From Chthonomonadales bacterium (GTDB lineage Bacteria > Armatimonadota > Chthonomonadetes > Chthonomonadales > CAJBBX01), in assembly GCA_049967475.1 (NCBI GenBank), contig JBMFSQ010000019.1, positions 2,679-66,678 on the forward strand: 64,000 nt of DNA, in the 5' to 3' direction. The notes beneath the pieces were generated by a model, which worked only from the letters and a program-made list of their open reading frames with translations, made no database searches and was not told where the DNA came from. The position numbers were made by a program, and so were the translations under genes. Below, in pieces: positions 1 to 64,000 of this stretch. Position 1 is the stretch's first letter; the number at the start of each line of letters is the position of its first letter.

Positions 1-153
1 CTTCAAAACAGACACCGGCGGTGTAAAGGAGGATTCCGCCGGGGATTGCCTGCGTCCGCGCAACCGCCAGCGAACCGCTGCGACGAGGCACAGGGTCCAA
101 TACACGCAGGCTGCCCCGACGGCACTTCCGAGGATGAAGATGAAGGCGGCCAT
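1..153 (-). CDS. Partial (5' end only) membrane-anchored glycosyltransferase-like ORF running off the window edge
   Basis: Not in the ORF track because fewer than 60 aa lie inside the window. My own translation of the minus strand from the ATG at 153-151 gives MAAFIFILGSAVGAACVYWTLCLVAAVRWRLRGRRQSPAESSFTPPVSVLK. That is one TM helix, a basic stretch, then a PxVSVLKP-type start that I associate with family 2/21 glycosyltransferases. The frame stays open to position 1. Confidence 0.3.
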   Translation of the reverse strand, partial: MAAFIFILGSAVGAACVYWTLCLVAAVRWRLRGRRQSPAESSFTPPVSVLK

Positions 154-234
154 CCGGCTATACCCGAGTTGCCCGGCTGGAGCGGCTGGGGACCATAGGT
201 CTGCACGGGGCTGCCTGGCTGCAAGGCCTGATCA

Positions 235-657
235 TTACCCGCCCTTGCCTACAACAATGACTCCAAGCACGATGATGCCGGCACCGATCCATCGTGTAGG
301 GCTCACCGGCTCATGAAGAAAGAAGCGCGCGAATACCGCAACAAAGAGGTAGCTGAGGCCGGTGAAGGGCAGAACAAAGCTGATATCCGCCTGGGAGAGG
401 GCAAAAGAGTAGAGGCCAAAATAGACCGCCATGAGTGCCACACCCACCAGCACATGCCAATTGGTAGCCGCAGCGAGCACGAAGCCAAAACCTCCGTGGT
501 TCCCTTCGCCTACAGCCTTCATGCCTGCGCGCAGAAGCGTCTCACCCATGGACACGCTCAGCGTCGCCAATAGGATCACAAGAATGACATTCAACCTGGG
601 CCTTCCCTTCGCACGCGCACGTGTGTCGTAAAGCAACTCCCCCGGGAGAGGTTCCAT
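235..657 (-). CDS. Small EamA/SMR-like (DMT superfamily) membrane protein, ArnE/ArnF-like size
   Basis: 140-aa ORF with about 4 hydrophobic helices (ILVILLATLSVSMGETLL, WHVLVGVALMAVYFGLYSFAL, SFVLPFTGLSYLFVAVFARFFL, WIGAGIIVLGVIVV). The pattern is typical of half-size EamA transporters. Confidence 0.6.
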   Translation of the reverse strand: MEPLPGELLYDTRARAKGRPRLNVILVILLATLSVSMGETLLRAGMKAVGEGNHGGFGFVLAAATNWHVLVGVALMAVYFGLYSFALSQADISFVLPFTGLSYLFVAVFARFFLHEPVSPTRWIGAGIIVLGVIVVGKGG

Positions 658-886
658 TGCACCCTATCACCATTGTGGAAGCGAGGTTGCCATCAGTATG
701 GCATACAGATGGGCCGGCCTCCAAAACCATGATACGCACGTGCCGGGTACGGACGCTTTAACCGCAGCCACGGCATGCGCCGGCGGGGGCCGCGGCTTCA
801 GGTACAATTCAGATACGCTCTAGGGCACACGCTGCCCACTGCGCCTCCACGTGGCAGCAGCGTGCATCCACCTCGCAGATGCAGCC

Positions 887-2035
887 ATGACCCGTCGCCT
901 CTGGGCAGAAGTAGATTTGCGCGCCATCCGCAGCAATGTGCGCACGGTGGCGCGGTATGTGCATCCCGCAGCCGTCATGGCCATCGTGAAGGCCAACGCC
1001 TACGGCCACGGGATGTTGGACGTGTCCGCTGCGTGTGTTGCCGCGGGAGCGCAATGGCTGGGCGTAGCCACGGCGTCCGAAGGGCTTAGCCTTCGCGCTG
1101 CCTTTCCCCAGGTACCCATCGCCCTCACAGCGCCGTTCCTCGCAGAAGAAGCGCATGCCATAGTGGCCGGCAGACTTACACCCTTTGTGAGCGACTTAGC
1201 CCAGGCTCAATCCCTCAGCGACGCCGCCGCAAGACTGGGCGCAGTTGCCGCCATTCACCTGGAAGTGGACACCAGCCTTGCCCGCAGTGGCGTAGACCCT
1301 GAAGAAGCGGCCGAAGTGGCGCAAAGCATCGCCGCTCTGCCTGGAATTCGCCTCGAAGGATTGTGCACCCACTTTGCCTGTGCCGATGAGGATCTTGCCT
1401 CGACTCGGCGTGAGCTGGCCTGCTTCGCCGCGATCCGCCGGAAGCTCGCCGATGCGGGTATGCGCATCTCCGTTGCGCACTGCGCTGCCAGCGCGGCTCT
1501 AGTAGGGCTTCCATCATCACGGATGGACCTAGTGCGACCCGGTTTGCTCATTTACGGCATCCGCCCTGCGATCGCCACGCAAGTACAAATCCCGCCGGTA
1601 ACTCCTGCGTTGAGCCTCAAGAGCACCGTGGCCCTCATCCGCACGGTTCCCGCCGGTAGAGGCGTAAGCTACGGGCATACGCACACCCTCCGGCGCACAA
1701 GCCGCCTCGCTACAATCCCAGTAGGATATGGCGACGGGTATCCTCGTGCCCTCAGCAACCGGGGATGCGTCCTCATTGCGGGCCGGCGCGCGCCGATCCT
1801 CGGCCGTGTGTGCATGGACGTTACGGTTGTAGACGTCACCGACATACCCGAGGCCCAGGTGGGCGCCGAGGTGGTGCTCATCGGCAAGCAGCGCAGCGAG
1901 TGCATCACCGTGGAAGAGGTCGCCCGCATGGCAGGCACAACCGTACATGATATCACTACCCGGCTAACGGACCGCGTAGACCGCGTCTATCTCGACGCCG
2001 GTGCTGGTTCAAACGACGAGCCCGAACGGCTGTGA
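887..2035 (+). CDS. alr: Alanine racemase
   Basis: PLP-lysine motif region AIVKANAYGHG, a C-terminal VCMD motif, and typical length. I place the start at the ATG at 887 (MTRRLWAEVDL). The ORF track begins at a GTG at 851. Confidence 0.9.
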   Translation: MTRRLWAEVDLRAIRSNVRTVARYVHPAAVMAIVKANAYGHGMLDVSAACVAAGAQWLGVATASEGLSLRAAFPQVPIALTAPFLAEEAHAIVAGRLTPFVSDLAQAQSLSDAAARLGAVAAIHLEVDTSLARSGVDPEEAAEVAQSIAALPGIRLEGLCTHFACADEDLASTRRELACFAAIRRKLADAGMRISVAHCAASAALVGLPSSRMDLVRPGLLIYGIRPAIATQVQIPPVTPALSLKSTVALIRTVPAGRGVSYGHTHTLRRTSRLATIPVGYGDGYPRALSNRGCVLIAGRRAPILGRVCMDVTVVDVTDIPEAQVGAEVVLIGKQRSECITVEEVARMAGTTVHDITTRLTDRVDRVYLDAGAGSNDEPERL

Positions 2036-3297
2036 AGCGGCGTGCGATCCAGCGTGATGCCGTTCAGCACCAGCGCTGCCACCTTGCCGGCGTGGGCAAC
2101 CTCGATGTCCTCGGGAACCTTCTGGCCGGTGGTGAGGTAACTCAGGTCCATCCCGGAACGGGCGGCAACCGTGAAGAGGGTTCCGTAGGTTACCGTTTCG
2201 TCCAGTTTGGTAAAGAGAAGGCGTTCTATCTTGTCGGCTCCGAAGCGCTTCATTTGGTGCTCCATGTCTTCGAGCTTCGTAGACGCCGAAAGAACAAGGT
2301 GCGCCTCGCAACGGCTCAACTCGAGCAGTTGGCGGAGTTCCTCCATATGGAGCGAGTGCTTCTGGCTCCGGCCGGCCGTGTCTATCAACACCAATTCGCA
2401 CGCAGCGAGCTTCTGAAGCATGCCCGGCACTTCGTCGAGGGTATAGGCAACCTGAAGAGGAAGCCCCATGATGTTGGCGTAGGTCTTGAGTTGCTCCACG
2501 GCAGCCACGCGGTAGGTGTCTACGGTAAGGAAGCCCACGCGCCGCTTCTCCACCACCGCATAATGGGCAGCGAGTTTGGCGATGGTGGTCGTTTTGCCCA
2601 CACCGGTAGGTCCCACCAATGCAACCCGCTTGTGCCCTCCCGCCTCCACTCTGATGGGCCCTGCCGCGTGCACGTATTCCGCCATGATCTCTCGCAAAGC
2701 CGGGATGGCCACAGCTTCCCGCGCCTCGGGAGACCAGGCATTCAGATCCGGCAGGCGCTCTACCAGCTCAGCGGCCAACGGGGGATCCACGCCGGCCTGG
2801 CAAAGTTGGCGGCAAAGTTGTGCGCTTAAGGAAGCGGCTTGCACCTCGGACGCAGCCGAGGGGTTTAGTGCGGCTCGTTGCAGCGTGTCCACCCGGGATC
2901 GCAGGCCTTCCAGCTCTCGCCGCAGCGCAGCTACCTCGCCCGCCGGGTCCCCTTGCGTGCCGATTTGCGGGCGCATCCCAGAACTCCTTAGGCCGGCCTC
3001 CAGCGTAAAGGTCTGGCTGCGTGCCGCAGGCGCCGCGTTTTCGCGACGGGGCAGATCTCCTGCGGGACGTTGGGCGCCTGCCGACGCCGGATGATTCGCT
3101 TCGTGCCCACGCTCCTCACCAGCCAACACGATGCCCGTTGCTGCTATGATGCGCACGGCGTCTCGCCCGCCCAATCCCATCATTCCGCCCTTCTTCAGCT
3201 TCTGCGTCTCCAGGATCACGGCCTCCGGCCCCAGATCTTCCCGGATGCGGTTGAGGCATTCTCGAAGCGTGGCACCTTCAAATTCCTTGATTTTCAT
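1987..3297 (-). CDS. flhF: Flagellar biosynthesis GTPase FlhF (SRP-type)
   Basis: SRP-GTPase motifs GPTGVGKTTTIAKLA and DTAGR, with TKLDE near the C-terminus. An ATGA overlap joins it to the flhA stop (3294-3297). Confidence 0.9.
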   Translation of the reverse strand: MKIKEFEGATLRECLNRIREDLGPEAVILETQKLKKGGMMGLGGRDAVRIIAATGIVLAGEERGHEANHPASAGAQRPAGDLPRRENAAPAARSQTFTLEAGLRSSGMRPQIGTQGDPAGEVAALRRELEGLRSRVDTLQRAALNPSAASEVQAASLSAQLCRQLCQAGVDPPLAAELVERLPDLNAWSPEAREAVAIPALREIMAEYVHAAGPIRVEAGGHKRVALVGPTGVGKTTTIAKLAAHYAVVEKRRVGFLTVDTYRVAAVEQLKTYANIMGLPLQVAYTLDEVPGMLQKLAACELVLIDTAGRSQKHSLHMEELRQLLELSRCEAHLVLSASTKLEDMEHQMKRFGADKIERLLFTKLDETVTYGTLFTVAARSGMDLSYLTTGQKVPEDIEVAHAGKVAALVLNGITLDRTPLHSRSGSSFEPAPASR

Positions 3298-5399
3298 GCC
3301 GCCATCTCCGTAAGCGCAGGTTCATGCAGCGTTACCGTTCCCAGGGATCGCACTTCCATCCTGGGCACAATCTCGTTGTATGCCATAAGCACCAGATGCG
3401 GCAGACTGCGTTCCGTAAGGCGGCGCAGCGCCAGCCGTATCTGGGACGAGCAAAGCAGCACCGGCGTGTACCCCAAATCGGTTACGCGCTCCACCTGGGC
3501 CGAGAGCGCCTTCACCAACTCTGTGGCCGTCCGCGGATCTATCGCCAGAGCCACACCCGTCGGAGTAGTTTGGACCGCCTCGCGCAGTTGCTGCTCCAGC
3601 GCCCCGTCCAACGTGAGAACGTGAAGAACGCCGGCTCCGTCCGCGTGCTGTTTGCAGATCTGCCGGGCAAGTGCAGCACGTACGTATTCGGTAAGCTGAT
3701 CCACATCCTTTGTGCGGGGAGCCCAGTCGGCCAACGTCTCCAGGATGGTGCCCAGATCGCGGATGGACACCCCTTCCCGCAACAGGTTCTGCAACACCTT
3801 CTGCACCTCGCCCAGCGTCATGAGGTTCGGAATAAGCTCCTCCACCGTAGCCTTGTACTGCTCCTTGATGCGGTCCACGAGGGATTGCACCTCCTGCCGG
3901 GTGAGCAACTCGTGGGCGTATTGTTTGATGATTGCAGTAAGGTGCGTGATGAGGACGCTGGAGGGCTCCGCTACGATGTATCCGCCCATCTCCGCCTGTT
4001 CCCTTGCCGCTTTCGGGATCCATAGAGCGGGGCTTCCAAACGCCGGCTCCTGCGTCTCGATCCCGGTAATGGGCGCCGTTACACCCCCGGCGTCTATGGC
4101 CAACAGATGGTTGGGCATCAGCTCGTGGAGGGCGACGACTTGATCCCGGATTTTGATGGCGTATTGGTTCGCGCCGAGCTGCAGATTGTCCCGGATGCGC
4201 ACCATGGGAAGCACAATTCCCAATTCAACAGCGATTTGCCTGCGGGCTCCCGCCACACGCTCGGCGAGGTCGCCGCCCTCCTCTGGGATGGCAAGGGACA
4301 CGAGGTTGGCGCCCAGCTCCACAAGCAGAGGATCTACTGCAAGCAGCCGGAGCGGATCATCGGCTCCCTGTGCCTTCTTCTGTGTGGCGGCCCGGGCGGC
4401 CGATTGCGCCGATGCCGCTTGACGCTGCTCCACGCGGTAAACGCTCCAGGCACCCGCCGCGGCAATCCCGCCCACAATGAGGATAGGGATCTTGGGAAAA
4501 CCCGGGACGAAGAAGAGGGCCGCAAGCAGCGCCGCCGCCAGCATGAGGGGCTTCGAACGAGCGAAGATTTGGCTCACGAAATCGTGGCCCATGTTCGCTT
4601 CCGACGCCGCCCGCGTCACCATCAAGCCTGTGGCCGTGGAAATGAGAAGCGCGGGTATCTGGCTCACCAATCCCTCGCCCACAGTGAGCAACGTGTAGGT
4701 GCGCAGGATGGTGAGGGCGTCGGACTGCCCGTTCAGCATCCCGATGGCAAAACCGCCTACGATGTTGATGATGATGATCAGCACTGCCGCAACGGCATCG
4801 CCGCGAACGAACTTTGAGGCGCCGTCCATGGCCCCATAGAAATCCGCCTCGGCCTCGATCTGCTTGCGCCGAGCACGCGCCTCCGCTTCGGTTATCAGCC
4901 CGGCGTTCAGGTCTGCATCTATGGACATCTGTTTGCCGGGCATGGCGTCCAGCGTGAAGCGGGCCGCCACTTCGGCCACGCGCCCAGCTCCATTCGTGAT
5001 GACTACAAACTGGATCACCACGAGGATCAGGAAGGCGATAACGCCCACCACGAAGTTGCCTCCGAGGACTACATTGCCGAAGGCATCAATCACATGTCCG
5101 GCAGCACCCGTGGCAAGGATCAGCTTCGTAGCCGCGATGTTGAGGGCCAAGCGAAACAGGGTAGTTACCAGCAACAGGGAAGGGAAAACGCTGAACTGCA
5201 GGGGCTCCGTGGCGTAGAGGGTCACCATCACGATTACTACAGCCGCGGTGAGGTTCGTGACGATGCAAAAATCCAGCAGCCAGTCCGGTATGGGCACGAT
5301 GAGCATCCCCACGATCACGAGGATGGCCGCGGCCATTACAACGTCACTATACCGGAAGCCTTTGGCAGGTGAAGCGACAGACGATGCGGGCACAGCCAC
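3294..5399 (-). CDS. flhA: Flagellar type III export gate protein FlhA
   Basis: 701 aa with a polytopic N-terminal domain (FGNVVLGGNFVVG, KFVRGDA) and a large cytoplasmic C-terminal domain, the FHIPEP family pattern. GTG start. Confidence 0.95.
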   Translation of the reverse strand: MAVPASSVASPAKGFRYSDVVMAAAILVIVGMLIVPIPDWLLDFCIVTNLTAAVVIVMVTLYATEPLQFSVFPSLLLVTTLFRLALNIAATKLILATGAAGHVIDAFGNVVLGGNFVVGVIAFLILVVIQFVVITNGAGRVAEVAARFTLDAMPGKQMSIDADLNAGLITEAEARARRKQIEAEADFYGAMDGASKFVRGDAVAAVLIIIINIVGGFAIGMLNGQSDALTILRTYTLLTVGEGLVSQIPALLISTATGLMVTRAASEANMGHDFVSQIFARSKPLMLAAALLAALFFVPGFPKIPILIVGGIAAAGAWSVYRVEQRQAASAQSAARAATQKKAQGADDPLRLLAVDPLLVELGANLVSLAIPEEGGDLAERVAGARRQIAVELGIVLPMVRIRDNLQLGANQYAIKIRDQVVALHELMPNHLLAIDAGGVTAPITGIETQEPAFGSPALWIPKAAREQAEMGGYIVAEPSSVLITHLTAIIKQYAHELLTRQEVQSLVDRIKEQYKATVEELIPNLMTLGEVQKVLQNLLREGVSIRDLGTILETLADWAPRTKDVDQLTEYVRAALARQICKQHADGAGVLHVLTLDGALEQQLREAVQTTPTGVALAIDPRTATELVKALSAQVERVTDLGYTPVLLCSSQIRLALRRLTERSLPHLVLMAYNEIVPRMEVRSLGTVTLHEPALTEMAA

Positions 5400-5830
5400 A
5401 GGGCGTACACTCCCAGGAATGCACTCGGCATCCGTGCCGCATGGGATCCCCCGCCGGCCTCAGGTTCCCTGCTGCAGGGAGGCCGGCATCCCATTCCATT
5501 CTCGGTAAGGCATCCCGGTAAGTTTAGGGGGAACCACGCCCTAGGAAGGCGTGTCTAGGACAACCACAGGCCGGCCGATAACGACCGGAAAAGCGCAAAC
5601 GCAGGCGAATTGGCGGCGTCTTTCCGGCGCGACCGGCGACGTCCCTGTCCCGCCTGTATCGAAACGGCAGACGCTCTGCGTCGTGCTCGACGCGGACCGC
5701 GCCTACCGGATGCATTATCGGACGCCGCCGCGAGGCGCCCTCCATAGTGCGACACCGGCCGAGCCGTGGCGGCGCTTCGTCCTCAAGGAGGGCGTCAGCG
5801 AACGCAAAGCGAGTGCGCGGCGTGTGAAGG

Positions 5831-6283
5831 CTATCCCACGCGCTCCAAGCAGCGGACAGGCGTTGGTTTGGACACCTCCCGCAGCATTTCACGGACACTG
5901 TCGCCGCAGCAATTCTCCGCGATATCCGCCTGTGACACGATGCCGCACATGGCCCCATGCTCATCTACTACCGGCACCCGGCGGATGCGGTGTTGTGCCA
6001 TGGTTTTGCAGCACTCTTCCAGCGATGCGCAAGGCGTAACCGTGATCGCAGGGCGCGACATGCAATCCCGGGCTTCTTTCTCCAGCGGGTTTAGCCCGTC
6101 GGCAAGGATGCGTACCACAATATCTCGATCCGTTACGATGCCTACCAGCTTGAGTGTAAACAGGCTCTCCACTACAGGGATGGCGCCGCAATCATGCTGC
6201 ACCATCAACCGCGCAACATCCGCGAGCTTCGTGTCCGGCGTGCAGCAGGCGGGGTGACGCGTCATAATCTCGTGAACCTGCAT
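5831..6283 (-). CDS. CBS-pair domain protein, cysteine-rich
   Basis: 150 aa with two CBS repeats (IPVV...GIVTDRDIV and VPVVDEHGAMCGIVSQADI). SD GAGGGAG lies upstream of the ATG at 6283. Confidence 0.85.
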   Translation of the reverse strand: MQVHEIMTRHPACCTPDTKLADVARLMVQHDCGAIPVVESLFTLKLVGIVTDRDIVVRILADGLNPLEKEARDCMSRPAITVTPCASLEECCKTMAQHRIRRVPVVDEHGAMCGIVSQADIAENCCGDSVREMLREVSKPTPVRCLERVG

Positions 6284-6347
6284 CGTTGTCTCCCTCGACC
6301 ACCAAACAGATTACCGTGCCTCCGTCGTGGAGGGTCCGGTATTCGTG

Positions 6348-6376
6348 ATTATATTCACGAGCATCATTTACCAGAA
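6348..6376 (-). promoter_or_regulatory. Candidate sigma-70-type promoter for the CBS gene (TTCTGG-N17-TATAAT)
   Basis: A perfect TATAAT on the minus strand (plus-strand attata at 6348-6353) sits in a locally AT-rich patch about 65 nt upstream of the CBS start. The -35 is weak (TTCTGG; plus-strand ccagaa at 6371-6376). Confidence 0.25.
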
Positions 6377-6427
6377 CGCCGGCGCCCCTGCAAGCGGAAT
6401 TATGTACCGAAGCCCCGTTCCGCAGTA

Positions 6428-7393
6428 CTATAACGCCGAAGGCAAATCGAGACCCAGTTCCGGAGGTTTTCGACGTGTCACCCCGAAGCAGAAGGCAGGG
6501 TTACTTGTGAAGTTCTGCACGAGCTCTACGTTCTCGAAGGCAGGTCCCCCTGGGATGGGAACTCGCCCGCCCCAATAGACACGCCTTGCATTCACGCGTG
6601 CGCGCACGTCCTGCCGCCAGTTTCCTCGTTCCATGCGCCAGTACTGGGTCACGGGAAATGAGCCCCGGTAAGCCCACCACGGCGCGCGGACATCCGGGGG
6701 AACGGCGCCGGGATCTGCTTCATTTGGGGTTGCCGCAAGGATCAGATCGCCGTACCTGTTCCGAGGGATGCGGTCTGAGGGAATGAAGGCATCGGGTGAG
6801 AACCCATCCGCCCAGAACGCCGGCCATAGGTTCTGGGGCATCACCACCCGATCCCTAAGCCACAGGCACCGCAGCCGCTCATAGTTTCCCATCGTTGCGG
6901 TAAGAATGCAAAACTCCATGGCCGCGCTCTTATCCCCGGCGTGCGCGCTCAAACATACCTCATCGGGTGCTTCACGGCGGAATTCCATCCGTATCACGGG
7001 CTGGGCGCCGTTAAGGAAGGGTTCTACCCGCAGAGCTACCCGAAGCCGTTCCCTTCCATCGTGGGTTACGATTTCTCCGGGCGACACGCGCCGCGCGTCG
7101 TCGGTGCCGGTGCTGTAAATCATCTTCCCGGGCTGCCCATCCACACGGCTGCGTTCGAGCTCGCTGTAGCCGCGCCGGCCCTGAACGACGGGCTCGATGG
7201 CGATGAAGTTGATGAGGCCGTAGGTCCTCCCGTCATTCAGGATGGGATACCCGATGCGCAAAAGTCCTCGGGGCCCCCCGTCGCCCCCTTCGAACCCGCC
7301 CGGCCAAATCCCTACGCGAATGCCGTTGCGGAAACCCCAGATCGGGATGCCGGTGTCGGTGGCCGGCCGAACCCAAACCGCTTCGCTCATCAC
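6428..7393 (-). CDS. Hypothetical cytoplasmic protein (about 320 aa), translationally coupled to the mgtC-like gene
   Basis: Long ORF with no recognisable motif and no signal peptide. Its ATG at 7390-7388 shares one base with the upstream TGA (minus-strand TGATG). A GTG at 7393 is an alternative start. Confidence 0.6.
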   Translation of the reverse strand: MMSEAVWVRPATDTGIPIWGFRNGIRVGIWPGGFEGGDGGPRGLLRIGYPILNDGRTYGLINFIAIEPVVQGRRGYSELERSRVDGQPGKMIYSTGTDDARRVSPGEIVTHDGRERLRVALRVEPFLNGAQPVIRMEFRREAPDEVCLSAHAGDKSAAMEFCILTATMGNYERLRCLWLRDRVVMPQNLWPAFWADGFSPDAFIPSDRIPRNRYGDLILAATPNEADPGAVPPDVRAPWWAYRGSFPVTQYWRMERGNWRQDVRARVNARRVYWGGRVPIPGGPAFENVELVQNFTSNPAFCFGVTRRKPPELGLDLPSAL

Positions 7394-8094
7394 AGGAAAC
7401 TCACAGCCACCACTCCATGCACCCCCATCAGATCCGATAGAAGAACATTCCGGTCCATTCCCGATGGGTACGTCACCTGCATCACCAATTGTCGCACGTG
7501 GGCCCGGGGACCGGTTTCGTAATCCACCGAACGCACGGCCACATGGTGGCGGGCAAGGCAGGCGAGCACTTGTGGAAGGACTTCGGGGGCGTCACTGATG
7601 TGGATGTCCAAACCGGCGGCGCCGCTCAGTTTGGTGAGCATGCGTTCCTCGAGCAGGTTGAGGGCGCTGAGAGTGAAGAGCACGATGAGGGCTGTAATCA
7701 GTGCCAGTTGCCCGTAAAAGGGCCCAGCGCCCAAGGCGATGCCGATCGCTGCAGTCGTCCAGATGGACGCCGCGGTGGTAAGGCCACGGATTGTGGCGCC
7801 CTCACGCACAATCGCTCCGGCTCCAAGGAAGCCGATGCCCACAACCACCTGGGCTGCGATGCGCCCAGGATCGGCCTTTCCTGGGAAACTGAGCCCCATG
7901 CGCACGGACACCAGGGTAATAAGCGTTGCGCCCAGGCACACGAGAATGTGCGTGCGCAGGCCGGCGGGGTGGCCGTGGAGCTCGCGTTCCAGGCCGATAG
8001 CTCCCCCCAGCGCCACGGAAAGAAGCAGCGCGAAGGTCATACCCCACACGCTCTGGGCTGGAACATGAATGCCGAACAGGACGTCGTTGTTCAT
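7390..8094 (-). CDS. MgtC/SapB family membrane protein with a C-terminal soluble (ACT-like) domain
   Basis: Motifs GGAIGLERELHGHPAGLRTHILVCLGA and GLTTAASIWTTAAIGIALG are typical of MgtC. The start overlaps the flhB stop as ATGA (8091-8094). Confidence 0.85.
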   Translation of the reverse strand: MNNDVLFGIHVPAQSVWGMTFALLLSVALGGAIGLERELHGHPAGLRTHILVCLGATLITLVSVRMGLSFPGKADPGRIAAQVVVGIGFLGAGAIVREGATIRGLTTAASIWTTAAIGIALGAGPFYGQLALITALIVLFTLSALNLLEERMLTKLSGAAGLDIHISDAPEVLPQVLACLARHHVAVRSVDYETGPRAHVRQLVMQVTYPSGMDRNVLLSDLMGVHGVVAVSFL

Positions 8095-9164
8095 CGCTGT
8101 GATGTGCGCCGCCTGCTGCTGTCCAACCGGTAGATGAATGCGAGCACTTCCGCCACGGCCGCATAGAAGGTGGAGGGGATCTCCTGGCCGATCTCTACAC
8201 TCTTAAAGAGACCCCGCGCGAGAGGCGGGTTTTCCACGATGGGCACCCCATTGGTCTCGGCCAGCTCGCGGATCTTCTGAGCGACAGCCCCGGCGCCCTT
8301 CGCCACCACCTGGGGGGCGTTCATTGCCTGGGCATCGTAGCGAAGAGCCACGGCATAGTGGGTCGGGTTCGTGATCACCACGTCGGCCTTGGGTACCTCT
8401 GCCATCATCCGCCTGCGCGCCAATTGACGCATGCGGGCGCGGATGCGTGACTTAACTTGCGGATTTCCCTCTTGGTTCTTGACCTCTTCGCGAACTTCCT
8501 GCCGCGTCATACGGATAGAACGTTCAAAGGACCAGCGCTGATAGGCATAATCCAATGCAGCCAGCACGAGCAGAAGAAGAGAGATGCGAAGAACTACGCG
8601 GAAGAGCAGCGAACCCACAACGCTCAGCATCGTTTGGACGTCTGCGCGGGAACACTGGAGCAAGTCCGCGTATCCGCCTGCGATGGTGGAATAGGCGAGC
8701 CATGCTATGACACCGATCTTCGCCAGGGACTTGGCCAGCTCTACAACTCCGCGCCCGGATAGGAAGCGGCGGGCGCCGGCCAGAGGATTGATGCGTGTAA
8801 AATCCGGAACCAAAGGCTGCCCGGAAAGAACAACCCCCGTCTGAAGCACGTTGGCTGCTACACCCAGAAAGAGGGCGATGGCGATGACGGGGCCAATCAC
8901 GCTCAGCATCAGCATGGTCGCGCGCGAGGCCAATTCCGGCAGCGTCTGAGGCGTTATGGAAGGCGCCGAGAGACCCAAGAATGAAGACCGTGTGAACACG
9001 ACGAGGCGCTGTGCGGCATTGCTGCCCGCCCAACGGATGCAGAGAAGGACCCCTACGAAAACGATCATAGACACGAGGTCCTGGCTCTTGGACACCCGTC
9101 CTTGCCGTCTCAGCTCCTGTCGCTTGCGCGGGGTTGCGGCTTCCGTTCTTTCATCCGCGGCCAT
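8091..9164 (-). CDS. flhB: Flagellar export switch protein FlhB
   Basis: N-terminal EKTEAATPRKRQELRRQG-like motif, 4 TM helices, and the autocleavage motif NPTH (VVITNPTHYAVAL). Confidence 0.95.
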   Translation of the reverse strand: MAADERTEAATPRKRQELRRQGRVSKSQDLVSMIVFVGVLLCIRWAGSNAAQRLVVFTRSSFLGLSAPSITPQTLPELASRATMLMLSVIGPVIAIALFLGVAANVLQTGVVLSGQPLVPDFTRINPLAGARRFLSGRGVVELAKSLAKIGVIAWLAYSTIAGGYADLLQCSRADVQTMLSVVGSLLFRVVLRISLLLLVLAALDYAYQRWSFERSIRMTRQEVREEVKNQEGNPQVKSRIRARMRQLARRRMMAEVPKADVVITNPTHYAVALRYDAQAMNAPQVVAKGAGAVAQKIRELAETNGVPIVENPPLARGLFKSVEIGQEIPSTFYAAVAEVLAFIYRLDSSRRRTSQR

Positions 9165-9203
9165 GGCTTCCTCTGCGGAGCGTCAACATCCAAGCACCTG
9201 CCG

Positions 9204-9977
9204 TCATCGCGCTGCGTTGAGGATCATCCTCGCCGCATGATCGAGCGCCGGCAGGATGTCCTCCTGCACCGCCAGCGCGAGCACGGGCAAAGAAAGCGAC
9301 ACGGTAGCGAGGCCCAGGATGATTTTGGCGGGGAGGCCAACGATGAGTACGTTCATCTGCGGAACGGTCCGGGCCACCAGCGCAAAGGCCAGATCCACCG
9401 TAAGAAGCACTGCGGCGGCGGGCGCAGCGATTCGAAGAGCAATCAACAGCATCTGGCCGGCGAGGGCACCGGCTACAACATCCCAAGAGCCTGCAAAATG
9501 GGCGGCGCCGGCAGGAACCACACGGTAACTGGCTGCTACGGCTCCTACGAGGTAAAGCATGCCCCCAGCCATGAGGAAGAGCGCCATACTAAGCTGGTAC
9601 ATAAGCTGCCCCGTCGCCGAGGTTTGCTGCCGTGCGACGGGGTTGAGCACGTTGATCATCCCGAACCCGATTTGCGTGTCCACATAAGTACCGGCGATCT
9701 GCACGGCGGCGAAAAGAAGGGTTACCAAGAACCCGAGGGTGAGGCCCACGGCTATATCGGCCGCTATACGGGCAATAAGTGTGAAGAGGTCCCCTGGAGC
9801 CGGCCCGATCGTGGAGCGCAGCAAGGGCAGCAACACCAAAGACACCAGAGCGGAGAACCCCGCCTTCACCGGCGCAGGAACGCCCGTGGTGCCAAACACG
9901 GGTGCTGCCGCAACCAGTGCAGACACCCGAGCAAGGATCAGCAAGAAGCACCAGAAGTCGTGGATGCCTATTTCCAT
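9204..9977 (-). CDS. fliR: Flagellar export apparatus protein FliR
   Basis: 257-aa polytopic protein lying between fliQ and flhB, with FliR-like hydrophobic pattern and size. Confidence 0.9.
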   Translation of the reverse strand: MEIGIHDFWCFLLILARVSALVAAAPVFGTTGVPAPVKAGFSALVSLVLLPLLRSTIGPAPGDLFTLIARIAADIAVGLTLGFLVTLLFAAVQIAGTYVDTQIGFGMINVLNPVARQQTSATGQLMYQLSMALFLMAGGMLYLVGAVAASYRVVPAGAAHFAGSWDVVAGALAGQMLLIALRIAAPAAAVLLTVDLAFALVARTVPQMNVLIVGLPAKIILGLATVSLSLPVLALAVQEDILPALDHAARMILNAAR

Positions 9978-9999
9978 GACCCCCTACCACGCCAAAGCA

Positions 10000-10269
10000 T
10001 CACTGCGTCACCGGCGGCATGTGGGTAAACACCCTCACCGTGAAATTCACCGCCAGCGAAAGCATCCAGGGCCCGAAGATCGCCAAGGCGACGATCACCG
10101 CCAGCAGCTTGGGCACGAAGGTGAGTGTGAACTCCTGAATGGAAGTCACTGCCTGAAAAATCGAAACAACCACCCCGGCCACCAATCCGAAGAGCAGCAC
10201 AGGCAGTGAGAGCTGAAGCGTTAGGGCCAAGCATTGCCGCGCGATATCCAGCACATCCCTTTCCGTCAT
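10000..10269 (-). CDS. fliQ: Flagellar export apparatus protein FliQ
   Basis: 89 aa from the ATG at 10269 (MTERDVLDIARQCL...), two TM helices. The start is 2 nt after the fliP stop. The track ORF (to 10314) carries an unlikely N-terminal extension. Confidence 0.9.
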   Translation of the reverse strand: MTERDVLDIARQCLALTLQLSLPVLLFGLVAGVVVSIFQAVTSIQEFTLTFVPKLLAVIVALAIFGPWMLSLAVNFTVRVFTHMPPVTQ

Positions 10270-10271
10270 GG

Positions 10272-11153
10272 CTATCGGAACCCCTTCACCAAGGATCCCA
10301 GCAAGAGCGTCCATCCATTGGCAAGAATGAACAGAAGCAATTTTGCCGGGAGCGCAATTACGGTGGGCGGCAGCATCATCATGCCCATGCTCATGAGTGT
10401 GGAAGCCACCACCATGTCTATGATCAGAAACGGCAAGTAGATATAGAAGCCGATGATGAAAGCCGTCTTCAGCTCGCTCGTGATGAATGCAGGAATGATC
10501 ACCGATAGGGGAACTTCATCCAGGTTGGCCGGCTGGCGCTTCAGGTGTGCCAGGTTCACGAAGAACTGCATGTCCTTGTTGTACGTCTGCCGCACCATGA
10601 AGGCTCTAAGCGGCCGAACGCCCTGATCCAGAGCCCGTGTGAACGAGATCCTATTCTCCAGATAGGGTCGCAGAGCTTCATCGTTCACCTGCTCAAATAC
10701 CGGCCGCATCACAAAGAAGGTGAGGAAGAGGGCCAACCCGATGAGCACCTGGTTCGGCGGGACCTGCGGGATGCCCAGAGCACTCCTCGTGAGCGAGAGC
10801 ACGATGATGATGCGCGTGAAGGCCGTCATCATGATGAGGATGGACGGTGCCAGGGTCAGCACCGTGAGCATGAGGAGCACCTGAAGCGTCACCGCCACAT
10901 CGCGGGGGTTCTTGGCGGCTTCTACACCCAACGATACTTTCGGGATCGTGACGGATGCGGCAGGTTGGGTACCCTGGGCGAATACGCCGCCGGCAACGGC
11001 GGAAATGAGGAGGGCGCTAAGGAAGACGATTAGGGCGCCCTGTCCCTTGAGACGATGGACGATGCGGCTGGCATGGGGCAACCTAGGCGCGCGTGTCCGC
11101 ACGCATTCGGCATCGGTGACCATTGCGGTCCCATGAATGGGATGACACGCCAT
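10272..11153 (-). CDS. fliP: Flagellar export apparatus protein FliP
   Basis: Conserved FliP core ([29 protein letters not shown] ... [28 protein letters not shown]). The ATG at 11153 abuts the fliO stop at 11155. A signal-like N-terminus is present. Confidence 0.9.
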
Positions 11154-11154
11154 A

Positions 11155-12144
11155 TCAGTTCGTTCCGGGTTCCCATCCGTGCATCCTTGCTGCAGTCTCC
11201 AGAACCGCATCCTTGGCCTGGCGAAGATCGTCGTCTATCTCATGCACAACGGCAGCGATGGCGCCATCGCCCTTCGCTGTGAGGCGTTCCTCGGCGCCCT
11301 CCAACAAAGCATCAAAGGAGAACCCATCCGATTGGGTAGCCGCCTCGATCTCGGTGAGCACGCTGACGGCCGACCCTGTGGTGCCCAGCAGGAGCAATTT
11401 GCCGCGCACCTCCACCAGGTGAAGCCCTACAACCCCCACCGGTACCGACTCGAGCACGCGGATGCTGCTCCCTCCGGCTTTCCGCGCTGTCCACAGCGTC
11501 AGCCCACCCGGCAGGCTCGGCAACCTGCCGTGTTTCGCGTAGAGCGCCTTGAGGCCCCGGATGGCCAAAAGTACAACGAGCAGCACCGGAGCCAGGTAGG
11601 CCAGGAGCTTCCACGCGTCACGAAGGGTGGACGCCGCGCTCTCTTGAGGCCGATCCAGGGGATCCGGCCTCGTCGAGAGGCGCTCGGTGGCGGCAGAACG
11701 GGCAGCATGCGTCACCGCCTTCCGGGTTGTCGTTAGCCGGACGCCGCCCGCGGCAGAAGCGCGAGCAGTCTTCCTAGGTCCAGATGCCATCCCTCCGCCT
11801 CGCGTGCGAACGGCCCCGCGCGGAGCGGGTATCGAATGATGAACGGCAGGTCTTCGACTGGGTCTCTGTGTAGCGGCGAGGACAGCCCGCTCATAGGCGC
11901 GCACGACCTCTTGAGGCGCAGGCGCACCCCCGGAAGGAGCGGATGGATGCGCTCGCACGCCCTGGGGTGCCGTTCCTCGAGGATCCTTAGGCTTCCCGGC
12001 AGGCACACCGTCCTCCGCGACCACGGCATTCAAAACGCCGTTGGGCGGTGTATTGTAGGGGGCACGGGGATCCTGCGCTCGCGCAGAACCCGGCAAGAAT
12101 GCGGGGACGGCTAGGCACAGAATGATCCATCCAGGCCGGGGCAT
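11155..12144 (-). CDS. fliO: FliO-family protein with a long N-terminal extension
   Basis: The C-terminal third matches the FliO pattern: a TM helix [16 protein letters not shown] followed by [36 protein letters not shown]. The N-terminus has a signal-like peptide and about 150 aa rich in Pro/Ala/Arg. A strong SD (AAGAGGAGG) lies 8 nt before the ATG at 12144. Confidence 0.7.
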
Positions 12145-12149
12145 CGCTG

Positions 12150-13061
12150 CTACCTCCTCTTACCCAAGCCGGAAACGCGATCTGCGGGGCTGATGATCTC
12201 CGTCACGCGGATGCCGAAGTTGTCTTCCACCACTACAACTTCCCCTTTGGCAATGAGGCGCCCATTGACCATGAGATCCACGGGCTCACCGGCCACGCGG
12301 TCGAGTTCCACCACAGATCCCGGTGAGAGCTCCAGGACGTCCTTGATGAGCATGCGCACCCGGCCCAGTTCTACCGACACGTCCAGGGGTACATCGAAGA
12401 GCAGTTCAATCCCAGGAGGAAGAGGCTCGGTTCCAGCTCCATTGGACCTCTGTGTTTCCACGACGGTGTCGTCGGAAGGTTGCGCCGCCGGTTCCACCTC
12501 CGGATTTGCGGACGGCGCCGCCGCGATGAGGCTTCGCGCAAATTCCGTGGTGAGAAAGACCAACAATTCCGCCACGTCGCTGCCGATGTGCACAGGGACG
12601 GAAGCACGGATCGCCTTCTCCACAACCGCAAAGGATGGGGGCAATTGAAGCGCACCCACCTGAACTTGCACCGCGCCCGGTTCGCCCGGAATGCCGAGGG
12701 CGTTGCGCACTTCCAGTACGGCTGCGTTCATCGCCGCCTCGAGCCCTGCAGTTTGATCCCCCGTGAGCCTGGGTTCCTCGCCTGCCATTTGCCACCCAAG
12801 GACCTTGGCGAGCACGGGCCATGTGTCCGCAGAAAGAACCAAGAGACCCTCATCCGGGCAGAGGACGGGGTAGGAGAAGGATGCCTGCAGAACGACGTTC
12901 AGATCGGCTGCCAGCCCGTCGGCAGCGTCTAGGGTAAGCGTGGGCGCATCCGAGGTCACGGTAAGCCCTAAACTGCCGCCGAAGCCGCGCGCAGCAGCGT
13001 CACAGAGAGATCCTACCGCTCCCGGCAGAGCAGTCAATTCTTCGGTGGTTAGATCCGGCAT
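12150..13061 (-). CDS. fliN: C-ring protein FliN/FliY (SpoA domain with extended N-terminal domain)
   Basis: C-terminal SpoA motif [60 protein letters not shown]. The roughly 200-aa N-terminal region is vaguely CheC/FliY-like, but I could not see intact phosphatase motifs. Confidence 0.85.
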
Positions 13062-13073
13062 CGGGTTACCTCG

Positions 13074-14156
13074 TTATCCAGTTGATGGCAATTCAGGATG
13101 GCTTTGCGCGTCGCCAAGGGATGCGCCCAACACCGTATCGTCGCGCACGATCCGGTTGATGTGCAGAGCCAGCTTGCGGCCGGACCGCGCGGGCGTCCCG
13201 CGGAATTTAACGCTCTCTCCGATGAGCAGGTCTGCCTCATCGGTGGCCTTGCGGTCCAAAATTACGGTGTCTCCCGGGCGCAGATCCAACAGTTCGCGCA
13301 CTGTGATGCGGGCCGTACCCAGCCTGCAGATGCACTGGACGGGCGCAGCTTGCAGGTTCCTCGCCACCACATGGGCAGCCTGCCCGCCGCTCTTGCGCGC
13401 TGAGAACCACCGCTGAGCGGAAAGCTTGGTGCTCACGGGCTTGAGAACAATATAGGGGATGGCGATGGACATGGCCCCGCGCAGATCGCCCACCTTGATC
13501 TCGAAGAGGACCGACACTACGATGTCGTTGGGGGGGACGATCTGCACAAACTGGGGTTGCGTCTCCAGAGTTTCGCGGACGGGATGGATCTGGGCGATGC
13601 CGTCCCAAGCGCTCTTGAATTCCTTGAGCGCCCGCTGGGTGATACTCTCGGTGAGAGCCTTTTCGATTTCCGTGAGAACGTTGGTGCTCTTGACCATATT
13701 GCCGGGTCCTCCAAGCAGCCGGTCAATCATCGCCAGCACCACGTTGAATTCGATTTCCAGGAGGGCTTGGCCATGGAGGGGCGGCATCGAAAAGATGGTG
13801 ATCACCGAGTTGGTAACCGAGCGCATGTACTCATCGAAGGGCATCTGCTCTACCGAGATAAGGTCTACATGCGTCGTTACCCGCAGGTACGCCGCCAGCG
13901 AGGACGCGAAGAGCCGTGCGAAGGCCTCGTGCACCATCTGAAGGGTGCGGAGTTGATCTTTGGAGAATTTGTCGGGTCTGCGGAAGTCGTACAGCTCGCC
14001 GTCGGAGTGGCGGCGATCATCGCGCTTGGCTCCCGCCCTGGCGCCCGCCCGCGAGGGGCTGGCGGAGCCGTCGGCCGGAGCCTCGCCCGCCTCCCCCTCA
14101 GCAGAGAGCGAAGAGAGGAGCGCCTCGATCTCGCTCTGAGACAGGATCTCTACCAA
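13074..14156 (-). CDS. fliM: C-ring switch protein FliM
   Basis: N-terminal CheY-P binding motif LSQSEIEALL, a middle FliM domain and a C-terminal SpoA-like domain. Confidence 0.9.
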   Translation of the reverse strand: MVEILSQSEIEALLSSLSAEGEAGEAPADGSASPSRAGARAGAKRDDRRHSDGELYDFRRPDKFSKDQLRTLQMVHEAFARLFASSLAAYLRVTTHVDLISVEQMPFDEYMRSVTNSVITIFSMPPLHGQALLEIEFNVVLAMIDRLLGGPGNMVKSTNVLTEIEKALTESITQRALKEFKSAWDGIAQIHPVRETLETQPQFVQIVPPNDIVVSVLFEIKVGDLRGAMSIAIPYIVLKPVSTKLSAQRWFSARKSGGQAAHVVARNLQAAPVQCICRLGTARITVRELLDLRPGDTVILDRKATDEADLLIGESVKFRGTPARSGRKLALHINRIVRDDTVLGASLGDAQSHPELPSTG

Positions 14157-14180
14157 ACCCGCCTCCCGTGGGCGTGCGGC

Positions 14181-14699
14181 TCATTGCGTCATGAACTCGG
14201 TGAAGTACACCTTCACCACCTTCTCTGCACCGAGGGCACGGTTCACCTGGTCCCTGATTTCGGACTTCAGCTTTTCACGCGCCGCCGGGGTAGAGATCTC
14301 CTCGAGCCGCTTCCCTGATAAAACTGCCAGTATAGAGTCTCGGATGGGAGGCACGTCATCTTTAATGCTTTCTTCGGTTAGGCCCTTCTTGAGGCCGAGA
14401 GCAATCGTCGTTTTGAGGTAATGACCGTCCTCGCCGGCCAGGTTAACCAGGAACTCATCGAGGGTGACCTTGGGCCCCACTTCCTCTTGGGCTTGTGCCT
14501 TGCCATGGTCTCCATTGCCGTGAGAACCCACCATCACCTTCGCCCCGATGATGCCCGAGGCCGCAGCCAAGAGGATCACCCCCACCAAGAGTATCGCCTT
14601 GCTCACGCTCTTCTTTCCTCGCTTATCCTCCTGATCTCCCGATGGCTTGCCCGCCGGGGTCGCCCCGGCCTTCGACGGGGCAGACGCCTTCTCGGCCAT
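14181..14699 (-). CDS. fliL: Flagellar basal-body-associated protein FliL
   Basis: Single N-terminal TM helix, then a FliL-like domain (LDEFLVNLAGEDGHYLKTTIALGL ... IRDSILAVLSGK ... VVKVYFTEF). SD AAGGAG lies upstream. Confidence 0.8.
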   Translation of the reverse strand: MAEKASAPSKAGATPAGKPSGDQEDKRGKKSVSKAILLVGVILLAAASGIIGAKVMVGSHGNGDHGKAQAQEEVGPKVTLDEFLVNLAGEDGHYLKTTIALGLKKGLTEESIKDDVPPIRDSILAVLSGKRLEEISTPAAREKLKSEIRDQVNRALGAEKVVKVYFTEFMTQ

Positions 14700-14815
14700 C
14701 GCTGCACTCCTTGCACTTCAGATCGGCGTGGACACTGGAATGGCCTGCGCCGTCGAGAGGATTGTTCCACATCGCGGCCAGGAAGCCCAGCACAAAGAAC
14801 AGCACACGATCAGGC

Positions 14816-14852
14816 AAAAAAGGGCGGCTCCAAGATTGCACAAGGAGCCGCC
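14816..14852 (-). terminator. Rho-independent terminator immediately after flgE
   Basis: Minus-strand RNA reads GGCGGCUCC-UUGUGCAAUCUU-GGAGCCGCC-C-UUUUUU. That is a perfect 9-bp GC-rich stem and a 12-nt loop, then a U6 tract (plus-strand A run at 14816-21) after one C. It is the only such stem+U-tract I noticed, though I did not scan the window exhaustively. Confidence 0.6.
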
Positions 14853-14865
14853 GTCCCATTCCATG

Positions 14866-16605
14866 CTATTGCTTCAGGTTCAGCACGTCCTGCATAAGCT
14901 GATCCACTACGGACACGATGCGGGTGTTGGCCTGGAAACCCCGTTGCGTCACAATCAGCGACGTGAATTCCTGGGCGAGATCCACATTGGACATTTCGAG
15001 GAAGCCCGGGCTCACCTGGCCGCGGCCGGCTTCATTAGGAGCCCCTATTTGCGGCAATCCGGAATTGGCCGACGCCCGGTAGTTGTTGTTGCCCACTTTC
15101 TCCAGACCCGCTGGGTTTGCAAACGATGCCAGCGCGATCTGCCCGAGCGCCCTGTTCTGTCCGTTGGAGAATACGCCCGTAATGGTGCCGTCCGGCGCGA
15201 TGTTGAAGCTCTGAAGCGTTCCTACCGCGAACCCATCCTGGCTGTCGGCAGACATAGTGGACGAGGATGCGAATTGGCTTACCTTGATGTTGTCTACCTT
15301 CACCGAAAACGGCGAGGCCGCTCCCGAATTGGGATTGATGGTGAGCGATTGGTAGCGCCCGGCGGTGAGAGCTCCGTTCGCGTCAAAGTAAAGGGGCGTA
15401 TTGCCCGGCGTGGCCGAGGATCCCACAACGGTTCCGTTCTCGGTAGCCGTCCAGTCCCAGCGGGCTGTAGCTGTGGCAGGATCTCCTGCCTGCACAGGAA
15501 CGCGCCGGTACTGGAATTGAACGGTATGGCCTATGCCCAAGCTGTCGTATACCTGCACGGAGGTGGTGCGGATGGGGTAGCTGCCTGCCCGACCGTCGGC
15601 AGAACCATCTACGGCCGATGGGGCGGCATTGGCTTGCACCGACGAATAATTGAGGCTCACGGCGAACGGATTGGCTCCCTGCGCGCCTGGTACAAGGGAA
15701 CCCTCGTTGGCAGCGCTTCCTCCATTCAATTGGATGGAGGCTCCGAGGGGATTGCCGGCGGCATCTGCGAAGGTCCATCCCGATGCCGTCCGATACAGTT
15801 TGGATTTGCCGCTGGAACTGTCGTAGGCTACAACGCCGTCTGCCTTCACAACCACATCCCACGAGCGCACGGCGCCCGCCGGCACGCCGGGGCCGCTAGG
15901 GTTATCCACGGGGTTTGCGAAATCCGTCTCGATGGTGTGGGGATTCCCGAAGGCGTCATAAACGGTGCGCGTGACGGCCGCGGGCAGGGTGGTTGCCGGC
16001 ATCGGTGTAGCATCCAGGTTGCCGGAATAATCCACCTTGGTAGACACGATGGCGGCTCCGGCATCTAGGTTGCCGCTGAAGGTTACGTTGGCCGTCTGCT
16101 TCGCGCTCGTGAGTTTGCCCAGCGGAATGTTCAGCGTATTGGCTGCAGTGACCGGTTGCCCGGTGTTGATCGCACCGTTGGCGTCGGCTGTATAGCCCAG
16201 CAGCTTGGCGCCCGTAGCCGGGTTCACGAGATCGCCGTTGGCATCCAGATCGAAGGTACCGTCGCGTGTGTAGAGAAGCTGGCCGTTCTGAGCGACTATA
16301 AAGAAGCCGCTTCCCTGGATCGCCAGATCGGTAGGCTTTCCCGAACTTTGGAGATTGCCCTGCGTCTCCAGAGCGTCAATGGCGCCTACGGTCACGCCCA
16401 AGCCCACCTGATCTGGATTTGTGCCTCCGTTGGTGCCGTTGGGGGCAGATGCTGCGGCGAGCGTCTGGGAAAGTTGATCTTTGAAGGTAAGCCGCTCGGC
16501 TTTGTAGCCGATGGTGTTCACGTTGGCAATGTTGTTGCCAATCACATTGAGGCGGGTTTCGTGAGCTTGCAGCCCGCTCACGCCCGAAAGCATAGCTTGC
16601 AGCAT
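14866..16605 (-). CDS. flgE: Flagellar hook protein FlgE (large, 579 aa)
   Basis: N-terminal rod/hook motif GNNIANVNTIGYKAE and C-terminal SNVDLAQEFTSLIVTQRGFQANTRIV. SD GGAGG lies upstream. Confidence 0.95.
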   Translation of the reverse strand: MLQAMLSGVSGLQAHETRLNVIGNNIANVNTIGYKAERLTFKDQLSQTLAAASAPNGTNGGTNPDQVGLGVTVGAIDALETQGNLQSSGKPTDLAIQGSGFFIVAQNGQLLYTRDGTFDLDANGDLVNPATGAKLLGYTADANGAINTGQPVTAANTLNIPLGKLTSAKQTANVTFSGNLDAGAAIVSTKVDYSGNLDATPMPATTLPAAVTRTVYDAFGNPHTIETDFANPVDNPSGPGVPAGAVRSWDVVVKADGVVAYDSSSGKSKLYRTASGWTFADAAGNPLGASIQLNGGSAANEGSLVPGAQGANPFAVSLNYSSVQANAAPSAVDGSADGRAGSYPIRTTSVQVYDSLGIGHTVQFQYRRVPVQAGDPATATARWDWTATENGTVVGSSATPGNTPLYFDANGALTAGRYQSLTINPNSGAASPFSVKVDNIKVSQFASSSTMSADSQDGFAVGTLQSFNIAPDGTITGVFSNGQNRALGQIALASFANPAGLEKVGNNNYRASANSGLPQIGAPNEAGRGQVSPGFLEMSNVDLAQEFTSLIVTQRGFQANTRIVSVVDQLMQDVLNLKQ

Positions 16606-16733
16606 GATTGACCTCCGTTGCTTGTGATGCCCCTTCCGTCAGTCCGGGGCGCAGGCCTCCCCGTTGCCGTGCAACGGCGGTCCGGCCTGAATGAACGTTA
16701 TTGTTCCGATGGTCCGCGGCGTTCGCCGGCCGT

Positions 16734-17129
16734 TCAGGCGATGACGGCGCCGTCTATGTTGGTGAAGACGTTGTGCTTCAGGTTATCCTTGTCTACCACA
16801 GTGATCACGGTGCGGTTGGACACGCTCACCACAAAGGCCGTCTGATCCAGCAGCACCAGCGATTCCCGAACGCCTTTGTTGGCGGCTTTGTCCACGGCAC
16901 CCTCGATGCGGTCCATATCTCCCGGCCCCAGCATGATCTTGCGCGACTGGAGGCGCGTTTGAGCGTGTGCCGAGAAGCGAACGCCTCGCGCAGCGCGCTC
17001 TTGCGCCTGCTCGAGCATGCCGCGGAAGGAAGGCCCCTGCTCCGGAAGATCGAGCCTCTGCCGTTCCCTGGGCGGCGCTGCAGGCGCCGGGTCAAAGACC
17101 ACATCCGAAATTGGAAGGGGATCCATCAT
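16734..17129 (-). CDS. Flagellar operon protein (TIGR02530-like) between flgD and flgE
   Basis: Position plus the motifs FSAHAQTRLQSRKI and NRTVITVVDKDNLKHNVFTNIDGAVI, which match my recollection of this small family. Confidence 0.6.
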   Translation of the reverse strand: MMDPLPISDVVFDPAPAAPPRERQRLDLPEQGPSFRGMLEQAQERAARGVRFSAHAQTRLQSRKIMLGPGDMDRIEGAVDKAANKGVRESLVLLDQTAFVVSVSNRTVITVVDKDNLKHNVFTNIDGAVIA

Positions 17130-17141
17130 GGTTCCACCTCG

Positions 17142-17537
17142 CTATTGGCGGATCTGCACCACCTGATCGAGCGTTACGTCCCGTCCGTTGACGCTTAGGT
17201 GCACACCGTCCTGCTTGAATTGAACGGCCTGCACCACGCCGCTCACTGCAGATTGCCCGCTTCCTGTGCCGGCTACGGCATCCACCGTCTTGCCGATGAG
17301 CGCTGCTGCTTGAAGCTGTTCCATTGAGCTGCCGAGCTGCGTCACCCCTTGAACTGTAGAGAACTGGGCCATTTCCGCCAGGAATTGCTTGTCGTCCTGC
17401 GGAGAGAGGGGATCTTGGTTCTGCAGTTCGGTAATCAGCAGGTTGAGGAATTGCTGTTGGCTGAGCTGCTGATTGCCGGAGATGGCCTGAAGAAGCCCTC
17501 CAGCGGAGCCGGCACCGGTTACCGATCCTGTGTTCAA
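17142..17537 (-). CDS. flgD: Hook capping/assembly protein FlgD
   Basis: Motif QQQFLNLLITELQNQDPLSPQDDKQFLAEMAQFSTVQG is characteristic of FlgD. Confidence 0.9.
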   Translation of the reverse strand: MNTGSVTGAGSAGGLLQAISGNQQLSQQQFLNLLITELQNQDPLSPQDDKQFLAEMAQFSTVQGVTQLGSSMEQLQAAALIGKTVDAVAGTGSGQSAVSGVVQAVQFKQDGVHLSVNGRDVTLDQVVQIRQ

Positions 17538-17567
17538 CTAAAACACCTCCTTTCTCATCTCATGAGT

Positions 17568-19022
17568 TCACACGCGGGCATCCAGCCGCCCGTTGCGCCG
17601 TACGGATAAATCGGCGATCCTCACTGCACGATCCAATGCGCCCAGATCCGGTGCCTCTACCGCCGAAGCGCGCGCCACAGCAGGAAAGGAGCGACGTGGA
17701 GCCTCCTGGGCACCTTTGCCGTTGTTCTGACTTAGGGCCACCCCGAGCCCGGCTACGCTGAAGCCTTTCTGTTCCAGGGCTGCTTTCAGTTGATCCCGGG
17801 CAGCCTCCAATACGGCACGGGCTCCTTCCGTGGATGCTGTGATCTGCGCGCTCAAGCCGAAGCGATCCGAGGCCACCGCCACGCGCATCTCGCCCAGATG
17901 GGGCGGGCTGAGATGCAGCACGGCCTCATGCCGCCCCCCTGCGGCGTGCATTGCCTCGATTGTAGCCGCCACCCGCGACACCAGCTCAGCCCGGTCTGCC
18001 GCCGGCACGGCTGAGCCCCAAGTGTTGCTCGCCGCAACAGGAGCAGAAGGCTTGCCGCTATGGTCTGACGCGATGATTGCTTGAACGCCCACAGGGTCGG
18101 TGGCGTTGGGAGACGAGTGTCGTTCGCCCTGCGGAACATCATGCTCATCTCCCCGCGCCCTGTGCAACAACACGGATAGCATCTCGTTTTGATCGCCGGG
18201 CGACCCCGTCGTCGGCCGCCACGCTGCGGCGTCCCGTTGTTCGCTGCGGGATGGTTCCGTGGTATGAGCTGCCCTAAATGCAGCAGCAACGTCAAGAGGC
18301 CCTGCCGGTGCCGCATCCGATGCCTGCTGAACGGGCCCAGGCTTCTGAAGCAGGGTCGGCACGCCTTCCACATCCGATTTCGGCTCTTGGGCGGCAACCA
18401 AGCTCGGAGGACGCGGCACCGCGGGGAGTTCTGCGCCCGTAATCTCGTCGGAGCCGGACGGCCTAAGCGCCGCATCTTCCAGGGAGGCTGTCGCGATCCC
18501 AAACGGCGATACCGCATCTCGCGCCAAGATCCGGAAGGCACGCACATCGTGTCCCGAAAGCGTCAGCACTGTGGCCATTGCCGAAGGAGGCGTGTCCGAC
18601 CTGGCATCGTTTTGCCTGGTCGAGCCCGCATCCTGGGTGAGCGGCGGCATCTTGGCGAGGCTTCCTACAGCCGCTGCCGTCACACCCTGGGTCCACGAAC
18701 CCGCGATTGCAATCGCTTCCTCTGGGTGCTGTTTGCGCCCATCCGGCAGATCTCGGGCTTCCCCGGGATCCTCGGGCGCATTTCCCGCCGGAGAAGCTTC
18801 GGATAGGCGGACGGATCGGTCCCCGCTGCCTTCAGTCACCGGTCGGTCCGGTGCAGTCCTTGGAGCCTCCGAAGCCGCACGCGGCCGGGAACTTCCGATG
18901 GATTGGAGCACCTGCAGAAAGCCCGCAGCCGGAGCAGGGTCCGCAGACCGATCCTTATCCGCCATCGCTCGTGGCGGCTTCGTGTTCGGCGGAAGGCTCG
19001 CAATGGCACCGGCAGGCGGCAA
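17568..19022 (-). CDS. fliK: Hook-length control protein FliK
   Basis: Pro/Ala-rich, low-complexity N-terminal region and a C-terminal Flg_hook-type domain (LHLSPPHLGEMRVAVA ... LSAQITASTEGARAVLEAARDQLKAALEQKGF). Start is uncertain: a TTG at 19022 with AAGGAG 10 nt upstream, or the ATG at 18965. Confidence 0.75.
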   Translation of the reverse strand: MPPAGAIASLPPNTKPPRAMADKDRSADPAPAAGFLQVLQSIGSSRPRAASEAPRTAPDRPVTEGSGDRSVRLSEASPAGNAPEDPGEARDLPDGRKQHPEEAIAIAGSWTQGVTAAAVGSLAKMPPLTQDAGSTRQNDARSDTPPSAMATVLTLSGHDVRAFRILARDAVSPFGIATASLEDAALRPSGSDEITGAELPAVPRPPSLVAAQEPKSDVEGVPTLLQKPGPVQQASDAAPAGPLDVAAAFRAAHTTEPSRSEQRDAAAWRPTTGSPGDQNEMLSVLLHRARGDEHDVPQGERHSSPNATDPVGVQAIIASDHSGKPSAPVAASNTWGSAVPAADRAELVSRVAATIEAMHAAGGRHEAVLHLSPPHLGEMRVAVASDRFGLSAQITASTEGARAVLEAARDQLKAALEQKGFSVAGLGVALSQNNGKGAQEAPRRSFPAVARASAVEAPDLGALDRAVRIADLSVRRNGRLDARV

Positions 19023-19060
19023 CGGTGTGCAGCTCCTTGCAGTGAAGTGAACCTGTGAGA

Positions 19061-19090
19061 ATTATCGGGATGCAAGCTGCGCTTCTTGAG
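19061..19090 (-). promoter_or_regulatory. Sigma-28 (FliA)-like promoter CTCAAGAA-N14-CCGATAAT upstream of fliK
   Basis: Minus strand reads CTCAAGAA (19090-19083), gcgcagcttgcatc, CCGATAAT (19068-19061), about 40 nt upstream of the fliK start. Both 8-mers and the 14-nt spacing are identical to the box upstream of flgF (42521-42550). Confidence 0.55.
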
Positions 19091-19123
19091 GGCGGGCAGC
19101 CGAACGATTGCCCTCAGAATGCA

Positions 19124-19600
19124 TCAGCGCGCGAGCGCGAGGGAGAGCCGCACAGCCCGTTTGCGATCCAGAGCAGCCAGCGTTCTGGCAGCCACACGCT
19201 CGTCCATTCGCCTCAGGATCTGAACCAGAAGCGCGTCGGGAAGGGCCGGCAGAACCTTCGCCGCATCGTCTGGAGGCATAGCCTCATAGATGGCGGCCAG
19301 TTTGGAGAGCTTTTGATCTGCCTCCAGGCCATCTGCTGGGGATGATTTTGGGGACTTGGGAGCAGGAGAAATCTGCCGGATGGCAGGAGCGTTTGCCACG
19401 CCGGAAATGGACGGTATGCCCATCGAACGACCGCCTGAAGGCCGGGAGCTTGGAGGATGCGGCAGCGTTCGGGATGTGTGCACCTGCCGGCCCTGGTTTG
19501 CGCCGCCCAGGAAGCGAGCCAAGTATCCGCTTCTGTAGAGCCCTGCCACGCCCGCCGCAATGAGCAGCAGAGGCACCAAGATCGCTAAGGCTACTTTCAC
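19124..19600 (-). CDS. ylxF/FlbB-like flagellar protein (N-terminal TM + MgtE_N-like helical domain)
   Basis: TM helix ALAILVPLLLIAAGVAGL and a C-terminal segment AAIYEAMPPDDAAKVLPALPDALLVQILRRMDERVAARTLAAL. The position between fliJ and fliK matches ylxF in Bacillus-type operons. GTG start with SD GGAAGGAAG. Confidence 0.55.
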   Translation of the reverse strand: MKVALAILVPLLLIAAGVAGLYRSGYLARFLGGANQGRQVHTSRTLPHPPSSRPSGGRSMGIPSISGVANAPAIRQISPAPKSPKSSPADGLEADQKLSKLAAIYEAMPPDDAAKVLPALPDALLVQILRRMDERVAARTLAALDRKRAVRLSLALAR

Positions 19601-19651
19601 ACCAGGATGCTTCCTTCCTGCCCGGCCTGGAACCGCTTGGGGCGCGGGCGA

Positions 19652-20236
19652 TTACTCCGCCGATTCCTTCCACAGAGAGAGCACGCGGGACACGTACTTT
19701 TGCGTTTCAGGATATGGTGGGATGCCCCCATACTTGCGTACGGCTCCGCTCCCCGCATTGTAGGCAGCCAGGGCAAGAGCCGCATCTCCGTGAAAAAGCT
19801 GAAGCTTCTGTGCAAGCTGCTTCACGCCCGCCAGGATGTTTTGATCCGGGTCGAAGGGGTCACGGATGCCATACTCACGCACTTCTTCAGGCATGATCTG
19901 CATGAGGCCCATGGCGCCTTTGGAAGACACTGCGCGCACGTCACCCCCCGACTCGGCGGTGATGACGGCCTTCACGAGGCCGGGATCCACCCCGAATTGT
20001 GCACTGTATTTGTGGACAATCGCCTCGATCTCCGGGCTCAACCTGCCGGGCGCAGGCCGGACTTCAGCGGTGCCCATAGCTTGGGCGAGGCTTACATCAA
20101 AGGGCTGAACCGACGGGCTTCCCATGCCGGAACGCTGCCCGGAGGGTTGCGGCATTACGCTGGGAGGCCGCACGCTCAGGGCTTCGATGCGTGCCTGGAT
20201 TTCTGCTACTGCGGCTCGGGCACTCTCGATGCTCAT
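19652..20236 (-). CDS. Soluble lytic transglycosylase (SLT domain) embedded in the flagellar operon
   Basis: SLT catalytic region AESGGDVRAVSSKGAMGLMQIMP ... LAAYNAGSGAVRKYGGIPPYPETQKYV. I place the start at the ATG at 20236 (MSIESARAAV), just after the fliJ stop at 20253. The track ORF (to 20551) overlaps fliJ. Confidence 0.8.
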   Translation of the reverse strand: MSIESARAAVAEIQARIEALSVRPPSVMPQPSGQRSGMGSPSVQPFDVSLAQAMGTAEVRPAPGRLSPEIEAIVHKYSAQFGVDPGLVKAVITAESGGDVRAVSSKGAMGLMQIMPEEVREYGIRDPFDPDQNILAGVKQLAQKLQLFHGDAALALAAYNAGSGAVRKYGGIPPYPETQKYVSRVLSLWKESAE

Positions 20237-20252
20237 GGTTCCTGCCACCCCC

Positions 20253-20726
20253 TCATTCTTCAGTAACCTTAGCGGTGTCCTGTGCAACGGGTGCGGCCGC
20301 CGTGCGGGCAGCATGAGTGGCACCCGCGTCATCCAGAAGCTTCTGCTCTTCGGAGGCTGCCTCTTTAAGGTACTGCTGATAGTGCCCCTCGCGTACGCGC
20401 TCCACAGCCCGGCGCTCTTGCCGTGCAGTAAGGAGGGCTTTGTGTGCCGCATCCAGCCGGCCCAAAATGTGTTCCCGTTCTGCGCGCAGGTCGAGGATGC
20501 GCTCTGCAAGCATCTGCTGATACTGCTCTTTTTGAAGCAGCAATGCCGCATCCCACTGGGCAGGCGGCTCCGAGGCGATGCGCTGCAAGGTTGCCGAGAG
20601 GTCGTTCAACCGGGCTTCGCATTCCGCCAGTTCCTGCTGCACTGCTGCCAATGCCTGCCCGCGGAGCTCTTCCATTGTACGCCGGTACCTCAGGACGGCT
20701 TCGAGGCTGAACCTAAACCGCCGCAT
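20253..20726 (-). CDS. fliJ: Flagellar export chaperone/stalk protein FliJ
   Basis: 157-aa all-helical protein (MRRFRFSLEAVLRYRRTMEELRGQALA...) immediately after fliI, with FliJ-like heptad pattern. Confidence 0.7.
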   Translation of the reverse strand: MRRFRFSLEAVLRYRRTMEELRGQALAAVQQELAECEARLNDLSATLQRIASEPPAQWDAALLLQKEQYQQMLAERILDLRAEREHILGRLDAAHKALLTARQERRAVERVREGHYQQYLKEAASEEQKLLDDAGATHAARTAAAPVAQDTAKVTEE

Positions 20727-22056
20727 CCTTCAGCATCTCCTTCAAATAAGCCAGCGTGTCCTGGTATGGAGCCTTTTCGTCGGGGCGCTGCCGCAAGAAG
20801 CGGTTGATGGCTTCGATATACCGTCGGGCCAAGTCTATCCGGGGATTGCTGCCCTCTACGTAGGCGCCTATGTTGATGAGGTCCTCCGCCTCGCGATAAG
20901 TTGCAAGAAGAGTGCGAAGTTTGCCGGCCGCCTCCCTATGATCCGGTGCGGCGATGGACGGCATCACGCGGGACACACTCTCCAATACATCCACGGCTGG
21001 ATAATGGTTCTTCTGAGCCAGCGTCCGCGAAAGAACGATATGCCCGTCCAGGATGCCTCGCACGGCATCGGCTACGGGTTCATTCATGTCGTCGCCCTCC
21101 ACCAGAACGGTGTACAATCCCGTGATGCTCCCCGTTTGGGCGGTGCCGCTTCTCTCCAAAAGGCGCGGCAGGAGGGCAAATACCGAAGGCGTATACCCGC
21201 GAGTGGTAGGCGGTTCGCCGATTGCAAGCCCAACCTCGCGCTGGGCAAGGGCAAGACGCGTAACCGAGTCCATCATAAGAAGCACATGGAGCCCCTGATC
21301 CCGGAAATACTCGGCCACAGCCGTCGCCACAAGGGCGCACTTGATGCGCACTAATGCAGGCTGGTCCGAGGTTGCAGCCACTACAACGGATCGTTTGAGC
21401 CCATCATCCCCAAGGGCTTCCTCTATGAACTCGCGCACTTCCCGGCCGCGTTCGCCGGTAAGGGCAATCACATTCACGTCTGCAGAGGTGTTTCGGGCGA
21501 TCATACCGAGGACGGTGCTCTTCCCCACGCCGCTCCCGGCGAATACGCCGATGCGCTGCCCTTTTCCAATGGTGAGGCATCCGTCAATGGCGCGGACGCC
21601 GACTTCCAAGGGTTCCCGGATGCGGGAACGGTTCAGCGACGGCGGCGGCGCATTGTTTACAGGGTAAGCCGCGCAGGCATCAATGGGTCCCCTGCCGTCC
21701 ATGGGGTTGCCCAATCCATCGAGAATACGCCCAAGGAGCGCAGGACCTACCCGAACGGAAAGGGCTGCATGGGTTCCTACCACTTCACTCCCAGGGCGCA
21801 CTCCTTCCATGGAGCCTAGCGGCATAAGGAGCACCTGGTGATCGCGAAAGCCCACCACTTCAGCCGGTATGGGCGGCTTCCGGCGGTCGGAGCGTATCTC
21901 GCACAATTCACCTACCATCGCAGCGGGGCCCCTGCTCTCGATGACTAATCCGATCACCTGTGTCACACGGCCATTGACCTTCACGGGATCAGCGTTCCGT
22001 ACGAATGCTCGGTAGCGAGTGAGGTCGGGCGCTTCGGGCGGTTCCAGCTTCATCAT
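20713..22056 (-). CDS. fliI: Flagellum-specific ATPase FliI
   Basis: Walker A motif GSGVGKST, Walker B region VLLMMDSVTR, and F1-beta-like architecture. Confidence 0.95.
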   Translation of the reverse strand: MMKLEPPEAPDLTRYRAFVRNADPVKVNGRVTQVIGLVIESRGPAAMVGELCEIRSDRRKPPIPAEVVGFRDHQVLLMPLGSMEGVRPGSEVVGTHAALSVRVGPALLGRILDGLGNPMDGRGPIDACAAYPVNNAPPPSLNRSRIREPLEVGVRAIDGCLTIGKGQRIGVFAGSGVGKSTVLGMIARNTSADVNVIALTGERGREVREFIEEALGDDGLKRSVVVAATSDQPALVRIKCALVATAVAEYFRDQGLHVLLMMDSVTRLALAQREVGLAIGEPPTTRGYTPSVFALLPRLLERSGTAQTGSITGLYTVLVEGDDMNEPVADAVRGILDGHIVLSRTLAQKNHYPAVDVLESVSRVMPSIAAPDHREAAGKLRTLLATYREAEDLINIGAYVEGSNPRIDLARRYIEAINRFLRQRPDEKAPYQDTLAYLKEMLKDAAV

Positions 22057-22775
22057 GCCGCCTCCGGAAGGATGCGGTCTAGACCGTTCTTGAGCTCCTC
22101 GAACTGCGTGTCCACCCGCGCATCCACAGTCCCGGCGTCGGTCTCTACGATACAGCCGCCGGGACCCACGCGGCGGTCTTCTACGATTTTCAGGCGATCC
22201 GCGCCGTCCAGCAGGGCCGCCAACTCTTCACGGGATTGGCGCACCGCTTCGATATCGGCGACGTTTACGCGGATCGTCACCTGGCCCTGGTCAACTACCC
22301 GCCGAAGGGCGTGACGGATCACCGAGAGGGCGATCTGGCGGTCCACCTGTGCTTGTTCCTTGACCACCTTCTCTGCGGTCTCCATCACGAATTCAACAAT
22401 CTGCGGTTCGGCATCGGCCCAGATGCGTTTTCGCCCGGCTTCGAGGGCGGCCACATAATCCTCGAGTTCCTTTTGGTAGGCCGCCCGCTCGCCGGCCCAG
22501 CTTTGGGCGCCCTCTTCCCGGCCGAGGGCGTATCCCTCAGCATAGCCTTGGGAGTATCCTTCGGCCGCGGCCCCGGCGCGGATCTGTTCGGCTTCCGCCC
22601 GGGCGCACTCCAAGATGCGTTGAGCTTCCAGTTGTGCTTCTTCGAGCATCCGGCGCACTTCTGCGGGCAGCTCGTCATGCTCGGCATCCCTGCGCCGTGC
22701 AGCTTCGGCCACCAAGGACACTTCGCAGAACTCTACAGAGCGCGTTCCATTGATTGCACGGAAGATGCTAGACAA
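22053..22775 (-). CDS. fliH: Flagellar export ATPase regulator FliH
   Basis: Position between fliG and fliI with overlapping stops and starts. It has a charged helical N-terminus and a C-terminal FliH domain (GGCIVETDAGTVDARVDTQ). Confidence 0.8.
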   Translation of the reverse strand: MSSIFRAINGTRSVEFCEVSLVAEAARRRDAEHDELPAEVRRMLEEAQLEAQRILECARAEAEQIRAGAAAEGYSQGYAEGYALGREEGAQSWAGERAAYQKELEDYVAALEAGRKRIWADAEPQIVEFVMETAEKVVKEQAQVDRQIALSVIRHALRRVVDQGQVTIRVNVADIEAVRQSREELAALLDGADRLKIVEDRRVGPGGCIVETDAGTVDARVDTQFEELKNGLDRILPEAA

Positions 22776-23778
22776 CCAGCTCCTCCCCGCCGCCCCGCGC
22801 CACGATAATCTCGCCGCTCTCTTCCAGCCTTCGGATGACGGCCACGATGCGCTGCTGCGCTTCTTCCACGCTTCTCAGGCGCACAGGACCCATGAATTCC
22901 ATCTCTTCCTTCAGCATGGAGGCAGCACGTTCGGACATGTTCTTGAAGATGCGGTTCTGAACTTCTTCGCCCACAGCCTTGAGCGCCAGAGCCAGCTCCT
23001 TTGTGTCCACCTCGCGGAGTACCTTCTGGATGGAGGCATCGTCCAACGTGACGATATCCTCGAATACAAACATGAGCTTCTTGACTTCCTCGGCCACCTC
23101 GGGATTGTTTTCTGACAGGGATTCCAAGATCACCTTCTCTGTCTGACGGTCCACCCAGTTGAGCACTTCCACGAGGGTCTTCACGCCGCCGGCTGCGCGG
23201 AATTTCTGGGTAGCCACTGAAGAGAGCTTCTGCTCCAGAACCTTCTCGATCTCGCGGATCACTTCCGGAGGCGTTCGGTCCATAATGGCGATGCGGTGAG
23301 CCACTTCGGTGCGCACCTCGGTGGGAAGGCCCGAAAGAACCGCCGCGGCCTGGTTCGGTGGAAGATGGGCTAGGATTAGGGCTATGGTCTGCGGGTGTTC
23401 CTCTTGAATGAGCGACAGGAGCTGGGCAGGGTCCGACCGCTTCACAAAATCGAAGGGGAGCACCTGCAGCGCCTGCACCACTCGGTTGATTACCTCGTTG
23501 GCCCGGTCCGCCCCGAACGCGGATTCCAGGAATTTCTTCGCTTCGGTGATACCGCCTTCGGCGATGACTTCTTGCGCCGTACACAGCTCACGAAATTCCC
23601 GAATGATGGCTGTGCGCTCGCTATGACTGATCTTGCCTAGCCGCGCCACTTCCACCGTGAGCTGTTCTACCTCTTCTTCCGTGAGGTGCCTGAAGATCTG
23701 CCCGGTCACCTCTGGTCCCAGAGCAATGAGGACCACGGCTGCCTTCTGCTTGTTGCTCAATTGGGGCATTCTGGGCAT
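22768..23778 (-). CDS. fliG: Rotor/switch protein FliG
   Basis: Motifs LSNKQKAAVVLIALG, EEHPQTIALILAHL and MFVFEDI, plus the C-terminal torque-helix region. Confidence 0.95.
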   Translation of the reverse strand: MPRMPQLSNKQKAAVVLIALGPEVTGQIFRHLTEEEVEQLTVEVARLGKISHSERTAIIREFRELCTAQEVIAEGGITEAKKFLESAFGADRANEVINRVVQALQVLPFDFVKRSDPAQLLSLIQEEHPQTIALILAHLPPNQAAAVLSGLPTEVRTEVAHRIAIMDRTPPEVIREIEKVLEQKLSSVATQKFRAAGGVKTLVEVLNWVDRQTEKVILESLSENNPEVAEEVKKLMFVFEDIVTLDDASIQKVLREVDTKELALALKAVGEEVQNRIFKNMSERAASMLKEEMEFMGPVRLRSVEEAQQRIVAVIRRLEESGEIIVARGGGEELVV

Positions 23779-23801
23779 GGACTATAACCCTCCACGGACA
23801 C

Positions 23802-25481
23802 CTAGCGCGTGTCCTCGGCCATCCAGCTCTTTATGAGCATCGCCACGACTTCGGGCCGGTGTTCTGCCAGGTGCCGGATGGACTCCAAATCGGCGTCGAA
23901 TGCTTCGGAGATCACTTCAAAGGTATGCACCTGTTCGCCCGTAGGCAAGCCGAGTACGCGGGGCTCCTCGCCGCTCTCCCCTTGCAGGGCTTCTACTTCT
24001 TGTGACGGATGCCCCACCGAAATGTCCACCGACCCGCCCGCGCCTGCACCCGCAGCAGCCAAGGCCGGCTGGGCGCCTCCTGGGAGAGCCGGCAGGCCGG
24101 CCGTTGTGATCCTCTTCAACCCCCGGGAGAGGATGAACAGGATCAGCAGCAGGATCAATGCCGGCACACCGTAGCCAATGAGCTTGTTCATCCATTCCGC
24201 CTGAGCCGCCTGCTGGGCTGCCTTCCTTTCGGCCTCCTGGGCTGTACGATCAAAGGGGACCTTCTGAACAGACACGTGCCGGCTCGGATCCGGCTTGGAT
24301 GGGTCAGCCCCGATCATGGTTGCTACATCCTGGGTGATGGCCCGCACGGTGTCGTCGGGCACACTCTCGTCCAGCAGGATCGCTACGGCCAGGGAGTTGA
24401 CGGAGCCCGGTGCCTTGACGATCTCCGTCTCCGACTTCCCGTTCGCCATCGTCTTGGTGGTCTGCGTTTGAGTGTAGTATCCAGGCGATGTTCCCGCTGC
24501 GCCGCTGGCGTAGGTGGGCGGGTTCACAGGAGCGGGGTTGGCGTTGGCGGCCAGCCCCACAGGCATCCGGGGCGGATTAGAGGCTCCTACACCCTTCAAC
24601 GACTGTTCCGAGGTTTCCTGGCTCACCGGCGCCCCGGGCAGGATCTCCGTGCGCTTCTCCGTCTTGCTGTCGAAATCCAGATCCGCCCGAACCGTCACGG
24701 TGGACTTGTTGGGTCCGAGCACCTGCGTCAGCTTCGCCTGAATTTGCCGGCGCAGAGCATCGGTATAGGCGCGCTCTTGCGCCTGCCGTTCTTCAAGTCC
24801 CACGGTTGGGCCGTCTTCCTGTGAACCATCCCAAAGAAGGTTCCCGTCGCCATCCACTACGCTCACATTGCGGGGCGTAAGGCCGGTATAGGCGCGGGCA
24901 ACGAGGTTGACAATGGCGCGCACGTTGTTCTTCGTAAGCTCTTGCCCGGGCTTCAAATGAACGAGAACGCTGGCAGAGGGCTCGCGCCGATCCGGGCTCA
25001 CGAACATAGAGTCGTCACCCGGCGCAAACTTTACGCGGGCTGAAGCAACTGGCTCCAGGGACTGGATGGAGTTCTCCATCTCACCTTCCAGGGCTCGCTT
25101 GATGGTTTGCTGCTCCATCGCCTGAGTTTGCCCGAAGGGTGCTTTGTCTAACGCTGCATAGCCTAGGGAACCCGAGTTGAGCAACCCTGCCGCAGCCAGA
25201 GACATCCGCAGTTCCGCTCGCTGCGACGAGGGGACCTCAATCGTGGTGCCGTCGGGGCTGATGCGGTAGAGGACCTTTCGATCCTTGAGCTGGGCGATGA
25301 TGGCTGCCGAGTCCTGCGGTGAAGGATTAGACACCAATGCCACATAGTCTGGAGAAGAGGCCCAATAGATGAAGGCGATGCCGGCAATGAGGGTGCCCGC
25401 CGCCAAAGCCGCCAGCATGATTTGGTTGCCGCGGCTCATATTGTCCCACAGTGAACGAAGCCTATTCCAAAGTGTGTCCAT
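23802..25481 (-). CDS. fliF: MS-ring protein FliF
   Basis: 559 aa with an N-terminal TM helix, YscJ/FliF ring-building domains, a second TM helix and a C-terminal FliG-binding tail. Confidence 0.95.
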   Translation of the reverse strand: MDTLWNRLRSLWDNMSRGNQIMLAALAAGTLIAGIAFIYWASSPDYVALVSNPSPQDSAAIIAQLKDRKVLYRISPDGTTIEVPSSQRAELRMSLAAAGLLNSGSLGYAALDKAPFGQTQAMEQQTIKRALEGEMENSIQSLEPVASARVKFAPGDDSMFVSPDRREPSASVLVHLKPGQELTKNNVRAIVNLVARAYTGLTPRNVSVVDGDGNLLWDGSQEDGPTVGLEERQAQERAYTDALRRQIQAKLTQVLGPNKSTVTVRADLDFDSKTEKRTEILPGAPVSQETSEQSLKGVGASNPPRMPVGLAANANPAPVNPPTYASGAAGTSPGYYTQTQTTKTMANGKSETEIVKAPGSVNSLAVAILLDESVPDDTVRAITQDVATMIGADPSKPDPSRHVSVQKVPFDRTAQEAERKAAQQAAQAEWMNKLIGYGVPALILLLILFILSRGLKRITTAGLPALPGGAQPALAAAGAGAGGSVDISVGHPSQEVEALQGESGEEPRVLGLPTGEQVHTFEVISEAFDADLESIRHLAEHRPEVVAMLIKSWMAEDTR

Positions 25482-25508
25482 CCTGTTCGCTTCCCGCCAT
25501 CCTCAGCT

Positions 25509-25799
25509 TCAAACGGAGATGCGCATGATCTCCTGGTAGGCTTCCACCAGTTTGTTGCGCACCTGAAGGGTCAGCGCCAGAGCCGTGGACGCCTCTTCCA
25601 TTGCGATGGTTACTTGGTGAACGTCTAGCGGCTCACCGGCTGCGAAGCGCGTGACAAGGTCATCGGCGCGGTGCGCCAGGCGGTTCGTTTCACCGAGGGC
25701 GCTTGCCAGCATGTCGCCGAATGTGGCGCCCGCCTTCCTGTCGGCGGGTTGTATCGGCTGCGTTCCAACGGATGCGAGGGATGCGGCATCAATTCTCAT
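25509..25799 (-). CDS. fliE: Basal body protein FliE
   Basis: 96 aa from the ATG at 25799 (4 nt after the flgC stop). FliE-like C-terminus HQVTIAMEEASTALALTLQVRNKLVEAYQEIMR. Confidence 0.85.
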   Translation of the reverse strand: MRIDAASLASVGTQPIQPADRKAGATFGDMLASALGETNRLAHRADDLVTRFAAGEPLDVHQVTIAMEEASTALALTLQVRNKLVEAYQEIMRISV

Positions 25800-25803
25800 C
25801 GCA

Positions 25804-26235
25804 TCATGCCTTTCCGATTTCCAGCGCCTTCTGCTGCATCTGCTTGGCAGCACCTACGGCGGCGACACCGGCATCGTAGGCGCGAGTGGCCGTGATGAGA
25901 TCCACCATCTCCATCACGGGCTCGATGTTGGGCATCAGCACGTATCCGTCGGGCCCGGCGTCGGGGTTGCCGGGGTCTCGAACGCGCTTGAAATCGGTGT
26001 TGTCGGGTTCGATGGCCACCACCTGCACACCGCCTCCCACGGATGCCCCGTGCAAGAAGTCGGCAAAGCTGTCGGAACCCTCTTCGGCGAATACAACATG
26101 GCGGCGCCGGTAAGGACCGCCTTCAGGGGTACGCGTCGTGTTGACGTTGGCAAGGTTGTTGCTGATGACGTCCATCCGCAGGCGTTCAGCGGTAAGCCCT
26201 GATGCACTGATCTCTAGAGATTGGGCGATGCCCAT
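25804..26235 (-). CDS. flgC: Proximal rod protein FlgC
   Basis: ASGLTAERLRMDVISNNLANVNTTRT near the N-terminus and a C-terminal EMVDLITATRAYDA motif. Confidence 0.95.
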   Translation of the reverse strand: MGIAQSLEISASGLTAERLRMDVISNNLANVNTTRTPEGGPYRRRHVVFAEEGSDSFADFLHGASVGGGVQVVAIEPDNTDFKRVRDPGNPDAGPDGYVLMPNIEPVMEMVDLITATRAYDAGVAAVGAAKQMQQKALEIGKA

Positions 26236-26266
26236 GGCGAAGCCTCCACGTGATACCGGAGCGACG

Positions 26267-26641
26267 TTACTTAGCCCCGTTGATGACCTGCTTCAGATTG
26301 ATGAAGAAGTTTGCGACGTATTCCGTTATGGCCTCGTACCGAATGCTGTTTTCTGCCAGCGCCACTGCCTCCCGCTCGATATCCACATTGTTTCCATCGG
26401 TGCGCAACGTGGTGGCCGTATCGCGCACTACTTGCGGAACGAGCTGGGGAAGCCTAGAGCCTGGCCGGGAGGATTGGAGCGCCTCGGCAAGCTGCGCTTC
26501 AAACACCACGTCCTTGCGCTTGTATCCCGGCGTGTTTACATTGGCGATGTTATCGGCAATGGCGGCGTGGCGTGCGGAGAGGCCATCCAGCGCCGCAGAT
26601 GCGGCCTGGAAAGCCTTCGGTTCGAGGATACGATCGAGCAT
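26267..26641 (-). CDS. flgB: Proximal rod protein FlgB
   Basis: From the ATG at 26641 (MLDRILEP...), with motif IADNIANVNTPGYKRKD and SD GGAAGGA upstream. The track ORF (to 26866) has an unlikely N-terminal extension. Confidence 0.9.
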   Translation of the reverse strand: MLDRILEPKAFQAASAALDGLSARHAAIADNIANVNTPGYKRKDVVFEAQLAEALQSSRPGSRLPQLVPQVVRDTATTLRTDGNNVDIEREAVALAENSIRYEAITEYVANFFINLKQVINGAK

Positions 26642-26735
26642 CCTGGTCCTTCCAACCGGCAGCCGAGGGCTGCCCTTACGGTCCAGACGCCCATCCGTGG
26701 AGAGTTCAGAGTGCGATCCGTCGAAGACACCGGCA

Positions 26736-26743
26736 TTATCGGC
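26736..26743 (-). promoter_or_regulatory. GCCGATAAT box about 95 nt upstream of flgB (possible -10 element; no convincing -35)
   Basis: Minus strand reads cctGCCGATAATgcc in the flgB/sucC intergenic region. It fits the sigma-28 -10 consensus and also resembles a sigma-70 -10 (GATAAT). No TCAAG-type -35 occurs at the spacing seen upstream of fliK and flgF. Confidence 0.25.
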
Positions 26744-26821
26744 AGGGTTGCAGTGCGGCTGTAGAGGCCGATCGCGAACATGCGGCAGCCCGCTTACCAG
26801 GCACGCCCTTCCCATGGCGGC

Positions 26822-26851
26822 TTGATTCCTGCCTGCAGACGGGGCTATCAT
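26822..26851 (+). promoter_or_regulatory. Candidate sigma-70-type promoter for sucC (TTGATT-N18-TATCAT)
   Basis: TTGATT at 26822-26827 and TATCAT at 26846-26851, about 40 nt upstream of the sucC GTG. SD AAGGAG at 26876-26881. Confidence 0.3.
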
Positions 26852-26889
26852 GATGGCGTGGCGCATTCAGCCTGTTCAAGGAGTGCACA

Positions 26890-28041
26890 GTGAAGATCCA
26901 TGAATTCGAGGCAAAGGAATTACTCTGCAAATATGGCGTGCCGGTTCCGCGCAACGAAGGCATTGCAACCACACCTGCCGAAGCAAAGGCTGCCGTAGAG
27001 CGCCTGGGCGGCCGGGGTGTGCTCAAGGCCCAAGTGCACGTAGGCGGGCGCGGCAAAGCAGGCGGCATCCGCGTCGCTTCCACGCCGGATGAAGCCGAAA
27101 CCCTGGCGGCGCAAATGCTGGGCATGCTGCTGAAGACGCACCAGGCTCCAGCCGGGGTAAAGGTAGAAAAGCTCCTTATCGAGGAACCCTTGCAGATTGC
27201 GTCGGAATACTACGTAGGCATCGTTCCCGATCGCACCTCACAGCGTAACGTGCTGATCGTAAGCGCCATGGGCGGCATGGATATCGAAGCTGTGGCGGAG
27301 GAGCATCCCGAAGCCATCGCCAAAGTTGCCGTGGATCCTGCCATGGGCCTGTGTGATTTCCAGATCAAGGAAGCCTTTTTCGGCGGAGGACTTCCCGCTT
27401 CGATTCTGGAGCAGGCAGTTCCCCTCATCCGCAACCTCTACCGTGCCTACAAAGAGGCCGACGGCGCATTGGCGGAGATCAATCCCCTCGCCCTCACGGC
27501 CGACGGCCGCCTGCTCGCTGCAGACGCCAAATTCCAGGTGGACGACAACGCGCTCTTCCGGCACAAAGACCTCCAGGCCTTTCAGAAGGAGAGCGAGGAA
27601 GATCCCATCGAGGCCGAAGCCCATCGCCGCGGCATTCAATACGTGCGCCTGGGAGGCAATATCGGCATCATCGGCAACGGCGCAGGACTCGTCATGGCCA
27701 CGCTGGATGAAGTTGCCCGCGCCGGCGGCAGACCTGCCGATTTTTTGGACATCGGCGGAGGCGCCAAGGCGGAACTCGTGCGGAATGCCCTGGAAATCGT
27801 TCTGATGGATCCCAACGTTACCGGCGTACTGTTCAACATTTTCGGCGGCATCACGAGGGGCGACGAAGTGGCCAAGGGCATCCTGGAAGCCACAAGCAGC
27901 ATGCAGATCAAGGTGCCGCTCGTTGTGCGCCTGGCCGGGACGCGCGCGGCGGAGGGCGCGGCGCTCCTCGCCGAAACCCGCCTCACTCCCGCATCAACGA
28001 TGCAGGAGGCCGCCGCCAAAATCGTGCAGCTCGCCGCGTGA
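26890..28041 (+). CDS. sucC: Succinyl-CoA synthetase beta subunit (ADP-forming)
   Basis: MKIHEFEAKELL start, ATP-grasp region VLKAQVHVGGRGKAGG, and C-terminal NIFGGITR. GTG start. No sucD follows. Confidence 0.9.
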   Translation: MKIHEFEAKELLCKYGVPVPRNEGIATTPAEAKAAVERLGGRGVLKAQVHVGGRGKAGGIRVASTPDEAETLAAQMLGMLLKTHQAPAGVKVEKLLIEEPLQIASEYYVGIVPDRTSQRNVLIVSAMGGMDIEAVAEEHPEAIAKVAVDPAMGLCDFQIKEAFFGGGLPASILEQAVPLIRNLYRAYKEADGALAEINPLALTADGRLLAADAKFQVDDNALFRHKDLQAFQKESEEDPIEAEAHRRGIQYVRLGGNIGIIGNGAGLVMATLDEVARAGGRPADFLDIGGGAKAELVRNALEIVLMDPNVTGVLFNIFGGITRGDEVAKGILEATSSMQIKVPLVVRLAGTRAAEGAALLAETRLTPASTMQEAAAKIVQLAA

Positions 28042-28101
28042 CGCCAACCGCGCCCGCCCGACGATGAGGGCAGACCATCGAACCTCGGAGCCGCTTCTTC
28101 C

Positions 28102-28836
28102 ATGTCATGCCAGGTCCACCTTTTCCTGGACTTCGACGACACCCTCACGCCGATGCGTGAACATCGGGCGCGATACGTCCGCACTCTGGCTGGTCTTCTG
28201 AAAGAACGCTACGGCGGCCTCTCCGAAGAATGGGAATGCGCCGTCCGCTCGGCCATGGAGGCTTCCATCCAAAGGTACAACGAGCGGTTCCAAGGCTGCG
28301 TAGCGGAAGGGTTCCGCCAGTGGCTTTCGGAAGAACAGCAGCGGCAGGCGCAGGAAGTAATAAGATTGGCGTGCCCGGGCCGGCCAATGCATCAAAGCAT
28401 CCTCCAAGAAGGCACGGCCCTGCAACACCAAGCTCTCCGCGCATGCAGTGTGAGCTATCCAGGCGCTTCCAAATCCCTGTCTCTGCTTGCCGATAAGGGC
28501 ATTCCCATTCATATGGCTTCGGCTTGGGATGCCGCATATCTTACTGCAGCCCTAGAAGGAATGGGGCTGGCGCAGTATGTGTCCTACCGCTTTGGACCCG
28601 ATTTGGTAGACTATGCCAAGGAGGGTCCCGAGTTCTACCGGAGAGTGTTTCGCCGATGCGGCATTCGGCCGGAGGATGCATTGGTGCTCGACGATCAGCA
28701 GGCCTGTTTGCAATGGGCAGCAGAAGTGGGGGCACGCCCGATCCAGGCTCGGCTCAACGCACAGCCACAGGTGCTCGACGCCTTCATAGAGCATATGGAA
28801 GCGCTCCCGGACCTCGTGGCCAGGCTGGGATGCTGA
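28102..28836 (+). CDS. HAD-superfamily hydrolase
   Basis: Motif I DFDDTLT near the N-terminus and a late LVLDDQ motif. 244 aa. Confidence 0.7.
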   Translation: MSCQVHLFLDFDDTLTPMREHRARYVRTLAGLLKERYGGLSEEWECAVRSAMEASIQRYNERFQGCVAEGFRQWLSEEQQRQAQEVIRLACPGRPMHQSILQEGTALQHQALRACSVSYPGASKSLSLLADKGIPIHMASAWDAAYLTAALEGMGLAQYVSYRFGPDLVDYAKEGPEFYRRVFRRCGIRPEDALVLDDQQACLQWAAEVGARPIQARLNAQPQVLDAFIEHMEALPDLVARLGC

Positions 28837-28907
28837 AGGATGCAGATGCACCGTTGGGGCGAACACCCAAGACGCTTGCCCGCATCTAGACGGGAAGGAG
28901 ACGACAA

Positions 28908-29879
28908 ATGGCACGCGCCCTCGTTACAGGAGGCGCCGGCTTCCTTGGTTCTCACCTATGCGACCGGCTCCTGGCTGAAGGCTTCGATGTTGTGGCGATG
29001 GACAACCTCATCACAGGCTCAGCCGAAAACATCGCTCACAACATTGGCAACCCCCATTTCAAGTTCATCCACTACGACGTAACCGACTTCCTCTACGTAG
29101 ACGGCCCGTTGGACTTCGTGTTCCACCTGGCCTCTCCCGCGAGCCCGGTGGATTTTCCCACTAAGCCCATCCAGATCCTAAAGGTGAACGCCCTGGGGAC
29201 CCACAAGGCGCTGGGCTTGGCGAAGGCCAAGAGCGCTTCCTTCTTCCTGGCGTCTACTTCCGAGGTGTATGGCGATCCCCTCGTGCACCCGCAAACCGAG
29301 GAATACCTGGGGAATGTCAACCCTGTGGGAGTGCGGGGCGTGTATGATGAGGCCAAGCGCTTCGCCGAAGCCATTACCATGGCATACCACCGGTACCATG
29401 GGGTTCCGGTACACATCGTGCGCATCTTCAACACATATGGAGAACGGATGCGCCTCAACGACGGCAGGGTGGTGCCGAATTTTATTGGGCAGGCTCTGCG
29501 CGGAGAGCCCATCACGGTCTACGGCACCGGCCGGCAAACGCGCTCATTCTGCTATGTGAGCGACCTCATCGAGGGCTTCTGGCGTCTGGCCAACTCCCCG
29601 CACACCGGGCCCATCAATATCGGGAACCCCACGGAGCGCACGATGCTCGAGTTTGCCGAAGAGATCAAACGCCTCACTGGAAGCAGCAGCCCCATTGTGT
29701 TCCGGCCGATGCTTACAGAAGATGACCCCAAACAACGCCGCCCCGACATTACCAAGGCGCGCACGCTCCTGGGATGGGAACCAAAGGTATCTCTTGAAGA
29801 AGGGCTCGAGCGCACGATCGCCTATTTTCGGCGCAAGATCGAGCAATCGCTGCGCCGAAACAACGGCAATTCCAATTGA
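28908..29879 (+). CDS. UDP-glucuronate decarboxylase-like SDR (UDP-xylose synthase family)
   Basis: Rossmann motif [17 protein letters not shown], catalytic YDEAK, and the NLITGS...[12 protein letters not shown] pattern typical of UXS/ArnA-decarboxylase-like enzymes. Confidence 0.8.
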
Positions 29880-29916
29880 GAGCGCAGCGCGCTGCCCCAA
29901 GCCGCCGCGAGGGCCT

Positions 29917-31440
29917 TCAACCTTGGTACTCGGGCCCCGCCTGGAACTGTTGCACGATGGCGGCGATCTGCTTCTTAGCCTCGGAGGCAATCTCACGGGT
30001 GGCAGCCACCACTTCCCATCGCGCAAGCCCTTCCTCGCTCTGGGACACGCGCTGGCACACCTGCAGCCAGTCAGGCGAGAGCCGGGTGTCGGCGTCTATA
30101 TCGAAGGGGATGCCTCTGCGCATCAGGGTCGCCTCCAGCTCGTATCCGTTGGGCATCCGCGTCATCGCCTGAGCTCCCAGAGCTTCAAAGTGAGCCCGCA
30201 CGGCATCCAGTGCAGCGGCTCTGAGCTCATCAGAAGGGAACTTGTAACCCCACTCGCGCTCCCGGCTGGTGCGTGACTGGATCTGCACCAGCGCATCGAA
30301 CACCTCGGGGCGCTCCAGCCACACTCGGGACACCAGCAACGCCACATACAGGGTGTTCTCGGTGCAGAAGCGCTCGTTTCCCGTCCCCTTGTTGCCCGGT
30401 GCAGGGAAGGCTTCGTAGAAGTGCGCGCTCTCCTCCACCGCGCCGAACATGGAGGCATCCTCAAAGAGAGAGTTCTTGATCTGGGAGTGCCCGTTGCGGA
30501 TCACCTGAACCCGCACCCCGGCCCTGGCCATCTCCATTACTGCCAGCGGGTTGCTCTTGAGATCGGCGAATACTCCCATCCCCGAGCCGGGAAAGCGTGC
30601 GCGTATCTGGGGCAGGATTGCTGCATATACGAAGCTGGAACTCAGGTACGTGCCATCCCCCCGGTAAAAGTCTATCCGGTCTCCGTCGCCGTCGAAAAAG
30701 ATGCCCAGCAAAAACCGGCCTGAAGCAAGCGTTTGAAGGCCATGGCGGATCACATCCTGCTTCACAGGATTGGGATCCCCTAACGGGAAGCGGCCGTCCG
30801 CCGTGAAGTGGAGAGGGGTCAGCGCTGCGCCGGCCCGATCGAAGGCCAGCATCATCTCACGCCCGGAGGATCCATTGAGGTAATCGTGCAATACATGCAA
30901 CCCGCGCAGTGTTCCCGGTTCCACGCCTGCGCGCTCCATAGAATAGGCGATGTACGGCTCGGTTGGGTCGTAGGCGCGGATGCGGCCCCCGGCCCTGTGC
31001 CCCGGTTCCACGCCCCGCAGATACAGATCGCGGATGCAATCCAATCCGCCCTCGGGCCCGATATGTTCGGCCACCGGACGTACGCCTGGCGCCAAGATCT
31101 TCTGGCCGGTGTCCCCCGCCGGATTATGGGAAGCGCCATAGAGGATCGCGGCTAGGTGGGGAAAGCTCATCGCTGCAAAGTAGAACATGGAAGCGCTGGA
31201 CGGATGGGGAATAACCAGTACCTCCAACCCTGCGCGCACGAATTCCCCTGCGGCAAGTTCCAGGTAATGGGGTCCTGTAGAACGCGCATCATGGGCCAAA
31301 AGGACCCCGGGAGCCTTCAGAATGTCGCAGACGTATGCCGCCTCCGCCTTCGCCAGCCTCCTGGCCAACTCGTCCGATAGGAGCACCGAGGGCGTGCGTA
31401 TATCGTATGCGCGAAACATGGAAACGTTGAGTGGGTCCAT
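29917..31440 (-). CDS. Phosphohexomutase family protein (phosphomannomutase/phosphoglucomutase-like)
   Basis: Catalytic-serine loop GASHNPAGDTG and the Mg-binding loop FFDGDGDR. Confidence 0.8.
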   Translation of the reverse strand: MDPLNVSMFRAYDIRTPSVLLSDELARRLAKAEAAYVCDILKAPGVLLAHDARSTGPHYLELAAGEFVRAGLEVLVIPHPSSASMFYFAAMSFPHLAAILYGASHNPAGDTGQKILAPGVRPVAEHIGPEGGLDCIRDLYLRGVEPGHRAGGRIRAYDPTEPYIAYSMERAGVEPGTLRGLHVLHDYLNGSSGREMMLAFDRAGAALTPLHFTADGRFPLGDPNPVKQDVIRHGLQTLASGRFLLGIFFDGDGDRIDFYRGDGTYLSSSFVYAAILPQIRARFPGSGMGVFADLKSNPLAVMEMARAGVRVQVIRNGHSQIKNSLFEDASMFGAVEESAHFYEAFPAPGNKGTGNERFCTENTLYVALLVSRVWLERPEVFDALVQIQSRTSREREWGYKFPSDELRAAALDAVRAHFEALGAQAMTRMPNGYELEATLMRRGIPFDIDADTRLSPDWLQVCQRVSQSEEGLARWEVVAATREIASEAKKQIAAIVQQFQAGPEYQG

Positions 31441-31484
31441 CGTGTGCGGTATCGCCTCTCCTCAAATGCCGCGGATTGCGCGGG

Positions 31485-32297
31485 CTAAGCCGACGCACCT
31501 GTGTAATACCTCAACCCGAAGCGCCAAAAGAGTGTAGCCGCAAGAACCATAGCCGACGCCACCACAAGCGACAGGGCTACGAAGCTCAGTGCCAGCTTCC
31601 CTGCCAGAGCCTTGGCGGGAACCGTTATGATGAACGCCACCGGCACCCCGTATGTAAGCGTGCTCCTCAACCACGGCGGGTAGATCTCGATGGGATATCG
31701 GCCGGCCTCGAACGCTTGCCACAGTATTTGCTCCACATTGTCTATCTTCACGAACCAGAAGGTAAGCGTCACGAGCATCAGCCAAAAAGAATAGACCACT
31801 GCCATTCCGCACGCCAGTGCCACGGCGAAGGATAGCGCCTGCCCCATCCCCACACCCAAAGAAAGCCGCTCCACCGTGTAAAAGGAGAGCCCAAGACCCA
31901 CTAAAGCGTTCACCGAGCGCCATACATTGATTGAGCGGAAGGAAGCCAGGAACTGCGCGCTTACCGGTTTGAGGAGCACGAAGTCGAGAGTGCCGTCCCG
32001 CACTTTGTTCATCACTTCGCGCATATTGGGAGCGATGAACATTTCGATGAGGCCGTCCATCAGGTAGTACACCGCCAGAAGCACCAGAGCCTGGGCAAAG
32101 GTCCATCCGCGGAGATTGCTGGTGTAGGTATACGCTACGGCCAGGGCTCCCACCGTAGTGCCCAATCCTAAGAGGCTCGCAAGGATGCGCGTGAAGAAGT
32201 CCGCCCGATACTCCATATCGGTCTGGATGCTGGTTCGATAGAAGACCGCCAGCAATTTGAGATAGATCTTCATAGATGCCCCCGCTGATCTCGGCAC
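31485..32297 (-). CDS. ABC-2 type transporter permease (COG3694/COG4587-like)
   Basis: 270-aa polytopic protein directly downstream of a second similar permease and an ABC ATPase. Confidence 0.7.
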   Translation of the reverse strand: MPRSAGASMKIYLKLLAVFYRTSIQTDMEYRADFFTRILASLLGLGTTVGALAVAYTYTSNLRGWTFAQALVLLAVYYLMDGLIEMFIAPNMREVMNKVRDGTLDFVLLKPVSAQFLASFRSINVWRSVNALVGLGLSFYTVERLSLGVGMGQALSFAVALACGMAVVYSFWLMLVTLTFWFVKIDNVEQILWQAFEAGRYPIEIYPPWLRSTLTYGVPVAFIITVPAKALAGKLALSFVALSLVVASAMVLAATLFWRFGLRYYTGASA

Positions 32298-32315
32298 CTC
32301 TATGCCGGCGCCGCC

Positions 32316-33176
32316 TTACGCTCCCACTGCAGAATACTGCCGCACCCCTGCGCTCCAAAGGACCCGAAGGAGCAAAACGCCGGCCGCAATCCACACCCCC
32401 TGCATCGCCAGCCCCGCCAGAACCTGGTCGCCCGGCACCCGCCCCAGGGCAAGCATCACTGGGAAGGATCCCATGCCGCTGAAGGGCGACCATGCGGCCG
32501 CCGCTCCCAGCCATCCCGGCAGGAGGGCCAGCGGCGCGATGCGGCCCGACAGGAAGGAGTCCAGAGTGAAGAAGAGCTGATTGATGGCATCCACGCGCGT
32601 AGTCCAGAAGGCAATCACGGCCAGGGCGTACTGCCACACATAGCGAAGGAGCCCGGCCAGGACCACGGCAAAGGGAAGAGCCAGCATCCGCCAGTCTGGG
32701 TGCGGGAGCGTGGGCTTCAGCATCACGAACAGGGCAATCCAAAAGGGAAGAAGCATGGCGCTCGTGACCAATTTGAACCCGATGTTCACCGCGATATCGC
32801 CGTGGATGGGATGGATCGGCCTCAAGAGGCGCGGAGAGAGTTCGCCGGTGCGAACCCGCCATGCAAACTCAAAGGCATCCCAGGACATGGTGAGGTGCCC
32901 GATGATCATAAACACGAGGAAGTACCCCGCGAAATCCCCCTGGGCGAAGGTTGCCGTGTGGCTCTTGTTGGAAATGGCGCCTCCGCGCGCTGAAGTAGCG
33001 GCTGCCCAAACCGCCAAAGAGATGAGGGGACCCACAAATCCCCATACCGCCCAGATGAGCACGCTGAAACGATATTGGGCCATAAGCGCCAGGGCCGTTC
33101 TGATGAACACCCTGTAGACATGAACGTAATAGGCAAGGATCTGCACCGCCCGCCCAAGCGAAGGGATGCGTGTCAT
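32316..33176 (-). CDS. ABC-2 type transporter permease (COG4587/COG3694-like)
   Basis: 286-aa polytopic protein. Its start overlaps the ATPase stop (33173-33176). Confidence 0.7.
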   Translation of the reverse strand: MTRIPSLGRAVQILAYYVHVYRVFIRTALALMAQYRFSVLIWAVWGFVGPLISLAVWAAATSARGGAISNKSHTATFAQGDFAGYFLVFMIIGHLTMSWDAFEFAWRVRTGELSPRLLRPIHPIHGDIAVNIGFKLVTSAMLLPFWIALFVMLKPTLPHPDWRMLALPFAVVLAGLLRYVWQYALAVIAFWTTRVDAINQLFFTLDSFLSGRIAPLALLPGWLGAAAAWSPFSGMGSFPVMLALGRVPGDQVLAGLAMQGVWIAAGVLLLRVLWSAGVRQYSAVGA

Positions 33177-34204
33177 GCCGGCGCCTCTTCCATCTCGATT
33201 TCAGGCGACGCCTTTTGCGGCGCCTCAAGCATCTCGTCCCGGAAGAGCTGGTCTATAATCTCTTCGATGGGCGGATCCTCTACTGTAAGGTCCATCACAG
33301 GCAACTCGCTCAAGATGCGCGCCACCGCGCTGGACGTGTCCGCGCGGGGGATCTTCAACGTCACTTTGGCCCCGTTCCTGGAGAGTACCTCTCCGTAGCG
33401 ACATGCGTCCGAAGCCGCCTCTTCGCTCTCCACGTCCAGCTCCACCAGCTTGAACGGCGCGATGCGGCTGCTGAGAGCGTTCAAATCCCCGTCGTACAAC
33501 AAGCGCCCATGGTGGATGATGATCACGCGCCGGCACAAAGCGGTAACATCCGCCATGTAATGGCTCGTCAGAATGACCGTGGCTCCATGACGGCGGTTAT
33601 GCTCGGCTACAAACTGGCGGATGCGCCCCTGCATCGTGACATCTACACCCAATGTAGGTTCGTCCAGGAAGAGAACCCGCGGACGATGGAGGAGAGCCGC
33701 CGCCAACTCGCACTTCATGCGCTCGCCAAGAGAAAGGCTCCGCACCTGCTTGCGAAGAATGGGCTCCAGGTCCAACAGCGCCACAAGCTCATCGAGGGTT
33801 TCGCGGAACTGCTTCTCGGGCACTTGATAAATGGCTTGGTTCACGAGGAAGGAGTCCATAGCAGGGATGTCCCATAGGAGCTGCTGGCGATTTCCCATTA
33901 CCAGGCTGATCTGGCGAAGGTATTCCTTCTCCCGCCTCCATGGAATGTAGCCCAGCACGCGCGCCTCGCCCGCCGTGGGATAAAGGAGACCCGCCAACAT
34001 CTTCAGCGTGGTCGTCTTGCCTGCGCCGTTCGGGCCCAAGAAGCCCACGACTTCGCCCTCTTCCAGAGAGAAGGTAACGCCTTTAACCGCCTCAAGGTTC
34101 TTGTACCGCCGGGCAAAGAGGCTCATGAGGGAGGCTTTTACCCCTGCCTCGCGCTCATGGATGCGGTACGTCTTTTTTAAGTTGACGAGTTCGATCTGGG
34201 GCAT
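33173..34204 (-). CDS. ABC transporter ATP-binding protein (COG4586-like)
   Basis: Walker A GPNGAGKTTT, signature LSLGERMK and Walker B VLFLDEPT. I place the start at the ATG at 34204 (MPQIELVNLKK). Confidence 0.9.
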   Translation of the reverse strand: MPQIELVNLKKTYRIHEREAGVKASLMSLFARRYKNLEAVKGVTFSLEEGEVVGFLGPNGAGKTTTLKMLAGLLYPTAGEARVLGYIPWRREKEYLRQISLVMGNRQQLLWDIPAMDSFLVNQAIYQVPEKQFRETLDELVALLDLEPILRKQVRSLSLGERMKCELAAALLHRPRVLFLDEPTLGVDVTMQGRIRQFVAEHNRRHGATVILTSHYMADVTALCRRVIIIHHGRLLYDGDLNALSSRIAPFKLVELDVESEEAASDACRYGEVLSRNGAKVTLKIPRADTSSAVARILSELPVMDLTVEDPPIEEIIDQLFRDEMLEAPQKASPEIEMEEAPA

Positions 34205-34239
34205 CACCGTCTTCCTTGCCCCCGCGGGCTGGGGCACGG

Positions 34240-36246
34240 TTAACCTGCCATGCGGAAATCTATGGAGCGCGGCGGAGCCATTTCGCTGCGCACGCGCGCG
34301 CGGCATGCGTCCAGATGCTCTGCGCCTTCTTTCGCGGCCAGAAGGTGCGCCTGCCATTCGAACCAGAGGTCGCTCAGGCTCACTTCGCCTTCCCGAATGA
34401 GGGCGAACTCATGCTGAAAAATGCGCTCTACGCCATCCAGATCTCCGGTCCCCAAAGCAGCCTTGGCTTGCGCGATGAGGATGCGGTCGTGGTCTCTGAG
34501 TGCCTCCGGGAGGGATCGGATCACCCGCAGAACCGCTGCGTACTCCTTGCACTCGAGGAGGGCGTCGAGGTACTCGACGGCCAGAGCTGCGATGCGGGGA
34601 CCTATTTCCCAAGCTTCTCTCAACAATTCTACCGCATGAAGCCGATCCTGCCGCCGCATAGCGAGGATTGCCATATTGCGCAGGGCCCATGCGTTCGGCG
34701 CGGCCTCCAGGGAGCGCCGCCACGCATCCTCAGCGCCCACATCATCCAGCTCTTCCATGCGGATATTGCCGAGATGCCACCATGCCAGCCAATGCCCTCC
34801 GTCCGGCCGGCGCACAGACGCTTCCAGAGGTCCCAGCCATGCCTCACCCACCATGAGGGCGCCAGGCTCATCACGCATAGACCGTTGAGGCAGCAATCCG
34901 GTTTCAATAAGATGGAGCCATGGTTGCTGATCCTCTCCGAGGCTGTCATCCGGAAAGGGCACCGATGCGGGCATCCCGCACGGTTCCTCTGCCACCGATG
35001 CACGCTTGCGCTCCAAGGCGCCCCAGCCCGAACCGTACGCCAGGATCTCGTGCGGGCGCGCTTTGGCCGTACGCGCGAACCTTGCGTGAATGGCGGCCAG
35101 CGCTGGTTTCGACACCAACTCCTCGATCCTTGCATCTGCCTCCGTGCATGCCGTTTCCCAGTCAGGGGAATGGATGCACTCCGGACGTGCGGAAAGTGGT
35201 CCGAACGCTTCCGTCCAGCTCCATACAGCGCCTGCAGGCATGGGGAGGCACTCCATCTGGGTGCGGGCAAGTCCCGCCTGTATCTCTATATAGGCGAACC
35301 CCGGCTCCGCCAGAAGCTCTTGCCACCGGCGGCCTCCCGGGTTCATTCCCCAGCAGAACAGTTTGCGGCCTCGAAGGCGCGGGGTGGATGTTTGGAAGAA
35401 GCCCGTTCCATCTCTGCCCACCGCGGCTATCCACGGCCTCACGCTCTTTGGAATGCGCGCGAAGAAGTCGAAGGCATGGGGCGCCTCTTCCGGATACGTG
35501 ATGTCCCACCCATTCATAGTAGGCAGGTCTACCACACCCAGGCCGCCGCGATAGGCATTGCAAAGGGCGGTGGATGCCGGAACGAGCACCCGCAGCCCAG
35601 GCTCTTCCCGGATCGCAATGTTGGTCCACCAGTACATGGGAAGCACGTCTTTGCGGGGGTTCATGAGGCGCACGTGGACGAATAGGAGCGGCGAGTGCGT
35701 CGGCAGCCAAAAGTCAATCTGCCATAGGAAGCCCTTCACGCGGTCCCACTCATAGAGGCGCAAACCCGCTTCGCCGCCCGGTGTAGGCACCCTTGCTGCG
35801 AATACCGGCGCGCACGTAAGAGCGTGGTGGCCGGGCTGGCCGGGGTTCCATTCCACGCCGCCGCTGAACCACGCATTGCGGAGGGCAAGGTTGCCAAACT
35901 GGAGGACCGGGTTCCGGGCAAGGAGTTCTCTTCCGCTGCTCCGGTCTTCGAGAGACACCAATCTCCCGCCAAGGCCCGGCAGGAATACCGCCTTGACACG
36001 GTCGTTCTCCAGAACGATGGCGTCCAAATCCTTGATGCTTCGTTGCCGGCTGTACCCGTCTTGCATGCGGTGGGGCAGTACCCTCCAGCCGGTACGCCAC
36101 CCAAGATATTGGCGGTCGGCACGGGGCACATTGGGAGCCACGGGCACATGGGTATCCTGCTCCCTCCCTCGGAAAAAGGGCAGCGGGTTTTCCGGGCCAA
36201 GGTCGGCAGCCGGAAGGCGGTAGGTCGTGCGGTACAGACGCGTCAT
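34240..36246 (-). CDS. DUF5107-like N-terminal domain protein with C-terminal TPR-like repeats
   Basis: From the ATG at 36246 (MTRLYRTTYRLP...). The N-terminal pattern (ENPLPFF ... DAIVLENDRVKAVFLPGLGGRLVSLEDRSSGRELL ... NAWFSGGVEWNPG) matches my recollection of DUF5107. The C-terminus is helical-repeat rich. Confidence 0.6.
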   Translation of the reverse strand: MTRLYRTTYRLPAADLGPENPLPFFRGREQDTHVPVAPNVPRADRQYLGWRTGWRVLPHRMQDGYSRQRSIKDLDAIVLENDRVKAVFLPGLGGRLVSLEDRSSGRELLARNPVLQFGNLALRNAWFSGGVEWNPGQPGHHALTCAPVFAARVPTPGGEAGLRLYEWDRVKGFLWQIDFWLPTHSPLLFVHVRLMNPRKDVLPMYWWTNIAIREEPGLRVLVPASTALCNAYRGGLGVVDLPTMNGWDITYPEEAPHAFDFFARIPKSVRPWIAAVGRDGTGFFQTSTPRLRGRKLFCWGMNPGGRRWQELLAEPGFAYIEIQAGLARTQMECLPMPAGAVWSWTEAFGPLSARPECIHSPDWETACTEADARIEELVSKPALAAIHARFARTAKARPHEILAYGSGWGALERKRASVAEEPCGMPASVPFPDDSLGEDQQPWLHLIETGLLPQRSMRDEPGALMVGEAWLGPLEASVRRPDGGHWLAWWHLGNIRMEELDDVGAEDAWRRSLEAAPNAWALRNMAILAMRRQDRLHAVELLREAWEIGPRIAALAVEYLDALLECKEYAAVLRVIRSLPEALRDHDRILIAQAKAALGTGDLDGVERIFQHEFALIREGEVSLSDLWFEWQAHLLAAKEGAEHLDACRARVRSEMAPPRSIDFRMAG

Positions 36247-36550
36247 ATTGAGAGAATACCCAATGGTGCAGGGGCACGGATGGGCGCGCCGCGCCCCATG
36301 AGATTCCTTCTCCAACGCGGCGAATGCGCGGGCCCCGAATAAACGCACGACGCCGGGTGTCGAGCTTCCGGCAATGCTGCGCCGCCACGGACTACGATGA
36401 GCAGCCTCGAACGCGCCGCTTCGCACCGGCTTCTTCGCGTACTTATGCTAGATGCGCAGGATAAAACCGCTCCAAGCGCGAAAAGGGTATTGCGGGTCTT
36501 TGAAGCTCCAAGAACCCGTATTGGCCGGAATTACTGCTAAGGAGGCAAAG

Positions 36551-37363
36551 ATGGCACGATTATCCGTGGCGGATATCCAACGCTATCATGACGAGGGATT
36601 TGCCGTGGTCGAGGGGCTCATCACTCACCGGGAACTTACCGAGATCAAAGCGGAAGCCGCGCGCATCTGCCGAGGCGCCTACGAGATACCCGGCATCGTG
36701 CCCGTGGCGCCGGATGCCTCCGACGACGACGCTCTTTCCAAGTATCTGTGCATCCATCAGCCGCACAAGGTGAGCCCAATCATCGAAAAGTTCGTGCGCC
36801 ATCCGGGCATCGCGGAGGTGCTGACGCAGATGATCGGCCCCAACGTCAAGTGCATGCAATCCATGCTCTTCATCAAGCCGCCGGGGTTCCCCGGCCAGGC
36901 CTACCATCAAGATGAGCGGTACATACCCACCGAGGATCGGAGCCTAACCGGCGCATGGATTGCCGTTGACGACGCGACGATAGAGAATGGCTGCCTTTGG
37001 GTGATCCCCGGGACCCACAAGGATCCCCTTTATCCCTGGGCCGCCCACAACAACCCGGAGTACGACACGGCTGATGAGGCCCAAAACATCCCTCGGGAGC
37101 GCGAAGTGCCTGTGGAGGTGCAGGCGGGGAGCGTAGTCTTCTTCAACGGGTATCTGCTCCACAGCTCCTTGAAGAACCGCTCCCAGCGGTATCGGCGCGT
37201 GCTGGTGAACCACTACATGAGCGCCTCATCGCAGTTGCCGTGGTGCGGGTATGAAGACTACCGCGACGTGATCATGGTAGCCGGAACAGATCCATACGCT
37301 CACAAAGGCTACGCCGACATCGCCAGGCCGCACCTCAGAGCCGTGCGCCGCGGAGAAGGATAA
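36551..37363 (+). CDS. Phytanoyl-CoA dioxygenase (PhyH) family Fe(II)/2-oxoglutarate oxygenase
   Basis: ATG at 36551 preceded by AAGGAGG. It has an HQDxxY facial-triad region (AYHQDERY) and a distal HSS...NRS segment. Confidence 0.8.
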   Translation: MARLSVADIQRYHDEGFAVVEGLITHRELTEIKAEAARICRGAYEIPGIVPVAPDASDDDALSKYLCIHQPHKVSPIIEKFVRHPGIAEVLTQMIGPNVKCMQSMLFIKPPGFPGQAYHQDERYIPTEDRSLTGAWIAVDDATIENGCLWVIPGTHKDPLYPWAAHNNPEYDTADEAQNIPREREVPVEVQAGSVVFFNGYLLHSSLKNRSQRYRRVLVNHYMSASSQLPWCGYEDYRDVIMVAGTDPYAHKGYADIARPHLRAVRRGEG

Positions 37364-37383
37364 CAGCAAACGCGCAGCGTTCC

Positions 37384-38592
37384 TCAGCGCGGGTTGGTTT
37401 CCACCCACATGTTGTCGAAGCCATAGTATCCGCCTCCCGAGCTGAAATAGCCCGTCGTATAGTGCAGGCGCACGTTGCCGTTGAAGTTGAAGTTGTTGGA
37501 CACGACCATCCCATAGATGTCGCCCGTGCCGTTGAAGTTCACCGTGCCGCCGGATTCGCCATTGTAGGCATAGATGCCGGCGTCTAGCTCGCTGTTCCCG
37601 TTGATATTGACGGAGCTCGTTTGCGCTACGTAGATGCGCACGGCTTTGGACGGATCGGCGGACATTTTGAGGGAGGCTGTTCCGCCGTTCAAATTACATC
37701 CGCCGCCGGCCCCACCGCTTGGCCCGAACCAGATGGTGATGGGGCCGTTTGTGTTGTTGAAGTAGACCTTGGCATTCCCGTTGAGGATCAGGGTGGTAAG
37801 GTAGTAGTTGGCTCCTCCGGGTTTGCCGTTGAAGGTGAGGGAACCGTTGCCGTTGATGAGCACCGTGTTGTTCGTTATAGCCGGGCTGGCCAGGGCATTG
37901 TCATTGTGAGTAGCCAGATAGGCCAATCCCCCGGGAAACTGTGCCGCCGCGATCTGGTCTACGGTTTGCCATTGAACGGCATCAGCATTGCGCACTGGGG
38001 TGAACCGGCCGGGCGGATTGATGTTTGCTGTGGCGTTTGGACCGTTGAGCACAACGCTTCCCGTGATGGTGGGGTTCCCATTGATGTTCAGTTGCCCGTT
38101 GGAGCCGACACTCCCTTCAACCAGCGGAGAACCGTTGACATTCCCTTGCTTCCTTGCAAATACAGCATAATCCGCCTGAGTGCTGTATCCTCGGACAGAC
38201 ACTCTGATGGAGCGGGTAACGCCTTTGTAGGAACCCGTAGCGATCACATCCAGATACGTCCCCGGCCCGGACCATGGAGTGTTCGTACCCCGGTTCACGC
38301 ATTGCACGGTGTACGATGTGGACGCAATCCCGAAGGGCTGGCTCACGCTTACGGCAGAGGTGTCTGCCTGAGACACATTATTGCTGATCTTGCGGAGTTC
38401 CCAATTCACGCCTGCCTCGGCAAGGTCCAGCGCGGCCGCATAGTTCAGATCATACGTTGCACGCTGCTGATGGGAGGCGCAATAGGCCGCAATGCCGATC
38501 AGCAATATGGAAATAATCAGCACGAAGTAGAGCGCCGTGACCATGGCCACCCCGCGCATCCGGGCGCGTGCAGGCTTACCTGAGCCGTTCAT
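37384..38592 (-). CDS. PilX-N-like membrane-anchored secreted protein with Asn/Gly-rich beta-solenoid C-terminal region
   Basis: The N-terminus RGVAMVTALYFVLIISILLIGIAAYCA ... AAALDLAEAGVNWEL resembles the PilX N-terminal domain, but there is no prepilin G/FTLxE cleavage site. The rest is rich in NGN/NFNG repeats (NINGNPTITGSVVLNG, NFNFNGNVRL). Confidence 0.55.
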   Translation of the reverse strand: MNGSGKPARARMRGVAMVTALYFVLIISILLIGIAAYCASHQQRATYDLNYAAALDLAEAGVNWELRKISNNVSQADTSAVSVSQPFGIASTSYTVQCVNRGTNTPWSGPGTYLDVIATGSYKGVTRSIRVSVRGYSTQADYAVFARKQGNVNGSPLVEGSVGSNGQLNINGNPTITGSVVLNGPNATANINPPGRFTPVRNADAVQWQTVDQIAAAQFPGGLAYLATHNDNALASPAITNNTVLINGNGSLTFNGKPGGANYYLTTLILNGNAKVYFNNTNGPITIWFGPSGGAGGGCNLNGGTASLKMSADPSKAVRIYVAQTSSVNINGNSELDAGIYAYNGESGGTVNFNGTGDIYGMVVSNNFNFNGNVRLHYTTGYFSSGGGYYGFDNMWVETNPR

Positions 38593-38678
38593 GATCGTTT
38601 CCTCCCTTCCCGGCTACAGCCCGAGAAGTGCGGATATCCCTCCTGGCAAAGTAGGTTGTTCCACACATGGGCGCCTTT

Positions 38679-38721
38679 CTGGAGCGCCGGGATCGGACGA
38701 ACCGGCATCCCAGCGCTCCAG
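38679..38721. repeat. 15-bp inverted repeat (strong hairpin) between the beta-helix gene and the PilX-like gene
   Basis: Plus-strand ctggagcgccgggat (38679-38693) pairs with atcccagcgctccag (38707-38721) around a 13-nt loop. 14 of 15 positions are Watson-Crick; the remaining pair is C-A on the plus strand and G-U on the minus-strand mRNA. No U-tract follows. Confidence 0.6.
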
Positions 38722-38761
38722 ACGCGTCCCTGCAGATCATCCTGGGGCAGGCCGCTGACGC

Positions 38762-40354
38762 CTACGGGCCTGTCACCACCACACCCGCAGGGCCGTAGCT
38801 CACACTCCCTCCGAAGGACGTCCCGGTAACGTCAATCGCCAGGCCGCCTGCAAACAGGCCGATCGTTGCGGCATTGAACGCAGAATACCTGGCCGTCACA
38901 TTGGATTGGAGGGATTGAATGCCGATGCTGGCCGGCGCGTTCCAATTGCAATGGTCTGCGTGAACCGGTCCGGAAGCAGTCACAGAGATGAACGTGGAGG
39001 GATCGGCGCCGGCCACCGGCCAAATCTGGCTGTTATCGGCTACGACGCCTCCTTCATCATCCTCTCCACATTCGTCCTCCTCAGCCGAGGCCACCTTCAC
39101 GTACGTCCCAGCTTGGATGAGCGCGGAACTGAAATCCACCCCCTCCTCGGCCAAAATGGAGAGGCCGAAGGGCGCAAAGATCGAAGCCCCGCTGATGTCG
39201 GCACCGTCGTCATCCGCTCCTATGGCGATGGGTCCGGAAGTTGCAAAGAGCGACGCTCCGCGGGCGTGTACCTCTTCGCCCTCGATGGCGATGCTCCCGG
39301 CCTGGATGCTGCTCGGTGCATTCCGGCTGAGGTCCAGTTCCTCGTCGGAAGCCAGGGACACCGTTCCGGTAGCCTGCACAGAGCATCCCGAGAGGGCCAT
39401 CTCATCTTCGGCTGTGATGCTCACGTCCGATGCCTGAAAGCTGGCGTTTGAGGCTTCCAGATCTTCATCCTCCGCCTTCAACAGGATCGAGCCACCGGAG
39501 ATGAAGGAGGTCTGGTCCTTGAGGGCCATATGATCGTGAGACGCACCTTTGATGCTGCCGGCCGTGTCATACACGTAGAAGCTCGCAGAAGATGCGCTCA
39601 GCGCCTTCCCGGCCTGCAGGACGATCCCCTCGCCTACCGCCACCGCGGGACCCACGGCAGCCGGTCCCCAAATTTCACCTATAATGGACCGGCCCGCGGC
39701 TGCGGTGAATGTGGTGACGGGAGGCAGGGTGCCGATCCAGAACAGGTCTGTGCCCGTAGCCGACATTCCGTTGAGGACGATATCCTTGCGCGCCAGTGCC
39801 GTCATGGACACGTCGAACCAGCATGTGGATCCTGTCAGATCAATGGTGCCTCGAGCAGACCCTCCATCGCAAAGGACGGATGTTCCGCTGCGCTGCGACG
39901 CACGCGCCACGCTCTCACCGTGAGAACCATGGAAGCGGTCGTCGTCACTATGCTTCCGCGTAGATCCGGCCTCGAGGACGATGACCGGCGCCTGCAATGA
40001 TCCGTGCACAATGAGATCGCCGCCTGCGCGCAGGTGCAGAGGAAGTGTCAGCACGAGGCTTTGAGACGCAGGGATTACCAATCCGGCCGGCTTCTTGGGA
40101 GGCTTGTAGGTAGATCCGCCGGCGGTCTTTGCCTTTTGAGTGTCGAAGACTCCGTCAGACAGGATGAGCGCATTCACGTCCACGCTCGGGTTGGACGCCA
40201 GGCCGATATCCACAGTCGGTGAGTAGAGGCCGTCGCCGTTTACATCCACAAAGACGAAGCCCGGATCCGCTACAGGCCCGCTTTGCGCTGCGCAAACGCC
40301 GCCGAACAGCACAAGGGTGGCGACGACTGCGGTAATGTGTCGAATGGGAAACAT
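38762..40354 (-). CDS. Secreted beta-helix-type repeat protein (putative adhesin-like)
   Basis: ATG at 40354 preceded by GGAAGGAGGAAG. Signal peptide MFPIRHITAVVATLVLFGGVCAAQ. At least 7 tandem repeats of about 20-22 aa follow the pattern S-[IFVL]-[QF]-A-x3-[IV]-x-[IL]-x-[AG]-[ED]-[ED]-x3-[LI]-S-x-A (SFQASDVSITAEDEMALSGC / SVQATGTVSLASDEELDLS / SIQAGSIAIEGEEVHARGA ...). Confidence 0.55.
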   Translation of the reverse strand: MFPIRHITAVVATLVLFGGVCAAQSGPVADPGFVFVDVNGDGLYSPTVDIGLASNPSVDVNALILSDGVFDTQKAKTAGGSTYKPPKKPAGLVIPASQSLVLTLPLHLRAGGDLIVHGSLQAPVIVLEAGSTRKHSDDDRFHGSHGESVARASQRSGTSVLCDGGSARGTIDLTGSTCWFDVSMTALARKDIVLNGMSATGTDLFWIGTLPPVTTFTAAAGRSIIGEIWGPAAVGPAVAVGEGIVLQAGKALSASSASFYVYDTAGSIKGASHDHMALKDQTSFISGGSILLKAEDEDLEASNASFQASDVSITAEDEMALSGCSVQATGTVSLASDEELDLSRNAPSSIQAGSIAIEGEEVHARGASLFATSGPIAIGADDDGADISGASIFAPFGLSILAEEGVDFSSALIQAGTYVKVASAEEDECGEDDEGGVVADNSQIWPVAGADPSTFISVTASGPVHADHCNWNAPASIGIQSLQSNVTARYSAFNAATIGLFAGGLAIDVTGTSFGGSVSYGPAGVVVTGP

Positions 40355-40593
40355 GCTTCCTCCTTCCCGGGATTTGGCCGGCAGGCATAGGGCAGCCCAA
40401 GCCGGTCTCAAAAGGTTATTCCTGCAAGAGAACGGCCGCTGACTTGGTATCATTGCCGGAACTGCTCCGGGATAGGTGCGGGGTTTGCAATTCCCTTGGG
40501 AAGCACGCGGGAACGCCCGTGGAGGGTAGTATGTAGCAACAGACCCTGATCCTCGCCCGCGGGCTCGTTTACTTCTTCCTGGAGGTGCCGGTT

Positions 40594-41928
40594 ATGCCTA
40601 CCTACGCAGGAGTATGCCAAGCGAACATCACTCCGCCCTTGGGCGTTTGGATGTGCGGCTATGCCTTCCGCCCTACAGGGTGTTTGGGTGTCCACGACGA
40701 GCTCTACGCCCGCGCCCTTGTGGTGGATGACGGGGACGTTCGGCTGGCGATGGTGGCAATGGATCTCATCGGCTTGGATTTCGATCTGGTGGACCAGGTG
40801 CGGCAGCAGGTGTCGGAGGAAGTGGGCATTCCGCCGGACGGCCTCATGCTCAACGCTACCCATACGCACGGCGGGCCCAATGTGCGCGCATTCAATACCA
40901 TGGGCAGCCGGGATCCGGCATACACCGAGGTCCTCGTACGGAAGATCGCTGGGACCGTAAAGCAAGCGGCCGATCAGCTTCGGCCTGCGCAGTTCGTATA
41001 CGGCAGGGCGCCGCTCCAATTGGGCATCAATCGCCGCCAACGCCGCAAGAGCGATGGTCGAATGGTAATCGGTCACAACTATGGCGGTCCCGTTGCTCCT
41101 TGGGTGGATGTTTTGGGCGTGCTCGATGCCCGCGGGGAGCCGTTTGCCCTACTCTTCAGCCACGCTTGCCACGGTACGACGCTCGGAGGAGACAATCTGC
41201 TGATCACTGCGGATTTCTGTGGGACCGCGTACCAGCGGATCCACGCCCACACGTCCGGCACGATGATGCCCTTCTTTCTGCAGGGCTGTGCGGGGAACAT
41301 CAACCCCAATCCTCGGGGAACGTTCGAACATGCCCGCAACCATGGCTTCATGCTCGCCGATGCGGCCCTGGAAGCGCTGAGCAAAGCCACGCCGCTCAAA
41401 CAACCGATCCTCTCCTGTGAGGTGACCTCTGTGGAACTGCCGCTTTTGCCGCCTCCACCCCCTGAAGCGTGCGATCGCGCCATCGCCGAATGGGAGGCAA
41501 AGGTTGAAGAAGAGGAGCGCACTGGCGACATGGGCCGCATCCTCCACGCACGAGGGATGCTCGATTACGCGCGATACGAACGACGCATGGCCGAGCGCCA
41601 AGAAAAACCAAGCACCGAGTTCACTCTCCAGCTATTGAATGTGCACGGAGCGCGCATCCTCGGAATGCCGGCCGAGGTCTTTGTGCAATACGCCCTGGAT
41701 TTCGATCAGCAGGCAGCGGGCCCGGTTATCACTTTGGGATACACCAATGGCGTCCACGGATACCTTCCCACTGCCGCGGATTACGACTTCGGCGGCTACG
41801 AAGTGGAAGCTGCCCATCGGTACTACGGAACCCTTATGTTCGCTCCGGAATGCGAGATGCTCGTACGGCAGGCCTCGTACCGGATGCTCGATATCGAACG
41901 GGGCGTTCTGGTACCCTACCGAGTGTAG
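40594..41928 (+). CDS. Neutral/alkaline ceramidase N-terminal-domain-like hydrolase
   Basis: N-terminal pattern ITPPLGVWMCGY ... DELYARALVVDDG ... LAMVAMDLIGL ... LNATHTHGGP. The ATG at 40594 has GGAGG 8 nt upstream; the track ORF begins at a GTG at 40585. Confidence 0.6.
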   Translation: MPTYAGVCQANITPPLGVWMCGYAFRPTGCLGVHDELYARALVVDDGDVRLAMVAMDLIGLDFDLVDQVRQQVSEEVGIPPDGLMLNATHTHGGPNVRAFNTMGSRDPAYTEVLVRKIAGTVKQAADQLRPAQFVYGRAPLQLGINRRQRRKSDGRMVIGHNYGGPVAPWVDVLGVLDARGEPFALLFSHACHGTTLGGDNLLITADFCGTAYQRIHAHTSGTMMPFFLQGCAGNINPNPRGTFEHARNHGFMLADAALEALSKATPLKQPILSCEVTSVELPLLPPPPPEACDRAIAEWEAKVEEEERTGDMGRILHARGMLDYARYERRMAERQEKPSTEFTLQLLNVHGARILGMPAEVFVQYALDFDQQAAGPVITLGYTNGVHGYLPTAADYDFGGYEVEAAHRYYGTLMFAPECEMLVRQASYRMLDIERGVLVPYRV

Positions 41929-42017
41929 CGCACGCATTCCGAAACAACCAAGGCCCCTCATTCATATCTTAAAGACGGAGGAATGCAATCACAACCCAAA
42001 AGACCGCCGGCGATCCT

Positions 42018-42482
42018 GTGGCCGATTTCACCCTGAAGGACACCGCCGGCCGCCTGTACCGTTCTGCTTCGGCTCGTGCCGAGGGACCGGTGGTGTTTGC
42101 ATTCTACAAACGGTCTTGCCCCACGTGCCTCTATACGCTTCCCTTCCTGCAAAGACTTCACGAGGCGTACGCTGGAGGAAGCGCACGGGTATGGGGCATT
42201 TCCCAAGACACGCCGGAGGACACGGACGCTCTGGCCCGTGAACTTGGGATTACCTTCCCGCTGTTGATAGACGCGGATTTGGAAGTTACGGAAGCGTACG
42301 ACCTCGTGTCCGTACCCAACATCTATTTGGCGGATGAAGGCAGCGTGATCGTGCGCCATGCGCCGGCATTCATTGCGAGCGAACTCAACGCCATGGCGCG
42401 CATCTTCGCCGAGCGAACGGGAATGGCGTATCGCCCGGTGGTGAGGGAAGAAGACCATGCGCCTTCCCTCAAGCCTGGATGA
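42018..42482 (+). CDS. Thioredoxin-fold AhpC/TSA/redoxin family protein (start codon problematic)
   Basis: CxxC motif in FAFYKRSCPTCLYTLPFL. The conserved N-terminal GDPVADFTLKD-type motif begins upstream of the only canonical start (GTG at 42018). See the finding at 41973-42036. Confidence 0.75.
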   Translation: MADFTLKDTAGRLYRSASARAEGPVVFAFYKRSCPTCLYTLPFLQRLHEAYAGGSARVWGISQDTPEDTDALARELGITFPLLIDADLEVTEAYDLVSVPNIYLADEGSVIVRHAPAFIASELNAMARIFAERTGMAYRPVVREEDHAPSLKPG

Positions 42483-42520
42483 GGCTCCCGCCGCCGGTCC
42501 TAGTTGAGGACCGAGACCCC

Positions 42521-42550
42521 CTCAAGAATACGGGGTGCACCTCCGATAAT
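42521..42550 (+). promoter_or_regulatory. Sigma-28 (FliA)-like promoter CTCAAGAA-N14-CCGATAAT upstream of flgF
   Basis: CTCAAGAA at 42521-42528, a 14-nt spacer, then CCGATAAT at 42543-42550, about 83 nt upstream of the flgF ATG. It is identical in both boxes and in spacing to the element upstream of fliK. Confidence 0.55.
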
Positions 42551-42632
42551 CGGGTACGAACCGAAGCGCCGCAGGGCGCATGAGGCGTGAATTTGAAGCG
42601 TACCGCACAAGGGAGGGCACCTCGGTACCAAC

Positions 42633-43400
42633 ATGATACGCGGGCTTTACAGCGCCGCGACAGGGATGCTCGCGCAGCAGGCCGTGCAGGATGCCCTGGC
42701 CTCTAATTTAGCCAATATCAATACCACCGGCTTCAAGCAGGACGTACCCACCTTCAGGGCTCTCTACGATATGGCCCTCAACCGTTACGGCGGCATAGAC
42801 GGGGGAGGCGCCTATGTGGGAAACCTTGGCCTAGGTTCCGCTTTCGACCGGGCCGTAACCGACTTCTCGCCTGGTTCTCTTACCGCTACCCAGAACCCGC
42901 TGGACCTGGCGCTCGTGGGGGATGGCTTCTTCACAGTGCAGACCCCTGCAGGCGAACGCTACACTCGGGCAGGCGCTTTCCACATCGAACCGGTGAAGAC
43001 ACCGCCGGGCGCCAAGCCCATCAGCTACTTGGTGGACGATGAGGGCCGCCGCGTGCTGGGAACAAAGGGCCCTATAGACACGGGCGGTGCGCAGAACGTG
43101 GCGGTTGACGACAACGGAAACGTTTTGGTGAATGGATCCGCCGTGGACCGCCTCAAGATCGTGACGGCGATGCCTTCCCAGATGCGCAAGGAGGGGGGCA
43201 ACGTATTCGCCATTCTAGGCACGCCCGTCGCTGCGAGCCCTAAAGTGCGCAGCGGCTTCCTGGAACAGTCCAACGTCAGCGCTGTGGGCTCAATGGTGCG
43301 CATGATCGCGGTGCAGCGAGCCTACGAGGCGGCCCAGCGCGCAGTGACTTCCCAGGATGATGAACTCAACAAGGTGATCAATGAAGCAGCCCGATTGTAG
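42633..43400 (+). CDS. flgF: Rod protein FlgF
   Basis: MIRGLYSAATGMLAQQ ... NLANINTTGFKQD, with C-terminal GFLEQSNVS ... MIAVQRAYEA. Confidence 0.9.
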   Translation: MIRGLYSAATGMLAQQAVQDALASNLANINTTGFKQDVPTFRALYDMALNRYGGIDGGGAYVGNLGLGSAFDRAVTDFSPGSLTATQNPLDLALVGDGFFTVQTPAGERYTRAGAFHIEPVKTPPGAKPISYLVDDEGRRVLGTKGPIDTGGAQNVAVDDNGNVLVNGSAVDRLKIVTAMPSQMRKEGGNVFAILGTPVAASPKVRSGFLEQSNVSAVGSMVRMIAVQRAYEAAQRAVTSQDDELNKVINEAARL

Positions 43401-43522
43401 CAATCCTGTACCTTCTCGGCCGGACCGCGCAGCAAAGGCTTCGCGGAGGCCGATGCCGCTCCCCAACTGATTGCGGGGAGCCCAAGAACTGCGGCCAAAG
43501 CCGCCGCACAAGGAGATCACAG

Positions 43523-44308
43523 ATGCGTGCACTCAACACATCGGCCACCGGTATGATGGCGCAGCAGTTCAACCTGGACGTCATCGCCAACAACCTGGCC
43601 AACGTAAACACCGTCGGCTTCAAGAAGGCCACCGCGGAATTCCAGGATCTGCTCTACCAGAACCTGCAAACGCCAGGCGCCCTTTCGGCCACCGGAGGGC
43701 AAATCCCCACCGGAGCCCAAATCGGCCTAGGCGTAAGCGCGGGAAGAACCGGCCAGGTATTCACACAGGGCACGCTCCAGCAGACAGGCCGCGAACTCGA
43801 CGTGGCGATCAAGGGCGACGGTTTCTTCAAGGTCCTCCTGCCCGACGGGACCACGGCCTATACTCGCGATGGAGCCCTGGAAATGGATGCCCAAGGGCGG
43901 CTCGTTACCTCCGACGGCAACCCCGTCCAGCCGGAAATCGTGATCCCATCCGACAAACAGCAAATCAACATTGCGCCGGACGGCACCGTGAGCGTTCAGC
44001 GAGCGGGTCAAACGAATTTCGACCAGGTGGGCCGTATCCAGCTTACGCGCTTCATTAACCCGGCCGGATTGGAGCGCATCGGCGGGAACCTTTACAAACC
44101 CACCGCTGCATCCGGAGACCCCATAGACGACAATCCCGGACAGAACGGCCTCGGCACCCTCGTGCAGCAGTCCCTGGAAACGGCCAACGTGGAAGTGGTG
44201 GAGGAGATGATCCGCATGATCACCATCCAGCGTGCGTACGAAACTAATTCCAAGGCGATACAGACCGCGGATGAGATGCTGCAAGGCGCCAACAACCTGA
44301 AGCGGTAA
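43523..44308 (+). CDS. flgG: Distal rod protein FlgG
   Basis: MRALNTSATGMMAQQFNLDVIANNLANVNTVGFKK, with C-terminal LETANVEVVEEMIRMITIQRAYE. Confidence 0.95.
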   Translation: MRALNTSATGMMAQQFNLDVIANNLANVNTVGFKKATAEFQDLLYQNLQTPGALSATGGQIPTGAQIGLGVSAGRTGQVFTQGTLQQTGRELDVAIKGDGFFKVLLPDGTTAYTRDGALEMDAQGRLVTSDGNPVQPEIVIPSDKQQINIAPDGTVSVQRAGQTNFDQVGRIQLTRFINPAGLERIGGNLYKPTAASGDPIDDNPGQNGLGTLVQQSLETANVEVVEEMIRMITIQRAYETNSKAIQTADEMLQGANNLKR

Positions 44309-44338
44309 GAGGGCTCCATTGCAGGTGGAGGCACTTCC

Positions 44339-45337
44339 ATGATGCCATGCATTTCCATACTTCTGCTCACTGCGCTGCTCAGCCCTTCCCAGGGACCCGG
44401 GGTCCAGCACTCGCTTCCTCCCCGACGCACGGCGGCAAAGGTTCGCGTTGTGATCCTGCCGGACCCTGTGGTGTCGGGATCCGTGTTTACCCTGGGCGAG
44501 ATCGCCCGCGTAACCGGCAGCAACGCTCAATTGGTAGCGCGCATCTCCGCCGTGGAAGTTGGGGCGTCGCCGCTTCCAGGTCTCACGCGCCTCCTCTTCC
44601 CCGCTGATGTGCAGACACGGCTGCGCTATAACGGCATTGATCCCGGCGCAGTGGATCTGCAGGCCCCGCCCTCCATCCGCGTGTCGCGGGCGGCCACCCG
44701 CGTGGACAACTCCGCAGTGGTGCGGGCAGCAACGGAGGCTGTGGAAGCGGCAAACCAAGGCGGCGGAGAGCTGATCGTAGAGGCTTCGCCGCCCTCAACC
44801 CAGTTGTACGTGTCCCCAGGCAGCCTCACCTATCTGCCGGGCGCACCACGCGGAGAACTCGGCTCGGGCTCCGTTATCGTTCCGGTAGCAATCCTGGTGG
44901 ATGGAAAACCCGCCAAGAGCGTAGACGTGCTCGTGAAGGTGCGGCGGAGGGTTACAGCCCTTGTAGCGACCCGTCCTTTGGCTCCCCATGACACGCTCAC
45001 TTCAGGGGACGTGACCACCGCCGTTGTGGACGGACCTCCCGGCGGCGCTCCATTTCTTACGGACGTCGCCGCCCTCGTAGGCAAGCGAACTACCCGGCAG
45101 ATTGCCCTGGGAGCTCCGCTCCGTGAAGGTGACGTGGAAGCGGTGCCCGTTATTCTGACGGGAGCGCGCGTAAACGTGGTGATCTCTGCTGGAGGCGTCA
45201 CCATCACAGCTCCTGCCGTCGCCCGCACCCAAGGAGCCATAGGGGACCGCGTGCGCGTCTTTGTCAAAACCACCCGCAAGGAACTTACGGGCACCGTTGT
45301 GGATGCCTCGACGGTGCGTGTGGAGGAAGTACCATGA
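44339..45337 (+). CDS. flgA: P-ring assembly chaperone FlgA
   Basis: Signal peptide, a SAF-like domain and a C-terminal GAIGDRVRVFVKTTRKELTGTVVDASTVRV motif. An ATGA overlap joins it to flgH. Confidence 0.8.
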   Translation: MMPCISILLLTALLSPSQGPGVQHSLPPRRTAAKVRVVILPDPVVSGSVFTLGEIARVTGSNAQLVARISAVEVGASPLPGLTRLLFPADVQTRLRYNGIDPGAVDLQAPPSIRVSRAATRVDNSAVVRAATEAVEAANQGGGELIVEASPPSTQLYVSPGSLTYLPGAPRGELGSGSVIVPVAILVDGKPAKSVDVLVKVRRRVTALVATRPLAPHDTLTSGDVTTAVVDGPPGGAPFLTDVAALVGKRTTRQIALGAPLREGDVEAVPVILTGARVNVVISAGGVTITAPAVARTQGAIGDRVRVFVKTTRKELTGTVVDASTVRVEEVP

Positions 45338-46011
45338 CGCAGAAGATTGCGATGGCGTTGTTGGCTGCGGCCCTCGTCCTTGGAAGTGCTGCCGCACCCG
45401 CCCGATGCGATGGATCGGGCACCCAGGGCCGGCCGGAAGAAAGGCAGGGAGCCGCGGCGCGCCCTACAGGAAGCCTCTTTTCTCCCGAGCATTCGTCGCT
45501 CTTCGCCGATCTCAAGGCTCACCGGGTGGGAGATATCGTAACCATCCTCGTTCAGGAGAGTGCCGTTGCCACCACATCGGCCAACACGAAAACGAGCAAA
45601 GACGAAAGTGCGACGTTCGGAGGGGTCACGGGAGCGCTCAGCGGCCTGTTCAAGCCCCTGGGCATCAAGCACTCGCTCCTGGGGCCCTTCGGCACCAACG
45701 ACAAACGCACCTCCAACGGGTCGGGAACTACGGACCGAAGCGGCTCCCTCGTCACCAAGATTACTGCAGTAGTGAAAGAGGTGATGCCCAATGGCGATCT
45801 CAAGATCGAAGGCAACCGCGTAGTGGGCATCAATCAGGAGAAGCAAAAGGTCACCATCTCAGGCATCGTCCGGCCGCAAGACGTGGGTCCCGATAACACG
45901 GTGTCTTCCGTGTCCATCGCTGAAATGACGGTGCAATACGACGGCAAGGGGCCTGTTGGGGCTCAGCAAAAGCCGGGCCTGATTACGCGGCTGTTCCACT
46001 GGCTCTTCTGA
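45334..46011 (+). CDS. flgH: L-ring protein FlgH
   Basis: Signal peptide, then LFADLKAHRVGDIVTILVQE and NGDLKIEGNRVVGINQEKQKVTISGIVRPQD. Confidence 0.9.
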   Translation: MTQKIAMALLAAALVLGSAAAPARCDGSGTQGRPEERQGAAARPTGSLFSPEHSSLFADLKAHRVGDIVTILVQESAVATTSANTKTSKDESATFGGVTGALSGLFKPLGIKHSLLGPFGTNDKRTSNGSGTTDRSGSLVTKITAVVKEVMPNGDLKIEGNRVVGINQEKQKVTISGIVRPQDVGPDNTVSSVSIAEMTVQYDGKGPVGAQQKPGLITRLFHWLF

Positions 46012-46032
46012 ACCTGCGCAAGGAGATCGGCA

Positions 46033-47172
46033 ATGGGCACATCTTCCATACAGCGCACCATGATGCCGGAACTAGTCCGCACAGCGCTTTTTGCGGTGGC
46101 AGCAGCCACTCTGATAACCTGTGGAGCAGCCGCCCAGGTGCGCATCAAGGACATCGCCGGGGTGCAGGGAGCCCGCGGCAACCAGCTTGTGGGCTACGGC
46201 CTCGTAGTAGGATTGGAGGGTACGGGTGACAGCAACAGCACCATCTTTACGGCCCAGTCGCTCGTAAATGCCCTCCAGAGAATGGGGGTAACAGTCCCGG
46301 CAGCGGCCGTGAAGGTGAAGAACGTTGCGGCGGTAATGGTCACAGCCGACCTGCCGGCCTTCGTAAAGAACGGGAGCCGCATAGACGTCACCGTAAGCTC
46401 CCTGGGCGATGCCCGGTCCCTGCAAGGGGGGACGCTCATCCAAACGCCGCTGCAAGGGGCAGACGGGCAAGTTTACGCGGTTGCCCAGGGGCCCATCTCG
46501 ATCGGCGGTTTCAACTTTTCGTCCGGAGGGAGCCAAGCTCAGAAGAACCACACGAATGTAGGCCGCATCCCGCAGGGTGCCACCGTAGAGCGCGAGGTTC
46601 CCACATCCATCACAGATGGCCAGACCGTGGAGATCACCCTCAACGAAGGTGACCTCACAACCGCCAGCCGCATCGCCGAGGCAATCAATGCCAAGATCCC
46701 GGCGGCCAACGCCCAACCCCTGGACCCCTATACTGTCCGAGTGGCGATCCCGCCTGCGGAGCGGGGGAATGTCGTCTCGTTCCTCGCCAAGGTCGAGGGC
46801 ATCACGGTAGAGCCGGACACCGTGGCGCGCATCGTCGTGAACGAGCGCACAGGCACCGTAGTCATCGGCGGGGATGTACGGGTGTCTCCATGCGCCATCG
46901 CCCATGGGGATATTCAGGTGAAGGTCGAAAACAACCCCATCGTAGCGATCCCTCCGCCCTTCTCCGAAAACGGAAAGCCTGTGGTGGTGCCCCTCAAAGA
47001 CGTGAGCGTAAAGGAGACGCCGGCGAAGCTGGCCGCGATGCCTGCCACCACCACCGTGGATCAGCTTGTGCGGGCCCTCAATGCTCTGGGGGTGACACCC
47101 AGGGACCTTATCTCCATCCTTCAGGCGATGAAAGCCGCGGGCGGCATCACGGCCGAGATAGAGCTTCAATGA
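46033..47172 (+). CDS. flgI: P-ring protein FlgI
   Basis: RIKDIAGVQGARGNQLVGYGLVVGLEGTGD and a C-terminal LISILQAMKAAGGITAEIE motif. Confidence 0.95.
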   Translation: MGTSSIQRTMMPELVRTALFAVAAATLITCGAAAQVRIKDIAGVQGARGNQLVGYGLVVGLEGTGDSNSTIFTAQSLVNALQRMGVTVPAAAVKVKNVAAVMVTADLPAFVKNGSRIDVTVSSLGDARSLQGGTLIQTPLQGADGQVYAVAQGPISIGGFNFSSGGSQAQKNHTNVGRIPQGATVEREVPTSITDGQTVEITLNEGDLTTASRIAEAINAKIPAANAQPLDPYTVRVAIPPAERGNVVSFLAKVEGITVEPDTVARIVVNERTGTVVIGGDVRVSPCAIAHGDIQVKVENNPIVAIPPPFSENGKPVVVPLKDVSVKETPAKLAAMPATTTVDQLVRALNALGVTPRDLISILQAMKAAGGITAEIELQ

Positions 47173-47209
47173 AGCGCACGCGGCCGGCAAACGGGGACGC
47201 ATTGCGAAA

Positions 47210-47551
47210 ATGAACACAGCCACATCATCCACCGTTCAACGCACTGCAGAGAGCCAGGACCTTCAGATCCGTCAGCAGAAGCTCCGCAAGGCTACGCGCC
47301 AGATGGAGGGTTACTTCGTGGGCATGCTTCTGAAACAGATGCACGAGGCTGATCAGAAGGAAGGTCTCTTCGGCAAAGACAGCGCCTCGGACACGTATCG
47401 CGAGATGTTTTACGACGCCGTGGGCGAGGCGGTAGGCAGCAGGGGCGCCTTCGGAATTGCCGACATGCTCTACAAGGAACTTGCGCCGCGGCTTAAGCTG
47501 GAAGCCGCTGCCGATCAGACCGGCGAGGGGCATGGAGGTACCAAACCGTGA
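47210..47551 (+). CDS. flgJ: Rod-binding protein (FlgJ N-terminal domain only, no hydrolase domain)
   Basis: 113 aa with the Rod-binding pattern YFVGMLLKQM ... EMFYDAVGEAV ... GIADMLYKEL. Confidence 0.75.
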   Translation: MNTATSSTVQRTAESQDLQIRQQKLRKATRQMEGYFVGMLLKQMHEADQKEGLFGKDSASDTYREMFYDAVGEAVGSRGAFGIADMLYKELAPRLKLEAAADQTGEGHGGTKP

Positions 47552-48054
47552 AACCAACGCACGCAGACATTGCACGCCAAGCGCGTATACTCATCGCTGC
47601 TCTGCAGAACGAAGCCGGGCTCCTGCGGCGGATGCTCAGTTTGAGCGGCCTTCTCGAGGATGCCCTCCAGCGCAACGACATCCAGAACATCCTCGCGCTC
47701 GAAGAAGCCATGAGGCGCACCTCGGCCGCAGCCGCATCCTTCGAGAAGGCGCGGACAGCAGCCGTTGAGCTCCTTTCGCGATTGACCGGCTCCAACGGGC
47801 CCAAGCTGGGCGATTTGCTGCCTTCCATCCCGGAACCCGAGGCAGGCACATTGAAGCGGCTGCAGCGCGAGATCCTCACTCTGCACCAGCGCCTGGCCGC
47901 AATGCAGGAAGTAAACCGCGCCTTGAGCGCCAGCGGCCTCAGCACGATGCGAATGTTGCTGCGCCTGTTGACCCACACTGCGATGCAGCCGGCGACGTAC
48001 GGGCATGCCGCAGCCCCTGCCGCAGGCGCCCTGTTCCTGGACCAGAAGGCTTAA
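47548..48054 (+). CDS. flgN: FlgN-family export chaperone (putative)
   Basis: 168-aa helical protein immediately upstream of flgK-flgL, with a FlgN-like heptad pattern (LIAALQNEAGLLRRMLSLSGLLEDAL ... LQREILTLHQRLAAMQEVNRAL). The GTG start overlaps the flgJ stop. Confidence 0.6.
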   Translation: MKPTHADIARQARILIAALQNEAGLLRRMLSLSGLLEDALQRNDIQNILALEEAMRRTSAAAASFEKARTAAVELLSRLTGSNGPKLGDLLPSIPEPEAGTLKRLQREILTLHQRLAAMQEVNRALSASGLSTMRMLLRLLTHTAMQPATYGHAAAPAAGALFLDQKA

Positions 48055-48066
48055 GAGGAGCCGCAA

Positions 48067-49470
48067 ATGCCGGGATCCTTCAATGGCATCGAAATCGGAG
48101 CGCGGGCGTTAACTACCTATCAGGGTCTCATAGACCTGACTGGGCACAACATCGCCAACGTAAACACGCCCGGCTATACACGCCAGCAGGGAGAGATCGA
48201 GGCAACTCCGCCCGATGATCCTCTCAATGGCATTGCCGCGGCCGTAGGTACGGGCGTACAGATTACGGGCATCACCGGCGTGCGCGATCGGTACCTACAG
48301 GGCAGGCTGGATGCCGCCTTGCGGGACCAGAGCCGCTACGACCAGCTCAATTCCACGCTGCAACGGGTGCAGACCGCTTATTCCGAGCCCGGCGCCGGGG
48401 CCATCTCGGATTTGCTGGCGCAATTCTTCAACAGCTTCCAGGCCATATCCGCCAACCCGGAGGATGTGGGGACGCGCCAGGTTGCTCTCAACCAAGCGAA
48501 CGTTTTGGCTGCCCGCTTCCGGACCCTATACGCGGACCTCTCGTCGGCATCCCAGGACGCAGCATCCCAGGTGCGCGACCGTATTGCGGAAGCGAACCAA
48601 CTGGCACGCCAGGTGGCGGATCTCAACGGCCGCATCGCCGCCCTTGCTGCACAAAAGGGCCAATCATCGGATTTGGAGGACGCACGCGATCAGCTCGTTC
48701 AGAAGCTCGGAAAGCTCGTCGGTGCGGAAGCCTCGCCCGCGCGGGATGAACGCGGGAACGCCACCGGCGCATTGAACGTTACAGTTGGCGGGTTTTTGCT
48801 GGTGGATGGCCAAAACGCCGGCGCCCTACCCACAACGACCACCATGGTCGCTGGTATGCCGGCCTTGGGAGATCCGCAGAATGCCTACCCGATGGCCGGA
48901 GGAGAGGTCGCCGCATTGGTCGAAGCCCAGCAGCGCATCGGCGAATATCAGGCGCAACTAAATACCCTGGCCGCTGCGCTGATCAGCCAAGTAAACCAGA
49001 TCCATAAGTCGGGATACGGATTGGACGGAAGTTCCGGCCGAAGCTTTTTCATTGGGAGCAACGCACAGGACATTGCAGTAGACCCTTCCGTCGCGGCAGA
49101 TCCCAAATCCATCGCAGCGGCCTCTCCTCCGCCGGCCGGCAGACCGCCCGCGCCGGGCGATGGGGAAAACGCCCGGGCCATCGCAGACCTTGCTTCGGCG
49201 CATCTGCTCAATGGATCCACACTCTCGGACTTCTATGCCGCCCATGTTGCCCGCATCGGAAGTGACGTGGCAGCCGCTTCAAGCCAGGCGACAAACGCTG
49301 CGGCGCTCTCTCAGCAATTGCAGTCGCTTCGAAGCACAGTGTCCGGCGTGTCCCTTGACGAGGAATTGACCCACATGATCCAGTATCAGCGAGCCTACCA
49401 GGCCGCCGCCCGCATCGTAACGGTAATGGATGACCTCCTCAACCGGGTCATCAACGGAATGGGCCAGTAA
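48067..49470 (+). CDS. flgK: Hook-filament junction protein FlgK (HAP1)
   Basis: N-terminal GHNIANVNTPGYTRQ and C-terminal VSLDEELTHMIQYQRAYQAAARIV. Confidence 0.9.
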   Translation: MPGSFNGIEIGARALTTYQGLIDLTGHNIANVNTPGYTRQQGEIEATPPDDPLNGIAAAVGTGVQITGITGVRDRYLQGRLDAALRDQSRYDQLNSTLQRVQTAYSEPGAGAISDLLAQFFNSFQAISANPEDVGTRQVALNQANVLAARFRTLYADLSSASQDAASQVRDRIAEANQLARQVADLNGRIAALAAQKGQSSDLEDARDQLVQKLGKLVGAEASPARDERGNATGALNVTVGGFLLVDGQNAGALPTTTTMVAGMPALGDPQNAYPMAGGEVAALVEAQQRIGEYQAQLNTLAAALISQVNQIHKSGYGLDGSSGRSFFIGSNAQDIAVDPSVAADPKSIAAASPPPAGRPPAPGDGENARAIADLASAHLLNGSTLSDFYAAHVARIGSDVAAASSQATNAAALSQQLQSLRSTVSGVSLDEELTHMIQYQRAYQAAARIVTVMDDLLNRVINGMGQ

Positions 49471-49518
49471 AACTTTGAGACGCATGGTTTCACCTTAGGG
49501 AACCCAGGTAAACGCGCG

Positions 49519-50412
49519 ATGCGTATCGCAAGCAACATGAGTGTGGAACGCTCCCTGTATGATATGGAGGCTGCAGCCGACCGCCTCACACGGGTACAGG
49601 AGCAGATTAGCAGCGGCAAGCAGCTCAACCGGCCGTCGGACAACCCGGCTCACGTGGGCCAAGACCTGTCGCTGCGGGCAGCGCAATCCAGCATCCGGCA
49701 ATTCCAAAGCAACATCACGAGCGCCCGCGCTTTCGTCGGCACAGCCGATAACGCCCTTTCTCAGGTGACCACGCTCCTGCGGCAGGCCCGCCAGCTTGCT
49801 GTGCAAGGGGCTACGGACACCCTGGATCCCACGGCTCGCCAAGGGCTCGCAGACCAGGTGACCTCTATCCTCAAACAAATCGCCAGCATCGGCAATACCC
49901 AGTTGGGCGATCGCTATGTGTTCGCGGGCCGCAGGACCACAACGCCCCCCTTCCAGGCGACTGGAAACCAGGTGACCTATGTGGGAGGGACCGCTTCCTC
50001 CGGAGACGGAGCCATCAACGTGGAGATTGCGCCGGGTGAGGTCATGCAGATCAACGCGACAGGGGACCAAGCCTTTCAGGGGATCTTCGCCGCACTCGGC
50101 CAATTGGCGGATCACCTGGCCACAGGGCAAGTGTCCGTTCTCTCGCGGGAAGACCTTGCCGCGATAGACGGGGCGATCGCCAATGTCAACGGCGTGCGCG
50201 CCGTCTTCGGCGTGAACGTTCAACGCCTCGATCAAACGAAGGCACGTCTGGACGACGCATCAGCCGCCATGACGGCGCTCCAGAGCAAGATCGAGGACGC
50301 CGACATCCCGCAAGCAGTGGTTGCCCTGAACGAGGCGCAAAATGCCTATCAGGCGGCCCTGGCGGCAACAGCCCGCGGCTTTCAGCAGAGTTTGCTCGAT
50401 TTCCTGAAGTGA
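49519..50412 (+). CDS. flgL: Hook-filament junction protein FlgL (HAP3)
   Basis: Flagellin-N-like start MRIASNMSVERSLYDM ... QISSGKQLNRPSDNPA and a flagellin-C-like end. Confidence 0.85.
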   Translation: MRIASNMSVERSLYDMEAAADRLTRVQEQISSGKQLNRPSDNPAHVGQDLSLRAAQSSIRQFQSNITSARAFVGTADNALSQVTTLLRQARQLAVQGATDTLDPTARQGLADQVTSILKQIASIGNTQLGDRYVFAGRRTTTPPFQATGNQVTYVGGTASSGDGAINVEIAPGEVMQINATGDQAFQGIFAALGQLADHLATGQVSVLSREDLAAIDGAIANVNGVRAVFGVNVQRLDQTKARLDDASAAMTALQSKIEDADIPQAVVALNEAQNAYQAALAATARGFQQSLLDFLK

Positions 50413-50479
50413 CCAGAGGCATTCCGCTGTAAAGGCGGAGGACGCCCTCCGCACATAAAACCAACAAGGAGACGACACC

Positions 50480-50965
50480 GTGGCACAAGCAACCAGACGC
50501 CGCACACTTCATGTAAACACCACCCGGTTCGGGCCTGTTGAAGTAAGTGAGAAGGCGGTAATCACCTTCCCCAATGGGCTCATCGGCTTCGAGCAATTCC
50601 ACCGTTTCGTGCTTCTGGAAGCGCAGGAAACCAGCCCGATCCAGTGGCTTCAATCTGTGGAAGACGGTTCGCTGGCCTTCCCGGTGATCAACCCGTGGGA
50701 TGTGCGCCCAGACTATACCCCGTTGATCAGCGCCGGCGACACGCAGGCTCTGGATCTGGAAGAGGACACGCCTCGTGCAGTTTTGGCCATCGTGACGATC
50801 CCGCGGCAGGACCCACGGCAGATCACTGTGAACCTTCTTGGGCCCATCCTCATCAACATGCACACGCGTACGGCCCGCCAGATCGTCGTAGAGAACGCGG
50901 AGTACACCACACGCCACCGCATCGCAGATGCTCCAGCCGAAGCTTTGGCTCAGCAGGCGGCGTGA
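50480..50965 (+). CDS. fliW: Flagellar assembly factor FliW (CsrA antagonist)
   Basis: ITFPNGLIGFEQFHRFVLL ... LAFPVINPW. GTG start with AAGGAG 8 nt upstream. It is adjacent to csrA. Confidence 0.9.
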   Translation: MAQATRRRTLHVNTTRFGPVEVSEKAVITFPNGLIGFEQFHRFVLLEAQETSPIQWLQSVEDGSLAFPVINPWDVRPDYTPLISAGDTQALDLEEDTPRAVLAIVTIPRQDPRQITVNLLGPILINMHTRTARQIVVENAEYTTRHRIADAPAEALAQQAA

Positions 50966-51076
50966 GAAGGAAAACCACACTGCAAGTGGTGAATAAGCGG
51001 CCGTGTGCACCTGCGTGGCTTCTCCGCGCGGGTAGCACGGTTCAGCTCCACTCTGTTGGACCACGGAGGGTGAAGG

Positions 51077-51313
51077 ATGCTGGTTCTAACCCGAAAGCCC
51101 GACCAAAGCATCATGGTGGGCGGCGACATCGAGATCACGATCCTCGAGGTCCGCGGCGAGCAGGTGCGCGTGGGCATTCGCGCCCCGCGGGATGTGGTGA
51201 TCCACCGCAAAGAAATCTTCGAGCAGATCCGGGAAGAGAATACATCGGCGGCGCAAGCGGAACCTGTTCCGGAGATTGAGGACCTCATCGCGAACAAGGC
51301 GCACTCGGATTGA
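51077..51313 (+). CDS. csrA: Carbon storage regulator CsrA
   Basis: MLVLTRKPDQSIMVGGDIEITILEVRGEQVRVGIRAPRDVVIHRKEI, a near-canonical CsrA sequence. Confidence 0.95.
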   Translation: MLVLTRKPDQSIMVGGDIEITILEVRGEQVRVGIRAPRDVVIHRKEIFEQIREENTSAAQAEPVPEIEDLIANKAHSD

Positions 51314-51396
51314 GCCGGTCAACGTCAATCCCGGGTTGACACAGCGGAAGCATCGCGCCATCGCCCAGGAGCATCTGGTAGGGTACACTCTTCAGC

Positions 51397-52686
51397 ATGA
51401 CGACTGCCCAGAGTTCCAGACCGGCGCGTTCTCCACTGTTTATTCTCTTTATTACCGTTGCAATTGATCTACTCGGTTTCGGCATCATTCTGCCGCTCCT
51501 GCCGCTGTATGTAAAGCAGTTCGGGGGCTCGCCCGTCATGGCAGGGTGGCTCACGGCTTCCTATTCGGTGATGCAGTTCCTTTTTGCACCGATATGGGGC
51601 CGCCTGTCGGACCTGCACGGCCGCCGCCCGCTCATCCTAATGAGCCTCGTAGGGTCGGCCATCACCTTCTTGCTCTTTGGTTTGGCCACGCACCTGTGGG
51701 TCCTCTTTGCCGCACGGATCGCAGCCGGCATCACCACCGCGGCGAGCCTTCCCACAGCCCAAGCCTACATTGCAGACGTAACCACTCCGGAACGACGCGC
51801 CCGCGGCATGGCCATGATCGGCGTGGCATTCGGCATCGGGTTTGCCGTAGGCCCGTGGATCGGCGGCTTCCTCGGGCGCTACAGCCTGGCGCTCCCAGCG
51901 TTTTTTGTGGCTGGCATGGCTGGGGTCAACTTCATCTGGTCCTTCATCGCCCTGCCGGAATCCCATGTCACCGGGCGCGATCCCGGTCATGCCCGCAAGG
52001 TGGTCCTCCTAGACACGGCGCGCTTCGCAGAGGTATTCCGCACGCCGGCCCTGAGCGAGCTCCTCACCCTCTTCTCCTTCTCGACGTTCGCCTTTGCACT
52101 CATGGAGGCCACCTTCACCTGGCTCGTACTCTACAATTTCGTGGGACCGGCGCATCACATAGACGTACGCAGCCCGCACATTGCCCGGCCGGTTCTGGAG
52201 TTCCTTCAGAGCAGCGCAGCCGCAACGGTGGGTCCCATGTTCGGCATCGTGGGGATCACTGCGGTGATCTCTCAGGGTGCGGTGATGGGAGGGCTCGCAC
52301 AGCGAGTGGGGGAAGTGCGCCTCATCTGGGCTGGAGCCCTTATTCTTATAGCAGCGCTCGTAGGGATCGCCGTGACGCACAGTATCGTGGTCGTTACGGT
52401 TTTGGCCGCGCTCCTGGCTGTGGGCAACGGGGTGATGACGCCCTCCGTGTCCAGCATGATCTCGAAGGCAGCCGATCCGCGGCGCAAGGGAGGCGTGCTC
52501 GGCGTTCAGCAATCCCTAAGCAGCTTCAGCCGCATCATCGCGCCTCCCTTAGGCACCTGGTTACTGCAGCGCTTCAGCCCAGCAGCCCCCTACCTGCTCT
52601 CCGCCGTCCTTATGGCCATCGCCTTTATCCTGAGCCTGAACCTTCCACGGCTCCCCATTGGGGAAGCAGCCGGTACAGGTGCCTAG
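51397..52686 (+). CDS. MFS transporter (drug:H+ antiporter-like)
   Basis: About 12 TM helices and the MFS motif A region GRLSDLHGRRPLIL. Confidence 0.85.
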   Translation: MTTAQSSRPARSPLFILFITVAIDLLGFGIILPLLPLYVKQFGGSPVMAGWLTASYSVMQFLFAPIWGRLSDLHGRRPLILMSLVGSAITFLLFGLATHLWVLFAARIAAGITTAASLPTAQAYIADVTTPERRARGMAMIGVAFGIGFAVGPWIGGFLGRYSLALPAFFVAGMAGVNFIWSFIALPESHVTGRDPGHARKVVLLDTARFAEVFRTPALSELLTLFSFSTFAFALMEATFTWLVLYNFVGPAHHIDVRSPHIARPVLEFLQSSAAATVGPMFGIVGITAVISQGAVMGGLAQRVGEVRLIWAGALILIAALVGIAVTHSIVVVTVLAALLAVGNGVMTPSVSSMISKAADPRRKGGVLGVQQSLSSFSRIIAPPLGTWLLQRFSPAAPYLLSAVLMAIAFILSLNLPRLPIGEAAGTGA

Positions 52687-52701
52687 ATCTGCCCGTCACC
52701 G

Positions 52702-53964
52702 CTAAGGTGCAGGGATCAATTCAAAATGGCGGGGTCGCGGTAGGGCGGCAGCCCGTTGTTCCTTCACGATATCCGCTTCGAAGGCATCCAGTTCAGCCAG
52801 AGCTTTATGGATGTGGGGATCCTTCTCTCCCTGCAGAGGCACCTGCACAGAGCGCCAGCGCAAAAAATGTATGTTGTTGTGTTTGACCGTCAATGCATAC
52901 ACCTGGGCGGCCTGGCGCGCCATGGGCGTGGCGTACTGCGCAAGGTTTATGCCGGCGGCCAGCTCCTCACGTGTAAAGGTCCCGATCGTCTCGCCGTCTA
53001 TCTTCAGCGTCCAGCGCGGCACATCCAGATTTGCTACTACCAAGGGTTCCTGGTCCAGCGCCTCCATGAAATCCGAAGAGCGCACTGCAAGGGCTGTTAC
53101 AGGGTCGTTCCAATCCACGGGCATGGGCAGTGCATCGTCGGTCTGCGTCCACGTAATGGATGGGCCGAAGTGCAGGTTAGTTACGCGGGTTGATGCGGCA
53201 TCAACTAACTGTTTGCTCGCGGCATCCAGCTTCACCGATGCCACCAGGGAGGGTGCATTCCATGCCTTGAGCAAACACTCCGCCATAATCAGGTGGCCGC
53301 CGGGCCCGGGATGGACCCGATCTGGGATGATCTTTTGCGCCAAGGCGGGGTCTGTGGCATATGCCGCCCTCAGCATGGCCACCATGGGGGAGTTCAGATC
53401 CGCCACGGTGAGGTGGTCGTCGCGGGCGAGCTGTTTGACGAATTCCCCGTACCGCACGAGGACCGAGTTATATCCCCCAGGGAAGTTGGGCTTCCGGGTC
53501 ACATCGTCGAAGGGCGAGGGCTGGATCACCGTGATGCGGATGCCGGGAACCGCAGCCTTCATCTTGTCAATGATATGGCGGTATCCGTCGGCGTACGTGC
53601 GGAAGAGGTTTTCGTCGAAGGGCCTGTATCCCCCGTCGTTCATTCCGAGCATAATCGTCATCACAGTGGGGTGGTAGGCGATGACGTCTCGTTCCAGCCG
53701 AAGGTCAATCGGACCGCCTCCTCCGCCGGTAACCCTGTCGCCTCCCCAGCCCGAATGCACGAACGTAACGGGCATTTTCGGGAAGCGCGTTACCACGTAC
53801 GTCTCGGTGAAGACGGTATACAAGCGCTGGTCTGTGATGGAGTCTCCATAGAAGACCACGCGATCGCCGCTGTGCAGGGCAAAGGGAGCCTGCGCCAAGA
53901 CGGCGGCCGCCTGAAGGAACAACGCGGTTGCGGCTACAAACAACCATCGCGATTTCGTCGTCAT
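52702..53964 (-). CDS. Secreted SGNH/GDSL hydrolase family protein
   Basis: Signal peptide, block I FYGDSITD, and a later GGDR-type block. An extra C-terminal domain is present. Confidence 0.75.
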   Translation of the reverse strand: MTTKSRWLFVAATALFLQAAAVLAQAPFALHSGDRVVFYGDSITDQRLYTVFTETYVVTRFPKMPVTFVHSGWGGDRVTGGGGGPIDLRLERDVIAYHPTVMTIMLGMNDGGYRPFDENLFRTYADGYRHIIDKMKAAVPGIRITVIQPSPFDDVTRKPNFPGGYNSVLVRYGEFVKQLARDDHLTVADLNSPMVAMLRAAYATDPALAQKIIPDRVHPGPGGHLIMAECLLKAWNAPSLVASVKLDAASKQLVDAASTRVTNLHFGPSITWTQTDDALPMPVDWNDPVTALAVRSSDFMEALDQEPLVVANLDVPRWTLKIDGETIGTFTREELAAGINLAQYATPMARQAAQVYALTVKHNNIHFLRWRSVQVPLQGEKDPHIHKALAELDAFEADIVKEQRAAALPRPRHFELIPAP

Positions 53965-54006
53965 AGAACCCTCCGCGTGCGAAAGAGATCCGCAGACATC
54001 GTCGCC

Positions 54007-56049
54007 CTAACCGCGCCCCAAGAGGCGAAGGGCGCGCTCCGCGATGTGCCTGGGTGTGAAACCGAATTCCTCCAGCAGAACTTCCATGGGCGCCGAGGCG
54101 CCGAAGTGGTCGAGGCCGATGACTTCCCCGTCCGTACCTACGAAGCGGTGCCAGCCCAAAGGTGAGCCTGCCTCCACAGCGAGCTTCTTGACATCGGGAG
54201 GCAACACCTGGCGGCGATAATCCTCATCCTGCGCATCAAACAGCTCCCAAGACGGCATGGACACGACGCTGGCCCGCACGCCCTGTGCGCCAAGAAGTTT
54301 GGATGCCTCAACCGCGGCGGACACTTCCGAGCCCGAGGCGATGAGCACCACATCAGGCGTGCCGCCTGGGGCCTCGACGAGGATGTACGCCCCCTTGCGC
54401 AAGCCGGATGCAGGCCCCATGGACGCACGGTCCAACGTAGGAAGCTTTTGCCGTGTGAGGATCAGCGCAACGGGACCGGAGGTATGCTCCACCGCCGCAC
54501 GCCAGGCTTCTGCCGCCTCGTTGGCGTCTGCCGGGCGAATGGTGACCATGTGAGGAGTGGCGCGCAATGCCGCAAGCTGTTCCACGGGTTGGTGGGTAGG
54601 CCCATCCTCTCCCAAGGCGATGCTGTCGTGCGTAAAAACGTAGATGACGGGCAGCTCCATCAATGCCGAGAGGCGAAGCGCCGGCCGCAGATAGTCCACA
54701 AAGTTGAAGAATGTAGCCACGAAGGGCCGCAATCCGCCGTGGGCTGCGATGCCGTTGGCTGCGGCGGCCATGGCATGTTCCCGAACCCCGAAGTGCACAT
54801 TGCGGCCCTCGTACCCCCATACGCCACCCACAGCGCCTTCCGGGGTCGAAGAGGGAGGCGGAGGAGCCTCCAGATCCCCAAGACCTTTGAGCGCCGTCTC
54901 GGTAGAGGAATTGAGATCGGCGGATCCCCCAAGGAGGGCCGGGTAGTTTGGGGCAATGGTGTTGAGAACCTTACCCGCCGATGCGCGTGTGGCCAGGGCT
55001 TCGCCGCCAGGGAATGTGGGGATGTCCCGATCCCATCCCTCCGGCGGCGTGCCGTTCCAAGCCGCCTCCCATTCCCGGGCAAGATCAGGCTCGGCCTCGC
55101 GCCACGCCTCCAAGCGCAGGCGCCATTCCTCCTCTGCCTGTGCCCCACGCTCGACTGCCTTGCGGAAGTTCTTCAGCGCCTCGTCGGGAATATAGAATTC
55201 CGGCTCTTCCGGCCATCCCAACGCCCTCTTGGTGGCCTTCACCTCATCCACGCCCAACGGCGAACCGTGGGCCTTGGCGCTATCCTGCTTGTGGGGGGAT
55301 CCATAGCCGATGTGAGTGCGAACACAAATAAGCGACGGGCGGCCTGTCTCGGCCCGTGCTTGATGAAGGGCCCGGTCAATGGCTTCCAGATCGTTGCCAT
55401 CCTCTACACGCTGAACATGCCAGTGGTATGCCTCGAAGCGGCGCGCTACGTCTTCGGTAAAGCAGATATGGGTGCTGCCGTCCAGGGAGATGCCGTTATC
55501 ATCATAGAGCACGATGAGCTTCCCCAAACGAAGGTGGCCGGCCAGCGACGCAGCCTCCGACGCCACCCCTTCCATCATGTCGCCGTCCGATGCAAGCACG
55601 TACGTATAGTGGTCCACAATCGTATGGCCGGGCCGATTGTAGCGGGCTGCAAGGTGGGCTTCCGCCATAGCCATACCCACGGCTGTGGCGATGCCTTGCC
55701 CCAGGGGGCCCGTAGTCGTCTCTACGCCGATGTCCAGATCCCTCTCGGGATGTCCCGGTGTGCGGCTCCCCCACTGCCGAAAGCGTTTGATCTCGTCCAG
55801 AGAGAGGTCGTACCCGGTCAGATGGAGAAGGCTGTATAGGAGCATGGATCCGTGGCCTGCCGAGAGCACGAAGCGGTCCCTATCGGGCCAGCGCGGATTG
55901 CGAGGGTTGTGCTTGAGATGGCGGCTGAAAAGCACGTAGGCCATGGGAGCAGCTCCCAGCGGCAAACCGGGATGGCCGGAATTCGCCCTCTGCACGCCGT
56001 CTACAGAAAGAAAGCGGATGGTATTTACGCACAGTTCATCCAGCGACAT
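54007..56049 (-). CDS. tkt: Transketolase
   Basis: 680 aa with an N-terminal [20 protein letters not shown] motif and a ThDP-binding GDG...N region. Confidence 0.95.
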
Positions 56050-56279
56050 TTGAGTACCTCACCGGGGAGCAGCAGATTTGACGGGAGCCGAGGCTCATGC
56101 CGCTATGGGAACCAATGTGGCCTTCCCACAGCGCCAAGTGGTCCTTTGCTCACGGCAAGAGCGTACCCTACGACACGCCGGGCGTGCAACTGAATGATGG
56201 TACGGCGCCTGCGCCGAGATGCGCGCTCGACTTTGCGGCAGTGCCTCCAGCAAGCCGGATCGCCCATTTTGAGAAACCC

Positions 56280-56966
56280 ATGCATTATAATGGAACATTG
56301 CCCATCGAACGGACTCCCGAGGTGCTTTACGTAATCCTTCGTGCAACGATAGCAATACTTGTTCGCATCCTGATCCGCTTGATGGGCGGCATGCACGTGG
56401 TGGGGCGTGAGCATATTCCACGCCGGGGCGGCGTTCTTATTGCGCCCAATCACCTGAGCTACGCGGACGGCATCCTCGTGGGCATCGTACTTCCACGAAG
56501 GGGCGCCTTCATGGCTACATCCGAACTCTTCGCCCTACGAGGTTGGGGGTGGCTGGCGCGAATGCTGGGGGCGTTCCCCGTGGAGCAGGACACTGCCGAC
56601 CTCGGAGCGGTCCGCCGGGCTGTGCAGCTTCTCAAGGCCGGTGAAGCAGTGGTTGTTTTTCCTGAAGGGCACATGAGTTTGGACGGCAAGCTGCAGCCTC
56701 TTCAGCCAGGGGTCCTTTCCATCGCCTTCCATGCCGATGCGCCGATTTTGCCCGTGTGGATCGAAGGCACAGACCGCCTGATGCCTCCGAGGCAAACCAG
56801 GATGCACCGCCTGCAGAAGCCCATCCTGATCCGTTTCGGTGAGCCGATTGCCGTCGAGCAGCTTATGGGCGGGAAGCGCGGGCGCGCAGCAATCGAACAC
56901 GGCGTCGGATTGCTCACGCGCAAGCTTCAGGAACTGGGCGCAATTGCAGAACCCTCTTCCGGATAG
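56280..56966 (+). CDS. plsC: 1-acyl-sn-glycerol-3-phosphate acyltransferase-like (PlsC family)
   Basis: HxxxxD motif NHLSYADG and block III FPEG. I place the start at the ATG at 56280 (MHYNG...); the track ORF starts at 56097. Confidence 0.8.
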   Translation: MHYNGTLPIERTPEVLYVILRATIAILVRILIRLMGGMHVVGREHIPRRGGVLIAPNHLSYADGILVGIVLPRRGAFMATSELFALRGWGWLARMLGAFPVEQDTADLGAVRRAVQLLKAGEAVVVFPEGHMSLDGKLQPLQPGVLSIAFHADAPILPVWIEGTDRLMPPRQTRMHRLQKPILIRFGEPIAVEQLMGGKRGRAAIEHGVGLLTRKLQELGAIAEPSSG

Positions 56967-57056
56967 AATTGCACCATTCCGCTCGCTGCGCTCGGCGGGT
57001 GTGCTCATGTGCCATAATGTTAGGGAAGACCCTTTCACAGGAGGCTGGATGTCGGG

Positions 57057-57320
57057 ATGGCTTACGTTATCTGCGAACCCTGCATCGGCGTAAAAGATAA
57101 GGCGTGCGTTGCGGTGTGCCCGGTTGACTGTATCCATGAGGGTGTCCACACGGATGCGAACGGCAAGAGCTATGACATGCTCTTCATCAACCCCGATGAG
57201 TGCATAGATTGCGGATTGTGCGAACCGGAGTGCCCGGTTACGGCGATCTTCGCCGACAGCGACGTGCCTAAGGAGTGGGAACACTTCATCCAGATCAACG
57301 CCGACTTCTACCACAAATAG
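57057..57320 (+). CDS. 7Fe-type ferredoxin (3Fe-4S + 4Fe-4S)
   Basis: Cys patterns CIGVKDKACVAVCP and CIDCGLCEPECP. Confidence 0.9.
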   Translation: MAYVICEPCIGVKDKACVAVCPVDCIHEGVHTDANGKSYDMLFINPDECIDCGLCEPECPVTAIFADSDVPKEWEHFIQINADFYHK

Positions 57321-57419
57321 GTATTGCTTCGCCAGGGGCTTGCCTTTCCGCGTGTATCGGCAGCCCCTGGCGTTTTGCAGCGCACCATTCGTCCGTGGTC
57401 CATGCTCTCGATACTTTCC

Positions 57420-57950
57420 ATGGCGCACCGTATCTACACCCGCACCGGCGACGATGGAAGCACCGGCCTCCCAGGGGGCGGCCGCGTTGCCAAGGATCAT
57501 ATCCGTATGGAAGCGCTCGGGACGCTGGATGAGCTCAACTCTTTCCTGGGCGCTGCCTGCACCGCCGCCGACGCGCAAGAGACTGCAGCCCTCCTGCGGC
57601 AAATCCAAGGGCGCCTCTTGACCTTGGGCGCCGACGTCGCGGGCACCACCCCGGCCGGCCTCAGGGAAGATGCAGTGCAGGAATTGGAACGCCATATTGA
57701 CCGGATGGAGGCTGTGCTTCCTCCCCTCACCCGGTTCATTTTGCCCGGGGGATGTCCGTTAGCTGCGATGCTCCACGTTGCTCGGTCTGTATGTCGCAGA
57801 GCAGAGAGGTGCATCGTGCGCCTCGCACACTCTGAGCCGGTGAATCCCTGGGCGATTGCCTTTCTGAACCGTCTGTCCGATCTGCTCTTCGTCGCCGCCC
57901 GCTTTGCGAACCATTCCGCCGGCCATCCCGACATCCTGTGGTACCCGTAA
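57420..57950 (+). CDS. PduO-type ATP:cob(I)alamin adenosyltransferase
   Basis: MAHRIYTRTGDDGSTGL start, typical of the PduO/MMAB family. The track ORF starts earlier, at 57324. Confidence 0.85.
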   Translation: MAHRIYTRTGDDGSTGLPGGGRVAKDHIRMEALGTLDELNSFLGAACTAADAQETAALLRQIQGRLLTLGADVAGTTPAGLREDAVQELERHIDRMEAVLPPLTRFILPGGCPLAAMLHVARSVCRRAERCIVRLAHSEPVNPWAIAFLNRLSDLLFVAARFANHSAGHPDILWYP

Positions 57951-57962
57951 AGAGGGAAAACG

Positions 57963-58589
57963 ATGGACGATCCCGGGGAGCAGCCACACCGAGCTTTTTG
58001 GTCCGGCCTAAAGAAGAAGCTTCAGGAGGCCGTGGCCAAGCAAGAGGCTGCCATCGTCCTCGGCAAAGTCGCCGGCAAGACGGTGACGGACGATGAGGGC
58101 CGCGTCATTGTAGAAGCCGGCCATGTTATAGATGAGCGCTCGGTGGAACACGCGGCCAAATCCGGCAAGCTCCATGCCCTCGCCGCTGCTGCAGCCACCG
58201 CATTGGCGCAGGATCTCAAAGAGAAGGCCCAAGAAACGTATATCCGCACGGACGAGGGCCGCGAAGCGCGATCCTTGGACACTGTAGAAGACGCTCTGCA
58301 GGCCCGGGCCTTCCTCGGGCGGGTGCTTTCCACAGACGTTACAGACATTCGAGGAAACGTAATCGTTCCTGCCGGGAAGCCCCTGGAAGAAGCCGATATA
58401 CGCGCCGCCCGGGAGGCCGGGCAGTTGCAGGCCCTAATCTACGTTGCGAAGCAGTCGCCCTCCGGCAGCCGTCTCGCTCAACCATCCTCCAGCCCTTCGG
58501 CTCAGAAAACTCCTTCACACCAATCGCCGCCTGAGCCCCCGAAGCCCCTGCCGCTTGTGTTGCCTCCGAAGGATCCCCACCAGCCGTAG
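57963..58589 (+). CDS. Hypothetical protein with an internal duplication and Pro-rich tail
   Basis: Two similar modules of about 40 aa: LGKVAGKTVTDDEGRVIVEAGHVIDERSVEHAAKSGKLHAL and LGRVLSTDVTDIRGNVIVPAGKPLEEADIRAAREAGQLQAL. The C-terminus is Ser/Pro-rich. Confidence 0.5.
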   Translation: MDDPGEQPHRAFWSGLKKKLQEAVAKQEAAIVLGKVAGKTVTDDEGRVIVEAGHVIDERSVEHAAKSGKLHALAAAAATALAQDLKEKAQETYIRTDEGREARSLDTVEDALQARAFLGRVLSTDVTDIRGNVIVPAGKPLEEADIRAAREAGQLQALIYVAKQSPSGSRLAQPSSSPSAQKTPSHQSPPEPPKPLPLVLPPKDPHQP

Positions 58590-58941
58590 GGGAGACGTCT
58601 GGACGCCCTCGCTCCGGCCAGGTGATTCCCTTATCCGTTCGCGTGCCGCGGCCATGCATCCCTGTGTCCCGGAGCCGGCGCGGCGACGCATCCGCTGCGG
58701 CTCCTGAACCGCACCCGGCACCCACGCTACTCTTGGCCGATCCGTCCCCTCGCCATGCCGCCCTACCCGCCGTCGCAGGATCCATTCCGAAGCGGCCGGC
58801 AGCGCCCTCCGAATTTCCTGAAAACGTTGGGCAAAGGCTTTCCGGTTTCGCGTCACCCGTGCGATTATCCTAGCGAGCGGTGTGAAACATGAGGCGCCGC
58901 TACACCCATGGCCAGGGATGCCGAGTGGGGAGTGCAAGTTA

Positions 58942-60357
58942 ATGAAGAGCCGGTTTGTAATCGGGATCATGTTCGTCGCCCTCAACGGCTTTGTGCCCAA
59001 GGTCTCGGCCCAGACGCAACTGGAAGTGGCCGCTAAGCTAACGCATTGGCTGACCCACTCACTCGCCGAGCAACATGCAGACGTGGAGCACGGCCGCTTC
59101 TCGTGGGCCGTGGGGATCTTCACCGGCAACATGTACAAGGATCCCCTTCGCGCGGAAGCGATGCGCTGGGTGTTCTCCGTTTGGCTCAACCGCGTTGCTG
59201 CCGAGGGTGACAGGGTAGTCGTAGCCGGTTTCGAGCAGGACGTTGGGAAACGATCCCACGTGATCGAGCTGAAGCACGGGGCCGACAGCCTGCAGGAGGT
59301 ATTCGATGCCCTTCCTTCCTCGCCGATGCCGGGATCCGTGGGTGGAAAGAATATCGAGCGGGCCATGGCCGGTCTCGCTGACAAGCTCCGGAATGATCCG
59401 GAGAGACGGCGTGTGATCCTTCTTCTGTCCAACGGCCCCTCGCAAACCGTCGAATCCACCGTGGACTGGACGTCCAGGCTCGTGTCGGCCGGATATGGGC
59501 ATCCTGTCCATACCATCTTCCAGATCCCGATCCATTCGACCCGCCAAGAGGTGCATGTTTTCCTGGCGGTGCAGCAGAATGGCGTGTCTTCTGTGCACAA
59601 CGGTGCGAGGCTTCCCGCCGCTCCCAATGGAGTGTGGGTTCCCGAAGGATATGCTCCTGAGGCCGCGACAGCATCCCTGTCGGCGTCCGGATTGCCGGGA
59701 AGAGTACCTCCAAAGCGGCATGGCAGTTGGCTCGGCATCATTCTGGGGATGGCGGTCGTCGTTATCGCTGTGTTGGCCGGAGCGCTTTTTGCTCTGGAGA
59801 TGAAAGGAAGGGGGCTCAAATCTCGTTTGCCTAACGCCGGCGCGCCGACCACTTCATCGGAGGATGGCCATAACTCTGTCGCCCGATTGGAAGCAGCGCT
59901 AGAGAGACTGGAGGGCGGCATCCGCAAATTGGAAGCCGGGCCAGCATCGGGGGGAAGCGCGGCAATTCCCGCCGTCCCGAACCAAGAGATGAGCGAACTC
60001 CGCACAAAGGCTGAGGCTCTGCGATTGAAGCTCCAAGACTGGGACGATACCGCCATGCAGTACCTGGACGCGGTACAGCGCGCGCTATCCATGCAGGGGA
60101 TTACCGACGAGCGGCGGAACGCATGGATGAAAGCAGGAGCGAACTTCGCGCGCTTTGCAGCGCAAAACGGGTTCGACGTCATCGCGCCGAACCCGGGCGA
60201 GCCGTTTATACAAGGGCACCACAAAGCCGTCAATGGAATGCCCGGGACCGGAGCCTGCGTTGTTCGTTGTATCCACTGGGGCTATCGTCGAGAAAACCAC
60301 GTTTATAGGCCGGCCGAGGTCGAAGCCGCCCCGCCACCAGAACGAGGAGAGGTTTAG
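58942..60357 (+). CDS. Membrane protein: signal peptide + vWA-like ectodomain + TM + coiled coil + GrpE-like C-terminal domain
   Basis: ATG at 58942 gives MKSRFVIGIMFVALNGFVPKVSAQ. The ectodomain has a vWA-like strand/helix pattern lacking MIDAS residues. The TM helix is WLGIILGMAVVVIAVLAGALFAL. The C-terminus GFDVIAPNPGEPFIQGHHKAV...WGYRRENHVYRPAEVE fits the GrpE beta-domain hallmark. The stop lies 2 nt before the Hsp70 start. Confidence 0.65.
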   Translation: MKSRFVIGIMFVALNGFVPKVSAQTQLEVAAKLTHWLTHSLAEQHADVEHGRFSWAVGIFTGNMYKDPLRAEAMRWVFSVWLNRVAAEGDRVVVAGFEQDVGKRSHVIELKHGADSLQEVFDALPSSPMPGSVGGKNIERAMAGLADKLRNDPERRRVILLLSNGPSQTVESTVDWTSRLVSAGYGHPVHTIFQIPIHSTRQEVHVFLAVQQNGVSSVHNGARLPAAPNGVWVPEGYAPEAATASLSASGLPGRVPPKRHGSWLGIILGMAVVVIAVLAGALFALEMKGRGLKSRLPNAGAPTTSSEDGHNSVARLEAALERLEGGIRKLEAGPASGGSAAIPAVPNQEMSELRTKAEALRLKLQDWDDTAMQYLDAVQRALSMQGITDERRNAWMKAGANFARFAAQNGFDVIAPNPGEPFIQGHHKAVNGMPGTGACVVRCIHWGYRRENHVYRPAEVEAAPPPERGEV

Positions 60358-60359
60358 CA

Positions 60360-62084
60360 ATGGAACATCCACCCATCGGAATAGACTTAGGTACATCCAC
60401 TTCAATCATCTGCGCATTCTTAGACGGACAGCCGGTTCCGATACCGGACCCTTACAGCGGGTCACCTATCGTGCCATCCGTGGTAGGGCTGAACCGCAGT
60501 GGCGAGTTGCTTGTCGGCAAGCGAGCGGTTGACCGAGGAGCAGAACCCCTAGTACGCGAAAGCAAGCGGATGATGGGGCATGTGGCATCTTTCCGCATCG
60601 GGGACAAAGACTACTCGCCCGAAGAGATCGCAGCTATCATTCTGCGGCACCTCAAGCATAACGCCGAGATCTTTCTCTCCACCGAGATCCGGGACGTGGT
60701 CATCTCCGTGCCGGCCAACTTCGAGGACACGCGCCGGCGTGCCACCGTAACGGCCGCCGAAATGGCGGGGCTTCATGTAGTGCGCCTCATCAATGAGCCA
60801 ACTGCTGCCGCCATTGCCTACGGGATCAACCGCCTCGACACGGGGGAGACTTTGTTGGTGTATGACTTCGGCGGCGGCACCCTGGACGTGTCCATCGTGG
60901 AAGCTATAGGGGGCGTGCTGGACGTCAAGACCTCCTACGGCGTGGCCGAATTGGGAGGCAAGGACTTCGATGAGGCGCTCTGCGTCTGGGCCAGGGGAGA
61001 ATTCATGGACCAGCATCCGGGGGCTGAATTAGTCGAAAGCGCTTTTGTAGACATCAAAAAGATCTGTGAAGATGTTAAAAAGGAATTAACATCGGTCCAA
61101 ACTTCTGAGATCGAATGCCTGAACGTTGCATCATACGGTGGTGAAGAACTGGACCTCAAACTGCCAGTCACCCGCGACAAATTCAACGAACTCGTGCGGC
61201 CATTGGTAGCGCAGTCCCTGCAGGCGATCAACTCGGCCCTGGACAAAGCCGGCATGAACCTCAGCGATATTACGAAGTTGGTGCTGGTGGGCGGAACCAC
61301 CCATATTCCGTACGTACGCGCTGCCGTATCGGAGCACACCGGCCTTACTCCAGCGCCGGGATGTGAACCAGATTTGGCCGTGGCCCAGGGGGCGGCGATT
61401 GACGCGGCCCGCGCAGCCGACGCCCCAGGAACGGACCAGATTATGGTGCAGGATGTGTGCACCTACGGCCTCGGCATCCTGTCCGTTCAGTACGTTCATG
61501 GACGCATGATGCTCGCTTACGATCCCCTCATCGAAAAGAACACTCCGATCCCGTTCACAGTCACCCGGGATCATTACCGCTTGCTGAGGCCGAACCAGGA
61601 AGTCATGGAAATCGAGGTAGTCCAGGATCTGCAAGGAGGCGCTGTCCTTCCCGAGGACACGGTGGGGACGGGGGCTTCCGGCACCATCGAAAACATTCCA
61701 CCTTCCCCATCGGGCGAACCCCACCAGGTCCGCGTGGACTTCACTTACGACGTGAACGGCATCGTCACCCTCAAGGCATCCATACCGGCCACCCGCCAGG
61801 AACTCACGATCCACACGCGCCCCTACCAAGGTTTGCTTACCCCAGAGCAAGCCCTCGAAGCCACGCGCAATCTGAACACGCTGTGGAGTACGGCGCCTCT
61901 CGCATATCTTTACCAAGGTCTCATTCAAACTGCAGAGAATGTTTTGCGGAATTCTCCCGACGGCGCGGAAGCTATCGGACGACGCGTCGCCGAGTTGAAA
62001 GCCAAGATCTCGATGAATGACCGGGATGGAGCCGATGCAGCTGCAGCGGACCTCCGCCGGCTCCTCGACGAACAACGAGAGTAA
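60360..62084 (+). CDS. Hsp70-family chaperone, HscC-like (short-lid, 574 aa)
   Basis: NBD motifs IGIDLGTSTS, VISVPANF, LINEPTAAAIAYG, VYDFGGGTLDVS and LVGGTTHIPYV, followed by a beta-sandwich SBD and a short helical lid. Confidence 0.9.
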   Translation: MEHPPIGIDLGTSTSIICAFLDGQPVPIPDPYSGSPIVPSVVGLNRSGELLVGKRAVDRGAEPLVRESKRMMGHVASFRIGDKDYSPEEIAAIILRHLKHNAEIFLSTEIRDVVISVPANFEDTRRRATVTAAEMAGLHVVRLINEPTAAAIAYGINRLDTGETLLVYDFGGGTLDVSIVEAIGGVLDVKTSYGVAELGGKDFDEALCVWARGEFMDQHPGAELVESAFVDIKKICEDVKKELTSVQTSEIECLNVASYGGEELDLKLPVTRDKFNELVRPLVAQSLQAINSALDKAGMNLSDITKLVLVGGTTHIPYVRAAVSEHTGLTPAPGCEPDLAVAQGAAIDAARAADAPGTDQIMVQDVCTYGLGILSVQYVHGRMMLAYDPLIEKNTPIPFTVTRDHYRLLRPNQEVMEIEVVQDLQGGAVLPEDTVGTGASGTIENIPPSPSGEPHQVRVDFTYDVNGIVTLKASIPATRQELTIHTRPYQGLLTPEQALEATRNLNTLWSTAPLAYLYQGLIQTAENVLRNSPDGAEAIGRRVAELKAKISMNDRDGADAAAADLRRLLDEQRE

Positions 62085-62088
62085 CGCG

Positions 62089-62679
62089 ATGGACACTGAT
62101 CCCTACACTGTTTTGGGAGTGCCGCGCGACGCGACACCTCTCCAGATCAAGGAAGCGTGGGCCCGCAAAGTGCGGGAGCATCCTCCGGACCGGGATCCGA
62201 TAGCGAACCAGCGCATCAATGAGGCCAAGCGGCTCCTCTTAGACGGAGACATCCGTGCCCGTGTGGACGCGCTGCTGGATCACGGTGAGGGGATGCCTGT
62301 GACTGAGCCGCACGAGCCCGCGACGGCAATTTCCCGCTCGCTTGGGCCGAGCGCAGCTCCCAGCCCTGCTGCTGCAGCGGATCCGGTCCCTGCGTTAAAC
62401 CCGGCTTCGGGCGGTGCATCGGCCAACAGCGTAGAGAACACTGGGAACGGGCCGACCAGCATCCAACGCACAGTGCCGGCTGGATCCCAATCGGAACCAG
62501 CCAATGCGCAAGTCACAGCTGCGCCGGATGCAGCAGCCATCATCGGATGCATTGTTGGAGCCCTCATCATGATGTTTTTCGTGATCCCGTTGCTCACCGC
62601 GGTAGGCCCCATCGGCTGGGCCGTTCTCCTCTTCGTGGGGTGGATGGCCGCGAAATCGGCCGATAAACAATCTAAGTAA
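62089..62679 (+). CDS. Membrane-anchored J-like domain protein (HPPD instead of HPD)
   Basis: From the ATG at 62089: DPYTVLGVPRDATPLQIKEAWARKVREHPPDRDP...INEAKRLLLD (J-domain helices I-III), a Pro/Ala/Ser linker, and a C-terminal hydrophobic hairpin AAIIGCIVGALIMMFFVIPLLTAVGPIGWAVLLFVGWMAA. Confidence 0.7.
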   Translation: MDTDPYTVLGVPRDATPLQIKEAWARKVREHPPDRDPIANQRINEAKRLLLDGDIRARVDALLDHGEGMPVTEPHEPATAISRSLGPSAAPSPAAAADPVPALNPASGGASANSVENTGNGPTSIQRTVPAGSQSEPANAQVTAAPDAAAIIGCIVGALIMMFFVIPLLTAVGPIGWAVLLFVGWMAAKSADKQSK

Positions 62680-62855
62680 AACCTGCCATAGGGTACGCGC
62701 CGGCGCTGCGTCAGTAGCGCATGGCCACCAACCCCACACCCTTAAGGTACGTGGCGCTGGTGGTGCTGCGATTCTCGCTGACCAATGCGCAAATCGAATG
62801 TGCGGTTGGTGAGATCCGTAACGGGGCGACAGAACCGATGCCCAGAATCGCGGCT

Positions 62856-63623
62856 CTACCCAGGGCCTGTTAGCCGCGCCAAAAGGCTCTTGGCATCCCC
62901 AATCACGCCGGGGTGGTTATCCTCGGCCAATAGTTTGCGTACCGCGGACACAACATAATCGCGGTCCTCCTCCCGGATGTCCGGCGGTTCGATTGAGTTG
63001 ACCACATTACAGCGTACGAGGGGGTCAGGGTGACGCAACATCTCGACCAGCTGCTCTATTCTGGCACGATCCCCGAGGCAGTACAACGCGTAGACCAAGC
63101 CCACGCAAGCAATGGGGCTTAGCTCCCGATTGAGTGCCGACACCAACTCCTGTGCCAGCGACGGCCCCATCTGATGCCGGGATATAGCAATGGCCGCATC
63201 GCGCCGAACCACTGGGTTAGGGTCCCGCAACACCATGGAGCGAAGCACTGCAAGGGTCCTATGCCCGCCAACCCGCAGGAGCCCTGGTATGGCATCCGTG
63301 CGAACAGACCAATCCGGATCCTGCGCGGCCGCAATGAACCGGCCGAGATCCACTGAAGACCCTACCTCAGCGAGAGTAGCTACAGCCGTGCTTCTCACAA
63401 ACGGGCGCGGGTCGGTGACCAGTGCGCGCGCGGCGACCGCGGCGAGCCAACCGCCCACGTCCCTCAACGCGCTCATCGCACATTCCCGCACAGTCGGCGA
63501 CTGATCGGCCACGAAGCGCAACAGCGCAAGTGCCGCCTTCTCATCCTCGGCAGCACGCAGTTTTCTCACCGTGTTGCACCGCTCAGTTACGTTCATACGC
63601 CGCGCCCTCATAAGTGAAGACAC
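62856..63623 (-). CDS. HEAT (PBS-lyase type) repeat protein
   Basis: Five or more repeats of D-P-x-x-x-VR-x-x-A: DQSPTVRECAMSAL, DPRPFVRSTAVATL, DPDWSVRTDAIPGL, DPNPVVRRDAAIAI, HPDPLVRCNVVNSI. The start is uncertain (M1, M5 or M10). Confidence 0.65.
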   Translation of the reverse strand: MSSLMRARRMNVTERCNTVRKLRAAEDEKAALALLRFVADQSPTVRECAMSALRDVGGWLAAVAARALVTDPRPFVRSTAVATLAEVGSSVDLGRFIAAAQDPDWSVRTDAIPGLLRVGGHRTLAVLRSMVLRDPNPVVRRDAAIAISRHQMGPSLAQELVSALNRELSPIACVGLVYALYCLGDRARIEQLVEMLRHPDPLVRCNVVNSIEPPDIREEDRDYVVSAVRKLLAEDNHPGVIGDAKSLLARLTGPG

Positions 63624-64000
63624 CCGGTTCCCGCGGCAGCCCTCTCAACATCAGGGATTTCTGTGCCCTCGCCCAGCACCACCGGATAGCAGCAGCGTAC
63701 GCAGCATCAGCGCCAATGGGCCGCCGCTTAGCCATTATAGCAGTACCCAGTTTGGCCTCGACCGCATGCTTTATCTCAGAACGCAACCGCTGGTACCGGG
63801 CACGTTCCTGGCAAAGTGGCAACGCCTCTGCAAGCCAGCACACAGAAGACGATCCCCGCAGCAGTCTTCAGACACATCCAGGCGAGCTCCGCGTCTGAAC
63901 AATTTGCGAATTCGCGCACATCCTTAGGGCAGTCATCACGCACCGGCTCTGGGCGCGGTTTGCCGCGGGACCTTCCGCTGCCCTTGCAATGCTTAAGTTT

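Follow-up and report, generated by a model that had tools for sequence, protein, structure and literature searches.

The locus and its three gene products

Within the window, that is the whole stretch of 64,000 nucleotides of Chthonomonadales DNA that was analysed, three ORFs follow one another on one strand with intergenic gaps of 2 and 4 nt, at the coordinates given for them in the initial annotation (Table 1). The starts used here match an NCBI hypothetical protein from a Chthonomonadales MAG that is identical to the gene 1 product (P0001; 100% identity and coverage), as well as the N-termini of orthologues. Purine-rich stretches resembling a ribosome-binding site lie 5' of the starts of gene 1 (GGGGAG) and gene 2 (GAGGAG), and gene 3 has a weak one alone (GAGAG). 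Alternative starts exist for gene 1 (GTG at 58882) and gene 3 (ATG at 62017).

Table 1. Genes and predicted features of the locus (positions in the window)
Feature	Position	Strand	Remarks
Gene 1: signal peptide, ectodomain, TM helix and GrpE-homologous protein	58942..60357	+	471 aa
Predicted signal peptide, residues 1-23	58942..59010	+	ends ...VSA before Q24; hydropathy; 12 relatives
α/β ectodomain, residues ~24-260 (~240 aa), predicted extracytoplasmic	59011..59721	+	domain model; weakly vWA-like, without MIDAS
Predicted single TM helix, residues ~262-285, then KGRGLKSR	59725..59796	+	hydropathy; helix 263-289 in model
GrpE-homologous region, residues ~308-463: long helices, helical bundle, β-domain	59863..60330	+	Foldseek, Pfam, alignment
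Gene 2: HscC-type Hsp70; NBD, linker, SBDβ, short lid	60360..62084	+	574 aa
Gene 3: J-like protein	62089..62679	+	196 aa; Pfam DnaJ
J domain, residues 1-65; HPPD instead of HPD	62089..62283	+	Pfam and motif comparison
Predicted two-helix C-terminal membrane anchor, residues ~141-190; GP(I/V)GW turn	62509..62658	+	hydropathy

The product of gene 2 matches the Pfam HSP70 family with E=3e-102. The catalytic residues D8, K70, E171, D194, T199 and D201 are kept, and so are R167 and N170, in agreement with the intact NBD motifs first noted; with its catalytic and J-contact residues retained, this Hsp70 looks competent. Its description as HscC-like stands as far as the insertions and deletions shared with HscC are concerned, but gains no support from overall identity, which is 32-33% to DnaK, HscA and HscC alike (32% to HscC, no higher than to the other two). 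The NCBIfam DnaK model scores 336 against a cut-off of 822, and the Hsp70s of this and related loci form a separate group (37-72% identity); judging from sequence, the protein appears to be a specialised rather than a housekeeping Hsp70. In its nucleotide cleft the K55/R56 salt-bridge partners are missing, a loss that in HscA and HscC accompanies fast intrinsic exchange with no exchange factor required (PMC8215388).

Gene 3 was initially read as a J-like domain joined to a two-helix anchor, and both parts are borne out: the Pfam DnaJ match reaches 31.1 bits, above the gathering score of 27.8, and hydropathy resolves the ~50-residue hydrophobic C-terminus into two putative helices, with a homologous C-terminal anchor in the J protein of a related locus (L002). 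Its orthologues are 430-500 aa long and carry TPR repeats, so that gene 3, which is without the TPR region, encodes an atypical J protein among those of its kind. Across the cassette the motif reads [HY]-x-P-[DE]-[KR]-[DE]-P. The missing canonical HPD places J-domain function in doubt, but there is a precedent in E. coli DjlC, which reads HPE (HPETDP) and is reported as a stimulator of HscC (PMC8215388).

The GrpE-homologous protein and its ectodomain

The initial annotation recognised a GrpE β-domain at the C-terminus of gene 1, and the resemblance extends over the whole of GrpE. In the AF2 model (pLDDT 86) the C-terminus folds as GrpE, and its top Foldseek PDB matches, which include T. thermophilus and E. 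coli GrpE, are GrpE 3a6m (E=2e-5), GrpE 1dkg_A (E=7e-5) and GrpEL1 9bls (E=2e-5 to 8e-4 across the set, probability 1.0), in alignments of ~170 columns that cover the long helix, the helical bundle and the β-domain. The Pfam GrpE match (residues 365-461, E=3e-4, 20.9 bits) lies below the gathering score of 25.8, that of the relative P0010 lies above it, and in alignment A4, which includes 27 proteins of the ectodomain-GrpE fused type, a scan of 78 members gave 26 GrpE matches, the best at 7e-15. Aligned with E. coli GrpE, the protein keeps R104, LxxVxxxLxRAL, G..I.P.GxPF...H.A and GY...R.A.V. On this evidence, we regard this C-terminus as a true GrpE relative with a complete GrpE fold.

Whether such a fold also acts in exchange is less clear. 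Among the E. coli GrpE residues that we take to be hot-spots, R183 is replaced by H in gene 1, at a position that varies across the family, and the helix segment carrying K82 and F86 is deleted; together with the loss of the K55/R56 partners in the Hsp70, this casts doubt on a role as exchange factor. It is conceivable, though we deem it decidedly improbable, that the GrpE fold was reused as a tether and now, without catalysing exchange, keeps the Hsp70 or a different actin-fold ATPase docked at the membrane. Such a tether would accommodate the same three losses, as well as the view that HscC-type Hsp70s need no exchange factor (PMC8215388) and the pairing of GrpE-domain proteins with NBD-only Hsp70-like ATPases in FtsZl1 operons (see below), but it would not call for the entire GrpE architecture that is kept here, long helix pair included, nor for the β-domain motifs being the best-conserved portion of the protein, nor for the subdomain IIB loop that the Hsp70 keeps and HscA has deleted.

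Hydropathy gives gene 1 a signal-like segment at the N-terminus and one TM helix, and all 12 of its 12 closest relatives begin with a signal peptide-like N-terminus that ends in A before an invariant Q24. Along with the model, these features point to the topology first proposed, with the ectodomain outside the membrane and the GrpE part in the cytoplasm. The ectodomain itself was initially taken to be vWA-like. What holds is a Rossmann-like α/β fold (domain model, pLDDT 91, pTM 0.86; order β1-α1-β2-β3-α2-α3-β4-α4-β5-β6), and the vWA assignment is only weakly supported: vWA domains come out best among the low-rmsd Foldseek matches, with E about 4e-3 to 8e-3 and a TM-score of at most 0.5 (7vfs_B, E=4e-3; 6pyx, 2.6 Å over 103 columns), the MIDAS motif is absent, a Pfam search with the ectodomain returned no match, and VWA_3 matches occur in 3 of 78 relatives, all at E of at least 0.019.

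It is possible that the ectodomain conveys no signal and simply holds the exchange factor in place, or brings its copies together, at some site in the envelope, perhaps through contact with a periplasmic protein or the cell wall, with exchange being constitutive there. We consider such a scaffold unlikely, if still credible. In its favour, vWA-type domains are typically protein-binding modules, many related loci lack the ectodomain or any membrane anchor, and the linker between the TM helix and the long helix is predicted to be disordered (residues 291-305, pLDDT below 50), which argues against rigid mechanical coupling. However, the set of polar residues strictly conserved across 78 relatives from two system types (T61, D67, D90, E98, S132, G134, G135, S167 and R223, of which T61, D90, E98, G134 and G135 are invariant) looks more like a specific site for a ligand or metal than like a generic anchor, and localisation and regulation can coexist.

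A conserved self-contained cassette

Among 80 related Hsp70 loci, all taken from species-representative genomes, 39 have a GrpE-like gene directly upstream, in the order GrpE-like, Hsp70, J(-TPR). This order is found at 31 of 32 cyanobacterial loci (mostly Nostocales), at 2 of 3 in Armatimonadota and in other groups, and none of the 26 Myxococcota loci with the same Hsp70 motif has a GrpE-like neighbour. The fused version, ectodomain-GrpE followed by Hsp70 and J, recurs at L001, L002, L011, L012, L018 and L019, and its first two genes at L005, L006 and L010. As the initial annotation anticipated, homologues of gene 1 for which DNA is available are always followed by an Hsp70 and, if the contig is long enough, by a J protein. 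Across 48 loci, no other gene is a conserved neighbour of the three. The three genes thus form a conserved, self-contained cassette, and the arrangement is beyond chance, the gene order being repeated across many unrelated genomic contexts.

The triad belongs to a wider cassette than was first described. GrpE is membrane-anchored in about half of the cassettes and soluble in about half, and where it is unfused it is often either soluble or equipped with two TM helices. Since about half of the GrpE-like partners are soluble and, by crude hydropathy, a C-terminal TM segment is missing from most of the J proteins of cyanobacteria, membrane tethering does not appear to be essential to the cassette. 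Among named genomes the ectodomain fusion occurs in Armatimonadota only, and it is present too on unassigned metagenome contigs; the GrpE partner, elsewhere soluble or two-TM anchored, has acquired the ectodomain as a lineage-specific addition.

Ectodomain-plus-TM homologues also adjoin Tubulin_2 genes (E down to 1e-32 in a local domain search), and FtsZl1 (Tubulin_2) operons that encode vWA proteins with a signal peptide and TM segment have been described (Makarova & Koonin 2010). Two such operons (L007 and L098) encode unfused ectodomain relatives together with a separate two-GrpE-domain protein and a zinc-ribbon, Hsp70-NBD-like ATPase, and provide an independent link between ectodomain, GrpE and Hsp70-like ATPase. 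Unlike in the cassette, ectodomain and GrpE domains are there encoded by different genes, the ATPase has no substrate-binding domain and there is a tubulin homologue; the window shows none of these traits. GTPase-centred systems with HSP70, GrpE and DnaJ/TPR components and with tubulin and extracellular-vWA themes were predicted by Kaur et al. 2020 (PMC7159879), and the cassette could be an NTPase-centred conflict or defence system of that kind rather than a proteostasis device. We find this highly improbable: the shared components, the ectodomain relatives in Tubulin_2 operons and the toxin-antitoxin genes that flank two cassettes (L008 and L012) are set against the lack of a conserved neighbour noted above, the housekeeping flanks in close relatives (transketolase, acyltransferase, ferredoxin), the absence beside the triad of any gene for a GAP1 GTPase, an FNIII protein or an effector, and a PADLOC search without meaningful match, the sole one being a ZorF model on the J protein (E=0.11).

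A putative membrane-tethered chaperone cycle and its known counterparts

On balance, we lean towards a dedicated membrane-tethered Hsp70 machine that is separate from the housekeeping DnaK and whose GrpE-type factor bears an outer vWA-like domain. The tail-anchored J-like cochaperone would bring the HscC-type Hsp70 to the membrane on its cytoplasmic side, and the GrpE-family exchange factor would be a single-pass membrane protein with the vWA-like domain on the outer side. Its GrpE domain may dimerise through the long helices and drive or gate nucleotide exchange on the adjacent Hsp70, and therefore client release too. Since the GrpE helices begin ~20 residues after the TM helix, the state of the ectodomain could determine how the two GrpE subunits are arranged, and a bound ligand, metal or partner, or oligomerisation, might in this way modulate chaperone cycling at the membrane. 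The clients are probably membrane or envelope-associated proteins, perhaps selected in relatives via the TPR region of the J protein that is missing from the copy in the window. Such an arrangement could link the cell envelope to the cytoplasmic chaperone cycle.

Our searches of the literature and of family databases found no characterised family or paper with the architecture of gene 1, and those of the literature no description of a membrane-anchored GrpE, consistent with the initial placement of this architecture outside described systems; in folds, topology, synteny and the lack of an annotated family alike, the outcome went the way of the initial annotation. In the mitochondrial import motor (mtHsp70, Pam18, Mge1) and in ER Sec63-BiP, a membrane-anchored J protein recruits the Hsp70, and in the import motor a GrpE-type factor, the soluble Mge1, cycles it; both machines sit at a translocon. 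These are functional analogies only, the cassette being without a linked translocon gene. With the DnaK-DnaJ-GrpE system the cassette shares the three families, the gene order grpE-dnaK-dnaJ, the long helices, bundle and β-domain of GrpE, and the catalytic and R167/N170 residues of the Hsp70. In contrast to that system, however, all three proteins fall far under the equivalog cut-offs, gene 1 is membrane-inserted and bears an ectodomain, and gene 3 lacks the G/F region, zinc finger, client-binding CTDs and HPD motif of DnaJ. We know of no membrane anchor or ectodomain in the paralogous GrpS of Myxococcus xanthus. Like gene 1, the gene for GrpS (MXAN_6672) immediately precedes that of a specialised Hsp70 paralogue, MxDnaK2/SglK (MXAN_6671) (PMC11019930).

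The cassette Hsp70 resembles E. coli HscC in its length of 550-580 aa, in the deletions in NBD lobe I (DnaK residues 76-101) and at 209-212, and in the insertion in SBDβ loop L1,2 and the short lid (HscC features: PMC8215388), whereas it differs in retaining the IIB loop. The partner J proteins, as read from sequence, resemble DjlC/DjlB in combining an N-terminal J domain with a hydrophobic C-terminal anchor, and both have a non-canonical J motif (HPETDP in DjlC, HPP[DE]RDP in the cassette), although the J proteins have no detectable similarity beyond the J domain. Unlike HscC, which is without GrpE and is considered independent of it, the cassette has a GrpE homologue as its first gene.

A membrane-spanning GrpE homologue with an outer domain

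The architecture of the triad, in which a membrane-inserted GrpE homologue with an outer domain (gene 1) precedes an Hsp70 (gene 2) and a J-like protein (gene 3), is real and conserved and apparently undescribed. The ORF list bears out the three co-directional, nearly abutting genes of the initial annotation, separated by gaps of only 2 nt (genes 1 and 2) and 4 nt (genes 2 and 3). Upstream start codons exist for gene 1 (58882) and gene 3 (62017), but we prefer 58942 and 62089 because P0001, an NCBI protein of a Chthonomonadales MAG, is identical to the gene 1 product across all 471 aa and because orthologues start at equivalent residues. Purine-rich stretches resembling ribosome-binding sites lie 5' of gene 1 (GGGGAG) and gene 2 (GAGGAG), with only a weak one (GAGAG) for gene 3. 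The GC content of the triad is uniform with that of the remaining window, and a promoter and terminator scan of 58400-63000 gave nothing above shuffled expectation. The 208-aa protein encoded next to the triad probably does not belong to the system.

Coordinates of the triad, its neighbours and features of related loci
Feature	Coordinates	Strand	Product or content
Gene 1	58942-60357	+	471 aa ORF; ectodomain, TM helix, GrpE-like part
Gene 2	60360-62084	+	574 aa ORF; HscC-type Hsp70
Gene 3	62089-62679	+	196 aa ORF; J-like protein
Upstream neighbour	57963-58589	+	208 aa, no family match, Pro-rich C-terminus; directly 5' of the triad
Downstream neighbour	62856-63623	-	255-aa HEAT-repeat protein, convergent; weak NblB/CpcF-like match
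Tubulin_2 operon	L007:394-10334		~800-aa ATPase, two-GrpE protein, zinc-ribbon protein, ectodomain-TM protein, Tubulin_2
Tubulin_2 operon	L098:2527-15432		same order
J-TPR paralogues	L011:10323-12412	-	two further copies immediately 3' of the triad
Toxin-antitoxin flank	L008:11212-11766		
Toxin-antitoxin flank	L012:10830-11440		

Hydropathy of the gene 1 product agrees with the topology initially read from it: a signal-like N-terminal segment ending in VSA, followed by Q at the predicted cleavage site, and one strong TM helix at ~262-285, after which comes KGRGLKSR. All 12 of the closest relatives likewise have a signal peptide-like N-terminus and the invariant Q. Taken together, the signal-like segment, the single TM helix and the N-termini of the relatives put the N-terminal domain on the outer side of the cytoplasmic membrane and the C-terminal part in the cytoplasm.

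The C-terminal third of gene 1 is a genuine, divergent GrpE, as had been supposed from its motifs. Pfam GrpE (PF01025) aligns with residues 365-461 (E=3e-4; positions 61-162 of the 165-position profile), and at 20.9 bits the match falls below the gathering score of 25.8, which the full-length relative P0010, of the same architecture, exceeds with 26.9 bits. In A4, an alignment of gene 1 relatives with 27 fused-type proteins, 26 of 78 members scanned match the same family (best E=7e-15). NCBIfam GrpE models match gene 1 weakly, and GrpE matches in a PDB sequence profile search are marginal (E ~0.3). Structure is more telling: an AF2 model made from an alignment of 50 sequences (mean pLDDT 86) shows gene 1 with the GrpE fold, comprising a long N-terminal helix, a helical bundle and a C-terminal β-domain, and the best Foldseek matches in the PDB are GrpE of T. 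thermophilus (3a6m, E=2e-5), GrpE of E. coli in complex with DnaK (1dkg_A, E=7e-5) and human GrpEL1 (9bls, E=8e-4). All three have probability 1.0 across ~170 columns, a span that takes in long helix, bundle and β-domain alike. Compared with E. coli GrpE, gene 1 keeps the ENLRRR-type helix, the LxxVxxxLxRAL segment including R104, and the motifs G(F/V)xxIxPxGxPFxxxxHxA and GYxxxxxxxRxAxVxV. It has lost a 12-residue helix segment that includes K82 and F86; R183 is replaced by H and is variable in the family, the position of V192 is taken by A or a different hydrophobic residue, and the partner Hsp70 is itself divergent. We take R104, R183, V192, K82 and F86 to be DnaK-contact residues of E. coli GrpE. 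That the GrpE fold has simply been reused as a tether is a less likely alternative.

The outer domain is a Rossmann-like α/β domain and plausibly, though not provenly, a very divergent vWA domain. A model of the ectodomain by itself (78-sequence alignment, pLDDT 91, pTM 0.86) gives the element order β1-α1-β2-β3-α2-α3-β4-α4-β5-β6, which agrees up to β5 with the order of the vWA fold. Foldseek returned no match to this model at E<=1e-3, and TM-scores stayed at or below 0.5, but the matches that combine low rmsd with high probability are vWA domains: CLCA1 (6pyx) at 2.6 Å over 103 columns with probability 1.0, α2δ-1 (7vfs_B) at E=4e-3, and further 8ql1_C and 7nfc_B, the MDN1 MIDAS domain and Ku80 being among these matches. 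SAM-methyltransferases are interleaved with them, but such a fold can be rejected, given rmsd values of 9-11 Å, probabilities of at most 0.5 and the extracytoplasmic position of the domain. At the level of sequence the vWA assignment finds no such backing, since Pfam has no VWA match in the window ectodomain, VWA_3 matches three of 78 relatives at E>=0.019, and the PDB sequence profile search returned no vWA protein. The vWA likeness of the initial annotation is weakly supported, by low-rmsd structural matches and element order and not by profiles. Its remark that the MIDAS positions are substituted is correct: the motif DxSxS...T...D is absent, and where its residues would lie by topology the window has FTGNM, GGK and SNG and the consensus of the family FSTGH, GGHD and xSQ.

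A different set of residues is conserved instead. T61, D90, E98, G134 and G135 are invariant in all 78 ectodomain relatives, D67, S167 and R223 are nearly so, and S132 is near-invariant in the 50-sequence alignment A2. This polar set spans relatives from both types of system in which the ectodomain occurs, and by secondary-structure order several of its members fall in loops that match the MIDAS face. Conservation and model thus point to a putative binding site. It is also conceivable that the ectodomain is nothing but an anchor, though the strictly conserved polar set speaks more for a specific site.

The Hsp70 and J-protein partners

Gene 2 is an Hsp70 (Pfam HSP70, E=3e-102), yet it scores far below every NCBIfam DnaK and HscA cut-off, and a housekeeping DnaK operon is rejected on these equivalog scores. 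The Hsp70s of the cassettes are 37-72% identical to one another and about equally distant (~31-34%) from E. coli DnaK, HscA and HscC; by pairwise identity they form a group of their own. HscC-type proteins have been described as 550-580 aa long; they lack DnaK 76-101 and a few further NBD residues near D211, have extra residues in loop L1,2 of SBDβ and possess a shortened lid (Mayer, 2021, PMC8215388). Gene 2, at 574 aa, shows all four indel features when aligned with E. coli DnaK, HscA and HscC, and throughout the cassette Hsp70s the 76-101 deletion has the same boundaries as in HscC and is accompanied by a deletion of 209-212. The HscC likeness initially assigned to gene 2 therefore stands for length, shared indels and short lid but not for overall sequence, in which gene 2 is no closer to HscC than to DnaK or HscA (32-33% identity to each). 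The NBD motifs are intact, as had been stated: the catalytic residues D8, K70, E171, D194, T199 and D201 are kept across the cassette Hsp70s, as are R167 and N170, which contact J domains, and the terminal D of the linker. Judged by the catalytic and J-contact residues, the Hsp70 looks competent. The IIB loop missing from HscA is retained, and most cassette Hsp70s no longer have K55/R56, which take part in the salt bridges of the cleft.

Gene 3 matches Pfam DnaJ above the gathering score (31.1 against 27.8 bits), and the order proposed at the outset is borne out: a bona fide J domain, a linker and, by hydropathy, a two-helix anchor. The linker is a low-complexity Pro/Ala/Ser stretch. Its orthologues are 430-500 aa long, rich in TPR repeats in their central part and ending in a homologous anchor that bears a GP(I/V)GW turn. 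At 196 aa, gene 3 lacks the TPR region of ~250 residues found in all other ectodomain-type cassettes examined and has the linker in its place; by this comparison the J protein of the window has lost its TPR part. It also lacks a canonical HPD tripeptide between helices II and III, reading H-P-P-D. Across the cassette J proteins the motif is replaced by [HY]-x-P-[DE]-[KR]-[DE]-P. Hsp70-J pairs of Myxococcota, recovered by the genome scan described below, keep HPD; in DjlC, the HscC partner of E. coli, it reads HPETDP. In one metagenomic relative, two more J-TPR paralogues lie immediately 3' of the triad (L011), which suggests that one Hsp70 can be served by several client-selecting J proteins.

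Occurrence of the cassette and of its parts

When 1.84 billion representatives were searched exhaustively with a profile, 277 relatives of gene 1 emerged at E<=1e-3. The best 150 of them were sorted locally into three classes: 30 with both domains, as in the window, 51 with the ectodomain and TM helix only and a different cytoplasmic tail, and 69 with the GrpE-like part only, often preceded by two TM helices. Members of this last class match Pfam GrpE at ~1e-10. A word-indexed homologue search had found three proteins with the single query and four with the 50-sequence alignment, and a search of species-representative genomes with the alignment A5 found no relative. The members of the family clusters are nearly all metagenome singletons, one of them named 'molecular chaperone GrpE' by IMG.

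Gene 1 homologues are indeed syntenic with Hsp70 and J genes. The order ectodomain-GrpE, Hsp70, J-TPR-TM recurs in L001, L002 and L003, close relatives that share flanking genes with the window, and in L011 and L012 amid unrelated flanks; on the shorter contigs L005, L006 and L010 an Hsp70 gene comes next after the ectodomain-GrpE gene. An equivalent triad in L008 starts with P0065, a two-TM GrpE-like protein. Toxin-antitoxin pairs (ParE/Phd and PIN/VapB) flank the cassettes of L008 and L012, which may be coincidental. The 208-aa protein upstream of the triad has the same position in L001 and L002 and is absent from cassettes in other contexts.

Scanning species-representative genomes with the Hsp70 N-terminal motif [PA]IGIDLGTS, followed by local HMM scans, gave 80 loci, in 39 of which a GrpE-like gene lies directly upstream of the Hsp70 gene: 31 of the 32 in Cyanobacteria (mostly Nostocales), two of the three in Armatimonadota (the third is at a contig edge), six in single MAGs of other phyla, and none of the 26 in Myxococcota and related bacteria. 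At many loci of this last group (L061-L097) a GIDLGTS Hsp70 is followed by a short J protein of ~160-180 aa with HPD; such a pair, without a GrpE-like gene, is a different two-gene module. About half of the GrpE-like partners have TM segments and the others look soluble, and a crude hydropathy measure shows no C-terminal TM segment in most J proteins of cyanobacteria. Among these loci the ectodomain occurs only in L018 and L019, both of Armatimonadota, and it is a lineage-specific addition to the GrpE partner of the cassette. Cultured Scytonema, Nostoc, Tolypothrix, Brasilonema and Nodularia are among the carriers of the cyanobacterial triads (L021-L056). Many of these triads have a short, soluble GrpE-like protein of coiled-coil type and Y-S-P-E-K-D-P as their J motif, in which both the H and the D of HPD are missing.

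Clustering of the flanking ORFs of 48 loci revealed no conserved neighbour besides the three genes of the triad. This bears on the possibility that the triad is a conflict system, a reading we disfavour, since no effector or GTPase neighbours emerged from these loci and no meaningful PADLOC match was obtained (none for genes 1 and 2, and for gene 3 only ZorF at E=0.11). The TRAFAC GTPase, FNIII-repeat protein and tubulin of the GAP1-N2/DO-GTPase systems (Kaur et al., 2020) are likewise not linked to the triad in the window, where its neighbours are the protein without a family match and the HEAT-repeat protein.

Relatives with ectodomain and TM helix but without GrpE adjoin Tubulin_2 (FtsZl1) genes, namely P0030 in L007 and P0028 in L098 and L099; a third such relative, P0100, lies in an unrelated context. 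In L007 and L098 a separate protein with two GrpE domains is encoded in the same operon (Pfam GrpE E=4e-16 in L098; 31 and 17 bits with our own family HMM in L007), as is an ~800-aa ATPase with an Hsp70-NBD-like core and phosphate and adenosine motifs of the actin/Hsp70 type, whose two copies are 29% identical. The latter matches an NCBIfam YegD-type model (E=1e-7) and, in L098, HSP70 weakly (E=0.005); an N-terminal zinc ribbon is detected in the L098 copy (Zn_Ribbon_1, E=3.9e-5). Only L098 has an additional 688-aa protein and an OmpA-like gene. These operons agree with the FtsZl1 operons described earlier, which contain diverse vWA proteins with a signal peptide or TM segment as well as OmpA proteins (Makarova and Koonin, 2010, PMC2875224), and with two themes of Kaur et al. 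(2020, PMC7159879), tubulin/HSP70 and HSP70-GrpE-DnaJ/TPR. Ectodomain, GrpE domain and Hsp70-superfamily ATPase are therefore linked twice, in the fusion of the window type and in the unfused FtsZl1 operons, and FtsZl1 systems may regularly include GrpE domains and Hsp70-like ATPases. For these systems, uncharacterised since 2010, the link provides a concrete hypothesis.

Possible function and relation to known systems

What purpose could an outer domain on a GrpE homologue serve? In the mechanism that we favour, with moderate confidence, the GrpE domain would dimerise through its long helices and exchange nucleotides on, or otherwise regulate, the neighbouring Hsp70, and the ectodomain would influence this dimer across the membrane. 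The AF2 model, in which the stretch that follows the TM helix is predicted as disordered, weakens this proposal, as do the unconserved GrpE hot-spots, the Hsp70 without its cleft salt bridges and the fact that anchoring is optional across the cassette. A bolder and rather improbable reading is that the Hsp70 cycle is run from outside: a periplasmic vWA-like sensor, joined by one TM helix to the dimerisation helices of GrpE, might bind a ligand or envelope partner and thereby gate nucleotide exchange and client release on an HscC-type Hsp70 recruited to the membrane. On this reading the FtsZl1 operons would be a second, unfused version, leading from an outer vWA-like module via GrpE to a cytoplasmic Hsp70-type ATPase. 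Coupling could also run in reverse, with the ATP cycle of the chaperone altering the conformation of the outer domain, reminiscent of integrin inside-out signalling.

To our knowledge, GrpE-type exchange factors have been described as soluble proteins only. The open-access literature held nothing relevant on a membrane-anchored, membrane-bound or transmembrane GrpE (such absence is not proof), and the combination of membrane GrpE and outer domain is, as the initial annotation had it, found in no system described there. The triad would thus be an exception among exchange factors, in that the putative exchange factor is an integral membrane protein to which one lineage adds an ectodomain with a strictly conserved polar site. 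Bacterial DnaK derivatives are largely unexplored, and since the cassette is small, self-contained and present in culturable Scytonema, Nostoc and Tolypothrix, this 'dark matter' of Hsp70 paralogues (PMC13580251) becomes testable.

Myxococcus is known to have paralogous pairs of GrpE and DnaK (PMC11019930). The DnaK1/DnaJ3/GrpE type IV pilus system of Nostoc punctiforme involves a canonical grpE-dnaK1-dnaJ11 locus and a single annotated GrpE homologue (PMC9239167), a description that sets it apart, and we do not equate the cassette with it. Among known systems, HscC of E. coli with DjlC and DjlB comes nearest. By our reading of its sequence, DjlC starts with a J domain and ends in a hydrophobic anchor, the same overall plan as the J protein of the cassette; homology of J-TPR proteins to DjlC beyond the J domain is rejected, as BLAST finds none. 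No use of GrpE is expected of HscC-type proteins (PMC8215388), in line with the statement of the initial annotation that E. coli HscC is reported not to need it. While HscC has no GrpE partner, the cassette Hsp70 has a GrpE homologue directly upstream in the window and at the 39 related loci. An HscC-type Hsp70 with a dedicated GrpE homologue, occurring from Armatimonadota to Nostocales, means that the view of these proteins as independent of an exchange factor needs revisiting for this branch. The decisive difference from HscC with DjlC and DjlB is the dedicated GrpE homologue itself, which in the triad is inserted in the membrane and carries an outer domain.
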